The notes below the pieces were generated by a model that saw nothing but the letters and a program-made list of their open reading frames with translations, did no database searches and had not been told where the DNA came from. Below are positions 1 through 64,000 of a stretch of DNA of 64,000 nucleotides, one piece after another. The stretch covers positions 317,316,001-317,380,000 of the forward strand of contig OZ024740.1 of the NCBI GenBank assembly GCA_964016885.1, given 5' to 3'. A program made the translations under genes and the position numbers. Position 1 is the first letter of the stretch. The number at the start of each line of letters is the position of its first letter. The DNA is from Eledone cirrhosa (Eukaryota).

Positions 1-567
1 TCCCAGTTGTGGTCACCCCATAGTGTCAAACTAACCACGGAACTTGAGGCAATCCAGCGAAGCTACACCAAGAGGATTGCCAAGATGAGGGAGACAAGCT
101 ACTGGGAGAGGCTAAAGGAACTGAACCTCTACTCCTTGGAGCGAAGACGAGAGAGATACACAGTGATCTACATGTGGAAAATCCTGGCATTGGGAGCTGG
201 ACCAACTGTCGAACAGGACGTCACTGTGTGGTGCCAAAGGTACCGTCTTCCACATCTAGAATAAGGAGCAGGTATTGCAATAGCCTGGGATTCAAGGGCC
301 CTCAACTCTTCAACAGGCTGCCGAGGGATCTGAGAGATTTGCATGACGTGGAGGTGGATGTCTTCAAGAAACATCTCGACACCTTGTTATCCAGGATTCC
401 GGATGAGCCCACAGCAAGACACGAGGGAAACCTAAGGGCAGCAGCAACAAACTCCCTCTTACATCAGTGGCCAACCTATACAGGCTGGAGATAAAATGTG
501 TAGCAACAAGGGCGGTGCCCCAGCATGGCCTCAGCCAGATGGCTGAACCAGGTAAAAGATTAAAAGA
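1..567 (+). mobile_element. 3' end of a CR1/L2-group LINE (frameshifted ORF2 C-terminus plus 3' UTR)
   Basis: Translation WSPH...LEAIQRSYTKRI...YWERLKELNLYSLERRRERY, then in another frame GPQLFNRLP...[17 protein letters not shown]...[11 protein letters not shown]; typical post-RT region of CR1/L2-group ORF2. Hairpin TCAGCC-AGAT-GGCTGA at 531-546 and two TAAAAGA units at the end. Confidence 0.85.
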
Positions 568-692
568 GTATATATATGTATATATATATATATGTGTATA
601 TATATATGTATATATATATATATGTGTCTATATATATATGTGTCTATATATATATGTGTCTATATATATATGTGTCTATATATATATATGTG

Positions 693-723
<31 letters not shown>

Positions 724-874
724 GTGTGTATATATATATATATGTATATATATATGTGTATATATATATATATATGTGTATATATATGTGTATATATATA
801 TATATGTGTATATATATGTGTATATATATATATATATGTGTATATATATGTATATATATATATATATATATGTG

Positions 875-921
<47 letters not shown>

Positions 922-927
922 GTATAT
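568..927. repeat. Interrupted (TA)n microsatellite
   Basis: Direct reading: TA with G/C interruptions. Confidence 0.98.
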
Positions 928-1279
928 TAGGCAGACCCAGAAAAACCTGGGACGACTTGATAAATTCCAACCTCACACACTTACACCTCTCCAAGACAAT
1001 GTCACTGGACCGAGATGTTTGGCGGTACACAGTAATAGAGAAGACCCACCTTACCTAAATACAAAGTAAAACCTACTACAGTCAGTAGGCACCTCTAACA
1101 AAATACAGCCCCGTCCCACTACCCCCACCCCATCCACACCACCCCTTTCAATGTAAAGTTATGTTGGTACCACAACATCCAGGCCGAAACAAATGAGGTC
1201 GTGTAGGTGTCACAACAAAAAAACACACAGTCCACGCTGTAATGTGGCCGTATAGGTAACACGGTAAAAACCTCCCAGT
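928..1279 (+). mobile_element. RTE-clade LINE 3' fragment
   Basis: [15 protein letters not shown]...[16 protein letters not shown] (stop at 1058) followed by a 3' UTR matching the reverse complement of the RTE copy at 30701-32551. Confidence 0.9.
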
Positions 1280-1846
1280 TGAGGCAAGAGTGATTGTCTT
1301 GCTCGCATAGGACTGTCTGGCAGGTTTTCTACAGTTGGATGCCCTTCCTAACACCAACCACATTTCCAGTGTGGGTCTGGGAGGTTGTTACCGTGTTGCC
1401 TACACGGCCACATTACAGCGTGGACTGTGTGTTTTTTTTGTTGTGACACCTACACGATCTCATTTGTTTCGGCCTGGATGGTGTGGCACCAACATAACTT
1501 TACATAGAAGAGGGCGGTGTGGATGGGGTGGGGGTCGGAGTGGTGGGACGGGGGTGTATTTTGTTAGAGATGCCTACTGACTGTAGTAGGTTTTACTTTG
1601 TATTTAGGTAAGGCGGGTCTTCTCTATTACTGAGTACCGCCAAAGGTCTCGGTCCAGTGACATTGTCTTGGTGAGGTGTAAGTGTGTGAGATCAGAGTTT
1701 ATCAGCTCGTCCCAGGTTTTTCTGGGTCTGCCTATTCCGTGGCTACCGTCTATCTTTATTGCCCTGCACTTTGTTATACAGCTATCGTCCTTCATGCGCA
1801 TCACGTGACCATACCAACGTAGCCTTCTCTCGAGTAAACAACAAAT
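1280..1846 (-). mobile_element. RTE-clade LINE 3' fragment, tail-to-tail with 928-1279
   Basis: Minus strand [26 protein letters not shown]...GRPRKTWDE...[16 protein letters not shown] plus 3' UTR. Confidence 0.92.
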
Positions 1847-4191
<2,345 letters not shown>

Positions 4192-4236
4192 TAAAAAGTA
4201 AACAGAAATTACAAAACAAACGACATAGTACATGGG

Positions 4237-4280
<44 letters not shown>

Positions 4281-4668
4281 TTGTGTGTGTGTGTGTGGCC
4301 ATTTTCTAACATCCATGTCCCAAGACTCGTTCCCCCTCTCCCTGTCTCTTCTACCTCCCTCTCTCACTCTCAGGAACAGTTATGTAGCTACCATTGCTGC
4401 CTCCATGTGCCTTTCTCATCATACTCTCCTCTCTATTACTACATCTCTTCACCCAGTTGAGGTCACAATGACCTTATGAGTGCTGGTGCAATCATAAAGT
4501 GCACCGTGTGCACTCTGTGAAGTGATCTACATAAGGAAGAGCATTCAGCCATAGAAACCATGTCAAATATGGAAGACATGAACAAAATGAGGTCGTTTCG
4601 ACCCACCTGGTCTCTGACTAGTGAAAACCTGTCAAACCCATGCCAGCATAGAAAGAAGATGTAAAATA

Positions 4669-4860
4669 ATAATTGTTTCTACTTTTGGCACAAGGCCAGC
4701 AATTACCCAGTGTATTACTGGTACTTCATTTTATCGACCCCTTAAGGATGAAAGCAAAGTTAACCTCGGCGGGATTTGAACACAGAATGGCAAGGGCCAT
4801 AACTCTATGCGTCAAAGCATGGCGTCTGACCTCCTACCGACACTGCCAATTCACCGCCTT
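4669..4860 (-). mobile_element. tRNA-derived SINE, family A (OR2/MetaSINE-like core)
   Basis: Minus strand GGCGGTGAATTGGCAG head, GTTCAAATCC B box, CTTTCATCCTTAAGGGGTCGATAAAATGAAGTACC core, GCTGGCCTTGTGCCAAAAGTAGAAAC-(ATT)n tail; many copies in the window. Confidence 0.8.
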
Positions 4861-5059
4861 TGTAAAATAATAATGATGACGGTTATTAATATATCATCAT
4901 CATTATTATCACCGTTTAATGTCCAATTTTTCATGCTAGCATGGGTTAGATGAGTTGTCCCATTGTGTAACAAGCCAGATAACAGTGTCTTGCTTATATA
5001 TATATATATAGCGGACGTAAAATGATGATGATACATATATATATATATATATATATGTA

Positions 5060-5230
5060 TCATCATCATTTTACGTCCGCTTTTCCCTGCTTTTCCCTAC
5101 AGCTGAGTAAACTGGAGCAATGTGAAATAAAGTGTCTTGCTCAAGGAAACCATACATCACCCGGTCTGAGAATGGAATTCACAACCTTTCGATTGAAAGC
5201 CCAATGTCCTAACCACTAAGCCATGTGCCT
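5060..5230 (-). mobile_element. tRNA-derived SINE, family B (RTE-tailed), internally deleted
   Basis: Minus strand TGGCTTAGTGG A box, CCTTGAGCAAGACACTT core and GGACGTAAAA(TGA)n tail; matches 21640-22015 and 36034-36376. Confidence 0.8.
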
Positions 5231-5235
5231 TTATA

Positions 5236-5272
<37 letters not shown>

Positions 5273-5302
5273 AGATCAAAAGATGGTTAAAGGAGTTCCA
5301 TG

Positions 5303-5373
5303 TATTTTATTATGCGCATTTCAAAAACAAACATCATCATGCAATAATATTTGTGTTTTCATCAGATAAAACA
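5303..5373 (-). ncRNA. Type I hammerhead ribozyme (minimal PLE type)
   Basis: UGUUUUAU-CUGAUGA-[long stem II]-GAAA-UGCGCA-UA-AUAAAAUA: stem I, conserved core, palindromic stem III, AUA cleavage triplet. Confidence 0.85.
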
Positions 5374-5496
5374 GGAGAACATGATATGAAGGCTAAAAAA
5401 CACTTGTGGATAGTGCAGTTTTAAATCAACATATCATATGTTGATTTAAAACTGCACTATCCACAAGTGTTTTTTAGCCTTCATATCATGTTCTCC

Positions 5497-5567
5497 TGTT
5501 TTATCTGATGAAAACACAAATATTATTGCATGATGATGTTTGTTTTTGAAATGCACATAATAAAATA
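5497..5567 (+). ncRNA. Type I hammerhead ribozyme (stem III palindrome mutated to TGCACA)
   Basis: CTGATGA 5505-5511, GAAA 5548-5551, TA 5558-5559, stem I partner ATAAAATA 5560-5567. Confidence 0.8.
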
Positions 5568-5796
5568 CATGGAACTCCTTTAACCATCTTTTGATCTTAT
5601 ATTATGTATACTCCAGTCCTACAAACTGTAGAGTGCTTCTTATCCGATATCTGCATTGCTTTATTGTACTACAATAAAACTCACCTCCTACATTATATAT
5701 ATATATATATTAGTTTCAGAAGATCCCGTTAAGGGTGAAAGCAGCGATTCTTTGCTTATATATATATATATATAGATATATATATATATATATATA

Positions 5797-6020
5797 GTAA
5801 TAATAATAAATTTGAAGACTAAATCCAAAGAGGGCTCGATAAGGATAAATATATATATAAGATATATAAGAACCGTAGAGCAAATATTTATTAAAATAAC
5901 AGATTAAAGTTTAAGCAAAGAATCGCTGCTTTCACCCTTAACGGGATTTTCAGAAGATCCCGTTAAGGGTGAAAGCAGCGATTCTTTGCTTAAACTTTAA
6001 TCTGTTATTTTAATAAATAT
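5797..6020. mobile_element. Palindromic hammerhead-like module (palindrome 5884-6020 plus left tail)
   Basis: 137-bp palindrome centred on 5952; arms read C(T/A)GAA(A/G)A-TCCC-GTTAA-GGGT-GAAA, a truncated hammerhead-like core; partial extra copy at 5714-5758; TA flanks. Confidence 0.65.
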
Positions 6021-6328
6021 ATATATATATATATATATGGTTATAAATAAATAATTAATATATCATCATCATCATTGCTTTAACATCCGCTTTCCCTGTG
6101 CAAGGATTGGACATATATATATATCATCATCATCATCATCAATTCCCATTTGTTTTTCCTGTTAGCAATAATATCTGGACAGGTCCTCCCAGACCAAGGC
6201 AGTACTCAAGCATAGTTCTCAGACAGGTCGTGAGCCTTCACCTCACTTATATATATTCTTGAGCAGCACTGAGTGAATTTTATCATGACATCACCACCAG
6301 AAAAGTTGTCATGACTTTAACACCACTG

Positions 6329-6390
<62 letters not shown>

Positions 6391-6692
6391 GTTGACTGAA
6401 GACATATGCTTTTTCTAATAAAAAAAATATAAATGTTCTTTCAATTCTTACCCTCTATCTTTCAATTTCATTTTGTGACGAAGGATTAGTACCCAAAACA
6501 AAGATTCCTTTTCTACACTATCAAGCATATTTATTCGTTGTACTGTGTTGCTTGCTTTGTTGTTTCCGTTTACTTTTTGAATACACATACTATATATATA
6601 GCTTGTCTAATGACAAGAGTAAAAAACCATAATAAAGAATATATATATATATATATTTTTAGTTATGTAAGTATATATATATATGCATATAT

Positions 6693-6862
6693 GAAGGCAC
6701 AGGAATTGTGTGCAGTTAAGAAGTTTGCTCTGCAATCACATGGTTTTGGATTTCATCTCACTATGGTTCATACTATAGCTTACTATTGTCTTCTATAACC
6801 TTGGAATAACAAATGATTTGTGAGAGAATCAGCTAGATGGAACCTTCATGGAAGCCCGTCAT
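6693..6862 (+). mobile_element. Degenerate tRNA-type SINE 5' part (family C, OK/OR1-like)
   Basis: GTTAAGAAGTTTGCT...CACATGGTTTTGGATTTCATCTCAC head and GGAAGCCCGTC end resemble cephalopod SINE heads from recall. Confidence 0.5.
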
Positions 6863-7800
6863 ACACATCATCATCATCATTTTACACCTACTTTCAATGT
6901 TTGGACATGTTTTGGCTAGTTTCAGACTAAATGTGTCAGATAAGCATGTCTTTCGCGTGTATTTCATTTTTGGCATGGTTTCTACTGCTTGATGTTCAAC
7001 TTAATGTCAACCACTTTACAGAGTGTACTGGATGCATTTTATCATAGTATTTGCATTTCATTTGTCAATAAAACCATACAGTGACTAAAAAAAAAAAGTG
7101 TACACTGTGTGTACGCTTTTACACACAGAACCCCTCCAACCTCTCCCCCTTCTCTCTGTCTTCCTTCACTCCCCAATCTCTCTCCCATCAGTTCCAACCT
7201 CCACCCAGTTTGTCACTATCTGCGCTTACTACCTCAAAGTTTGTTTATTCACCTCCCTTCCTAATGGTCAAACTTCCTCATTTTACAAGATGTAACCATT
7301 GAAACCACATCTGTTCTTCAGCTTGGTATTGTTTCTACACTTTTTCTCCTTCCTTATTCTTTTCTTACCATTACTTTGATAAATAATTCCACCATACACA
7401 CTTGTTCATATTTTTCTGCTAATATTTTGTCAACCATGTGACTTTTTTTTTCACTTTTTGTTTATTGTTTTAAACTTTCACATTTTAACTGTTTACTCCC
7501 CTGTCCTTTCATGTTATTTTTACCTATATATATATATATATATATGTTTTCAACAGTGTCTTAACTTAAGACCTATATATATATATTTATAAATATATAG
7601 TAGCGGCCAAATTTCTTGACACTTTCTTACACAGTTAATTCCTAATTAATATTTTGTTTAATAAACAAAATATTAATAACAATTATATTACTAAGATAAT
7701 ATAAAATACTCTGGTATATGGTAGCAAGTATGTATTTTGTTATTTTTAATTCAATAGCTGATCAACGTTGAGACACGAGGAATGAACCATCCACATTTGT

Positions 7801-8220
7801 CAGTCAATAAACATTGAGGAACTTATCGCGCCACTATTGGCAACCAATCAGTGTTGAGGAACATAGCACGCCACTATTGGCAGCCAATCAGAATTGAGAT
7901 ACTATTCACATCATTATTGACAGCCAATCAGTGTTGAGATACATATCACACCGCCATTGGCAGTCAATCAGTGTTAAGGAACATATCACACCACTACTAT
8001 CAGCCAATCAGTGCTAAGGGATTATTTACGCCACTATTATCAGCCAATCAGTGTTGAGGAACATATGACACCACTATTATCGGCCAATAAGTGTTGAGGA
8101 ATTATTCACACCACTATTATCAGCCAATCAGTGTTGAGGAATTATTCACACCATTATTGACAGCCAATCAGTGTTAAGACACATATCACACCACTATTAT
8201 CAGCCAATCAGTGTTGAGCA
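7801..8220 (+). repeat. 40-bp minisatellite, 11 copies, CCAAT-box containing
   Basis: CAGCCAATCAGTGTTGAGGAACATATCACACCACTATT-type unit starts at 7801, 7841 ... 8201 with an exact 40-bp period. Confidence 0.95.
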
Positions 8221-8416
8221 TCAATCATATCATTTCTGTTTACTGAGTAAACACTGATGTTACTTATATTTGAACTTGCCTTCATCATTTATCACCATGT
8301 CTAAGCAAAGAAAAAGGTATTGCTCTTCAAGAAGATGGATGTATCTTTCAACAAGTAACTAGAAGATTGAGAGAAATTGCAACAAAATTTAATGTAAGAC
8401 AGGCTTGCCAAACTTC

Positions 8417-8630
8417 TTAATCTTTTAGCATTTACTTTACTCTATATTTACTATTGTATTTTCACAGTAAAGGCTTTACCTCACATAATATTGTATCTAT
8501 GATTTTAATATCATTTATTTTGAGAACAATACTTTAACATCAGTATGAGTGGCCAGTTACAGCCAGTTTGAACAGAAAGAGGTGAGAGAATTCTGGCCAG
8601 ATACGGCCAGTTTAAATGTTAAAGGGTTAA
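8417..8630. mobile_element. piggyBac-like MITE nested in the Tc1 ORF
   Basis: TTAA-TCTTTTAGCATTTA ... TAAATGTTAAAGGG-TTAA: TTAA duplication and degenerate CCCTTT TIR. Confidence 0.7.
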
Positions 8631-9541
8631 AGAACATGATGCAGTCAAAACAAGAAGGATAAACAAAACCAATGAGCAGGATAAGCTAGGTGTCATTAGA
8701 TAAACTGATTATCAAATAACACAGAGAAATACAGCAAATGTTAGCAGCCAGGCACAGATACTTTGATGGAGGTCTTAAAACAAGATCACCAAGAAGAAGA
8801 CATTCCTGAATGTTCTTCAGAGAAGAAAATGTTTTTTTTTATGGGTAAGAGAATATAATGGATAAACAACAGATGAGCACAAAGTCATATGGAGAGATGA
8901 GATGATTTCAATTTCCTAAAGAAATGAATTATGTTAGTAGGTGCTGACCAATGAAGCATCCTTGTAATGTTGAGGGTTGTATATCTGGTTGTATTAAAAT
9001 TTATAAAATGACAAGAATCTATTTTGGAAACAAAATTACCTCCATTAGTTAGTGACATGTTTCCACATGATTTAGATGGGATAATTTTTCAGCAAGATGC
9101 TTAACCCATGCAAGAAAGGAAAGACTGACCTAAAAAGGATGATGATGATACTCCATGACATGCAGCAAAATTTCGTATGAAATATTTAAGAGAGCATAAA
9201 ATAAACCTTCTGTGATGGTTGGGAAAGAACCAATAGAAAATTTATTGTCAAGATTCAAGAATATTGGCTTCCAAACTGAGCAATAGAATTCAATTATTTC
9301 AAGGAATCATCAATGATTTTGAATAATAAATTCTGTCACCCAAATGTTGAGAAGAATTCAACAAAACATTATCCTACTAAATACTAATATTACATAGTCA
9401 AGCCATGTTGAAAACTGCTTCATTCACCCTCTAACCTAGCATTGACCATGGTATAGCTGGGCATAGGAGATCTTATTAGGAGTGTTTAAACTGAATTAAA
9501 GGATTTTGCATTATATAATGTTTCATATATTGCTAGTTTAA

Positions 9542-9575
<34 letters not shown>

Positions 9576-10926
9576 GTGCATTTTAGTATATTAAAATTAA
9601 ATACTCTCTCTCTCATATACACACATGCACACATATATATATATATTCTTGTATTCTTGCAGCAGCATATCTACAGAAACTAAGTATATGTCATCATTTT
9701 AGTTCTTCAAATTATATTTCCATTTCAATAAACAACTATAATATACCAAATATAAATTCATATAAAGTCTTTTGTGCAAACTTTAATTCATATACATTAT
9801 GAGTCCACAAAGACTTTATAATGACCCTGTAAAAACACAATGATAAGACAAAAACAGATATACTAAATTAGCGCTTGTTAGATACAATGATTGAGCAATT
9901 GTGTTGCTAAACGGTGAATTTTTGCTAATTTAGGGGGACATACAAACAGATAAACAGAGATTTAATAGTATATAATAAATATATGAGAATGGGAAAGAAA
10001 GAGAGATATATCATATTTATGCACATATCTGAGTATATATATGTACATTTGTATAAATATCTATATGCGTATATATATTTATATAACTATATCTGTTTGA
10101 ATACACACATCTGTGAATGTACACACACATATATGTACATATATATATATACATATGCATATATATATATATATATATTTATGTATGTATATGCATATAC
10201 ATGACTAATATGACTATAGAGTATATTGCAATGATAGTGTGTATGTATGTGTACACACATTTATTTGTTAGATCTAGATTTCTTTATACAAAATCACACC
10301 AGCGTAAAAGAAATATAAAATGTAAAACAAGGCAAAACAAAACCCATATATACATATATACACACATATATATATACATATATATATACATATATATATA
10401 CATATATATATATACACATACATGTATATACACACACATATATATACATATACACATGTGTGTGTGTATATATACACACACATATATGCACACATGTATA
10501 TATGTATGTATGTGCATTAGTTTAGCGCCAACCAAAAACTGCTCATTCAGTGGAACTAAAGAGATCAAAGAGACTGCATGTATAGACGATATAAAACAGG
10601 CCAGGCTGATTTATAATGGCAATAACAACAACAACAACAACAGCATCAACAAGAGTTAGGATAATAATTAATCTTCACTGAACCCCCTCCCTACCACACA
10701 ACTGTGTACTAGGAGCCTGTTTACCCAGACAAAGGCCCAAGTAACAAGATGAAGGAAGGCACCCAGACATGAGTAGTGGTGGTAGTAGTAGAAGCTAAAG
10801 GAAATGGTATGAAAGACTGGCATTAAATAAAGGTTAGGGAGTCGGTAAGATTTATACACACTCACATATATACATATACTTATTAAAATTATAGTAATAA
10901 CATTAATGAAAATAATTATTTCCCTC

Positions 10927-10939
<13 letters not shown>

Positions 10940-10959
<20 letters not shown>

Positions 10960-11169
10960 GTTTCTGATTTAAACACAAGACCAACGATTCTGGGGGAGGG
11001 AAAAGTCAATTAAATCGACCCCAGTTCCTAGTACTTTATTTTATGCACCCTGTAAGGATGAAAGGCAAAATTAACTTTGGTGGTATTCAAACTCAGAATG
11101 TAAAGAGACTTAACTATATGCCACAAATCATATTGCCTGACGCTCTACCGATACTGCCAATCCAGTCAA

Positions 11170-11209
<40 letters not shown>

Positions 11210-12665
11210 TTTCTACTTTTGGCACAAGGCCAGCAATTACCCCGGTACATTACTGGTGCTTTATTTTATCGACCCTGTAAGGATGAAAAGCAAAGTTAAC
11301 CTCGGTGGGATTTGAACTCAGAATGCAAAGAGCCATAACTCTATGCTGCAAAGCATGGTGTCTGATGCTCTACTAATACTGCCAAACCACCACCCTTAAT
11401 AATAATAATAATAATAACAATAATAATGCTTTGTAATTTACACACAAGACCAGCTATCTGTGAAGAAGGGAATCCAATAAATTGACTCCAGTACTTTACT
11501 GGTATTTCATTTTATCGATACTGGAAGGATGAAATCAATGCTGATCTTGGTGCTTTTTAAATTCTCAAAAGACAACAAATTTGTAGAAGAAGAATTATCC
11601 CCAATTGATCTTCCCCTCCTTCCAGTACACCGCCATACTTATTTCCTCCATATCCATTCTCCACAGGGATGAAAAGCAACATTGATTCAATAGGATCTTA
11701 ATCTAGGAAGTAGGGAAAGAAAACTAAATACAACAAACCATGCCACATTGATGATGATGATGATTGATTCTAACAGAAGCACAAGGCCATACATTTGTAG
11801 TATGATGTTTTGTTTGTTTGTTGGTTGTTTTTTTTTATCAACCTCCCAGTATTTGACTGGTACATAATGTTATCTACTCTGAAGTATGAAAAACAAAGTT
11901 GACATTGGCAGGATTTGAATTAAGAATGTAGGGAAAAAAAAAGAAACAGAACAAATACCGCAAGGTATTTCATCCAACCCTTTAATGGTTCCATCAATTG
12001 ATTGCCTGATAAGAATAAGAAGATTAAGAAGAAGAATAACAACAAATACAATACTGATTTATAGTTTAGGTGCAGAACCAAACATTTTGGGCTACTTGTT
12101 TTCACATATCTCAAAAGAGAAAAAACAAATTTGACCTTAGTATTTGAACTTGAAATATAAAGGGATGTAACAAAGCACCCAAAACTCATTTTATTTAGTA
12201 CTTTATTAATTTAGTAATTCACTGGTCTCTTTAATAATAGTTTCTAATTTAAGTAAAAGGCCAGAAATTTGGGAGGTGGGTTTAGTTGATTAAATTGAGC
12301 TCAGTATTAAACTGGTACTTTATTTTATTGAACTGAGATAGATGTCAGCAAAGTTTATCATTCTGGGATTTGAAATCGAAACAATGTCAGAACAAAATAC
12401 CACAAATTATTTTATCCGAAGCTGTAATGATTCTACTACCCACTACTTGTATGATAATTATTTTGCACATAGGCGAGAAATTTGTAGGGAACAAGCATTT
12501 AAAGTTTGTTGTATTGCTCGCAGGGCTTGACTAGTCCTTTATTTTATTGATCCTGGGAAGATGAATGGAAAAGTTCATTCTGGTAGGATTTGAACTCAGA
12601 AAGTATAGGGCCATAACTAAACAGCCAAACACATTTTGCCAGATGCCCTAACAATTCTGGTGGTC
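10940..12665 (-). mobile_element. Head-to-tail array of about 8 family A SINE copies of differing divergence
   Basis: Repeated CACAAGGCCAGC ... GGTACTTTATTTTATCGACCC ... GGATGAAAGGCAAAG ... GGATTTGAACTCAG blocks separated by (TAA)n-like spacers. Confidence 0.8.
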
Positions 12666-13199
12666 TGTTTCGACTTGAAGCCGTTATAGAGACAGAGGTT
12701 AAGATTAGAAAACCAACCGACATATAGTGAATGTCATGTGTTAAATTATAGGCCAGAGAAAGAGAGATGTACTTACTATATGGCAGATATAACTTATATT
12801 TTCGGTACTAGATATTCCCACACATGCTTCCTAGCAAACACACACACACGCGCACCTTAATATACTTAAGCACATACTAATGCTTCGGTGTATCGAAAAC
12901 ACACGCATGTAAAAATCAAACCAAAAATGGAATTTTTATGTGGTCACTCAACTTGCTAGAAATAGCAGCCAGGTTTTCTTCAAATTATACCCTGGTGTCT
13001 GAAAAATTGAAGGGAAGATTAGATAGATATAGATAAAAAAGCAAAAAAAAAAAAAAAAAAAAAAAAAGTAAAAACCTGAGAAGGTCACATCTGGAATGTC
13101 TCGATCGGTGCTGACCTGGCACTAAACAACTTCACTTACGCAAACTTCTACATACATACAGACACTGATATTCACATACACACGCACAGGCATAAAGAT

Positions 13200-13460
13200 A
13201 CACACACACACTCACCAGCATGCGCAGACACTGGTATGCACACACACTCACCAACATGCGCAGACACTGGTATACACACACACACACACACACACTCACC
13301 AACACGTGCAGGCACTGGTATGCAGATGCACACACACACACACACACTCACTCACCAACATGTGCAGGCACTGGTATGCAGATGCACACACACACTCACT
13401 CCCCAACATGTGCAGGCACTGGTATGCAGATGCATACACAAACACACACACACACACAGA
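13200..13460. repeat. CA-rich minisatellite, about 5 copies
   Basis: CTCACCAACATGTGCAGGCACTGGTATGCAGATG-(CA)n unit. Confidence 0.85.
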
Positions 13461-13999
13461 GAAAGAAGTTCACGTCCCAACCACATTCAAGACTGATAAG
13501 CATACATAGACACTTCCTTCCCTGGGCCTTCAACTCCGAGTGGAATTACAGGGGTGCTGCTGTAACATATAATACATTTTGGACATATTAAACCAGGTGG
13601 AGCCCAACCATCACCATGCTATAAGGAAACAAAACTATATAAATATACATACACACAACCTACAGGATGTCTACACACAATATATATTTCGTTAATATGC
13701 ATATAAATTGTACACGCAGAAAAGTTAAACACATACGTGCAGACACACAAAGAGAAAAACCATGCATATATACACACACACACATATATATATATAGAGA
13801 GAGAGATACATAGAGAGAGAGAGAGAGAAAGAGAAAGAGAGAGAGAGAGAGAGTGAGAGAGAGAGAGTGAGAGAGAGAGAGAGAGATATATATACAGATA
13901 TATAAATATAATATTAATATTATACATACATATATAAACAGCCTTCCATGATATGCAAGCAGCAACAAGCAAACTAATGTACCAACTAACAAATATGAG

Positions 14000-14051
<52 letters not shown>

Positions 14052-14149
14052 GTACACACACATATATATATATACCTGCACACACATACATACATACACG
14101 CGCATGCGCATACAGATACAGCAACATATATGTATGTCGCACCTTTGCG

Positions 14150-14187
<38 letters not shown>

Positions 14188-14232
14188 CATACACACACAT
14201 GTATATCTAAAATAAATTTCATGCTAAGTTTA

Positions 14233-14320
14233 TATGAGTTGCTACTCAAAGGTTTTCATGCCTGTTGCATTAGTTTCGCATGAAGAATGGGAGAAAAAAA
14301 ACTCCAAGTAGCGACTCGTG
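14233..14320. mobile_element. Tiny mariner-like MITE
   Basis: TATGAGTTGCTACTCAAAGGTTTT ... AAAACTCCAAGTAGCGACTCGTG imperfect TIRs. Confidence 0.55.
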
Positions 14321-14743
14321 CAAACTCAATATTAAACAATGGTTATTCCACTCCACTGAAGAGTATTGAGTCCTTTTTATCCATTTACTGCAACTCGCAT
14401 ACATGTGAATTCATAATCATCAATTTACACCCACACGCACCGACACACGCATATATATATAATATATAGTTGGCGGCAAATTGGGCGACCCGTTAGAATA
14501 TTGGATAGAATACGTCGCATGATTCGTTGCGGTTCTTTGCACCTAAAATTCAATGCTCGCTAAGGTCAACTTTGCATTTCATCATTTCAAGGTCAATAAA
14601 ATAAAGTACCAGTCTAGTACTAAGGTTGATTCTTCCTTTACTAGGGTTGATTTTTTCCCCTATATTTCTTTCTCGCTCTCTTTCTCTCTCCCGTTATCAT
14701 CATCGTTTTGCGTCTATGGAAAAGTGGATGTAAAATGATGAGG

Positions 14744-14794
<51 letters not shown>

Positions 14795-15057
14795 TCTCCA
14801 TTATTAACTAACCTGTGTCTCATTCTGTAAGCATCACTTCCCTATCAAGTATCTTATCTCCTTGGGCTATTCATCCTCTGCTCCGTAACCATGTGGAACT
14901 TTCATTCAGCTCCTCTCCCTAATTGAACCTTATAATAAAGGCATGAACATTATCCAGCTTCTCATCCTGGGGTAGTCAGGAAAGCACACATGCATATAGA
15001 ATATATTGACAAGGCCCTCAATTAAGTATTTCCTTATGGTTTTTTAGATGGTAGACA

Positions 15058-15104
15058 TAGCTTCTGATGAGAACCCAAAAAGATTTCAAAATCAGTTCAA
15101 AATA
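15058..15104 (+). ncRNA. Degenerate hammerhead ribozyme (GAAA to CAAA)
   Basis: CTGATGA-GAACC-CAAAA-AGATTT-CAAA-ATCAGT-TC; paralogous to 15659-15705. Confidence 0.45.
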
Positions 15105-15658
15105 TTTTTTTTTTCAAGGTACAGTGAATACATAAAATTTGACCTGGCTACATATCTATATACTTGATAACTAAATTTATAAACACATTTACACAGTCTC
15201 AGTTACTTCTGTACTAAATATATACTGATATGAATTATTTATCATATACTTTGGCTGCTTAGCAGCTAATATAATATCCTTGTTCATCATCATCACCAGC
15301 ATCATTTAATGTCCCTCTTCCACACTAGCATGGGTAAGATAGGTTGACCCTTAGGGAGAAAATCAGGTCAGAGGACCATGTTTGGCTCACCCGGGGCAGA
15401 TTTTGGCTTGGTTTCTACAGCTGGATGCCCTTCCTAACTCCAATATCATCATCATCATTCTACGTCCGTTTTTCCCTGCTCGCAAAGGTGGGACGGGTCT
15501 TATTCAGCACAGCATCTCAATATATATTTAAAAAATGAATTACCAATATGAGTACTAATAATAAGGAAATTAGTATGTTCATTGCAGAATACTATTACAA
15601 GTGATAGGTATATAAGCCCCAGTTACATATTTCCTTGGGGTTGATTTGATGATATACC

Positions 15659-15705
15659 TATCTTCTGATGCGAACCCAAAAAGGTTTGAAAATCTAATCA
15701 AGATA
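15659..15705 (+). ncRNA. Degenerate type I hammerhead ribozyme
   Basis: TATCTT-CTGATGC-GAACC-CAAAAA-GGTTT-GAAA-ATCTAA-TC-AAGATA: perfect 6-bp stem I, stem II, one core substitution. Confidence 0.6.
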
Positions 15706-15948
15706 TCTATTCTTTTTTTCAATTTACAAGGAAATACATAAAATTTGATGTTTACATGTCTATTTACTCAATGTGTAAATACATCTGCACATTTATGCAC
15801 ACACACACACACACGTAGGAGTTGTATTTAATTTGTTGGAATTCCGACAAACATAAATGTTTATAACTGATATAGAGCACTCAACAGATTACTGGAGTAA
15901 ATATTCCAAGATAATAATAAATGGAAACTATAATTATAAAACCATATT

Positions 15949-16013
15949 TATTTTATTATATATATTTCAAGGGCGACCAAGCAAAGCTTGGTGCGCTTTC
16001 ATCAGATAAAATA
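15949..16013 (-). ncRNA. Type I hammerhead ribozyme
   Basis: Exact reverse complement of 16159-16223. Confidence 0.88.
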
Positions 16014-16158
16014 CAAAATTTGTTTTATAAATAATGACATACCCATGGAAATCACACCTTAACAGTCCAAAGATTCGCTGGATAGTCTATCCAGCAAATC
16101 TTCGGACCGTTAAGGTGTGATTTCCATGGGTATGTCATTATTTATAAAACAAATTTTG

Positions 16159-16223
16159 TATTTTATCTGATGAAAGCGCACCAAGCTTTGCTTGGTCGCC
16201 CTTGAAATATATATAATAAAATA
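16159..16223 (+). ncRNA. Type I hammerhead ribozyme
   Basis: TATTTTAT-CTGATGA-AAGCGC-ACCAAGC-TTT-GCTTGGT-CGCCCTT-GAAA-TATATA-TA-ATAAAATA: 8-bp stem I, long stem II, palindromic stem III. Confidence 0.88.
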
Positions 16224-16264
16224 AATATGGTTTTATAATTATAGTTTCCATTTATTATTATCTT

Positions 16265-16303
<39 letters not shown>

Positions 16304-17096
16304 AAACAATGGAAAGATAGACAGTCCCATCTCCTCAGTCAACCTCTGGAAATCAAGATTTTGGTGCATAAAGGTTTGAAGCTATATATATATAAATATA
16401 TATACTGTAAACATATAGGCTCCACCACAAATCTATCGGCGAGCGGCCAATACTATCTACATATCATGCACGAGATAAAAAAAAAGATGGGATGATGTCC
16501 ACTGGAATGCTTTTAATCATAGGCCCGTTCAATCAGGGATGACTTTGGGATAAACTTCTACTATTATACCCATAGTGCTGCTGTTGCTGCTACTATTACT
16601 ATTTACTGTATATACCATGAGTACAGCTTGAACCTACCATACAGTTAGTAGTGCCAGTCTGTAACCCTATACTAAGATATACAACTACAAATATATTACC
16701 CTAATACATTGGTTGGATTAGACAGCTGACACTGCTAACTTGCACTGCCTCCTTCATATTTTGGCAGACATAGTTTTAAAAATAATTGGAACTATAGTAC
16801 AATTACCATTGATGGCTTATGATTCACTGATGAGGTTAAAATAAAATCTAAACATGTCCAGAGTTATCTCCCATACTTGCTAAAAAAAAAAAAGAATGAA
16901 AACAGTATTAGTCATTAATTAATATTTTTGTTTCCTGGTGCATAATTAAATATTTCTAGTTAGCTTTTTAATGGATTGTCAGTAAATATGTTCACATTAA
17001 TTTAACTATTATTTTTCATGCAGATAGTCTCCCTAAGTTGGTTATACTTTACAAAGCATTAAAAAATATTATAATACCAGAAATATGTGATACAAG

Positions 17097-17310
17097 TACC
17101 ATGTATACAGGAATATAAGCCGATACAAATATAAGCCAACCTCCACTATTTTATGTCTGAGAAATAGGCAAAAATCCAAACCTTATTTATGTAGAATTTG
17201 AAGTTGGTGAAAAATCATCAAAATATCAATCCTGAATATAAGTCCCCACCCTTTCTACCATCGGTTTTTTGGTTAAATATCCCTTAACTTATATTTGAAC
17301 ATATACAGTA
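17097..17310. mobile_element. pogo/Tigger-like MITE
   Basis: TACCATGTATACAGGAATATAAG ... CTTATATTTGAACATATACAGTA degenerate TIRs with TA ends. Confidence 0.65.
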
Positions 17311-17327
17311 AATCAAAAGAATCATAC

Positions 17328-17503
17328 TTTTGGTAATAATAACAATTTTGGTAATAATAACGATTTTGGTAATAATAACGATTTTGGTACTAATAACGAT
17401 TTTGGTAATAATAACGGTTTTGGTACTAATAACGATTTTGGTACTAATAACGGTTTTGGTACTAATAATGATTTTGGTACTAATAATGATTTTGGTAATA
17501 ATG
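17328..17503. repeat. 18-bp minisatellite, about 10 copies
   Basis: TTTTGGTA(A/C)TAATAACGA unit, abutting the tail of a minus-strand family A SINE. Confidence 0.92.
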
Positions 17504-17805
17504 AATTTGGACCAAGCCACACATTTGTATAAATTTGAACTGAGCCCAATACATTACTGGTACTTAACATCAATTCAACATCAAAAGAATTCTAACAATA
17601 TTCTGTAAAATTTCTGGTTTGCTACACTATTATTTCTTCCCACTTTGTTGCCCTAACATGTACCAATGATTTCATACATAAGTACAAGGATAGAATTTGT
17701 CAATTTAATTGAACCCCGGACATAACTGGTATTTTATTTTATTCTCAGAAGGCAGAAAGGCAAAAGTGAAGCTTGGTGAGGTTTGAACTCAGAATATAGA
17801 GAGCC

Positions 17806-18092
17806 ATCATCATCATCGTCATTTAATGTCTATCCACCACACTAGCATGGGTTAGACAGGTTTCTCCCATTTGGGGGCAAGTTCGGTTAGGTAATCGTGT
17901 CTCACTCATACAAGACCATTTCTGGTTGGTTTTCTATGGCTGGATGCCCTTCCTAGCGCCAACATTTACAGTGTATGCTGGGTGCTTCTTGCCGTGTCTT
18001 TTACACGACCACTTTACAGTGTGGGCTGGAAGTTTTTTGTCGTGACACCTACACAACCACTTTCCAGTGGAAGTTTTGTGGAACCAACATAA
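17806..18092 (-). mobile_element. RTE 3' UTR/tail fragment
   Basis: (CAT)n-TTTAATGTC...CTAGCATGGGTT...GGCTGGATGCCCTTCCTA matches 30701-30990. Confidence 0.75.
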
Positions 18093-18299
18093 CACACACA
18101 TATATACAAATATATATATATATATATATACGCACATACACATATATACAAACATGGTCTATATATACGTATTTGTGTGTATATACACATATCATCATCA
18201 CCTCTGTCTTACATCCCTTTTCCACGCAAATACTGCAAGGTATTATTTTGTGCTACTGAGCTGATTATACTGGAGAAATGTGAAATCTTTATAATTATA

Positions 18300-18650
18300 A
18301 TAATTGTTTCTACTTTTGGCACAAGGCCAGCAAATACCCAGTACATTACTGGTACTTTATTTTATCGACCCCGTAAGGATGAAAGGCAAAGTAAACCTCG
18401 GCGGGATTTGAACTGAGAATGGCAAGGGCTAATAATGGTTTCTGATTTAGGCACAAGGCCAATAATTTTTTTTGGGGGTGGGGGGTGGGGGGGAGGTCAA
18501 ATCGATCCGTGGTGTGTTACTGGTACTTTATTTTATCGACCCCATAAGAATGAAAGGCAAAGCTAACAACCTCAGTGGGATTTGAACTCAGAAAATAAAG
18601 GGCCATAACCAAATACCACAATGCACTTTGTCCGATGCTTATTATTACAT
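18300..18650 (-). mobile_element. Tandem family A SINE copies
   Basis: Two blocks with tail, core and B box (GGATTTGAAC on the plus strand). Confidence 0.8.
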
Positions 18651-18934
18651 CAACAACAACAACAACAACCATAATAATATAATTTTTTTAACAGAAGCAC
18701 TAGGCCACATTTTTTTGAGTGTTGGAGGAAGAAGTCTGTGCAATAAAGAAAGAGAGAGAGAAGAAAATAATAAAGGAGTGCTAGCCCCAGGAGCCAGGGT
18801 GGGAGGGGGGGTAGATCAAGAGAAAAAAAAAAGTGAAAACAATAATTCAATAAATGTTTGAATAAATAAAAACAGTAAATATTAAAATATTAATAAGGAA
18901 AACAACAAAAAACTATAGGGTGAAAGAAGAGGAG

Positions 18935-19471
18935 AGGAAGAGAGGCAGTCGTTTGATGTGTGTGTAGTAAGTGCAGTGAGAGAGAGAGAGGGGCGGGGGG
19001 TGATGTGGAAGTGCAGTCAGAGAGAGAGGGGGATAGAGGAAATGGTTTGATGTGTGTGTATGTATAAGTGCAGTGACAGAGGGAGGGAGAGGAGAGAAAG
19101 AGAAAGAGTATGAGGAAGTTGTTTGATGTATCTGGAAGTGCAGAGAGAGAGAGAGAGAGAGTCAATTGTTTGATGTGTAAGTGCAAAGAGAGAGGTAGAG
19201 GAGAGAGAGAGGTAGAGGAGAGAGAAAGAGAGAGGTAGAGGAGAGAGAGGTAGCGGAGAGAGAAAGAGAGAGAGGTAGCGGAGAGAGAAAGAGAGAGAGA
19301 AAGATAGAGGTAGAGGAGAGAGAAAGAGAGAGGTAGAGGAGAGAGAAAGAGAGAGAAAGACAGAGGTAGAGGAGAGTGAGGATAGAAGATTCCATTTTAA
19401 ATAAAATTAGGAAAAAGTCTGGTGCAAACTCCCTTTCCCCCAGAAGACATTAAGAAGTGTTTGAAGTGTTC

Positions 19472-19518
<47 letters not shown>

Positions 19519-20100
19519 GTATGTATATCAGTAAGAGAGCAAAAAAAAGATGAAGTGAGAGAGAGAGTGGAAAAAAGAGGGAGCGAGAGAGAGTGTGAAA
19601 GAGAGAGAGACAATGAAAGAGAAAGAGAGAGTGTGAAAGAGAGCGAGAGAGACAATGAAAGAGAATGAGAGTGTGAAAGAGAGAGAATGAAAGAGAATGA
19701 GAGTGTGAAAGAGAGAGAGAGAATAAAATAGAGAAAGTGTGAAAGAGAGAGAGAGACAATGAAAGAGAAAGAGAGAGTGAAAGAGAGAGAGTGTGAAAGA
19801 GAGAGAGTGTGAAAGAGAGAGAGTGTGAAAGAGAGAGAGACAATGAAAGAAAGAGACAATGAAAGAGAGAGAGTGTGAAAGAGAGAGACAATGAAAGCAA
19901 GAGAGACAATGAAAGAGAGAGAGTGTGAAAGAGAGAGACAATGAAAGAGAGAGAGTGTGAAAGAGAGAGACAATGAAAGCAAGAGAGACAATGAAAGAGA
20001 GAGAGTGTGAAAGAGAGAGACAATGAAAGAGAGAGACAATGAAAGAGAGAGAGACAATGAAAGAGAGAGAGTGTGAAAGAGAGAGAGTGTGAAAGAGAGA
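18935..20100. repeat. Cluster of GA-rich minisatellites and (GT)n
   Basis: GTTTGATGTG..AAGTGCAG x4, (GAGAGAGGTAGAGGA)n, (GT)n, mixed GAGAGAGTGTGAAA/GAGAGACAATGAAA units. Confidence 0.9.
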
Positions 20101-20320
20101 AGAGGAAGCTGTACACAGCTGTAGAGCCAGAATGCAACAGAGGGGAACAGGTTCTGAGAGATTCGTTTTTTGAAATCAATATGGCCAGATACTAAATAAT
20201 TTAAATAGATATTATCATTCTTATTTATCATCATCATAATTATTCTATATCGATATATTGCAGATACTAAAAAATTTAAATATTATTAGTATTATTATTA
20301 TTTCATTATCATATTATAAG

Positions 20321-20660
20321 GGCGGTGGATTGGCAGAATCGGTAGAGCATCGGACAATATGCTTTGCAGCATTGAGTTTCGGCCCTTTACGTTCTGAGTT
20401 CAAAATCCCGCTGAGGTCTGCTTTGCCTTTCACCCTTACGGGGGTCAAAATAAAATAAAATACCAGTAACATACTGGGTCAATTTAATCAACTTTCTCCT
20501 CCTCACCAAAAAAATTTGCTGGCCTTGTTCTTAAATCAGAAACCATTATTATTAACTGAAAAAATAAAGTACCAACCAGTAATGCGCTGGGGTTGATTTG
20601 GTCGACTTTCCCCTCTCTCCAAAATTGCTGGCCTTATGCCTAAATTAGAAACCATTATTA
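20321..20660 (+). mobile_element. Full-length family A SINE with duplicated 3' part
   Basis: GGCGGTGGATTGGCAGAATCGG head, GTTCAAAATCC B box, GCCTTTCACCC core, GCTGGCCTTG..GAAACC(ATT)n tail present twice. Confidence 0.85.
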
Positions 20661-20687
20661 TCATCAACATTGTTATTATTATTATTA

Positions 20688-20950
20688 TGGCCCATAGCCT
20701 ATAGGCTGCTTGTTTTGAGGAGAGGAGTGCCCTTGAAGTGTAGGGTGATTCAGGATTTATGGGGTACCTGAATCGCCCCTGGGTTGTTATCCCCCCTATT
20801 GGGGAATTTTCATTGTTGTATTTTTTCTTTATTTATTGTTATTGTTTTTATATTGTTTACTCGATTTGTGTGTAATACCCCTACTGTCCCCGTCTATTAT
20901 ATTATCGCCTATATGTAGGCTCTTGAGGCTAATAAAGACATTATTATTAT
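20688..20950 (+). mobile_element. 3' UTR fragment of an unclassified non-LTR element (AATAAAGA-(TTA)n end)
   Basis: Similar to 22140-22260 and to ends near 21600 and 22100 (TTGTGG(C/T)(C/T)AATAAA). Clade not determinable; L1/Tx1 is a guess. Confidence 0.45.
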
Positions 20951-20954
20951 TACT

Positions 20955-21477
20955 ATTATTTCATTTATCTTGCTTTATGTTCATACGAGTTATCACCATC
21001 ACAACCAGGTCCGCCATATTCAAGAAAAAGCACATACACACACACATATATCTTTAGGTGTTTACATTTGTGATGTATTTATATTGACAGAATCTTCCTT
21101 AGTATATGGACAGTTCCCATTAGTACTATCTTTTGTATTTCTTCCATATGCCGGTTTCCTGGGATTTGGGATAAGTAATCATTAGACCCCTTAGGTATCA
21201 TTCCTAGAGCACATACAACTACTGGTATTGTTTTAGTTCTCTACTTCCACATTTTTCCAATCTCTATCTCCAGGTCTTTATACTTGCTCAATTTTTCATA
21301 TGTTTTTATAGATATGTTCTTGTCTATAGGAACGGTCATGTCAATTAGCAGGCATACTCTCTTTTTAAAGTCCTTCAGTATTATATCAGGTCTATTTGCA
21401 TCTATTTTCCGGTCTGTTTGGACGCTAAAGTTCCACAAAATTGAAATGTGACCTTTTCCGAGTACAGGAGGTGGTTG
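20955..21477 (-). mobile_element. R4/Dong-clade non-LTR retrotransposon 3' fragment (restriction-like endonuclease pseudogene 21079-21477)
   Basis: ILWNFSVQTDRKIDANRPDIILKD...LLIDMTVP...EKLSKYKDLEIEIGKMWK*RTKTIPVVVCALGMIP...IQKIVLMGTVHILRKILSI*: PD-D-xK RLE motif with one in-frame stop; (TAA)n on both sides. Confidence 0.88.
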
Positions 21478-21639
21478 TTTATTATTATTATTATCATCAA
21501 TATTATTATTATATTTTCTTGTTATAACCTTTTTACATGGCCAAAACCCACTTTGTATTGTCCTGTACCGTCTGTAATGTTTTTTTTTCATGTTAGTCCT
21601 TGTGGTCAATAAAGAAACCATTATTATTATTATCATTAT

Positions 21640-22015
21640 GGAGGCTTAGTGGTTAGAGCATTGGCCTTGCAATCGAAAGGTTGTGAGTTCAATTTTCAGA
21701 CCAGGTGATGTGTTGTTTCCTTGAGCAAGACACTTTATTTCACATTGCTCCAGTTTACTCAGCTGTAGGAATAAGATGATAGGACTGGGGTCCCTATCAT
21801 TCCACTGCAAAGTGGTCGTGGAGGTGCCACGGCAAAAAAGCACCCAGCCCACACTGCAATGTGGACGTGTAGGCGCCACGGAAAAAAAAGCACCCAGCAC
21901 TCACTGTAAATGAGGTTGGTGTTAGGAAGGGCATCCAGCTGTAGAAATCAAGCCAGAATCAGTTCCCGTCCCACCCTTGCAAACAGGGAAAAGCGGACGT
22001 AAAATGATGATGATA
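21640..22015 (+). mobile_element. Full-length family B SINE (tRNA head, core, RTE-derived 3' end)
   Basis: GGCTTAGTGGTTAGAGC A box, GAGTTCAATT B box, CCTTGAGCAAGACACTT core, GGTTGGTGTTAGGAAGGGCATCCAGC...GGACGTAAAA(TGA)n. Confidence 0.85.
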
Positions 22016-22599
22016 ATCTACATGCAAAACCTACCAACACATCAACACACACACATATCCACACACATATACATTCTATGTTTTCGTTGATGTTAACCCT
22101 TTGTGGTTAATAAAGAAATCATATATTTTATATTTTTTTCATTGTTAACTGTTTTTGTTATTGTTTATTTTTACTCAATTTTATTGTAAACCCCCACTGT
22201 CCCTGTCTTTGTATTGTCCCCTATATGTCGGCCCTTGTGGCCAATAAATGAAATCATTATCATGATCACCAATAGTATCATTATCATCAATATTATGATC
22301 ATCATCACTATCATTATCATCAATATTAGAATAAAGAAACATTATTATTATTATTATGGTGAGCTGGCAGAAATAGAAGAACAATGTATTGAATATGTTA
22401 TAGTATTTACTTTCAATTCTCTATAGTCCCCAGTACGGTGAACTTTCCAAATAATGGAAACCTTAGGGATTTCAAATGGTGTTATTGTGAATGAAATTTT
22501 CATTGTCTAAGAAAAGTGCATTTATTACATAAATAAAGTGTGGGTGGGGACAATGAATAAGAATTGGAGATAGAGTATAATGAATGGTGCTTTATTAGA

Positions 22600-22990
22600 T
22601 GCTAATTGTACTGTAAGCATTTTGGATGGGGAGGGGGGGGGGGGGGGCAGGATGGTCACGGCTGGAATGTCTTTTGTTAAATGTCTGATCGATGAGTGTT
22701 GATCAGGGACTAAACAACACATCTCTTTAACATCTAATTGCACCGTAAGCAATTTGGAAAAACAAAATAACAAAAAAAAAAAACCCCAAAAAAATCAGGA
22801 GGCCATGGCTGGAGTGTCTGTCATTAAATGTCTGATACATGAGTGTTGACTAAGGACTACATCTACTAATTGTACTCTAAGAAATTTGGGAAAACACACA
22901 CACACACAGGATGGCCACAGTTGGAATGCCTTTCATTAATTGTCTGACTGATCAGCATTGATCAGACTTAGCAACACATCTCACTTCTCT
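22600..22990 (+). repeat. Three diverged ~125-bp tandem copies of a SINE-like 3' segment
   Basis: CTAATTGTAC..TAAGCA..TTGG ... CAGGATGG(T/C)CA.GGCTGGAATG ... GTTGATCAGGGACTAAACAAC repeats; related pieces near 12940-13130, 16490-16555 and (minus) 24420-24615. Confidence 0.7.
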
Positions 22991-22999
22991 TTAACATCA

Positions 23000-23265
23000 T
23001 TAACCCTTTTGTTACCATATTTCTAATGAAAGACATGGATTATGATTTTCAAATCATTTTGAAAATCATAAAAAAAAAATATTTAGAAGGATTTAGTAAT
23101 ATAATTAACTCTCATTAGTTAAATTGATGTTTCAAACATGGCTACTACATAAAATTATGATGGACGGTTATTTTTTAGTTAAATATAAACACTTTGAAAT
23201 AATAGCTTTTTATTATAGAACCGGGAGGGGTGGGAGAGAGGGCAGTTTAGTATTAAAAGGGTTAA
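23000..23265. mobile_element. piggyBac-like MITE
   Basis: TTAA-CCCTTTTGTTAC ... GTATTAAAAGGG-TTAA. Confidence 0.8.
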
Positions 23266-23267
23266 TA

Positions 23268-23492
23268 AATTGTTTCTACATTTGGCACAAGGCCAGCAAT
23301 TTGAAGGGAAGGAGGAAAGTCGACTAAATCGACCCCAGTGCGTTACTGGTACTTTATTTTTAGTGACCCTAGTAAGGATGAAAGGCAAAGCTATAACCTC
23401 AGCAGGATTTGAACTCAAAACGTAAAGGGCTGTAACTAAATACTGCAAAGCATTTTGCTCGACGCTCTACCGATTCTGCTAATCCACCACCC
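23268..23492 (-). mobile_element. Full-length family A SINE
   Basis: Same head, core and tail as 20321-20550 on the opposite strand. Confidence 0.85.
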
Positions 23493-24999
23493 TAGTTTTT
23501 AATGATTTCTCACATGGTGGCATAATCTAATAACAAAAGTGTGCACCGAAGGGCTTATTATATACCCTTATCACTGAAAATACAATTCTTTCATGTAGGT
23601 AATGTCCGCGGAACAGATCCAAACACAAAGGAACCAAACTCCCACTGTCACTGCACTGCCTCCATCTCTCCCCATCTCTCACGATTATGAGCAAATGGGG
23701 CCCCACATGCTGGCTACCCCGTAGCCCTGGTATACACAATAGAGGTGTTTCCCCGGAGGATAGTGAGGGAGACGTACTGGAAGAGCCATTCCAGCTTGCG
23801 AGGCTCATATCTGTGGGTAGCCAACTCTATGCCAATGGTGGTGAGTAGGGAGGTGGCCCTAGGGACAAGGTCACATATTTATAAAAGAGGAATGGATAAA
23901 GAAGTTAGAACAGGCATCCAGTGCACAACTAGAATGACAATTGTCTTTTGAAATTGTCAATAGCTTGGGCTTTTTTTTTTATTACAAAATTTAAAATGCA
24001 AAAAAAATAAATAAAACAAATAAATAAATAAAACAAATAAATAAATAAATAATAAATAAATTAAAAAATAATAAAAATAAAAAATACTCAAAAGGCAGAA
24101 AAAAAAAAAGGGGGCAGCAGATAAACAAACTAGCTTGTTACCAGCAGCTTTCTTTTACTGTATGATAATATTTCAAAAGTGCCGTTAGCTTGGGTTTCCC
24201 GTTATTCCAGATGTCGTGTTATTTCGGAAGTGTATTGTATACTGCAAAAATGCTGCCTGGGAGAGGGGAAGAAGGGTGAGGGGAGTGTGTATCATAAAAT
24301 ATGTACTAATTGTACACTTGATGTCCATTTAATTGACTATAGCCCCCACACTCCTCTCCTCTACAAATATGTGGCCTTGTGCCAACATAAGGACTCTTTA
24401 TTATAAACATTAGAAAGGAGTTGTTATTTAGTCTCATGTCAGTCGTGCTTGAGCAGACATGTTCAAAGATATTCCAGCCATGACCATCCTGTATTTTTTC
24501 CTATGCGCAAGGGGGGACTTCACAGCCACATTATACAATGTGTCCTTTTCTAAGATGCTGAGGTGTTAATTTGCAAAAGATTTGACTGCTATTTCTAGCA
24601 GGTTGAGTGACCACACAGGATTACTCGTAGGCTTGATGTGTATCAATGTTAGAGAGAACTGAGTTGCTGTTATTTAGTCCTGGGTCAAACTTGATCCAAC
24701 AGATCCATGCTTTTTGGTTTTCAGGCATAATGATAATGAAAATTATTGTGTACAGTGTTCAGGAGCACTACAACCCATCAAAGGTGCATGTATAGTACAT
24801 GGAATAATGTACTAATGTCAGGAAAGTGAACAGTGTATGAGTCATGATATAATGTCTCAAGCATTACATTATCAAATGTATATGATCCATTTTTTTTAAA
24901 TATCTCAATATTATTTAAGGGCATCTTGGCTGCTATTTTTAAAGCAAGTGAACTCCATTAAATTTACGATATGCACTGAGTGGATACACTGAAAATGTA

Positions 25000-25670
25000 G
25001 TGGTATGAAGAGATGATTAAATAATGTGGCAGCTAGAATTGAGTATAAAGTATCTATAGAGGGAGCCACAGATGCAAAGGATGTTGAGCTGGATTTGAGG
25101 AATGGTGTGAAGATGGAAGGTATGAAAAGGTTTTCTTACATAAGTGAGATGTTGAATGGAGAAAGTGGATCAAACTCAGAGATAGTATCTAGAATCAGAT
25201 GTTTGATGTGCTTGGAAGAAGTTCAGGGAACTGAGTGTCATGTTAATGAAGAAAGGAGTGTTGCTGAAACTAAAGGCAAAGGTGTACGCTGCATGTTTGA
25301 GAAGTGCCATGATTTATGGAAGTGAGATGGGAGATGAACATAGAGCAGTAAAGAAAGCTGGAAAGAATGGAAATGAGAAGGTCTGCTGGGTGAGTAAAGT
25401 ATCACTCAGAGAGAGAAAGACAATGAATTGCAGAGGATGATGGGAATAGAGTTAGTGATGAATGTTATGAAGAGATAGTTGGGTGATGTGTTGAGGACAA
25501 AGTGATGGAAATGAATGTGGAAGGAGGCAGAAGGGGAAGACCAATAAAGATATGTCTAAAAATGAAGAAAATGAAAGCCAGGGTTTGGTGAGAGGGGTAT
25601 GAAGATAATAGGACAAAATAAAGAAGCTTGCCACAGGGCCTGCTTTAGCAGGGAAAAAGGCCTTAAAATG
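25000..25670 (+). pseudogene. Old RTE LINE ORF fragment (post-RT region)
   Basis: FSYISEMLNGESGSNSEIVSRIRC / WKKFREL / KGVLLKLKAKVYAACLRSAMIYGSE parallels FRYLGDKISSGGGCSES...GWKKFREL...AMLHGSETW of the 31 kb copy; frameshifted. Confidence 0.8.
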
Positions 25671-26912
25671 CTTCTTTTATAGCAAGTTGAGCAACTGTGT
25701 AGAGGATTATACATGAGTTGGCAGCAATGGTATAAACAACAGATTAAATACTCAATTTTCTATATTCTGAGTTCATATCCTGTCAGTCATCTTTGTCTTT
25801 CATTCATCCTAGGATAAGACAAATATCAGTAATGTATTCATGGTCTCATAACTCCTGAGGGAATTGTTGGGGCACCATATTGACTTACTGGGTTTCTAAG
25901 GCATTTTTAAAACCTAGCAGAGCCCAGTCTTCTCCAGGTCTGAATATAGTAGACTTCTTCCAGAGAAGGATAAAGGGGGTGAGAGAATGGAAGTGAGAAA
26001 GATATATAAAAGAATCGACGTCAGTACATTTTTAATGAACTTTAATAAATGAAAGGCAAAGTTGACCTTGGCAGGATTTAAACTCAGGGAGCAGAGAGCC
26101 AAAACAAATACCACAACACATTCTATCTGTCATTCTAATGACTGCCAATTCACCACCTAATACCAGTAATAAAACGGAGTAAATTCAAAAGCTACAGTTT
26201 GTTTTTTAACTTAACCAAAAGGAATTGTTATTAAAGTTATTGCATTTTTGTGTGCAATTACCGACATGTGCAACATTTCTCTGTTCTATTATTTCAAAGC
26301 TATTTCTTTTCTATGCTAGCATTGCTTGGATGGTATTTGAAAAATGAGAATTTTGCACATTGTTGTAACAATTGCTTTTACAAATTGATGAACATTCAGC
26401 ACCAGAGAATAAACCCACAACAGTAAACAATAGCAGTACTGCAAAATTGTTGAGTGACTCCATATATTGTAGTGCTGAATTCAACACCTGGCTAAGAGAG
26501 GAATGGGTTCTGTCATGCTTATCATGTTCTCTTTAATCTATGATATGAAGATAATAAGGTTTTTCAGTGATAGCTTCATGATCCAACAGGTTATGTAACT
26601 GAACTCATCATCACCTTTTACCACTGCCAACTATGAAACAAATTTGTTGGTAGATAGAAAATTAATTGTTTCTACTTTTGGCACAAGGCCAGCAATTACC
26701 CAGTACATTACTGGTATGCCAACAGGATGTTCAAGTTCACAACACTATACTATAGTAGTAGCAAGGTTTGAATTCCTGATGTTATGGTCAGTAGTACTCC
26801 AAGCACTTTTAATCTCAGAAAAGAGATAGTACTTAATCAGGTTTTACCATTATAGAATCAATATGTTTCAAGTTGAAAAACCTTCAACTTCTGTTGTGAA
26901 TATAGCTTAGAG

Positions 26913-27216
26913 CAGAGGTTCTCAAACATTTTGGGCCACCGCCCCTCATGGTCACATAATACCTTCAGAGCCCCCACCCCTATTTCCAAAAAGACCTGCC
27001 TACACGCAAATTGTAATTAATATAATATATACTATTTATAAATAAATATTATATTTTTTTAAATTTTACTATATTTATATATATGTATCATTTGATATTT
27101 AATATACTATTATATCGTCTCTACCACCCCTCCAACACCCTCTTAGGCCCCAGCACCTCCTGGACCTTCTCAACACCCCCTGGGGGCAGTATCGCTCACT
27201 TTGAAAAGAACCTCTG
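26913..27216. mobile_element. hAT (Charlie-like) MITE
   Basis: TIR CAGAGGTTCT...AGAACCTCTG with a perfect 8-bp TSD GCTTAGAG at 26905-26912 and 27217-27224. Confidence 0.92.
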
Positions 27217-27344
27217 GCTTAGAGAAATAACAAAAAACAAATAGATTGACCCAATGGAGCTGCTTGAGACGCATTATAAACAGATAACTTCTGTAGTTCC
27301 TACTTGATCCAATGGGTTATGGTCAATTCTGCTGTAAATAATAG

Positions 27345-28976
27345 TGGGCCAGATTCAGGATCATGGCAGCTGATGAGAGTCTCAAATTTATTTTTTTTTT
27401 AATTTAGTAATATTTGAAAACTTAGTACCACTAAATTATGACTTAAAGTGTTTATTTCCTTAATAAGATTCTATGGAAAAAGCTTTCTATCATTTTGAGA
27501 AGTAAAAAAAAATGTAAATATCTGTTAATTTAATTAGACAATTTATTGAAAGTTTAAACATATTGTCAAAAATTACGTTAATGAGTTCAGTGATAGAGAA
27601 TTGTCAGAACTAAACAAGATATACTTTATGTGTCTTTTTAAAGCAAATATTATTATTCCATTGAAGTCAATTCTATTTGCAAGTTCACCCTGAACGACAG
27701 GTAGGTCATTTGCTCTTTCCTGTGTCATCATGCTCTTTATGTGAAGCACCTGATGAGCTTTTGTTTGCTGAAAGGGTTCTCAGTAAATGTTATAACTGGC
27801 AATGTATACAATATTCATAGTGTAATATATTCATTTGGAAAAATGTCACCTAGCATGTATATTTTATTATGTTTAAAATTTAATTATGTTTAAAATTTAA
27901 AATTTCTCTTGCATGTATTCTTAGAGTATTTGTCCAACAATCTCATGCATGCATGTTTGAGTATCTCTTATCATGCTTCGACATTACCACAGAAAATGCA
28001 GAACAATCTATTAATTGTGTCTGCTGCATCAAACTGCTTTGACAATACAGAAATAAGATATCTTGTTTAAATTCAAATTCAGAGAGATCATATGAGCCAA
28101 CATGATTTTCTCACATGTTCTTTTCTGATTCTTCATGACAATAAGTCTTGCTCTCTATTTTTTTTAAATTTCTGTTTTGATGGGAGATGGGGCTCAATTT
28201 AGCAACAAGTTTTGCTTCATTTAAAATCTGTAACTATTTCCCACATAAATCTTCAAGACCATACATGTATAGCTCTAGATTTGAGACCTCTACATCCACT
28301 GTGTAACCTCTCTTGCCTGAATGATCAAATTTCTCCTGTTCATCTGTATTTGGATCTCCAATTGTAACCTTTTGATGTTTCTATTAATAAGACTTCCACG
28401 AAAGAAAAATGGAAGAGCTGGATACAGCAAAAAAGTTTTACTAAGAACACTACTGGGCAAAGGCAAAATGCTTTTTGTTCCTGTTCTGTTGGCGTTAGGA
28501 AATGCATCCAGCCCGTCCTATCCATGCTAGCATGGAAAATGGACATTAAACAAATGATGATGATGATGATGATAATGTAAAAAATTCATGGAAAAAAGTG
28601 AGAAGTGATTAATGATAAAAGGCATTTTAAAATTTTGTACCAGTAACACAAATGATGGTACCAAAGATGACATTCTCTTTGAAAACAATACGCATCCTGT
28701 GATGAACTTTCAGATTCTTATCCAAGCAATTGTGAAAGCAATGATGATAATGTAGATTTTGAAGCTAACTCAATACACCTTTTTATGCCTTCAATATATT
28801 TTTTTTATTTCAATGTTTTGAACTCTTTTGCATCAGCAACAATATTATTTTTAAAGTCAGGTTAAATAAAATCTTCAAACAATTTTTTTTAAAAACTACT
28901 ATAACTACTATAACCTTTTTCCTAACCTTCACCATCAAAATAAAGGTGTATCTTATATCTAAAAAGATCCAGTCTG
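27345..28976 (-). mobile_element. Decayed hAT transposon (transposase dimerisation-domain remnant at ~27640-27855)
   Basis: Minus strand IFPNEYITL*ILYTLPV...FSKQKLIR / SMMTQERANDL...ELANRIDFNGII resembles the hAT C-terminal FPN..LPV..ERSFSKLKLIK..MxQERL motif. Ends are tentative (GGGCCAGATTC / GATCCAGTCTG). Confidence 0.6.
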
Positions 28977-29070
28977 TATATGCATATATATATATATATT
29001 TATACACACTTATACACACCCATGAGTATATATATAGATATATTCACACACACACACACTTAATGGTTAA

Positions 29071-29984
29071 TCTATATATATAAAACTGAGGATGTCTGTC
29101 TGTGTGTAAGTTTGAATCCCTAAAACTCGAGAACCACCCAACCGACTGTTTTCAAACTTTACACATGTAATACTTATGTTTCAGGAAGTGTTCTGAGCAA
29201 AAACGATTTCAAATTTTCAGTGCCCTAGGGACCGCATTAGGCGATTTAGCGATCTCTCTCTATAATTCTTAGTCTTTCTCTTTTTAGATAGATACATACA
29301 TATAACGTTGCACCCTTATAATATCTGTCTGTATGTCTGGCTGTCTGCATTACGTCACTTCCCTGAGGATGTCTGTGTGTGTGTCTGTGTGTTTGATTCC
29401 CTAAAACTTGAGAAGTACCCAACCGACTTTTTTCAAACTTTACATGTGTATTACTTGTTTCAGGGAGTGTTATGCACATAAAAAATTCAACTTTTTGATG
29501 CCCTAGGCCCCGCATTAGTTGAAAAAGTGCGTTTTTTTAGGATTTTAGGGGTTTTTTGAGTCGTTACGTCAGACTGATTTCCTTGAAATTGTAACTATGT
29601 ATTAGTCAGTCTCTTCTCCATACTGTGAGCAAAGAAAATCCAACTTTTTTATGGCCTAGGGCCCGCAATAGGTGAAAAACTTCATTTTTTCAGCTTTTTA
29701 TGGCTTTTATGAAGCGTTACGTCTAGCCGATTTTTCCGAAATTTCAAGGCATATTATGCACATTAAAAAAATTCATTTTCTTGATACCCTAGGGCCCACA
29801 TTAGGTGAAAACCATCATTTTTCCTGCTTCATCGAGGAAAATCTTAAATATTATCCAGCCATCAGAGTATTCGGTTTATTTTCTTTACATATTGTCCATG
29901 CATGCAGTTTTTCCACGATTAGGCCTGTTGGCGGCCGGCGTTCCAAAATACCTTATCCCGTGCTACGCCGGGTGCCACTGCTAG
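29071..29984 (+). mobile_element. Non-autonomous Helitron
   Basis: A|TCTATATATATAAAA 5' end; subterminal hairpin CCCGTGC-TAC-GCCGGG (29957-29972), then CTAG|T; no TSD; internal repeats. Confidence 0.88.
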
Positions 29985-30315
29985 TATTTTTATATATACG
30001 AAATATGTCAAAAATAAAGAGAGAGAGAGAATAGAGACCACAGCTTGTGTGTTCAGCAAGCCTTTTCAAGGGCTTAAGAATTTTTGCATTACCTGACATA
30101 GCAGTACTGTGGTCAAATTTGGCATAGTGGTAAGCTGGGCTCAGGGAGAAGATGGGAGAGGAAGGGAAAAAAGTTGGGGCAGAGAATGGTAAGTGTATCT
30201 AAGCAAGCTAGTTTATGTATATTGGATTGTCAAGTATGAAATTTGTAGAAATTTGTTTTTATTCTACAAATTTCATACTTGATGACCCAATATACATCAA
30301 AGCGAAACCTAGTTA

Positions 30316-30692
30316 CTAGGCACCTCTTAACCAAATATACACCCCAACCCACTACCCCTACTCCATCCTCCCACTCCCACCAACACCACCCCTTTCTCTG
30401 TAAAGTTATGTTGGTACCACAACTTCCAGTCTAAACAAATGAGGTCGTGTAGGTGTCGCGACAAAAAAACACACAGTCCACGCTGTAATGTGGCCGTGTA
30501 GGTAACACGGTAAAAACCTCCCAGTACACACTGTAAACGTGGTTGGTGTTAGGAAGGGAATCCAGCCGTAGAAAACCTGCCAGATAGTCCTGACAAGCGA
30601 GACACGGTCACCTGACCAATGTTGCCTCAAGGGGGACAACTCAAATCCAACCCATGCTAGCGTGGAAGATAGATGTTAAACAATGATGGTGA
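30316..30692 (+). mobile_element. RTE LINE 3' UTR fragment with (TGA)n tail
   Basis: Matches 1087-1279 and the reverse complement of 30701-31065. Confidence 0.88.
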
Positions 30693-30700
30693 TATATATA

Positions 30701-32551
30701 TCATCATCATCATCGTTTAACGTCCATCTTCCACGCTTGCATGGGTTTGGACGGGAGGTTTCCCACTTGAGGCAAGATTTGTTGTCCTGTGCTCGTATAG
30801 GACTGTCTGGCGGGTTTTCTACGGCTGGATGCCCTTCCTAACACCAACCACGTTTACAGTGTGGACTGGGAGGTTTTTACCATGTTAGCTACACGGCCAC
30901 ATTACAGCGTGGACTGTGTGTTTTTTTGTCGTGACACCTACACGACCTCATTTGTTTCAGACTGGATGTTGTGGTACCAACATAACTTCACATTTAATGG
31001 GGGTAGTGTGGATGGGGTGTGGGTAGTGGGATGGGGGGGGGGGGGGTATTTTGTAAGAGGTGCCCACTGACTGTAGGTTTAGCTTTGTACTTATGCAAGG
31101 TGGGTCTTCTGTATGACTGTGTAGCGCCAAAGATCTCGGTCCAGTGACATTGTCTTGGAGAGGTGTAAGTGTGTGAGGTCGGAATTTATCAAGTCGTCCC
31201 AGGTTTTTCTGGGTCTGCCTACTCCGTGGCTACCGTCTATTTTTATCGCCCTGCACTTTTTTATACAGCTGTCGTCTTTCATGCGCATCACGTGACTACC
31301 AACGTAGTCTTCTCTCGAGTAAACAACATCTGATCCCTCTTATTCCTAATTTCTCCCTTAGTTCGTTTATGCTTTGCCATTCACGTATATTACTATTACA
31401 CATCCAGCGGAGCATGCAAGCTTCGTTTCTCTCCAGTCTGCGTATATCCTCTGCACACAATGTCCAGGTCTCACTGCCATGTAACATTGCTAATCGTATG
31501 CAGGCATTATACAGCCTGCCTTTCATTTTTAGAGAGAACCCTTTAGCGGCCAATAGTGGTATAAGCTCTCTGAACTTTTTCCATCCCGTTTTGACTCTAG
31601 CTACTGTACTTTCAGAGCACCCTCCCCCACTGCTGATTTTGTCACCCAGGTAACGGAAGGTGTCCACTATTTCTCTAGAACCATCTGTGCAATGGAATGA
31701 GCTAGTATTTTGTGGGCACTTGCTGCTACTTATTGCACCAGAGCACCGGCCACATATAAAATCTATGTTCTTAGTTAGCTTACCTGTGATCCCACTACAT
31801 CTTTTATGCACCCATACTTTGCATTTGGGACATAAAATGGAGTTTCTGCCTACTCCTTTCCTACACACTGAGCATGGCCATTTCCCAGATGGGACCGGTG
31901 CCCTATTTTCCTTCCTACAAACTAGAACTTTAGTCTTAGACAAGTTAACTTTAAGGCCTTTTGATTCTAGGCCATGCTTCCATGTTTGGAATTTTTTCTC
32001 TAGTTCAGCCATTGATTCAGCTATGAGTGTTAGATCATCTGCATATAGGAGTTCCCATGGGCAGCCAGTCTTGAACTCCTCTGTTATAGCCTGAAGGGCA
32101 ATAATAAATAGTAGGGGGCTAAGAACGGAGCCCTGATGAACACCAACTTTTACGCTAAACTCTTCACTATATTCGTTGTTAATTCTAACCTTGCTGACTG
32201 TTTCTTTATACATGGCTTGTATAGTTCTCACAAGCCAATCAACACCTAGTTTTCTAAGCGCCCAGCAGATAATGGAGCGGGGGACTCTGTCAAAAGCTTT
32301 CTCCAAGTCAACAAAAGCTAAGTATATGGGTTTACTTTTAGCTAGGTACTTCTCTTGTAGTTGTCGTACAATGAAAAGAGCGTCTGTGGTACTTTTACCT
32401 GACACAAACCTGAACTGCATTTCATCTAGATCAATTCGTTCTCTGATTAGTTGCGCTATTACTTTTTCTGTGACCTTCATGACCTGGTCGATTAATTTAA
32501 TGCCTCTATAGTTACCTCTATCAAGAGCATCTCCTTTACCCTTGTAGCAGT
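30701..32551 (-). mobile_element. 5'-truncated RTE LINE (~1.85 kb)
   Basis: RT ORF, C-terminus, 3' UTR and GGACGTTAAACGATGATGATG tail; the 5' end abuts (TA)n. Confidence 0.95.
31091..32551 (-). pseudogene. RTE reverse transcriptase ORF (truncated; 2-bp deletion near 31298)
   Basis: NYRGIKL, FVDLEKAFDRV, GVHQGSVLSPLLF, LLYADDL, GLKVNLSKTK, FRYLGD motifs; CACGTGACTACC here versus CACGTGACCATACC at 1802 shows the frameshift. Confidence 0.95.
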
Positions 32552-32924
32552 TTATATATATATATATATACATATGCTGTGTGTAACATTTTTTTTACAA
32601 TAGGTACAATGTATTCTGCTTGTAATAAGGGGCAACTAAAAGTGTTGGGGTCAGGAAGGGCGTCTTAAAATATTGTCTTTGAACATCCCATCCAACCCAT
32701 GCCAGCTTTGAGAAATGCAAGCAGGGAAAAGCGGACGTATGATGATGATGATATATATATATATATATATATATTCATAAAGTGTACCAGGTAGAATGTA
32801 GGAACACATGGAAGGAATATGTAAGAGCCCCAGACTGCGTCAGTAGCTCTGCTTGAGTACTGATTTGGTCTTTGAAAACCCTTCCAACCCTTGTTATATG
32901 GATGTTAAATGATGATGCTGAATG

Positions 32925-33900
32925 TGTGTATGTATGTGAGTAAAGCAAGTATGCAAGTAAGTATATATGCATGCAAGCATACATGTATGTATGCATGCAT
33001 GTAAGTATGTATGTATGTATGTATATAAGTATGTATGTATATAAGTATGTATGTACATATATATGTATGCATGCATGTAAGTATGTACTTATGTATACAT
33101 GTATGTATGTAAGTATGTATGTATGTATGCACGGGAGAGATGACCCCTTAGCCTTTGTCAAGGCAGAATTCTAGGAGAAGGAAAACTCTGATATAACACC
33201 TGCAACCCTGATGGTATCCAATGATGTTGACTTGTTCTTCTTTTTGGTAAATATCATCTTGGTTAAGAGAGTGGGACTGGCTTTGTGCAGTGCCTTTGCT
33301 CACTATAAAAGCTTCACGGCACAGGCATTGCTTTATATCTGGAGATCTCTCTGCGCTTGTCGTCACATGGTGCCATGGGCCCAGCACTATGTGTCAGTAA
33401 TTGTCACAAGTGTGGTGTTTGTGCCAGAGTTTTCAAGTCGCTGGCTGGACTAAAAAGTCACACTCGTTCAGCGCATCGGTAGGGGTTCTCCTACATGGAT
33501 ATAAAGTAGTGGCCGTACTCGAAAACGAGTTGGCAGCCACCATGTATGCATGTATGTAAGTATGCATGTATATATTATGTATGTACATATGCATGTATGT
33601 ATATATATGTATGTATGCAAGAAAGTATGCATGCATGTATGCATATAAAAAAGTATGTATGTATACATGCATGTAAGAAAGTATGCATGCATGCATGTAT
33701 ATATGTATATGTATGTAAGCATGCATGTAATAAAGTATGTATATATGCATATATGTATGATGTAAGAAAGTATGTGTGCATGTATGTATACATGCATATA
33801 AGAAAGTATGTATGCATGTATGTATGTAATAAAGTATGTATATATGCATATATGTATGACATAAGAAAGTATATATGTATGCATGTAAGAGAGTATATAT
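32925..33900. repeat. Degenerate (ATGT)n/(ATGC)n microsatellite split by insertions
   Basis: Direct reading at 32925-33130 and 33542-33900. Confidence 0.9.
33260..33545 (+). mobile_element. 3' end of a second RTE-like LINE with C-terminal C2H2 finger
   Basis: WRSLC, then in another frame HKCGVCARVFKSLAGLKSHTRSAHR* (33405-33482), a short UTR with hairpin ACTCG-AAAA-CGAGT, and an (ATGT)n tail. Confidence 0.7.
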
Positions 33901-34089
33901 GTAAGAGTATTAGAGAGAGAGAGGGAGACATAAAGTGATATATAAAGGCAAAAGGCTAGACAGAATACAAAATAGGGGGTAGATATGATAACCAGCAAAA
34001 ATGTTGGAAGGGCTGAAAAAAGAGAGAACTTATCAGCAGATAGCTGTTGATGTTGTAGTTGTAGTGATAGACATAGCTCACTTTCTCAC

Positions 34090-34755
34090 ATACATGCATA
34101 CATATACACACACACACATTCACTACCTCACACACACACACATTCACTACATAACACACATATACACTGACACACACACACATACACACATTCACTATAT
34201 AACACACACATACACTGACACACACACACATTCACTACATAACACTCACATTCACTACATAACACACACACTACATAACACACATACACTACATAACACA
34301 CATTTACACTACATAACACACACATACACTACCTCACACACACATACACTACCTCACATACACATTCACTACCTCACATACACACACACACACACATTCA
34401 GTACCTCACACACACATTAACTATCTCAGACATACAGACTACCACAAAAACACACACTACCTCTCATAGACATACACACACTACCTCTCAGACATACACA
34501 CACTACCTCTCACAAATATACATTCACCACCTCACACCTACAAACACTCACTACACACACGCAAACATACTACCTCACTCACACACATATCCTCATCACC
34601 ACACTACCACACACTCACTACCTCATACACACACACACACACACTCACTCACTACCCCATACACACACACACACTACCTCACACATACTCACTCACTCAC
34701 TACCTACACACAATCCACATACACACACAACTACCACGCATACATACACACTCAC
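34090..34755. repeat. CA-rich degenerate minisatellite (ACACATTCACTAC-like)
   Basis: Direct reading. Confidence 0.9.
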
Positions 34756-34899
34756 TTCTATCATTGTTATAAGACTGGCAGCACATAACTTTCATATTTC
34801 AGTGAGTGCCATCACCTTATTGAGCTAGATTTTGGCAACATGGTTAGGTTTGTTGCAGCTACTCCTATTCCTTCACCTACCAGCAGCTACTCCCTCAAC

Positions 34900-35125
34900 T
34901 AGAAAGAATCGCTGGCCAGATTTTATGGACAAAACCAACCAGCTTGAGACCCAGGGGTAGACAGTGAGCAAGATGATTGGATAACATCCATGAGCTTGGC
35001 TGGTCATGCTTGGGGATCCAGTCAGATCAGTTGGAGATGGTTGTTTCTAATAGGACCCACTGGAAGGAGTGTTTGAGGACTCTGCCCCCACAACCCTCTC
35101 AAAAATATGTGGGCGAAGAAGGAAA
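34900..35125 (+). mobile_element. RTE (Rex3/Expander-like) C-terminal fragment
   Basis: Remnant RPRGRQ...LDNIHELGWSCLGIQSDQLEMVVSNRTHWKECLRTLPPQPS with stops. Confidence 0.6.
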
Positions 35126-35379
35126 TATATATATATGTATATATGTATAAAAAAGAAAGAAAGTGTGGTAAGGAACCAGGTGGACCATAACACACCAGAG
35201 AACTTGATACCTAGGGTAGTAGAGTAGGTAATAGGAAAAGAGTCAGGATGCCGATGGCCGGAGCTCAGTTGTCGGGGTCCTGACTATTTTCCTATATATA
35301 TATATATATATATATATTTAGTCTAACCCATGCTAGCATGGAAGAGAGACATTAAACAATGATGATGATGATGATATAT

Positions 35380-35414
<35 letters not shown>

Positions 35415-35828
35415 CTATAAAGTAAAGTATGTCCATAGAATCATTTGATAATATATATACGTCATTTTTTTCTCTCAATTAGCATAATTAACCACACAAA
35501 AAATCAATTAGACCAGGCTATAAGATTAAAAGGCACCTATGAAGAAACAGTAAATAAATAAACGAAAGCAGCGTCTTCGCGGCCAACAGCTATAGAATAT
35601 TTACCCAACATTTCAACAGCACGTGGAAATTAATTAAATATACGGTCAACCATACACAATTAGGTATAAAATTAAAGTTAGAAATGCATATATACATACT
35701 ACTCTACACTAATATGCATCCACTCATTTATTTTATGCATGTGTTTATACAGATAGATATAGATATATATATATACACACACATATGCACAAATGAGTGT
35801 TGTGTGTGTTTATATATATATATATATA

Positions 35829-35935
35829 ATGCTGAAAACACTGGTTCTCGTCCTATGACCGAAGTTAAGCAACTTCGAGCCTAGTTAGTACTTTGATAGG
35901 TGATCGTTTGTGAAACCTAGGTGTTGTAAGCATTT
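35829..35935 (+). pseudogene. 5S rRNA pseudogene, 5'-truncated
   Basis: GCTGAAAACACTGGTTCTCGTCCTATGACCGAAGTTAAGC...GTTAGTACTTTGATAGGTGATCG...GGTGTTGTAAGC matches invertebrate 5S from about nt 16; box A intact, box C mutated; T-run downstream. Confidence 0.92.
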
Positions 35936-36033
35936 CCTTTTTTGTCTAACTCATGCTCCATCATCTAAACCATGGAAAAATGGACGTTAAATGATGATAA
36001 TGATGATGATATATATATATATATATATATATA

Positions 36034-36376
36034 TCATCATCATCATCATTTTACGTCTGCTTTTCCCTGCTTGCAAAGGTGGGACGGGAACTGATTCTGG
36101 CTTGATTTCTACAGCTGGATGCCCTTCCTAATACCAACCTCATTTACAGTGAGTGCTGGGTGCTTTTTTTCCGTGGCGCCTACACGTCCACTTTACAGTG
36201 TGGGCTGGGTGCTTTTTTGTCGTGGCACCTCCACGACCACTTTGCAGTGGAATGATAGGGACTCCAGCTGAGTAAACTGGAGCAATGTGAAAATAAAGTG
36301 TCTTGCTCAAGGAAACAACATCACCTGGTCTGAGAATTGAACTCACAACCTTTCGATTGCAAGGCCAATTCTCTAA
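36034..36376 (-). mobile_element. Family B SINE
   Basis: Close reverse complement of 21650-22015. Confidence 0.88.
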
Positions 36377-36489
36377 TATTTATATAGATATTTCCATAAC
36401 AGCAAACTATAATCTTGTCAACTAGAAAACAAGCTACAAGCAGTCAATGTAATTGATAAATTCGATTGTAAAAGCAAAAGTTAGAAACT

Positions 36490-36635
36490 GCATAAATGAC
36501 AAACAAGTTGAAAGGAAAACTGGGTATGAGAAGAATCAGATGTACTTTACAGGAGCTTATGCTGGTATGGACATGTGATGTATATAGAAGACAGCAACTG
36601 TATAAAGAAATGCAAGGCAGTCAAAGTAGATGAAA
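36490..36635 (+). mobile_element. Short RTE ORF fragment
   Basis: WYGHVMYIEDSNCIKKCKAVKVD, similar to [23 protein letters not shown]. Confidence 0.7.
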
Positions 36636-37057
36636 ACCTTATTTCAGAAATTTCTGTTAAGGAATGTTCTAAATATAAACTTAATAGTGAAAATTTTAGT
36701 TTATCATATTAAAGTGGTAGTGCTGGTGCCATGATAAAAATCCTGTGAAGAAAAAGTGGCTGAACCTGCTCAAAGAATCAGGTTTAATTTACATACAACC
36801 AAGACAAAATAGTTTAACTTAGAAATCTAGTGAACCCCTGCTTTAAAATTCATACAATATATATATATGAATGTGTATGATGTGTCAGAATGAATATATT
36901 TGTACCAATTATATAGCTATACACAAACAAACATAAAACAAATAATTTAACTTCAAATAAAAGGAAGGGAATCCAGGTATTATTTTTTTTTGATTTTCAA
37001 AATTATTTTCAAGTTCACAAAACCCTCCAAAAAGAGAAAATAAAAACAATCAAGTAT

Positions 37058-37091
<34 letters not shown>

Positions 37092-37203
37092 AGTAGAACA
37101 CTGTAGGGTAATATCCGTAGTAGTAGAGCACTCAGTCCATGGGACGAGTTTAGTAGAAGTAGTTCTACAACAGTTAGTTCACTATACTGAGAACAAATGT
37201 TTC

Positions 37204-37246
37204 ACCTAGCTGAAGATCCGCATAAGGTGAAACATTTGTTCTTGGT
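37204..37246 (+). ncRNA. Minimal type I hammerhead-like motif within an inverted-repeat module (37089-37265)
   Basis: ACCTAG-CTGAAGA-TCC-GCATAA-GGT-GAAA-C-ATTT-G-TT-CTTGGT; arms 37167-37207 and 37225-37265. Confidence 0.6.
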
Positions 37247-37861
37247 ATCGTGAACTAACAGTTGTCTTTACCATGAAAATTTAATAGTATATATACAGTA
37301 ATGTAAATGTTAAAGGATTAAAGTATCTGAAAGCAAGGTTGAAGAAATATCTTACAGTAATCATAACTGAGAAATACAAATTTCTTCTATATGGAATATT
37401 GAAGCCATATTGTTGCAGTGGTCGAGCTTCTTTTACAAACATATTACCATTTGTAGATTTGTCTGTGTTTGTCAATATTAACATTATGGACAAAGCTAAC
37501 AATTGTTCAGTATTTTGTTGGTCATAATATTATAACTAAGATGGATAGTTTGCTTTGCAGTTTTGTTCCAGCTCTAGAAGCTTTAGTCAAATGTAAAACT
37601 GAGCTTCTACATTGAACAGTCAAATGTCTGGAAAGGTACCTCAACGACTGGTTACACCAGTTGTAAGCACTTGATTTATTGATTTGATGTATAAATATAT
37701 ATGCACATATACATATACACACACACATATATATAGCATCTAGCCATAGAAAACCAGCCAGAAACATCCCTATATGAGAGAGACACGGTCACCCGACACA
37801 ACTTGCTTCAAAATAGGACTCATCTAACTCATGTTAGCATGGAAGATGGACGTTAATCGAT

Positions 37862-38140
<279 letters not shown>

Positions 38141-38580
38141 GGAAAAAGAAATTGAAAATGCAATTAGAGTCTCAAAGAAGATTTATTTACAATAACTTAA
38201 ACAGTTTTGTAGTTTTATAAAAATCACAAAACTGCGAAACCGGTGAAGTTATTATAAATATATCTTAAAGATTCCAATTGCATTTTCAACTTCTTTTTGC
38301 GATATATTTACTCATATAGTATATAAAAAAAACATTACTTTTATATATATATATACACACACATGCATTCCTGATCTATATGGCAATTCGTTAGAGTCTC
38401 ATAGGCATGAAAGCATGTGCCTAATGAATCAGATGTCTAAAATAAGACGTCTTGCAGTGAGCTGATGGATTAGACACATGCTCTTATACCAATGATATCC
38501 GAATCATGGGTGTACCAGTCACCAACTGCCCACCTACTATTATAAACCATACATTATGTATTGAAAGTTTTTTTCATTTG

Positions 38581-38611
<31 letters not shown>

Positions 38612-38614
<3 letters not shown>

Positions 38615-38698
38615 GATGTCCCCAAAAATGTATACACACTTCAACAGCATTCTAATAAATATTTCCTGTACAGGACTACCTGTTGAAGTGTGTATACA

Positions 38699-38699
<1 letters not shown>
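38612..38699. mobile_element. Tc1/mariner-like MITE remnant
   Basis: TA-CAGGATGTCCCC start; perfect 20-bp IR ATGTATACACACTTCAACAG / CTGTTGAAGTGTGTATACAT. Confidence 0.6.
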
Positions 38700-38732
<33 letters not shown>

Positions 38733-38737
38733 CATAT

Positions 38738-38945
38738 GTTTCAGTTATTAGACTGCTGTCATGCTGGGTACCAGCTTAAAGGGTTTAGTCAATCAAATCG
38801 AATCCAGTACTTATTTTCAAGTCTGGCATATATTTCATCTATCTCTATTTGTCAAACTACTAAGTTATAGGATATAAAGCAACAATGGTGACTTTTAAAA
38901 AATGGTGTTAGCATAAAGAAGAACAGACAGACACATGCGCACAGA
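38738..38945 (-). mobile_element. Degenerate SINE 3' half with CR1/L2-like tail
   Basis: Minus-strand end GCTGGTACCCAGCATGACAGCAGTCTAATAACTGAAAC resembles the LINE tail at 511-550. Confidence 0.6.
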
Positions 38946-39006
38946 CACACACACACACAGACATGTATGTGTATATATATGTCATTACAGTTTAACATCC
39001 ATTATA

Positions 39007-39054
<48 letters not shown>

Positions 39055-39069
39055 TATAATGGATGTTAA

Positions 39070-39634
39070 CTTTGTTGAATGTTCATAACACCAATCTAAA
39101 TCAGGAAACTATAGTTCCTATCGTAAATAACTTATCCAATCCAATTCCTTCTATAAATAATACTAGGTCACTTGTTAATAACTCTGGTAATTTCTCTAAT
39201 CTTAATTGTAATTGCCCTGTTAGAACTAAATGTCCTCTTAATAACCAATATCTTGATAAAAATTTAGTGTATGAATGTAAGGTTATAACTAGTACTAATT
39301 CTTTTACCTATTTTGGTTCCACTTCCACTTCCTTTAAAGCAAGATTTTATAATCACAATTTGTCTTTTAAATACCACTTAAAAGAACTCACACGGCACTC
39401 TCAGAACTCATATGGTCCTTAAAAGACAAAAATATTAACTACAACATCTCTTGGAGGAAGGTTTGCAATGCCTCTCCTTACCAGAATTCTTCCCTATCCA
39501 GAACATGTAATCTCTGCCTAGCCAAGAAATTTACCATTATCTCTAATTTTAATTCTATAATAAATAGACGTACGGATTTATTTTCGCTCTGCTTGCATAA
39601 ATCCCATAGAACTTTCCATAAAGTATACAGCTAA
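39070..39634 (+). pseudogene. GIY-YIG endonuclease C-terminal domain of a PLE ORF (one frameshift near 39390)
   Basis: CNCPVRTKCPLNNQYLDKNLVYECKV...YFGSTSTSFKARFYNHNLSF, then TALSELIWSLKDKNINYNISW...RTCNLCLAKK...INRRTDLFSLCLHK...VYS*. Confidence 0.9.
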
Positions 39635-40569
39635 TATCTCAGTACCTAATTAGTTTAAAATCTTTTCTCAAACGCTTTTATATCTTTTACAAATATACCC
39701 ATCTTTCTACCTTATTTCAGTATATTATATTATACAATTTACTCACTCTATGTCATTAGCGGTCCCCTATTTTTCTTCTTTTTTATCCTTTTTTCCTTTT
39801 TAATTTCTAATCTTTAATCTGTAACTTTTACTTCTCAATTACTTCTTAATTCATATTATTACTCACTATAGTATTTTCCTTATATTCTTGGCCATACAAA
39901 CTATATTTTTAATATATACTAATATTACCATTAGTAAATTTTGTAAACATTTATTTTTTGACGTTATATTTTTTCTTCCTTAAATTTTCTTCTTTCCTTC
40001 CGTGCTCGTATTAAACCTATTATTTACTTTTTCATATTACAATACATAAAAACAAACTTAAACCCTAACTAATTCTTCTAAGTTCATTTAATCTCTTCTT
40101 CATTCACCTTATATCCTTAATATTTTAATTTTAATAATACATATTAATAAATTCCTTTTCGCACATATTATTAAATATATAAACCTTAAATAAATACTAT
40201 TCTTAATTTCTTATTCTTTAATCATAAACATCACCATTCATAAGCCTCATTAACTTTTAATTTCAAAATCTTTTTAAATTATCTATTATCTTTCAACGGT
40301 TTTTTAATTTCTCTCTGTGATACAATGTTTTCTCAGTTGTAAAGGCTATTTCTCTCTCTCTATCACTCATTTCTCCTCCTCTCTCATCCTTCCTTCTTAT
40401 ACTCCTCCTCCGTCATCCTTTATTTTCTTTCTTCCTCACCTTTTCCTACCCCCCCCCCCCCCATCCTTTTTTTTCTCAATCTCATATATCCATCTTACTT
40501 TATTTTTCATATGTTGATTTAACACTTCACTGCTCGCAAGTGTTTTTTGAGCTTCATATCATGTCTCCC

Positions 40570-40640
40570 TATTTTATCTGATGAGAACGCAAATAGCATC
40601 CCATGATGATATTTGTTTTTGAAATGCGCATAATAAAATA
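40570..40640 (+). ncRNA. Type I hammerhead ribozyme in the PLE pLTR
   Basis: TATTTTAT-CTGATGA(40578-84)-stem II-GAAA(40621-24)-TGCGCA-TA-ATAAAATA; perfect 8-bp stem I. Confidence 0.88.
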
Positions 40641-41157
40641 CATGGAACTCTTTTAACCATCTTTTGATCTTATATTATATATATATATATATATGTATGT
40701 ATATTTGCCAGTCTTTGCGATTTGATATCCGCCCTCACAACCACTGCCCAAGTCTTTTTTAGTCATCCTCTATTACGGCTTTCTTCCACTGTGATTTCCT
40801 GGCATTTCTTCACCTATCGGTCATTGTCCATGTGCATGACATGTCCATACCAACACAGTCTTCTCTGTTCCACACCATCTTGGATTCCCTTAAGCCCAGA
40901 TTCTCTTACAGATCTGCCTTTCTCTCACATTTACATTGCACATCCAACGAAACATGGTATGTTTTTGTCTATTCATATTTAACATTGCAGGTGGTGATAT
41001 TTGTTTATAGTTTGCATAAACAAAAATCCCACTGCCAAGTGATTGGCTGTGCAAAGATCCAATAAAAATACAGAGAAGGGTTCGCATCAGAAAGTGTAAA
41101 CATATGTGTGCGTGTGTGTGTGTGCATATGTGTATGATAAACAGAGATATTTCCATG

Positions 41158-41355
41158 TATGAAGGTGGGATGAAAAGTTCATAGGCTGACTATGAAGGAG
41201 TGATGCAAGAGCTGTGAAATCTTACATTAATTTTAACTCTCCTTATTAATAACTGCATTGTTTCTTTCCAAGGACTATGTTGAAAAATAAACCTCATTTG
41301 GTCATTCCATGTGATTATCTTAATCAGCCTATGAAGTTTTCAGTTGACTCTCATG
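41158..41355. mobile_element. mariner-like MITE
   Basis: TATGAAGGTGGGATGAAAAGTTCATAGGCTGA ... TCAGCCTATGAAGTTTTCAGTTGACTCTCAT long imperfect TIRs. Confidence 0.8.
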
Positions 41356-41696
41356 GAGAGATAGATAGATAGAAAAAATAGTTAAGTGTAAAACTTACTT
41401 TCAGCTAACACTGTATTATACAGCAGCAACACTGAAAACAAAAAGAAAGAAAATCTGTTATACTGTTTGTTATTTGTTGTCAATGAAGATGATAATGAAA
41501 ATTGTTGACACAAAAAAGGTAGACACATTTATAGTTAGAGAGAGCAAATACGCAACAGATTTACAGAAAGAGAGCAATGCAAAGAGATTGACAGACAGTC
41601 AGAGAAAGGCAGACAGATTGAAAGCTAAAGGAAAGATATTTACAGATTACAGATAAAGACCATGACAGATAGTTTGACAAATATGAGAGATATGAC

Positions 41697-41966
41697 AGGA
41701 GGACAATAACAACCATTTTAAGAAGTAAGAGAGAGAGGGAGAGAGAAGGACAGCAACAACAATAACAACCATTATAAGAAGTAAGAGAGAGAAGGACAAC
41801 AACAACAATAACAAGCATTTTAAGAGGTAAGAGAGAGAGAAGGACAACAACAACAATAACAACCATTTTAAGAGGTAAGAGAGAGAAGGACAACAACAAC
41901 AATAACAACCATTTTAAGAGGTAAGAGAGAGAAGGACAACAACAACAATAACAACCATTTTAAAAG

Positions 41967-42009
<43 letters not shown>

Positions 42010-45000
42010 CAACATTAACAACCATTTTAAGAGGAGAGAGAGAGAGAGAGGAGAACAACAACAATAACAAACATTTTAAGAGGTAAGAGAGAGAGAAGGA
42101 CAACAACAACAATAACAACCATTTTAAGAGGTAAGAGAGAGGACAACAACAACAACCATTGTAAGAGGTAAGAGAGAGGACAACAACAACAATAACAAGC
42201 ATTTTAAGAGGCAAGAGAGAGGACAACAAGAACAACCATTTTAAGAGGTAAGAGAGAGAAGGACAACAACAACAATAACAAGCATTTTAAGAGGTAAGAG
42301 AGAGAAGGACAACAACAATAACAACCATTTTAAGAGGTTAGAGAGAGGACAACAACAACAACAATAACAACCATTTTAAGAGGTAAGAGAGAGAAGGACA
42401 ACAACAACAATAACAACCATTTTAAGAGGCAAGAGAGAGAAGAACAACAACAACAATAACAACCATTTTAAGAGGCAAGAGAGAGAGAAGAACAACAACA
42501 ATAACAACCATTTTAAGAGGCAAGAGAGAGAGAAGGACAACAACAACAATAACAACCATTTTAAGAGGTAAGAGAGAGGACAACAACAACAATAACAACC
42601 ATTTTAAGAGGCAAGAGAGAGAGAAGGACAACAACAACAATAACAACCATTTTAAGAGGCAAGAGAGAGAGAAGGACAACAACAATAACAACCATTTTAA
42701 GAGGTAAGAGAGAGATAAGAAGAACAACAATAACAACCATTTTAAGAGGCAAGAGAGAGAGAAGGACAACAACAACAACCATTTTAAGAGGCAAGAGAGA
42801 GAAGGACAACAACAACAATAACAACCATATTAAGAGGTAAGAGAGAGAGAAGGACAACAACAACAACCATTTTAAGAGGTAAGAGAGAGGACAACAACAA
42901 CAATAACAACCATTTTAAGAGGCAAGAGAGAGAGAAGGACAACAACAATAACAACCATTTTAAGAGGTAAGAGAGAGAGAAGGACAACAACAACAACCAT
43001 TTTAAGAGGTAAGAGAGAGGACAACAACAACAATAACCATTTTAAGAGGTAAGAGAGAGAGAAGGACAACAAACATTTTAAGAGGTAAGAGAGAGGACAA
43101 CAACAATAACAACCATTTTAAGAGGCAAGAGAGAGAAGGACAACAACAACAATAACAACCATTTTAAGAGGTAAGAGAGAGAGAAGGACAACAACAACAA
43201 CCATTTTAAGAGGTAACAGAGAGGACAACAACAACAATAACCATTTTAAGAGGCAAGAGAGAGAAGGACAACAACAACAATAACAACCATTTTAAGAGGT
43301 AAGAGAGAGAGAAGGACAACAACAACAATAACAACAATTTTAAGAGGTAAGAGAGAGAGAAGGACAACAACAACAATAACAACCATTTTAAGAGGTAAGA
43401 GAGAGACAAGGACAACAACAACAATAACAACCATTATAAGAGGCAAGCGAGAGAAGGACAACAACAACAATAACAACGATTTTAAGAGGTAAGAGAGAGA
43501 GAGAAGGACAACAACATCAATAACAACCATTTTAAGAGGCAAGGGACAGAGAATGACAACAACAACAATAACAACCATTATAAGAGGGAAGAGAGAGAGA
43601 AGGACAACCAACAATAACAACCATTTTAAGAGGTAAGAGAGAGAGAAGGACTATAACAACAAAAACAACCATTTTAAGAGGTAAAAGTGAGGACAACAAC
43701 AACAATAACAACCATTTTAAGAGGTAAGAGAGAGGACAACAACAACAACCATTTTAAGAAGTAAGAGAGAGAGAAGAACAACAACAACAATAACAACCAT
43801 TTTAAGAGGCAAGGGAGAGAGAATGACAACAACAACAATAACAACCATTATAAGAGGCAAGAGAGAGAGAGAAGGACAACAACAACAATAACAACCATTT
43901 TAAGAGGTAAGAGAGAGAGAAGGACTATAACAACAAAAACAACCATTTTAAGAGGTAAGATAGAGAGAAGGACAACAACAACAAAAACAACCATTTTAAG
44001 AGGTAAGAGAGAGAAGGACAACAAAAACAATAACAACCATTTTAAGAGGTAAGAGAGAGGACAACAACAATAATAACAACCATTTTAAGAAGTAAGAGAG
44101 AGACAAGGACAACAACAACAATAACAACCATTTTAAGAGGTAAGAGTGACAGAAGAACAACAACAATAACAACCATTTTAAGCGGTAAGAGAGAGAAGGA
44201 CAACGACAACAATAACAACCATTTTAAGAGGTAAGAGAGAGAGAAGGACAACAACAACAATAACAACCATTTTAAGAGGTAAGAGAGAGAGAGAAGAAGA
44301 ACAACAACAATAACAACCATTTTAAGAGGTAAGAGAGAGAGAGGGACAACAACAACAATAACAACTATTTTAAGAGGCAAGAGAGAATGACAACAACAAT
44401 AATAACAACCATTTTACGAGGTTAGAGGGAGAGAAGGGCAACAACAACAATAACAACCATTTTAAGAGGCAAGGGAGAGAGAAGGACAACAACAACAATA
44501 ACAACCATTTTGAGAGGTAAGAGAGAGAGAAGAAGAACAACAACAATAACAACCATTTTAAGAGGTAAGATAGAGAGAAGGACAACAACAATAACAACCA
44601 TTTTAAGAGGCAAGGGAGAGGACAACAACAACATTAAAACCATTTTAAGAGGTAAGAGAGAGAGAAGGACAACAACAACAATAACAATCATTTTAAGAGG
44701 TTAGAGAGAGAGAAGGACAACAACAACAACCATTTTAAGACGTAAGAGAGAGGACAACAAAAACATTAAAACCATTTTAAGAGGTAAGAGAGAGAAGGAC
44801 AACAACAACAATAACAACCATTTTAAGAGGTTAGAGAGAAGAAGGACAACAACAACAATAACAACCATTTTAAGAGGCAAGGGAGAGAGGACAACAACAA
44901 CAATAACAATTATTTTAAGAGGTTAGAGAGAGAGAAGGACAACAACAACAATAACAACCATTTTAAGAGGTAAGAGAGAGAGGACAACAACAACAATAAC

Positions 45001-48000
45001 AACCATTTTAAGAGGTTAGAGAGAAGGACAACAACAACAATAACAACCATTTTAAGAGGTAAGAGAGAGAGAATGACAACAACAACAATAACAACCCTTA
45101 TAAGAAGCAAGAGAGAGAGAAGGACAACAATAATAATAACAACCATTTTAAGAGGCAAGGGAGAGAGAAGGACAACAACAACAATAACAATTATTTTAAG
45201 AGGTTAGAGAGAGAGAAGGACAACAACAACGATAACAACCATTTTAAGAGGTAAGAGAGAGAGAAGGACAACAACAACAATAACAACCATTTTAAGAGGT
45301 TAGAGAGAAGGACAACAACAACAATAACAACCATTTTAAGAGGTAAGAGAGAGAGAATGACAACAACAACAATAACAACCATTATAAGAAGCAAGAGAGA
45401 GAGAAGGACAACAATAATAATAACCATTTTAAGAGGTAAGAGAGAGAGAAGGTCTATAACAACAAAAACAACGAATTTAAGAGGTAAGAGAGAGAGAGAA
45501 GGACAACAACAACAATAACAACCATTTTAAGAGGCAAGGGAGAGAGAATGACAACAACAACAATAACAACCATTATAAGAGGCAAGAGAGAGAGGACAAC
45601 AACAACAATAAAAACCATTTTAAGAGGTAAGAGAGAGAGAAGGACAACAACAACAATAACAACCATTTTAAGAGGTAAGAGAGAGAGGACAACAACAACA
45701 ATAACAACCATTTTAAGAGGTAAAAGAGAGAGAGGACAACAACAACAAAAACAACCATTTTAAGAGGTAAGAGAGGGAGAAGGACAACAACAATAACAAC
45801 CACAACCATTTTAAGAGGTAAGAGAGAGAGAGAGAGGACAACAACAACAATAACAACCATTTTAAGAGGTAAGAGAGAGAAGGACAACAACAACAAAAAC
45901 AACCATTTTAAGAGGTAAGAGAGAGAACAACAACAACAATAACCATTTTAAGAGTTAAGAGAGAGAGAAGGACAGCAACAACAATAACAACCATTTTAAG
46001 AGGTAAGAGAGAGAGAAGAACAACAACAACACTAACAACCATTTTAAGAGGTAAGAGAGAGAGAGAAGGACAACAACAATAACAACCATTTTAAGAGGTA
46101 ACAGAGAGAAGGACAACAACAACAATAACAACCATTTTAAGAGGTAAGAGAGAGAGAAGGACAACAACAACAATAACAACCATTTTAAGAGGTAAGAGAG
46201 AGGACAACAACAACAACCATTGTAAGAGGTAAGAGAGAGGACAACAACAACAATAACAAGCATTTTAAGAGGCAAGAGAGAGGACAACAAGAACAACCAT
46301 TTTAAGAGGTAAGAGAGAGAAGGACAACAACAACAATAACAAGCATTTTAAGAGGTAAGAGAGAGAAGGACAACAACAATAACAACCATTTTAAGAGGTT
46401 AGAGAGAGGACAACAACAACAACAATAACAACCATTTTAAGAGGTAAGAGAGAGAAGGACAACAACAACAATAACAACCATTTTAAGAGGCAAGAGAGAG
46501 AAGAACAACAACAACAATAACAACCATTTTAAGAGGCAAGAGAGAGAGAAGAACAACAACAATAACAACCATTTTAAGAGGCAAGAGAGAGAGAAGGACA
46601 ACAACAACAATAACAACCATTTTAAGAGGTAAGAGAGAGGACAACAACAACAATAACAACCATTTTAAGAGGCAAGAGAGAGAGAAGGACAACAACAACA
46701 ATAACAACCATTTTAAGAGGCAAGAGAGAGAGAAGGACAACAACAATAACAACCATTTTAAGAGGTAAGAGAGAGAAGGACAACAACAACAATAACAACC
46801 ATTTTAAGAGGTAAGAGAGAGAGAAAGACAACAACAAAAATAACAACCATTAAAAGAGGTAAGAGAGAGAAGGACAACAACAACAATAGCAACAATTTTA
46901 AGAGGTAAGAGAGAGGGAAGAACAACAACAATAACAACCATTTTAAGAGGTAAGAGAGAGAGGACAGCAACAACAATAACAAGCATTTTAAGAGGTAAGA
47001 GAGAGGAAACAACAACGATAACAACCATTTTAAGAGGTAAGAGAGAGAAGGACAACAACAACAATAACAACCATTTTAAGAGGTAAGAGAGAGAGAAAGA
47101 CAACAACAACAATAACAACCATTTTAAGAGGTAAGAGAGAGATAAGAAGAACAACAATAACAACCATTTTAAGAGGCAAGAGAGAGAGAAGGACAACAAC
47201 AACAACCATTTTAAGAGGCAAGAGATAGAAGGACAACAACAACAATAACAACCATATTAAGAGGTAAGAGAGAGAGAAGGACAACAACAACAACCATTTT
47301 AAGAGGTAAGAGAGAGGACAACAACAACAATAACAACCATTTTAAGAGGCAAGAGAGAGAGAAGGACAACAACAATAACAACCATTTTAAGAGGTAAGAG
47401 AGAGAGAAGGACAACAACAACAACCATTTTAAGAGGTAAGAGAGAGGACAACAACAACAATAACCATTTTAAGAGGTAAGAGAGAGAGAAGGACAACAAA
47501 CATTTTAAGAGGTAAGAGAGAGGACAACAACAATAACAACCATTTTAAGAGGCAAGAGAGAGAAGGACAACAACAACAATAACAACCATTTTAAGAGGTA
47601 AGAGAGAGAGAAGGACAACAACAACAACCATTTTAAGAGGTAACAGAGAGGACAACAACAACAATAACCATTTTAAGAGGCAAGAGAGAGAAGGACAACA
47701 ACAACAATAACAACCATTTTAAGAGGTAAGAGAGAGAGAAGGACAACAACAACAATAACAACAATTTTAAGAGGTAAGAGAGAGAGAAGGACAACAACAA
47801 CAATAACAACCATTTTAAGAGGTAAGAGAGAGACAAGGACAACAACAACAATAACAACCATTATAAGAGGCAAGCGAGAGAAGGACAACAACAACAATAA
47901 CAACGATTTTAAGAGGTAAGAGAGAGAGAGAAGGACAACAACATCAATAACAACCATTTTAAGAGGCAAGGGACAGAGAATGACAACAACAACAATAACA

Positions 48001-51000
48001 ACCATTATAAGAGGGAAGAGAGAGAGAAGGACAACCAACAATAACAACCATTTTAAGAGGTAAGAGAGAGAGAAGGACTATAACAACAAAAACAACCATT
48101 TTAAGAGGTAAAAGTGAGGACAACAACAACAATAACAACCATTTTAAGAGGTAAGAGAGAGGACAACAACAACAACCATTTTAAGAAGTAAGAGAGAGAG
48201 AAGAACAACAACAACAATAACAACCATTTTAAGAGGCAAGGGAGAGAGAATGACAACAACAACAATAACAACCATTATAAGAGGCAAGAGAGAGAGAGAA
48301 GGACAACAACAACAATAACAACCATTTTAAGAGGTAAGAGAGAGAGAAGGACTATAACAACAAAAACAACCATTTTAAGAGGTAAGATAGAGAGAAGGAC
48401 AACAACAACAAAAACAACCATTTTAAGAGGTAAGAGAGAGAAGGACAACAAAAACAATAACAACCATTTTAAGAGGTAAGAGAGAGGACAACAACAATAA
48501 TAACAACCATTTTAAGAAGTAAGAGAGAGACAAGGACAACAACAACAATAACAACCATTTTAAGAGGTAAGAGTGACAGAAGAACAACAACAATAACAAC
48601 CATTTTAAGCGGTAAGAGAGAGAAGGACAACGACAACAATAACAACCATTTTAAGAGGTAAGAGAGAGAGAAGGACAACAACAACAATAACAACCATTTT
48701 AAGAGGTAAGAGAGAGAGAGAAGAAGAACAACAACAATAACAACCATTTTAAGAGGTAAGAGAGAGAGAGGGACAACAACAACAATAACAACTATTTTAA
48801 GAGGCAAGAGAGAATGACAACAACAATAATAACAACCATTTTACGAGGTTAGAGGGAGAGAAGGGCAACAACAACAATAACAACCATTTTAAGAGGCAAG
48901 GGAGAGAGAAGGACAACAACAACAATAACAACCATTTTGAGAGGTAAGAGAGAGAGAAGAAGAACAACAACAATAACAACCATTTTAAGAGGTAAGATAG
49001 AGAGAAGGACAACAACAATAACAACCATTTTAAGAGGCAAGGGAGAGGACAACAACAACATTAAAACCATTTTAAGAGGTAAGAGAGAGAGAAGGACAAC
49101 AACAACAATAACAATCATTTTAAGAGGTTAGAGAGAGAGAAGGACAACAACAACAACCATTTTAAGACGTAAGAGAGAGGACAACAAAAACATTAAAACC
49201 ATTTTAAGAGGTAAGAGAGAGAAGGACAACAACAACAATAACAACCATTTTAAGAGGTTAGAGAGAAGAAGGACAACAACAACAATAACAACCATTTTAA
49301 GAGGCAAGGGAGAGAGGACAACAACAACAATAACAATTATTTTAAGAGGTTAGAGAGAGAGAAGGACAACAACAACAATAACAACCATTTTAAGAGGTAA
49401 GAGAGAGAGGACAACAACAACAATAACAACCATTTTAAGAGGTTAGAGAGAAGGACAACAACAACAATAACAACCATTTTAAGAGGTAAGAGAGAGAGAA
49501 TGACAACAACAACAATAACAACCCTTATAAGAAGCAAGAGAGAGAGAAGGACAACAATAATAATAACAACCATTTTAAGAGGCAAGGGAGAGAGAAGGAC
49601 AACAACAACAATAACAATTATTTTAAGAGGTTAGAGAGAGAGAAGGACAACAACAACAATAACAACCATTTTAAGAGGTAAGAGAGAGAGAAGGACAACA
49701 ACAACAATAACAACCATTTTAAGAGGTTAGAGAGAAGGACAACAACAACAACCATTTTAAGAGGTAAGAGAGAGAGAATGACAACAACAACAATAACAAC
49801 CATTATAAGAAGCAAGAGAGAGAGAAGGACAACAATAATAATAACCATTTTAAGAGGTAAGAGAGAGAGAAGGTCTATAACAACAAAAACAACGAATTTA
49901 AGAGGTAAGAGAGAGAGAGAAGGACAACAACAACAATAACAACCATTTTAAGAGGCAAGGGAGAGAGAATGACAACAACAACAATAACAACCATTATAAG
50001 AGGCAAGAGAGAGAGGACAACAACAACAATAAAAACCATTTTAAGAGGTAAGAGAGAGAGAAGGACAACAACAACAATAACAACCATTTTAAGAGGTAAG
50101 AGAGAGAGGACAACAACAACAATAACAACCATTTTAAGAGGTAAAAGAGAGAGAGGACAACAACAACAAAAACAACCATTTTAAGAGGTAAGAGAGGGAG
50201 AAGGACAACAACAATAACAACCACAACCATTTTAAGAGGTAAGAGAGAGAGAGAGAGGACAACAACAACAATAACAACCATTTTAAGAGGTAAGAGAGAG
50301 AAGGACAACAACAACAAAAACAACCATTTTAAGAGGTAAGAGAGAGAACAACAACAACAATAACCATTTTAAGAGTTAAGAGAGAGAGAAGGACAGCAAC
50401 AACAATAACAACCATTTTAAGAGGTAAGAGAGAGAGAAGAACAACAACAACACTAACAACCATTTTAAGAGGTAAGAGAGAGAGAGAAGGACAACAACAA
50501 TAACAACCATTTTAAGAGGTAACAGAGAGAAGGACAACAACAACAATAACAACCATTTTAAGAGGTAAGAGAGAGAGAAGGACAACAACAATAATAACAA
50601 TCATTTTAAGAGGTAAGAGAGAGACAAGGACAACAACAATAACAACCATTTTAAGAGGTAAGAGAGAGGACAGCAACAACAAGAACAACTATTTTATGAG
50701 GTAAGAGAGAGAGAAGGACAACAACAACAACCATTTTAAGAGGTAAGAGAGAGAGAAGGACGACTACAATAACAACCATTTTATGAGGTAAGAGAGAGAG
50801 AACAACAACAACAACCATTTTAAGAGGTAAGAGAGCGGACAACAACAATAACAACCATTTTAAGAGGTAAGAGAGAGAGAGGACAAGAACAACAATAATA
50901 ACCATTTTAAGAGGTAAGAGAGAGAGAGGACAACAACAACAATAACAACCATTTTATGAGGTAAGAGAGAGAGGACAGCAACAACAATAACAATCATTTT

Positions 51001-54000
51001 AAGAGGTAAGAGAGAGAAGGACAACAACAACAATAACGACCATTTTAAGAGGCACAAGAGAGAGGACAACAACAACAACAACCATTTTAGGAGGTAAGAG
51101 AGAAAGGACAACAACAACAACAACCATTTTAAGAGGTAAGAGAGAGAGCAGGACAGCAACAACAATAACAACCATTTTAAGAGGTAAGAGAGATAGGGAC
51201 AACAACAATAACAACCATTTTAAGAGGTAAGAGAGAGAAGGACAACAACAACAATAACAACCATTTTAAGAGGTAAGAGAGAGAAGGGCAACAACAACAA
51301 TAACAACCATTTTAAGAGGTAAGAGAGAGAGAACGACAGCAACAACAATAACAACCATTTTAAGAGGTAAGAGAGAGAGGACAGCAACAACAACAACAAC
51401 AATTTTAAGAGGTAAGAGAGAGATAGGGACAACAACAACAACAACAATTTTAAGAGGTAAGAGAGAGAAGGACAACAACAACAATAACAATCATTTTAAG
51501 AGGTTAGAGAGAGGACAACAACAATAACAACCATTGTAAGAGGCAAGAGAGAGAAGGACAACAACAACAATAATCATTTTAAGAGGTTAGACAGAGGACA
51601 ACAACAACAACAATAACAACCATTTTAAGAGGTAAGAGAGAGAAGGACAACAACAACAATAACAACCATTTTAAGAGGTAAGAGAGAGAGAAGGACAACC
51701 ACAACAATAACAACCATTTTAAGAGGTAAGAGAGAGAAGCACAACAACAATAACAACCATTTTAAGAGGTAAGAGAGAGAGAAGGACAACAACAACAATA
51801 ACAACCATTTTAAGAGGTAAGAGAGAGAAGAACAACAACAACAATAACAACCATTTTAAGAGGTAAGAGAGAGAAGGACAACAACAATAACAACCATTTT
51901 AATAGGTAAGAGAGAGAAGGACAACAACAACCATTTTAAGAGGTAAGAGAGAGACAAGGACAACAACAACAATAACAACCATTTTAAGAGGTAAGAGAGA
52001 GAGAAGGACAACAACAACAATAACAACCATTTTAAGAGGTAAGAGAGAGAATGACAACAACAACAATAACAACCATTATAAGAAGCAAGAGAGAGAAGGA
52101 CAACAATAATAATAACCATTTTAAGTGGTAAGAGAGAGAGAAGGTCCATAACAACAAAAACAACGAATTTAAGAGGTAAGAGAGAGAGAGAAGGACAACA
52201 ACAACAATAACAACCATTTTAAGAGGCAAGGGAGAGAGAATGACAACAACAACAATAACAACCATTATAAGAGGCAAGAGAGAGAGGACAACAACAACAA
52301 TAAAAACCATTTTAAGAGGTAAGAGAGAGAGAAGGACAACAACAACAATAACAACCATTTTAAGAGGTAAGAGAGAGAGGACAACAACAACAATAACAAC
52401 CATTTTAAGAGGTAAAAGAGAGAGAGGACAACAACAACAAAAACAACCATTTTAAGAGGTAAGAGAGGGAGAAGGACAACAACAATAACAACCACAACCA
52501 TTTTAAGAGGTAAGAGAGAGAGAAGGTCTATAACAACAAAAACAACGAATTTAAGAGGTAAGAGAGAGAGAGAAGGACAACAACAACAATAACAACCATT
52601 TTAAGAGGTAAGAGAGAGAGAAGGACAACAACAATAACAACCATTTTAAGAGGTAAGAGAGAGAGAAGGACAACAACAACAACCATTTTAAGAGGTAAGA
52701 GAGAGAAGCATAACAACAACAATAACAACCATTTTTAGAGGTAAGAGAGAAAAGGACAACAACAACAATAACAACCATTTTAAGAGGTAAGAGAGAGAGA
52801 GAAGGACAACAACAACAATAACAACCATTTTAAGAGGCAAGGGAGAGAGAAGGACAACAACAACAATAACAATTATTTTAAGAGGTTAGAGAGAGAGAAG
52901 GACAACAACAACAATAACAACCATTTTAAGAGGTAAGAGAGAGAGAAGGACAACAACAACAATAACAACCATTTTAAGAGGTTAGAGAGAAGGACAACAA
53001 CAACAATAACAACCATTTTAAGAGGTAAGAGAGAGAGAATGACAACAACAACAATAACAACCATTATAAGAAGCAAGGGAGAGAGAATGACAACAACAAC
53101 AATAACAACCATTATAAGAGGCAACAGAGAGAGAAGGACAACAACAACAATAAAAACCATTTTAACAGGTAAGAGAGAGAGAAGGACAACAACAACAATA
53201 ACAACCATTTTAAGAGGTAAGAGAGAGAAGACAACAACAACAATAACAACCATTTTAAGAGGTAAAAGAGAGAGAGGACAACAACAACAAAAACAACCAT
53301 TTTAAGAGGTAAGAGAGGGAGAAGGACAACAACAATAACAACCACAACCATTTTAAGAGGTAAGAGAGAGAGAGAGGACAACAACAACAACGATTTTAAG
53401 AGGTAAGAGAGAGAAGGACAACAACAACAATAACAACCATTTTAAGAGGTAAGAGAGAGAGAGAAGGACAACAACAATAACAACCATTTTAAGAGGTAAC
53501 AGAGAGAAGGACAACAACAACAATAACAACCATTTTAAGAGGTAAGAGAGAGAGAAGGACAACAACAATAACAACCATTTTAAGAGGTAAGAGAGAGGAC
53601 AGCAACAACAAGAACAACTATTTTATGAGGTAAGAGAGAGAGAAGGACAACAACAACAACCATTTTAAGAGGTAAGAGAGAGAGAAGGACGACTACAATA
53701 ACAACCATTTTATGAGGTAAGAGAGAGAGAACAACAACAACAACCATTTTAAGAGGTAAGAGAGCGGACAACAACAATAACAACCATTTTAAGAGGTAAG
53801 AGAGAGAGAGGACAAGAACAACAATAATAACCATTTTAAGAGGTAAGAGAGAGAGAGGACAACAACAACAATAACAACCATTTTAAGAGGTAAGAGAGAG
53901 AGGACAGCAACAACAATAACAATCATTTTAAGAGGTAAGAGAGAGAAGGACAACAACAACAATAACGACCATTTTAAGAGGCACAAGAGAGAGGACAAAC

Positions 54001-57000
54001 ACAACAACAACAACCATTTTAGGAGGTAAGAGAGAAAGGACAACAACAACCATTTTAAGAGGTAAGAGAGAGAGCAGGACAGCAACAACAATAACAACCA
54101 TTTTAAGAGGTAAGAGAGATAGGGACAACAACAATAACAACCATTTTAAGAGGTAAGAGAGAGAAGGACAACAACAACAATAACAACCATTTTAAGAGGT
54201 AAGAGAGAGAAGGGCAACAACAACAATAACAACCATTTTAAGAGGTAAGAGAGAGAGAACGACAGCAACAACAATAACAACCATTTTAAGAGGTAAGAGA
54301 GAGAGGACAGCAACAACAATAACAACCATTTTAAGAGGTAAGAGAGAGAAGAACAACAACAACAATAACAACCATTTTAAGCGGTAAGAGAGAGAAGGAC
54401 AACAACAACAATAACAACCATTTTAAGAGGTAAGAAAGAGAAGGACAACAACAACAATAACCATTTTAAGAGGTAAGAGAGAGACAAGGACAACAACAAC
54501 AATAACAACCATTTTAAGAGGTAAGAGAGAGAAGGACAACAACAACAATAACAACCATTTTAAGAGGTAAGAGAGAGAGAAGGACAACAACAATAACAAC
54601 CATTTTAAGAGGTAAGAGAGAGAGAGAAGGACAACAACAACAACCATTTTAAGAGGTAAGAGAGAGAAGCATAACAACAACAATAACAACCATTTTAAGA
54701 GGTAAGAGAGAGAGAAGGACAACAACAACAATAACAACCATTTTAAGAAGTAAGAGAGAGAGAGAAGGACAACAACAACGATAACAACCATTTTAAGAGG
54801 TTAGAGAGAGAGAAGCACAACAACAACAATAACAACCATTTTAAGAAGGAAGAGAGAGAGAGAAGGACAACAACAACAATAACAACCATTTTAAGAGGTA
54901 AGAGAGAGAGAAGGAGAACAACAACAATAACAACCATTTTAAGAAGAGAGAGAGAGGACAACAACAACAACCATTTTAAGAGGTAAGAGAGAGAGAGAAG
55001 GACAACAACAACAATAACAACCATTTTAAGAGGTAAGAGAGAGAGAAGGACAACAACAACAATAACAACCATTTTAAGAAGTAAGAGAGAGAGAGAAGGA
55101 CAACAACAACAATAACAACCATTTTAAGAGGTAAGAGAGAGAGAAGCACAACAACAACAACAACAATCATTTTAAGAGGTAAGAGAGAGAGAAGCACAAC
55201 AACAACAACCATTTTAAGAGGCGAGAGAGAAGGACAACAACAACAATAACAACCATTTTAAGAGGTAAGAGAGAGAGAAGCACAACAACAACAATAACAA
55301 CCATTTTAAGAGGTTAGAGAGAGAGAAGGACAACAACAACAATAACAATCATTATAAGAGGTAAGAGAGAGAAGGACAACAACAACAATAACAATCATTT
55401 TAAGAGGTAAGAGAGAGAGAAGGACAACAACAACAATAACAACCATTTTAAGAGGCAAGAGAGAGAGAAGGACAATAACAACAATAATAACCATTTTAAG
55501 AGGTAAGAGAGAGAAGGAAAATAACAATAACAACCATTTTAAGAGGTAAGAGAGAGAGGACAACAACAACAATAACAACCATTTTAAGAGATTAGAGAGA
55601 GAGCACAACAACAACAATAAGAAGCATTTTAAGAGGTAAGAGAGAGACGACAACAACAACCATTTTAAGAGGTTAGAGAGAGAGAAGGACAACAACAATA
55701 ACAACTATTTTAAGAGCCAAGAGAGAGAGGACAACAACAACAACCATTTTAAGAGGTAAGAGAGAGAGAGGACAACAGCAACAATAACAACCATTTTAAG
55801 AGGTTAGAGAGAGAAGGACAACAACAATAACAACCATTTTAAGAGGCAAGAGAAAGAGAAGGACAACAACAACAACCATTTTAAGAGGTTAGAGAGACAG
55901 AAGGACACCAACAATAACAACCATTTTAAGAGGCAAGAGAAAGAGAAGGACAACAACAACCATTTTAAGAGGTTAGAGAGAGAGAAGGACACCAACAATA
56001 ACAACCATTTTAAGAGGTAAGAGAGAGAAGGACAACAACAACAACCATTTTAAGATGTAAGAGAGAGAGAAGGACAGCAACAAAAATAATAACCATTTTA
56101 AGAGGTAAGAGAGAGAAGGACAACAACAACAATAACAACCATTTTAAGAGGTAAGAGAGAGAAGCACAACAACAACAATAACAACGATTTTAAGAGGTAA
56201 GAGAGAGAGAAGGACAACAACAACAATAACTACCATTTTAAGAAGTAAGAGAGAGAGAGAGAGAAGGACAACAACAACAATAACATCCATTTTAAGAGGT
56301 AAGAGAGAGAGAAGCACAACAACAACAATAACAACCATTTTAAGAGGTTAGAGAGAGAGAAGGACAACAACAACAATCATTTTAAGAGGTAAGAGAGAGA
56401 GAAGCACAACAACAACAATAACAACCATTTTAAGAGGTTAGAGAGAGAAGGACAACAACAACAATAACAATCATGTTAAGAGGTAAGAGAGAGAAGGACA
56501 ACAACAACAACAATAACAATCATTTTAAGAGGTAAGAGAGAGAAGGACAACAACAACAATAACAACCATTTTAAGAGGTTAGAGAGAGAGAAGCACAACA
56601 ACAACAATCATTTTAAGAGGTAAGAGAGAGAAGGAAAATAACAACAATAACAACCATTTTAAGAGATAAGAGAGAGAGGACAACAACAACAATAACAACC
56701 ATTTTAAGAGGTTAGAGAGAGAGCACAACAACAACAATAACAACCATTTTAAGAGGTAAGAGAGAGGACAACAACAACAACCATTTTAAGAGGTTAGAGA
56801 GGGAGAAGGACAACAACAATAACAACCATTTTAAGAGACAAGAGAGAGAGAAGGACAACAACAACAATAACAACCATTTTAAGAGGTAAGAGAGAGAGAG
56901 TAGGACAACAACAACAATAACAACCATTTTAAGAGGTTAGAGAGAGAGAGAGCAACAACAACAATAACAACCATTTTAAGAGGTAAGAGAGAGAGAAGGA

Positions 57001-60000
57001 CAACAACAACAACCATTTTAAGAGGTTAGAGAGAGAGGACACCAACAATAAAAAACCATTTTAAGAGGCAAGAGAAAGACAACAACAACAATAACAACCA
57101 TTTTAAGAGGCAAGAGAGAGAGAAGGACAACAACAACAAGAACAACCATTTTAAGAGGTAAGAGAGAGGACAACAACAACAATAACAACCATTTTACGAG
57201 GCAAGAGACAGAAAAGGACAACAACAAAAATAACAACCATTTGAAGAGGCAAGAGAGAGAGAAGGACAACAACAATAACAACCATTTGAAGAGGCAAGAG
57301 AGAGAGAAGGACAACAACAACAACCATTTTAAGAGGTAAGAGGGAGAAGGACAACAACAACAATAACAACCATTTGAAGAGGTAAGAGAGAGAAGGACAA
57401 CAACAACAATAATAACCATTTTAAGAGGTAATAGAGAGAGGTCAACAACAACAATAACAACCATTTTAAGAGGTAAGAGAGAGAAAAAAAGACAACAATA
57501 ACAACCATTTTAAGAGGTAACAGAGAGAAGGACAACAACAACAATAACAACCATTTTAAGAGGTAAGAGAGAGAGAAGGACAACAACAATAATAACAATC
57601 ATTTTAAGAGGTAAGAGAGAGACAAGGACAACAACAATAACAACCATTTTAAGAGGTAAGAGAGAGGACAGCAACAACAATAACAACTATTTTATGAGGT
57701 AAGAGAGAGAGGACAACAACAACAATAACAACCATTTTAAGAGGTAAGAGAGAGAGAAGGACGACAACAATAACAACCATTTTATGAGGTAAGAGAGAGA
57801 GAACAACAACAACAACCATTTTAAAATTGAGAGAGGACAACAACAATAACAACCATTTTAAGAGGTAAGAGAGAGAGAGGACAACAACAACAATAATAAC
57901 CATTTTAAGAGGTAAAACAGAGAGAGGACAACACCAACAATAACAACCATTTTAAGAGGTAAGAGAGAGAGAGGACAGCAACAACAATAACAATCATTTT
58001 AAGAGGTTAGAGAGAGAAGGACAACAACAACAACAACAACCATTTTAAGAGGCACAAGAGAGAGAAGGACAACAACAACAACCATTTTAAGAGGTAAGAG
58101 AGAGAGAAGGACAACAACAACAACCATTTTAAGAGGTAAGAGAGAGAGCAGGACAGCAACAACAATAACAACCATTTTAAGAGGTAAGAGAGAGATAGGG
58201 ACAACAACAATAACAACCATTTTAAGAGGTAAGAGTGACAGAAGGACAACAACAACAATAACAACCATTTTAAGAGGTAAGAGAGAGAGAAGGACAACAA
58301 CAATAACAACCATTTTAAGAGGTAAGAGAGAGAAGGACAACAACAACAATAACAACCATTTTAAGAGGTAAGAGAGAGAAGCACAACAACAACAACAATA
58401 ACAACCATTTTAAGAGGTAAGAGAAAGACAAGGACAACAACAATAACCATTTTAAGAGGTAAGAGAGAGAGAAGGACAACAACAACAATAACAACCATTT
58501 TAAGAGGTAAGAGAGAGAAGGACAACAACAACAATAACAACCATTTTAAGAGGTAAGAGAGAGAGAAGGACAACAACAATAACAACCATTTTAAGAGGTA
58601 AGAGAGAGAGAAGGACAACAACAACAACCATTTTAAGAGGTAAGAGAGAGAAGCATAACAACAACAATAACAACCATTTTAAGAGGTAAGAGAGAGAGAA
58701 GGACAACAACAACAATAACAACCATTTTAAGAGGTAAGAGAGAGAGAGAAGGACAACAACAACGATAACAACCATTTTAAGAGGTAAGAGAGAGAGAAGC
58801 ACAACAACAACAATAACAACCATTTTAAGAAGGAAGAGAGAGAGAGAAGGACAACAACAACAATAACAACCATTTTAAGAGGTAAGAGAGAGAGAAGGAC
58901 AACAACAACAATAACAACCATTTTAAGAAGAGAGAGAGAGAAGGACAACAACAACAATAACAACCATTTTAAGAGTTAAGAGAGAGAGAGAAGGACAACA
59001 ACAACAATAACAACCATTTTAAGAGGTAAGAGAGAGAGAAGGACAACAACAACAATAACAACCATTTTAAGAAGTAAGAGAGAGAGAGAAGGACAACAAT
59101 AACAATAACAACCATTTTAAGAGGTAAGAGAGAGAGAAGCACAACAACAACAACAATAATCATTTTAAGAGGTAAGAGAGAGAGAAGCACAACAACAACA
59201 ACCATTTTAAGAGGCGAGAGAGAAGGACAACAACAACAATAACAACCATTTTAAGAGGTAAGAGAGAGAGAAGCACAACAACAACAATAACAACCATTTT
59301 AAGAGGTTAGAGAGAGAGAAGGACAACAACAACAATAACAATCATTATAAGAGGTAAGAGAGAGAAGGACAACAACAACAATAACAATCATTTTAAGAGG
59401 TAAGAGAGAGAGAAGGACAACAACAACAATAACAAGCATTTTAAGAGGCAAGAGAGAGAGAAGGACAATAACAACAATAATAACCATTTTAAGAGGTAAG
59501 AGAGAGAAGGAAAATAACAATAACAACCATTTTAAGAGGTAAGAGAGAGAGGACAACAACAACAATAACAACCATTTTAAGAGGTTAGAGAGAGAGCACA
59601 ACAACAACAATAAGAAGCATTTTAAGAGGTAAGAGAGAGACGACAACAACAACCATTTTAAGAAGTTAGAGAGAGAGAAGGACAACAACAATAACAACTA
59701 TTTTAAGAGCCAAGAGAGAGAGAAGGACAACAACGACAACCATTTTAAGAGGTAAGAGAGAGAGAGGACAACAACAACAATAACAACCATTTTAAGAGGT
59801 TAGAGAGAGAAGGACAACAACAATAACAACCATTTTAAGAGGCAAGAGAAAGAGAAGGACAACAACAACAACCATTTTAAGAGGTTAGAGAGACAGAAGG
59901 ACACCAACAATAACAACCATTTTAAGAGGCAAGAGAAAGAGAAGGACAACAACAACCATTTTAAGAGGTTAGAGAGAGAGAAGGACACCAACAATAACAA

Positions 60001-63000
60001 CCATTTTAAGAGGTAAGAGAGAGAAGGACAACAACAACAACCATTTTAAGATGTAAGAGAGAGAGAAGGACAGCAACAAAAATAATAACCATTTTAAGAG
60101 GTAAGAGAGAGAAGGACAACAACAACAATAACAACCACTTTAAGAGGTAAGAGATAGAAGCACAACAACAACAATAACAACCATTTTAAGAGGTAAGAGA
60201 GAGAGAAGGACAACAACAACAATAACAACCATTTTAAGAAGTAAGAGAGAGAGAGAGAGAAGGACAACAACAACAATAACAACCATTTTAAGAGGTAAGA
60301 GAGAGAGAAGCACAACAACAACAATAACAACCATTTTAAGAGGTTAGAGAGAGAGAAGGACAACAACAACAATCATTTTAAGAGGTAAGAGAGAGAAGCA
60401 CAACAACAACAATAACAACCATTTTAAGAGGTTAGAGAGAGAGAAGGACAACAACAACAATAACAATCATGTTAAGAGGTAAGAGAGAGAAGGACAACAA
60501 CAACAACAATAACAATCATTTTAAGAGGTAAGAGAGAGAAGGACAACAACAACAATAACAACCATTTTAAGAGGTTAGAGAGAGAGAAGGACAACAACAA
60601 CAATCATTTTAAGAGGTAAGAGAGAGAAGGAAAATAACAACAATAACAACCATTTTAAGAGATAAGAGAGAGAGGACAACAACAACAATAACAACCATTT
60701 TAAGAGGTTAGAGAGAGAGCACAACAACAACAATAACAACCATTTTAAGAGGTAAGAGAGAGGACAACAACAACAACCATTTTAAGAGGTTAGAGAGGGA
60801 GAAGGACAACAACAATAACAACCATTTTAAGAGACAAGAGAGAGAGAAGGACAACAACAACAATAACAACCATTTTAAGAGACAAGAGAGAGAGAAGGAC
60901 AACAACAACAATAACAACCATTTTAAGAGGTAAGAGAGAGAGAGTAGGACAACAACAACAATAACAACCATTTTAAGAGGTTAGAGAGAGAGAGCAACAA
61001 CAACAATAACAACCATTTTAAGAGGTAAGAGAGAGAGAAGGACAACAACAACAACCATTTTAAGGGGCAAGAGAAAGAGAAGGACAACAACAACAACCAT
61101 TTTAAGAGGCAAGAAAGAGAGAAGGAAAACAACAACAATAACAACCATTTTAAGAGGCAAGAGAGAGAGAAGGACAACAACAACAATAACAACCATTTTA
61201 AGAGGTAAGAGAGAGGACAACAACAACGATAACAACCATTTTACGAGGCAAGAGACAGAAAAGGACAACAACAAAAATAACCATTTGAAGAGGCAAGAGA
61301 GAGAGAAGGACAACAACAATAACAACCATTTGAAGAGGCAAGAGAGAGAGAAGGACAACAACAACAACCATTTTAAGAGGTAAGAGGGAGAAGGACAACA
61401 ACAACAATAATAACCATTTTAAGAGGTAATAGAGATAGGACAACAATAATAACAACCATTTTAAGAGGTAAGAGAGAGAGGTCAACAACAACAATAACAA
61501 CCATTTTAAGAGGTAAGAGAGAGAAAAAAAGACAACAATAACCATTTTAAGAGGTAACAGAGAGAAGGACAACAACAACAATAACAACCATTTTAAGAGG
61601 TAAGAGAGAGAGAAGGACAACAACAATAATAACAATCATTTTAAGAGGTAAGAGAGAGACAAGGACAACAACAATAACAACCATTTTAAGAGGTAAGAGA
61701 GAGGACAGCAACAACAATAACAACTATTTTATGAGGTAAGAGAGAGAGGACAACAACAACAATAACAACCATTTTAAGAGGTAAGAGAGAGAGAAGGACG
61801 ACAACAATAACAACCATTTTAAGAGGCAAGAGAGATAAGGACAACAACAACAATAACCATTTTAAGAGGTAAGAGTGACAGAAGGTCAACAACAACAATA
61901 ACAACCATTTTAAGAGGCAAGCGAAAGAGAAGGACAACAACAACAACCATTTTAAGAGGTTAGAGAGAGAGAAGGACACCAACAATAAAAAACCATGTTA
62001 AGAGGCAAGAGAAAGAGAAGGACAACAACAACAACCATTTTAAGAGGTTAGAGAGAGAGAAGGACAACAACAATAACAACCATTTTAAGAGGCAAGAGAA
62101 AGAGAAGGACAACAACAACAACCATTTTAAGAGGTTAGAGAGAGAGAAGGACAACAACAATACCAACCATTTTAAGAGGCAAGAGAGAGAGGACAACAAC
62201 AACAATAACAACCATTTTAAGAGGTAAGAGAGAGAGAAGGACGACAACAATAACAACTATTTTATGAGGTAAGAGAGAGAGAACAACAACAACAACCATT
62301 TTAAAATTGAGAGAGGACAACAACAATAACAACCATTTTAAGAGGTAAGAGAGAGAGAGAGGACAACACCAACAATAACAACCATTTTAAGAGGTAAGAG
62401 AGAGAGAGGACAGCAACAACAATAACAATCATTTTAAGAGGTTAGAGAGAGAAGGACAACAACAACAATAACAACCATTTTAAGAGGCACAAGAGAGAGA
62501 AGGACAACAACACCAACCATTTTAAGAGGTAAGAGAGAGAGAAGGACAACAACAACAACCATTTTAAGAGGTAAGAGAGAGAGCAGGACAGCAACAACAA
62601 TAACAACCATTTTAAGAGGTAAGAGTGACAGAAGGACGACAACAACAATAACCATTTTAAGAGGTAAGAGAGAGAGAAGGACAACAACAATAACAACCAT
62701 TTTAAGAGGTAAGAGTGACAGAAGGACAACAACAACAATAACAACCATTTTAAGAGGTAAGAGAGAGAGAAGGACAACAACAATAACAACCATTTTAAGA
62801 GGTAAGAGAGAGAAGGACAACAACAACAACAATAACAACCATTTTAAGAGGTAAGAGAAAGAAGGACAACAACATCAACCATTTTAAGAGGTAAGAGAGA
62901 GAAGGACAACAACAACAAGAACAACCATTTTAAGAGGTAAGAGTGAGAGAGGGACAACAACAACAATAACAACCATTTTAAGAGGTAAGAGTGAGAGAGG

Positions 63001-64000
63001 GACAACAACAACAACCATTTTAAGAGGCAAGAGTGAGATTGGGACAACAACAACAATAACAACCATTTTAAGAGGTTACAGAGGACAACAACAATAATAA
63101 CCATTTTAAGAGGTAAGAGTGACAGAAGGATAACAACCATTTTAAGAGGTAAGAGAGAGAAGCACAACAACAACAATAACAACCATTTTAAGAGGTTAGA
63201 GAGAGAAGGACAACAACAACAACCATTTTAAGAGGCAAGAGAGAGAGAAGGACAACAACAATAACAACCATTTTAAGAGGCAAGAGAGAGAATGACAACA
63301 ACAACAATAACCATTTTAAGAGGTAAGAGAGAGAGAAGGACAACAACAACAATAACAACCATTTTAAGAGGTAAGAGAGAGAGAAGGACAACAACAACAA
63401 TAACAACCATTTTAAGAGGTAAGAGAGAGAGAAGGACAACAACAACAATAACAATCCTTTTAAGAGGTTAGAGAGAGGACAACAACAATAACAACCATTT
63501 TAAGAGGCAAGAGAGATAAGGACAACAACAACAACAACCATTTTAAGAGGTAAGAGTGACAGAAGGTCAACAACAACAATAACAACCATTTTAAGAGGCA
63601 AGCGAAAGAGAAGGACAACAACAACAACCATTTTAAGAGGTAAGAGAGAGAGAAGGACACCAACAATAAAAAACCATGTTAAGAGGCAAGAGAAAGAGAA
63701 GGACAACAACAACAACCATTTTAAGAGGTTAGAGAGAGAGAAGGACAACAACAATAAAAAACCATGTTAAGAGGCAAGAGAAAGAGAAGGACAACAACAA
63801 CAACCATTTTAAGAGGTTAGAGAGAGAGAAGGACAACAACAATAACCACCATTTTAAGAGGCAAGAGAAAGAGAAGGACAACAACAACAACCATTTTAAG
63901 AGGTTAGAGAGAGAGAAGGACAACAACAATAACAACCATTTTACGAGGCAAGAGACAGAAAAGGACAACAACAAAAATAACAACCATTTGAAGAGGCAAG
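41697..64000. repeat. Satellite array, ~45-bp monomer (variable length), roughly 500 copies, running off the window end
   Basis: Monomer CCATTTTAAGAGGTAA-(GA)n-AGGA-(CAA)n-TAACAA repeated without interruption. Confidence 0.99.

Follow-up and report, generated by a model that had tools for sequence, protein, structure and literature searches.

We consider it probable that the palindrome at 5265-5605 of the window (the whole 64,000-nt stretch of Eledone cirrhosa DNA analysed here) consists of two head-to-head ends of a Hydra-clade Penelope-like element (PLE), primed twice at one (TA)n cut, one before each of two hairpins. The 5265 locus is likely a dead-on-arrival stub and not a working module. 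An insertion by-product is favoured over a replicating palindromic unit, since the position of the turn with respect to the ribozyme varies among the four stubs of this kind in the window. For PLEs and the Hydra clade, the literature already describes TA targeting and hammerheads as well as inverted pLTRs and one-sided tails. The value of the 5265 stub lies in its being a clean record of one insertion: its arms are equal, its junction is 1 nt long and both of its ends are defined.

The stub is embedded in AT-rich, microsatellite-rich DNA of animal type, with repeats that may resemble those of octopods. The original prediction of a 341-bp palindrome with one mismatch proved real: the arms are 5265-5434 and 5436-5605, separated by a 1-nt spacer (C5435), with a mismatch only at 5315/5555. 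The tail, announced as about 90 bp on one side, measures 87 bp and is confined to the right side; TA tracts are present on both flanks. No ORF had been seen, and indeed nothing beyond trivial frames overlaps 5265-5692 (two mirrored frames of 28 aa and one of 42 aa). The parts of the stub are as follows.

About 5239-5264, no strand: left (TA)n target tract.
5265-5434, minus strand: inverted arm, a pLTR end without tail, which stops a few bases short of the tail-hairpin position (site A).
5303-5373, minus strand: minimal type I hammerhead with intact palindromic stem III (ATGCGCAT); predicted cleavage between 5311 and 5310.
5435, no strand: turning point, a 1-nt spacer; going by the relative at 40507, its base agrees with the direct copy that bears the tail.
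5436-5605, plus strand: direct arm, a pLTR end.
5497-5567, plus strand: minimal type I hammerhead with core 5505-5511, GAAA at 5548-5551, predicted cleavage at 5559/5560 and the rare stem III allele A5555.
5606-5692, plus strand: one-sided PLE tail of 87 nt, right flank only, with site B as its terminus.
5610-5637, plus strand: tail hairpin ACTC-CAGT-loop-ACTG-TA-GAGT-GCT, 50 nt after the cleavage site.
5694-5710, no strand: right (TA)n target tract.

The features of EN+ PLE insertions found at 5265-5692 are a minimal type I hammerhead pLTR, a head-to-head inverted, 5'-truncated copy and a tail at one end; insertion into (TA)n is a feature of the Hydra clade. An inverted, 5'-truncated copy combined with a one-sided tail is the PLE footprint given in the accessible parts of PMC8557442 and PMC3846280, and it supports the suggestion, one of two made originally, that the palindrome is a stereotyped insertion product. 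The same footprint, along with an 87% identical relative downstream of a Hydra-type endonuclease fragment, supports the proposed PLE origin, as the flanking TA tracts and contig ends entering TA (see below) support TA targeting.

A complete type I hammerhead had been predicted on each strand, and both are present. Read outward, each arm carries TTTTAT-CTGATGA, a long stem II, GAAA, a 6-nt stem III insert, TA and the stem I partner; the CTGATGA cores lie at 5505 (plus strand) and 5365 (minus strand), with an 8-bp stem I and an AUA cleavage triplet. Our hammerhead descriptor matched five times in positions 1-41750 of the window and not once in any of 100 block shuffles. Rfam at its gathering threshold reported no hammerhead in the window, only a 5S match. 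Because the mismatch 5315/5555 falls in stem III of the plus-strand copy (TGCACA versus the palindromic TGCGCA), this hammerhead is predicted to be weakened, the stem III dimer helix being computed at -3.7 kcal/mol as against -10.5 kcal/mol for the palindromic form. RNA of the full palindrome is predicted to form one long hairpin (-282.9 kcal/mol, z -40), and the predicted probability of hammerhead stem I is about zero in plus-strand transcripts that contain the left arm, in agreement with the idea that a duplex of about 170 bp would mask the ribozyme. As each ribozyme would have come along with one copied end, both may be regarded as passengers, predicted to be buried in the 170-bp duplex on read-through.

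The original prediction counted about seven such modules in 41 kb. Recurrence across families stands, but the number was overstated: we found four PLE-type palindromic stubs, of which only two have a hammerhead in both arms. Besides the 5265 stub (family 1), these are the following.

15816-16271, no strand: second family; palindrome 15901-16271 with two hammerheads, a 1-nt spacer and a tail with the same hairpin on the left.
5797-6020, no strand: third family; palindrome 5884-6020, which turns inside the hammerhead core, without a complete ribozyme and with a degenerate left tail.
37090-37265, no strand: fourth family; palindrome 37167-37265, which is older, has its arms set apart by a 17-nt spacer and carries a single partial hammerhead, with a hairpin tail on the left.

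Two of the four stubs turn ahead of the core, by 69 and 80 nt; another turns within it (5952), and the last across the asymmetric 17-nt spacer of 37167-37265. The fold-back point, proposed as a check, thus differs relative to the ribozyme among four stubs of different families, which favours insertion by-products. Three of the four junctions have a 1-nt spacer; asymmetric head-to-head junctions were seen at the Hydra-type metagenome loci L017 and L079 and at the 37167 stub. With two stubs lacking a ribozyme pair, the pair is not the conserved part of the arrangement; the two ends and the tail hairpin are.

Five further palindromes (928-1734, 30399-30992, 30212-30300, 5010-5081 and 38990-39072) were rejected as members, having neither hammerhead nor tail hairpin, and a core-like match at 27750 failed the stem I scan. 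Both 928-1734 and 30298-31087 are inverted pairs from a different repeat family, old and 81-88% identical, and a short TA tract marks the centre of the latter; 30212-30300 is an imperfect, MITE-like hairpin of 89 bp without hammerhead or tail. In the intervals 5010-5081 and 38990-39072, a TA tract is flanked by a short, perfect inverted duplication, of about 24 and 19 bp respectively, which continues as a longer repeat on one side only; these duplications may reflect template switching at TA hairpins, unlike the process behind the PLE stubs. Between two TA tracts, 5714-5758 is an exact 45-bp copy of 5948-5992, a segment that includes the turning point of 5884-6020.

Two further features of the window bear on the parent.

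39052-39634, plus strand: broken C-terminal GIY-YIG fragment of Hydra type, in two reading frames.
40507-40683, plus strand: relative of the arm, 87% identical, with an intact hammerhead (core 40578), no inverted arm and no tail, ending in TA at site A.

The fragment likely belongs to a 5'-truncated autonomous relative. It contains CNCPVRTKC (CxCx5C linker), CNLC (CxxC) and CLH (CxH) and no CCHH, the combination by which we recognised Hydra-clade endonucleases. According to section 11 of PMC8557442, this clade combines (TA)n targeting and hammerheads with the CxCx5C linker, CxxC and CxH, and occurs in molluscs. The Pfam GIY-YIG match of the fragment lies below the cut-off (E 0.027). A HMMER search with the fragment returned 810 relatives with E values up to 0.001; longer relatives were also sought by two word-based protein searches, which returned none. 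One full-length homologue, P0123, has the motifs RWR and DKT (RWK and DKT in the Hydra clade). As to an autonomous parent ORF, the window holds only this broken endonuclease fragment upstream of the 87% relative and no reverse transcriptase (RT) of family 1. That the fragment and the 40507 end form one element is inferred from one copy and from strand composition, the stretch upstream of the 40507 end being G-poor and read as 3' UTR; the distance from stop codon to core is about 940 nt, longer than in the Hydra consensi in the accessible part of the published set.

That homology with the 40507 relative begins at the turning point is trivial, because the stub contains no sequence beyond it. Ahead of the corresponding point in the relative there is a weak TATAT…TCATA arrangement, unremarkable in AT-rich DNA. 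Four paired pLTRs had 12, 80, at least 87 and 165 nt in common upstream of the core, with no common start evident. No palindromic junction was found upstream of 16 5'-type locus hammerheads, and an exact hammerhead pattern had no match in the metagenome contigs.

Other repeats share the window. A 432-aa open frame at 31296-32594 (minus strand) encodes a LINE-type reverse transcriptase with an internal Cys-rich segment, which we take to be RTE-like. The open frame at 21241-21645 (plus strand) ends in a restriction-like endonuclease motif (RPDIIL…LLIDMTVP) and is presumably a fragment of another non-LTR element. A 5S rRNA-like sequence (35814-35932, plus strand; 56 bits) directly follows a TA tract and is likely a pseudogene or SINE head. 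A 48-bp satellite of about 490 copies, strongly A-skewed, occupies 41739-64000.

The tail hairpin is shared by stubs of different families. ACTC-stem-loop-GAGTGCT opens the tails of the 5265, 15901-16271 and 37167-37265 stubs, and the tails of the first two align better than all of 1000 shuffles. A hairpin scan of the window gave six raw matches, three of them at stub tails, against a shuffle mean of 0.43. In Hydra-type metagenome loci, 33 of 41 eligible hammerheads are followed by an RCTC…GAGYRC hairpin at a distance of 28-54 nt from the cleavage site, compared with 77 of 8950 background windows; the count covers hammerheads with enough downstream sequence in the best 80 of 134 loci, two rows from the window having been removed, and these 80 loci are not independent, several looking like one host. 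A second copy often follows 101-125 nt after the cleavage site. The hairpin at 5610-5637 is identical to locus L014 at 22 of 23 nt.

The inner stem, which the search motif does not demand, shows 8-12 double changes at each of its three pairs in 27 aligned hairpins, and its covariation score was matched by none of 500 shuffles; the set comprises chosen first hairpins, the three from the window and one from L014, with the outer stem selected by motif and the loci related. The minimum-energy fold of the 5265 tail prefers another hairpin, and the minimum-energy folds of the other three tails show the conserved one. Many Hydra-type elements (L014 330-470, other loci within L007-L073) have twin GCTC…GAGCACT hairpins between hammerhead and ORF start; L014 and L055 each carry two or more divergent Hydra copies in opposite orientation.

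Insertion ends cluster right before hairpin 1 or about where hairpin 2 begins. In 12 of 13 locus ends abutting TA, the TA tract starts either 31-49 nt (seven ends) or 80-112 nt (five ends) after the cleavage site; our listing of ends with a hairpin within 25 nt is an illustration by selection, with one doubtful row (L054). On visual inspection, this motif also follows the hammerhead in the published consensi Hydra-2_Amil and Hydra-2_Ajap and occurs twice at the start of Hydra-1_Ajap, as far as the supplement of PMC8557442 is accessible. The accessible parts of that paper do not describe the hairpin, and our literature search, which covered sources other than subscription papers and Repbase, did not find it in print. 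The hairpin may tell the element's enzyme where to begin copying, and it offers a direct mutational test of how PLEs build inverted ends and tails.

The insertion that we propose would proceed as follows. The element's GIY-YIG endonuclease would nick both (TA)n strands, and the RT would prime from both nicks at two internal RNA start sites, each a few bases 5' of an RCTC…GAGYRC hairpin. A start before hairpin 1 would give the short arm, and a start before hairpin 2 the arm plus tail. Both cDNAs would halt at almost one position, which is most simply taken as the 5' end of a single RNA that served as template for both, and would be joined end to end, leaving the 1-nt spacer. This shared template end is an extra assumption, required because 1-nt spacers in three of four stubs are not what random truncation of each cDNA on its own would produce. 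According to the accessible parts of PMC11167929, a PLE protein in purified form nicks both strands of the target, extends both and initiates at two internal positions on the RNA, between which the tail lies; the hammerhead of this in vitro-studied PLE is not needed for insertion.

The main rival shares the PLE origin, but lets one cDNA fold back and prime itself, copying the arm and halting before the tail. Such self-priming was proposed for PLE palindromic junctions (Discussion of PMC3846280, as accessible) and accounts for identical arms and for the 1-nt spacers in three of four stubs, yet a 1-nt loop offers no paired primer. The spacer base fits the tail-bearing copy in two stubs, but the 17-nt spacer of the 37167 stub, though this stub is degraded, belongs to the tail-less arm. 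Single site A ends without an inverted arm exist as well (40683; Hydra-type loci), showing that site A needs no fold-back, and altogether we hold self-priming to be unlikely.

Sequencing runs bear on family 1. Run X1 may stem from the very sample that gave the window; of its contigs, 4410 match arm plus tail, and 1264 of these are at least 99% identical. Summed contig depth is here no measure of copy number. Runs X21 and X24, labelled as another organism, had no matching reads, which is uninformative. At 5555, G accounts for 98% of depth, so that a palindromic stem III is the rule and A5555 is private or rare. Within the hammerhead, the variants at 5498, 5522 and 5538 preserve base pairs, that at 5530 lies in a loop, and none is listed in the core. 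At the other listed polymorphic positions of the arm, both arms of the 5265 stub carry identical alleles, as expected if one template served both. Loose contig ends entering TA at 5592 (25 contigs), 5610 (33) and 5693 (25) represent two termini, without and with the tail. Family 1 is abundant and young, and the 5265 locus is an ordinary young PLE stub.

Depth in X1 is flat from 5535 to about 5454. Truncation within the arm therefore seems to affect few copies, and a preferred turning point, at 5435 or upstream of it, would be compatible with this. Among the X1 contigs, no strand-change joints are listed within the arm, but as rare variants are lost from contigs, this does not prove that the turning point is fixed. 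It is possible, if rather doubtful, that the template of family 1 is a short transcript of the pLTR alone whose 5' end is defined and lies at 5435, and that twin hairpins of the GCTC…GAGCAC type guide the Hydra RT onto both (TA)n cut ends. If so, the genome would be seeded with many stereotyped loci of perfect 170-bp hairpins that yield long dsRNA on read-through, and the hairpin would be a cis signal for internal RT initiation in the Hydra clade.

The abundance and youth of the family (1264 of 4410 contigs at 99% or more), the flat depth in the arm's 5' part and a tail covered to about half the depth seen at the 3' end of the arm could also be read as signs of a non-autonomous element, i.e. 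palindrome plus tail transcribed whole, mobilised in trans and possessing a fixed turning point. A replicating class of two-ribozyme palindromes had been one option of the original prediction; we do not favour it and rate it as decidedly improbable. Turning points vary among families, one lying inside the ribozyme core, and the 87% identical 40507 relative ends without an inverted arm. The 5265 stub has no inherited arm asymmetry, its single arm difference being the rare allele A5555. One contig of run X4 extends 205 nt past 5436 in sequence not shown as arm, and the 170-bp duplex would be predicted to silence both ribozymes.

Very little probability attaches to a stub from another PLE clade (e.g. 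Neptune or Poseidon) that is merely Hydra-like. Its stem III starts AT, whereas 50 of 51 locus hammerhead rows start AC, and its hairpin, of the ACTC/GAGTGCT variant, departs from the Hydra forms sampled, the sampling having covered Hydra-type loci; but position and sequence of the hairpin match Hydra-type loci and three published Hydra consensi (in the accessible supplement), and the nearby endonuclease has the Hydra linker. An assembly or chimeric-read artefact is hardly credible: although no read was seen spanning the locus and none of the contigs listed spans the stretch, the point where symmetry is lost coincides exactly with the element's biological end, the two flanks are unlike, only one side has a tail, and the other three stubs share the layout with diverged arms.

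Several known systems provide comparisons for the proposed head-to-head joining of two PLE ends. Known type I hammerheads with a short palindromic helix III are of the same type and are thought to act as dimers, with low activity in vitro; in the 5265 stub the two motifs are on opposite strands, so that no cis dimer can form. Animal non-LTR retrozymes (bioRxiv 10.64898/2026.07.22.740005, accessible part) are, like the stub, non-coding and PLE-derived with a type I hammerhead. They are head-to-tail tandem units, whereas no head-to-tail tandem hammerhead units were found at the 5265 locus. In Poseidon PAc of Anolis (Frangieh et al. 2024, PMC11167929, accessible part), two internal RT start sites bound the tail, both strands are cut and extended, and targets are AT-rich; PAc belongs to another clade, and its tail is short and within the ORF start. 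The inverted pLTRs of EN+ Penelope in Adineta vaga (PMC3846280, accessible part) resemble the stub in their head-to-head pLTRs, junction palindromes, optional one-arm tail and solo pLTRs. In those insertions, the neighbour of the inverted pLTR is usually a direct copy of greater length, whereas both copies of the 5265 stub are pLTR-only and of near-equal length. Closest are the Hydra-clade PLEs with a C-terminal endonuclease (Craig et al. 2021, PMC8557442, accessible part). Compared with these, the stub is without an ORF, its stem III starts AT, its stem II is long and its tail measures 87 nt versus the 30-40 nt stated for PLEs. On the other hand, (TA)n insertion and a type I hammerhead near the 3' end are shared, the CxCx5C linker recurs in the stub's nearby relative, and the tail hairpin is visible by eye in three Hydra consensi.
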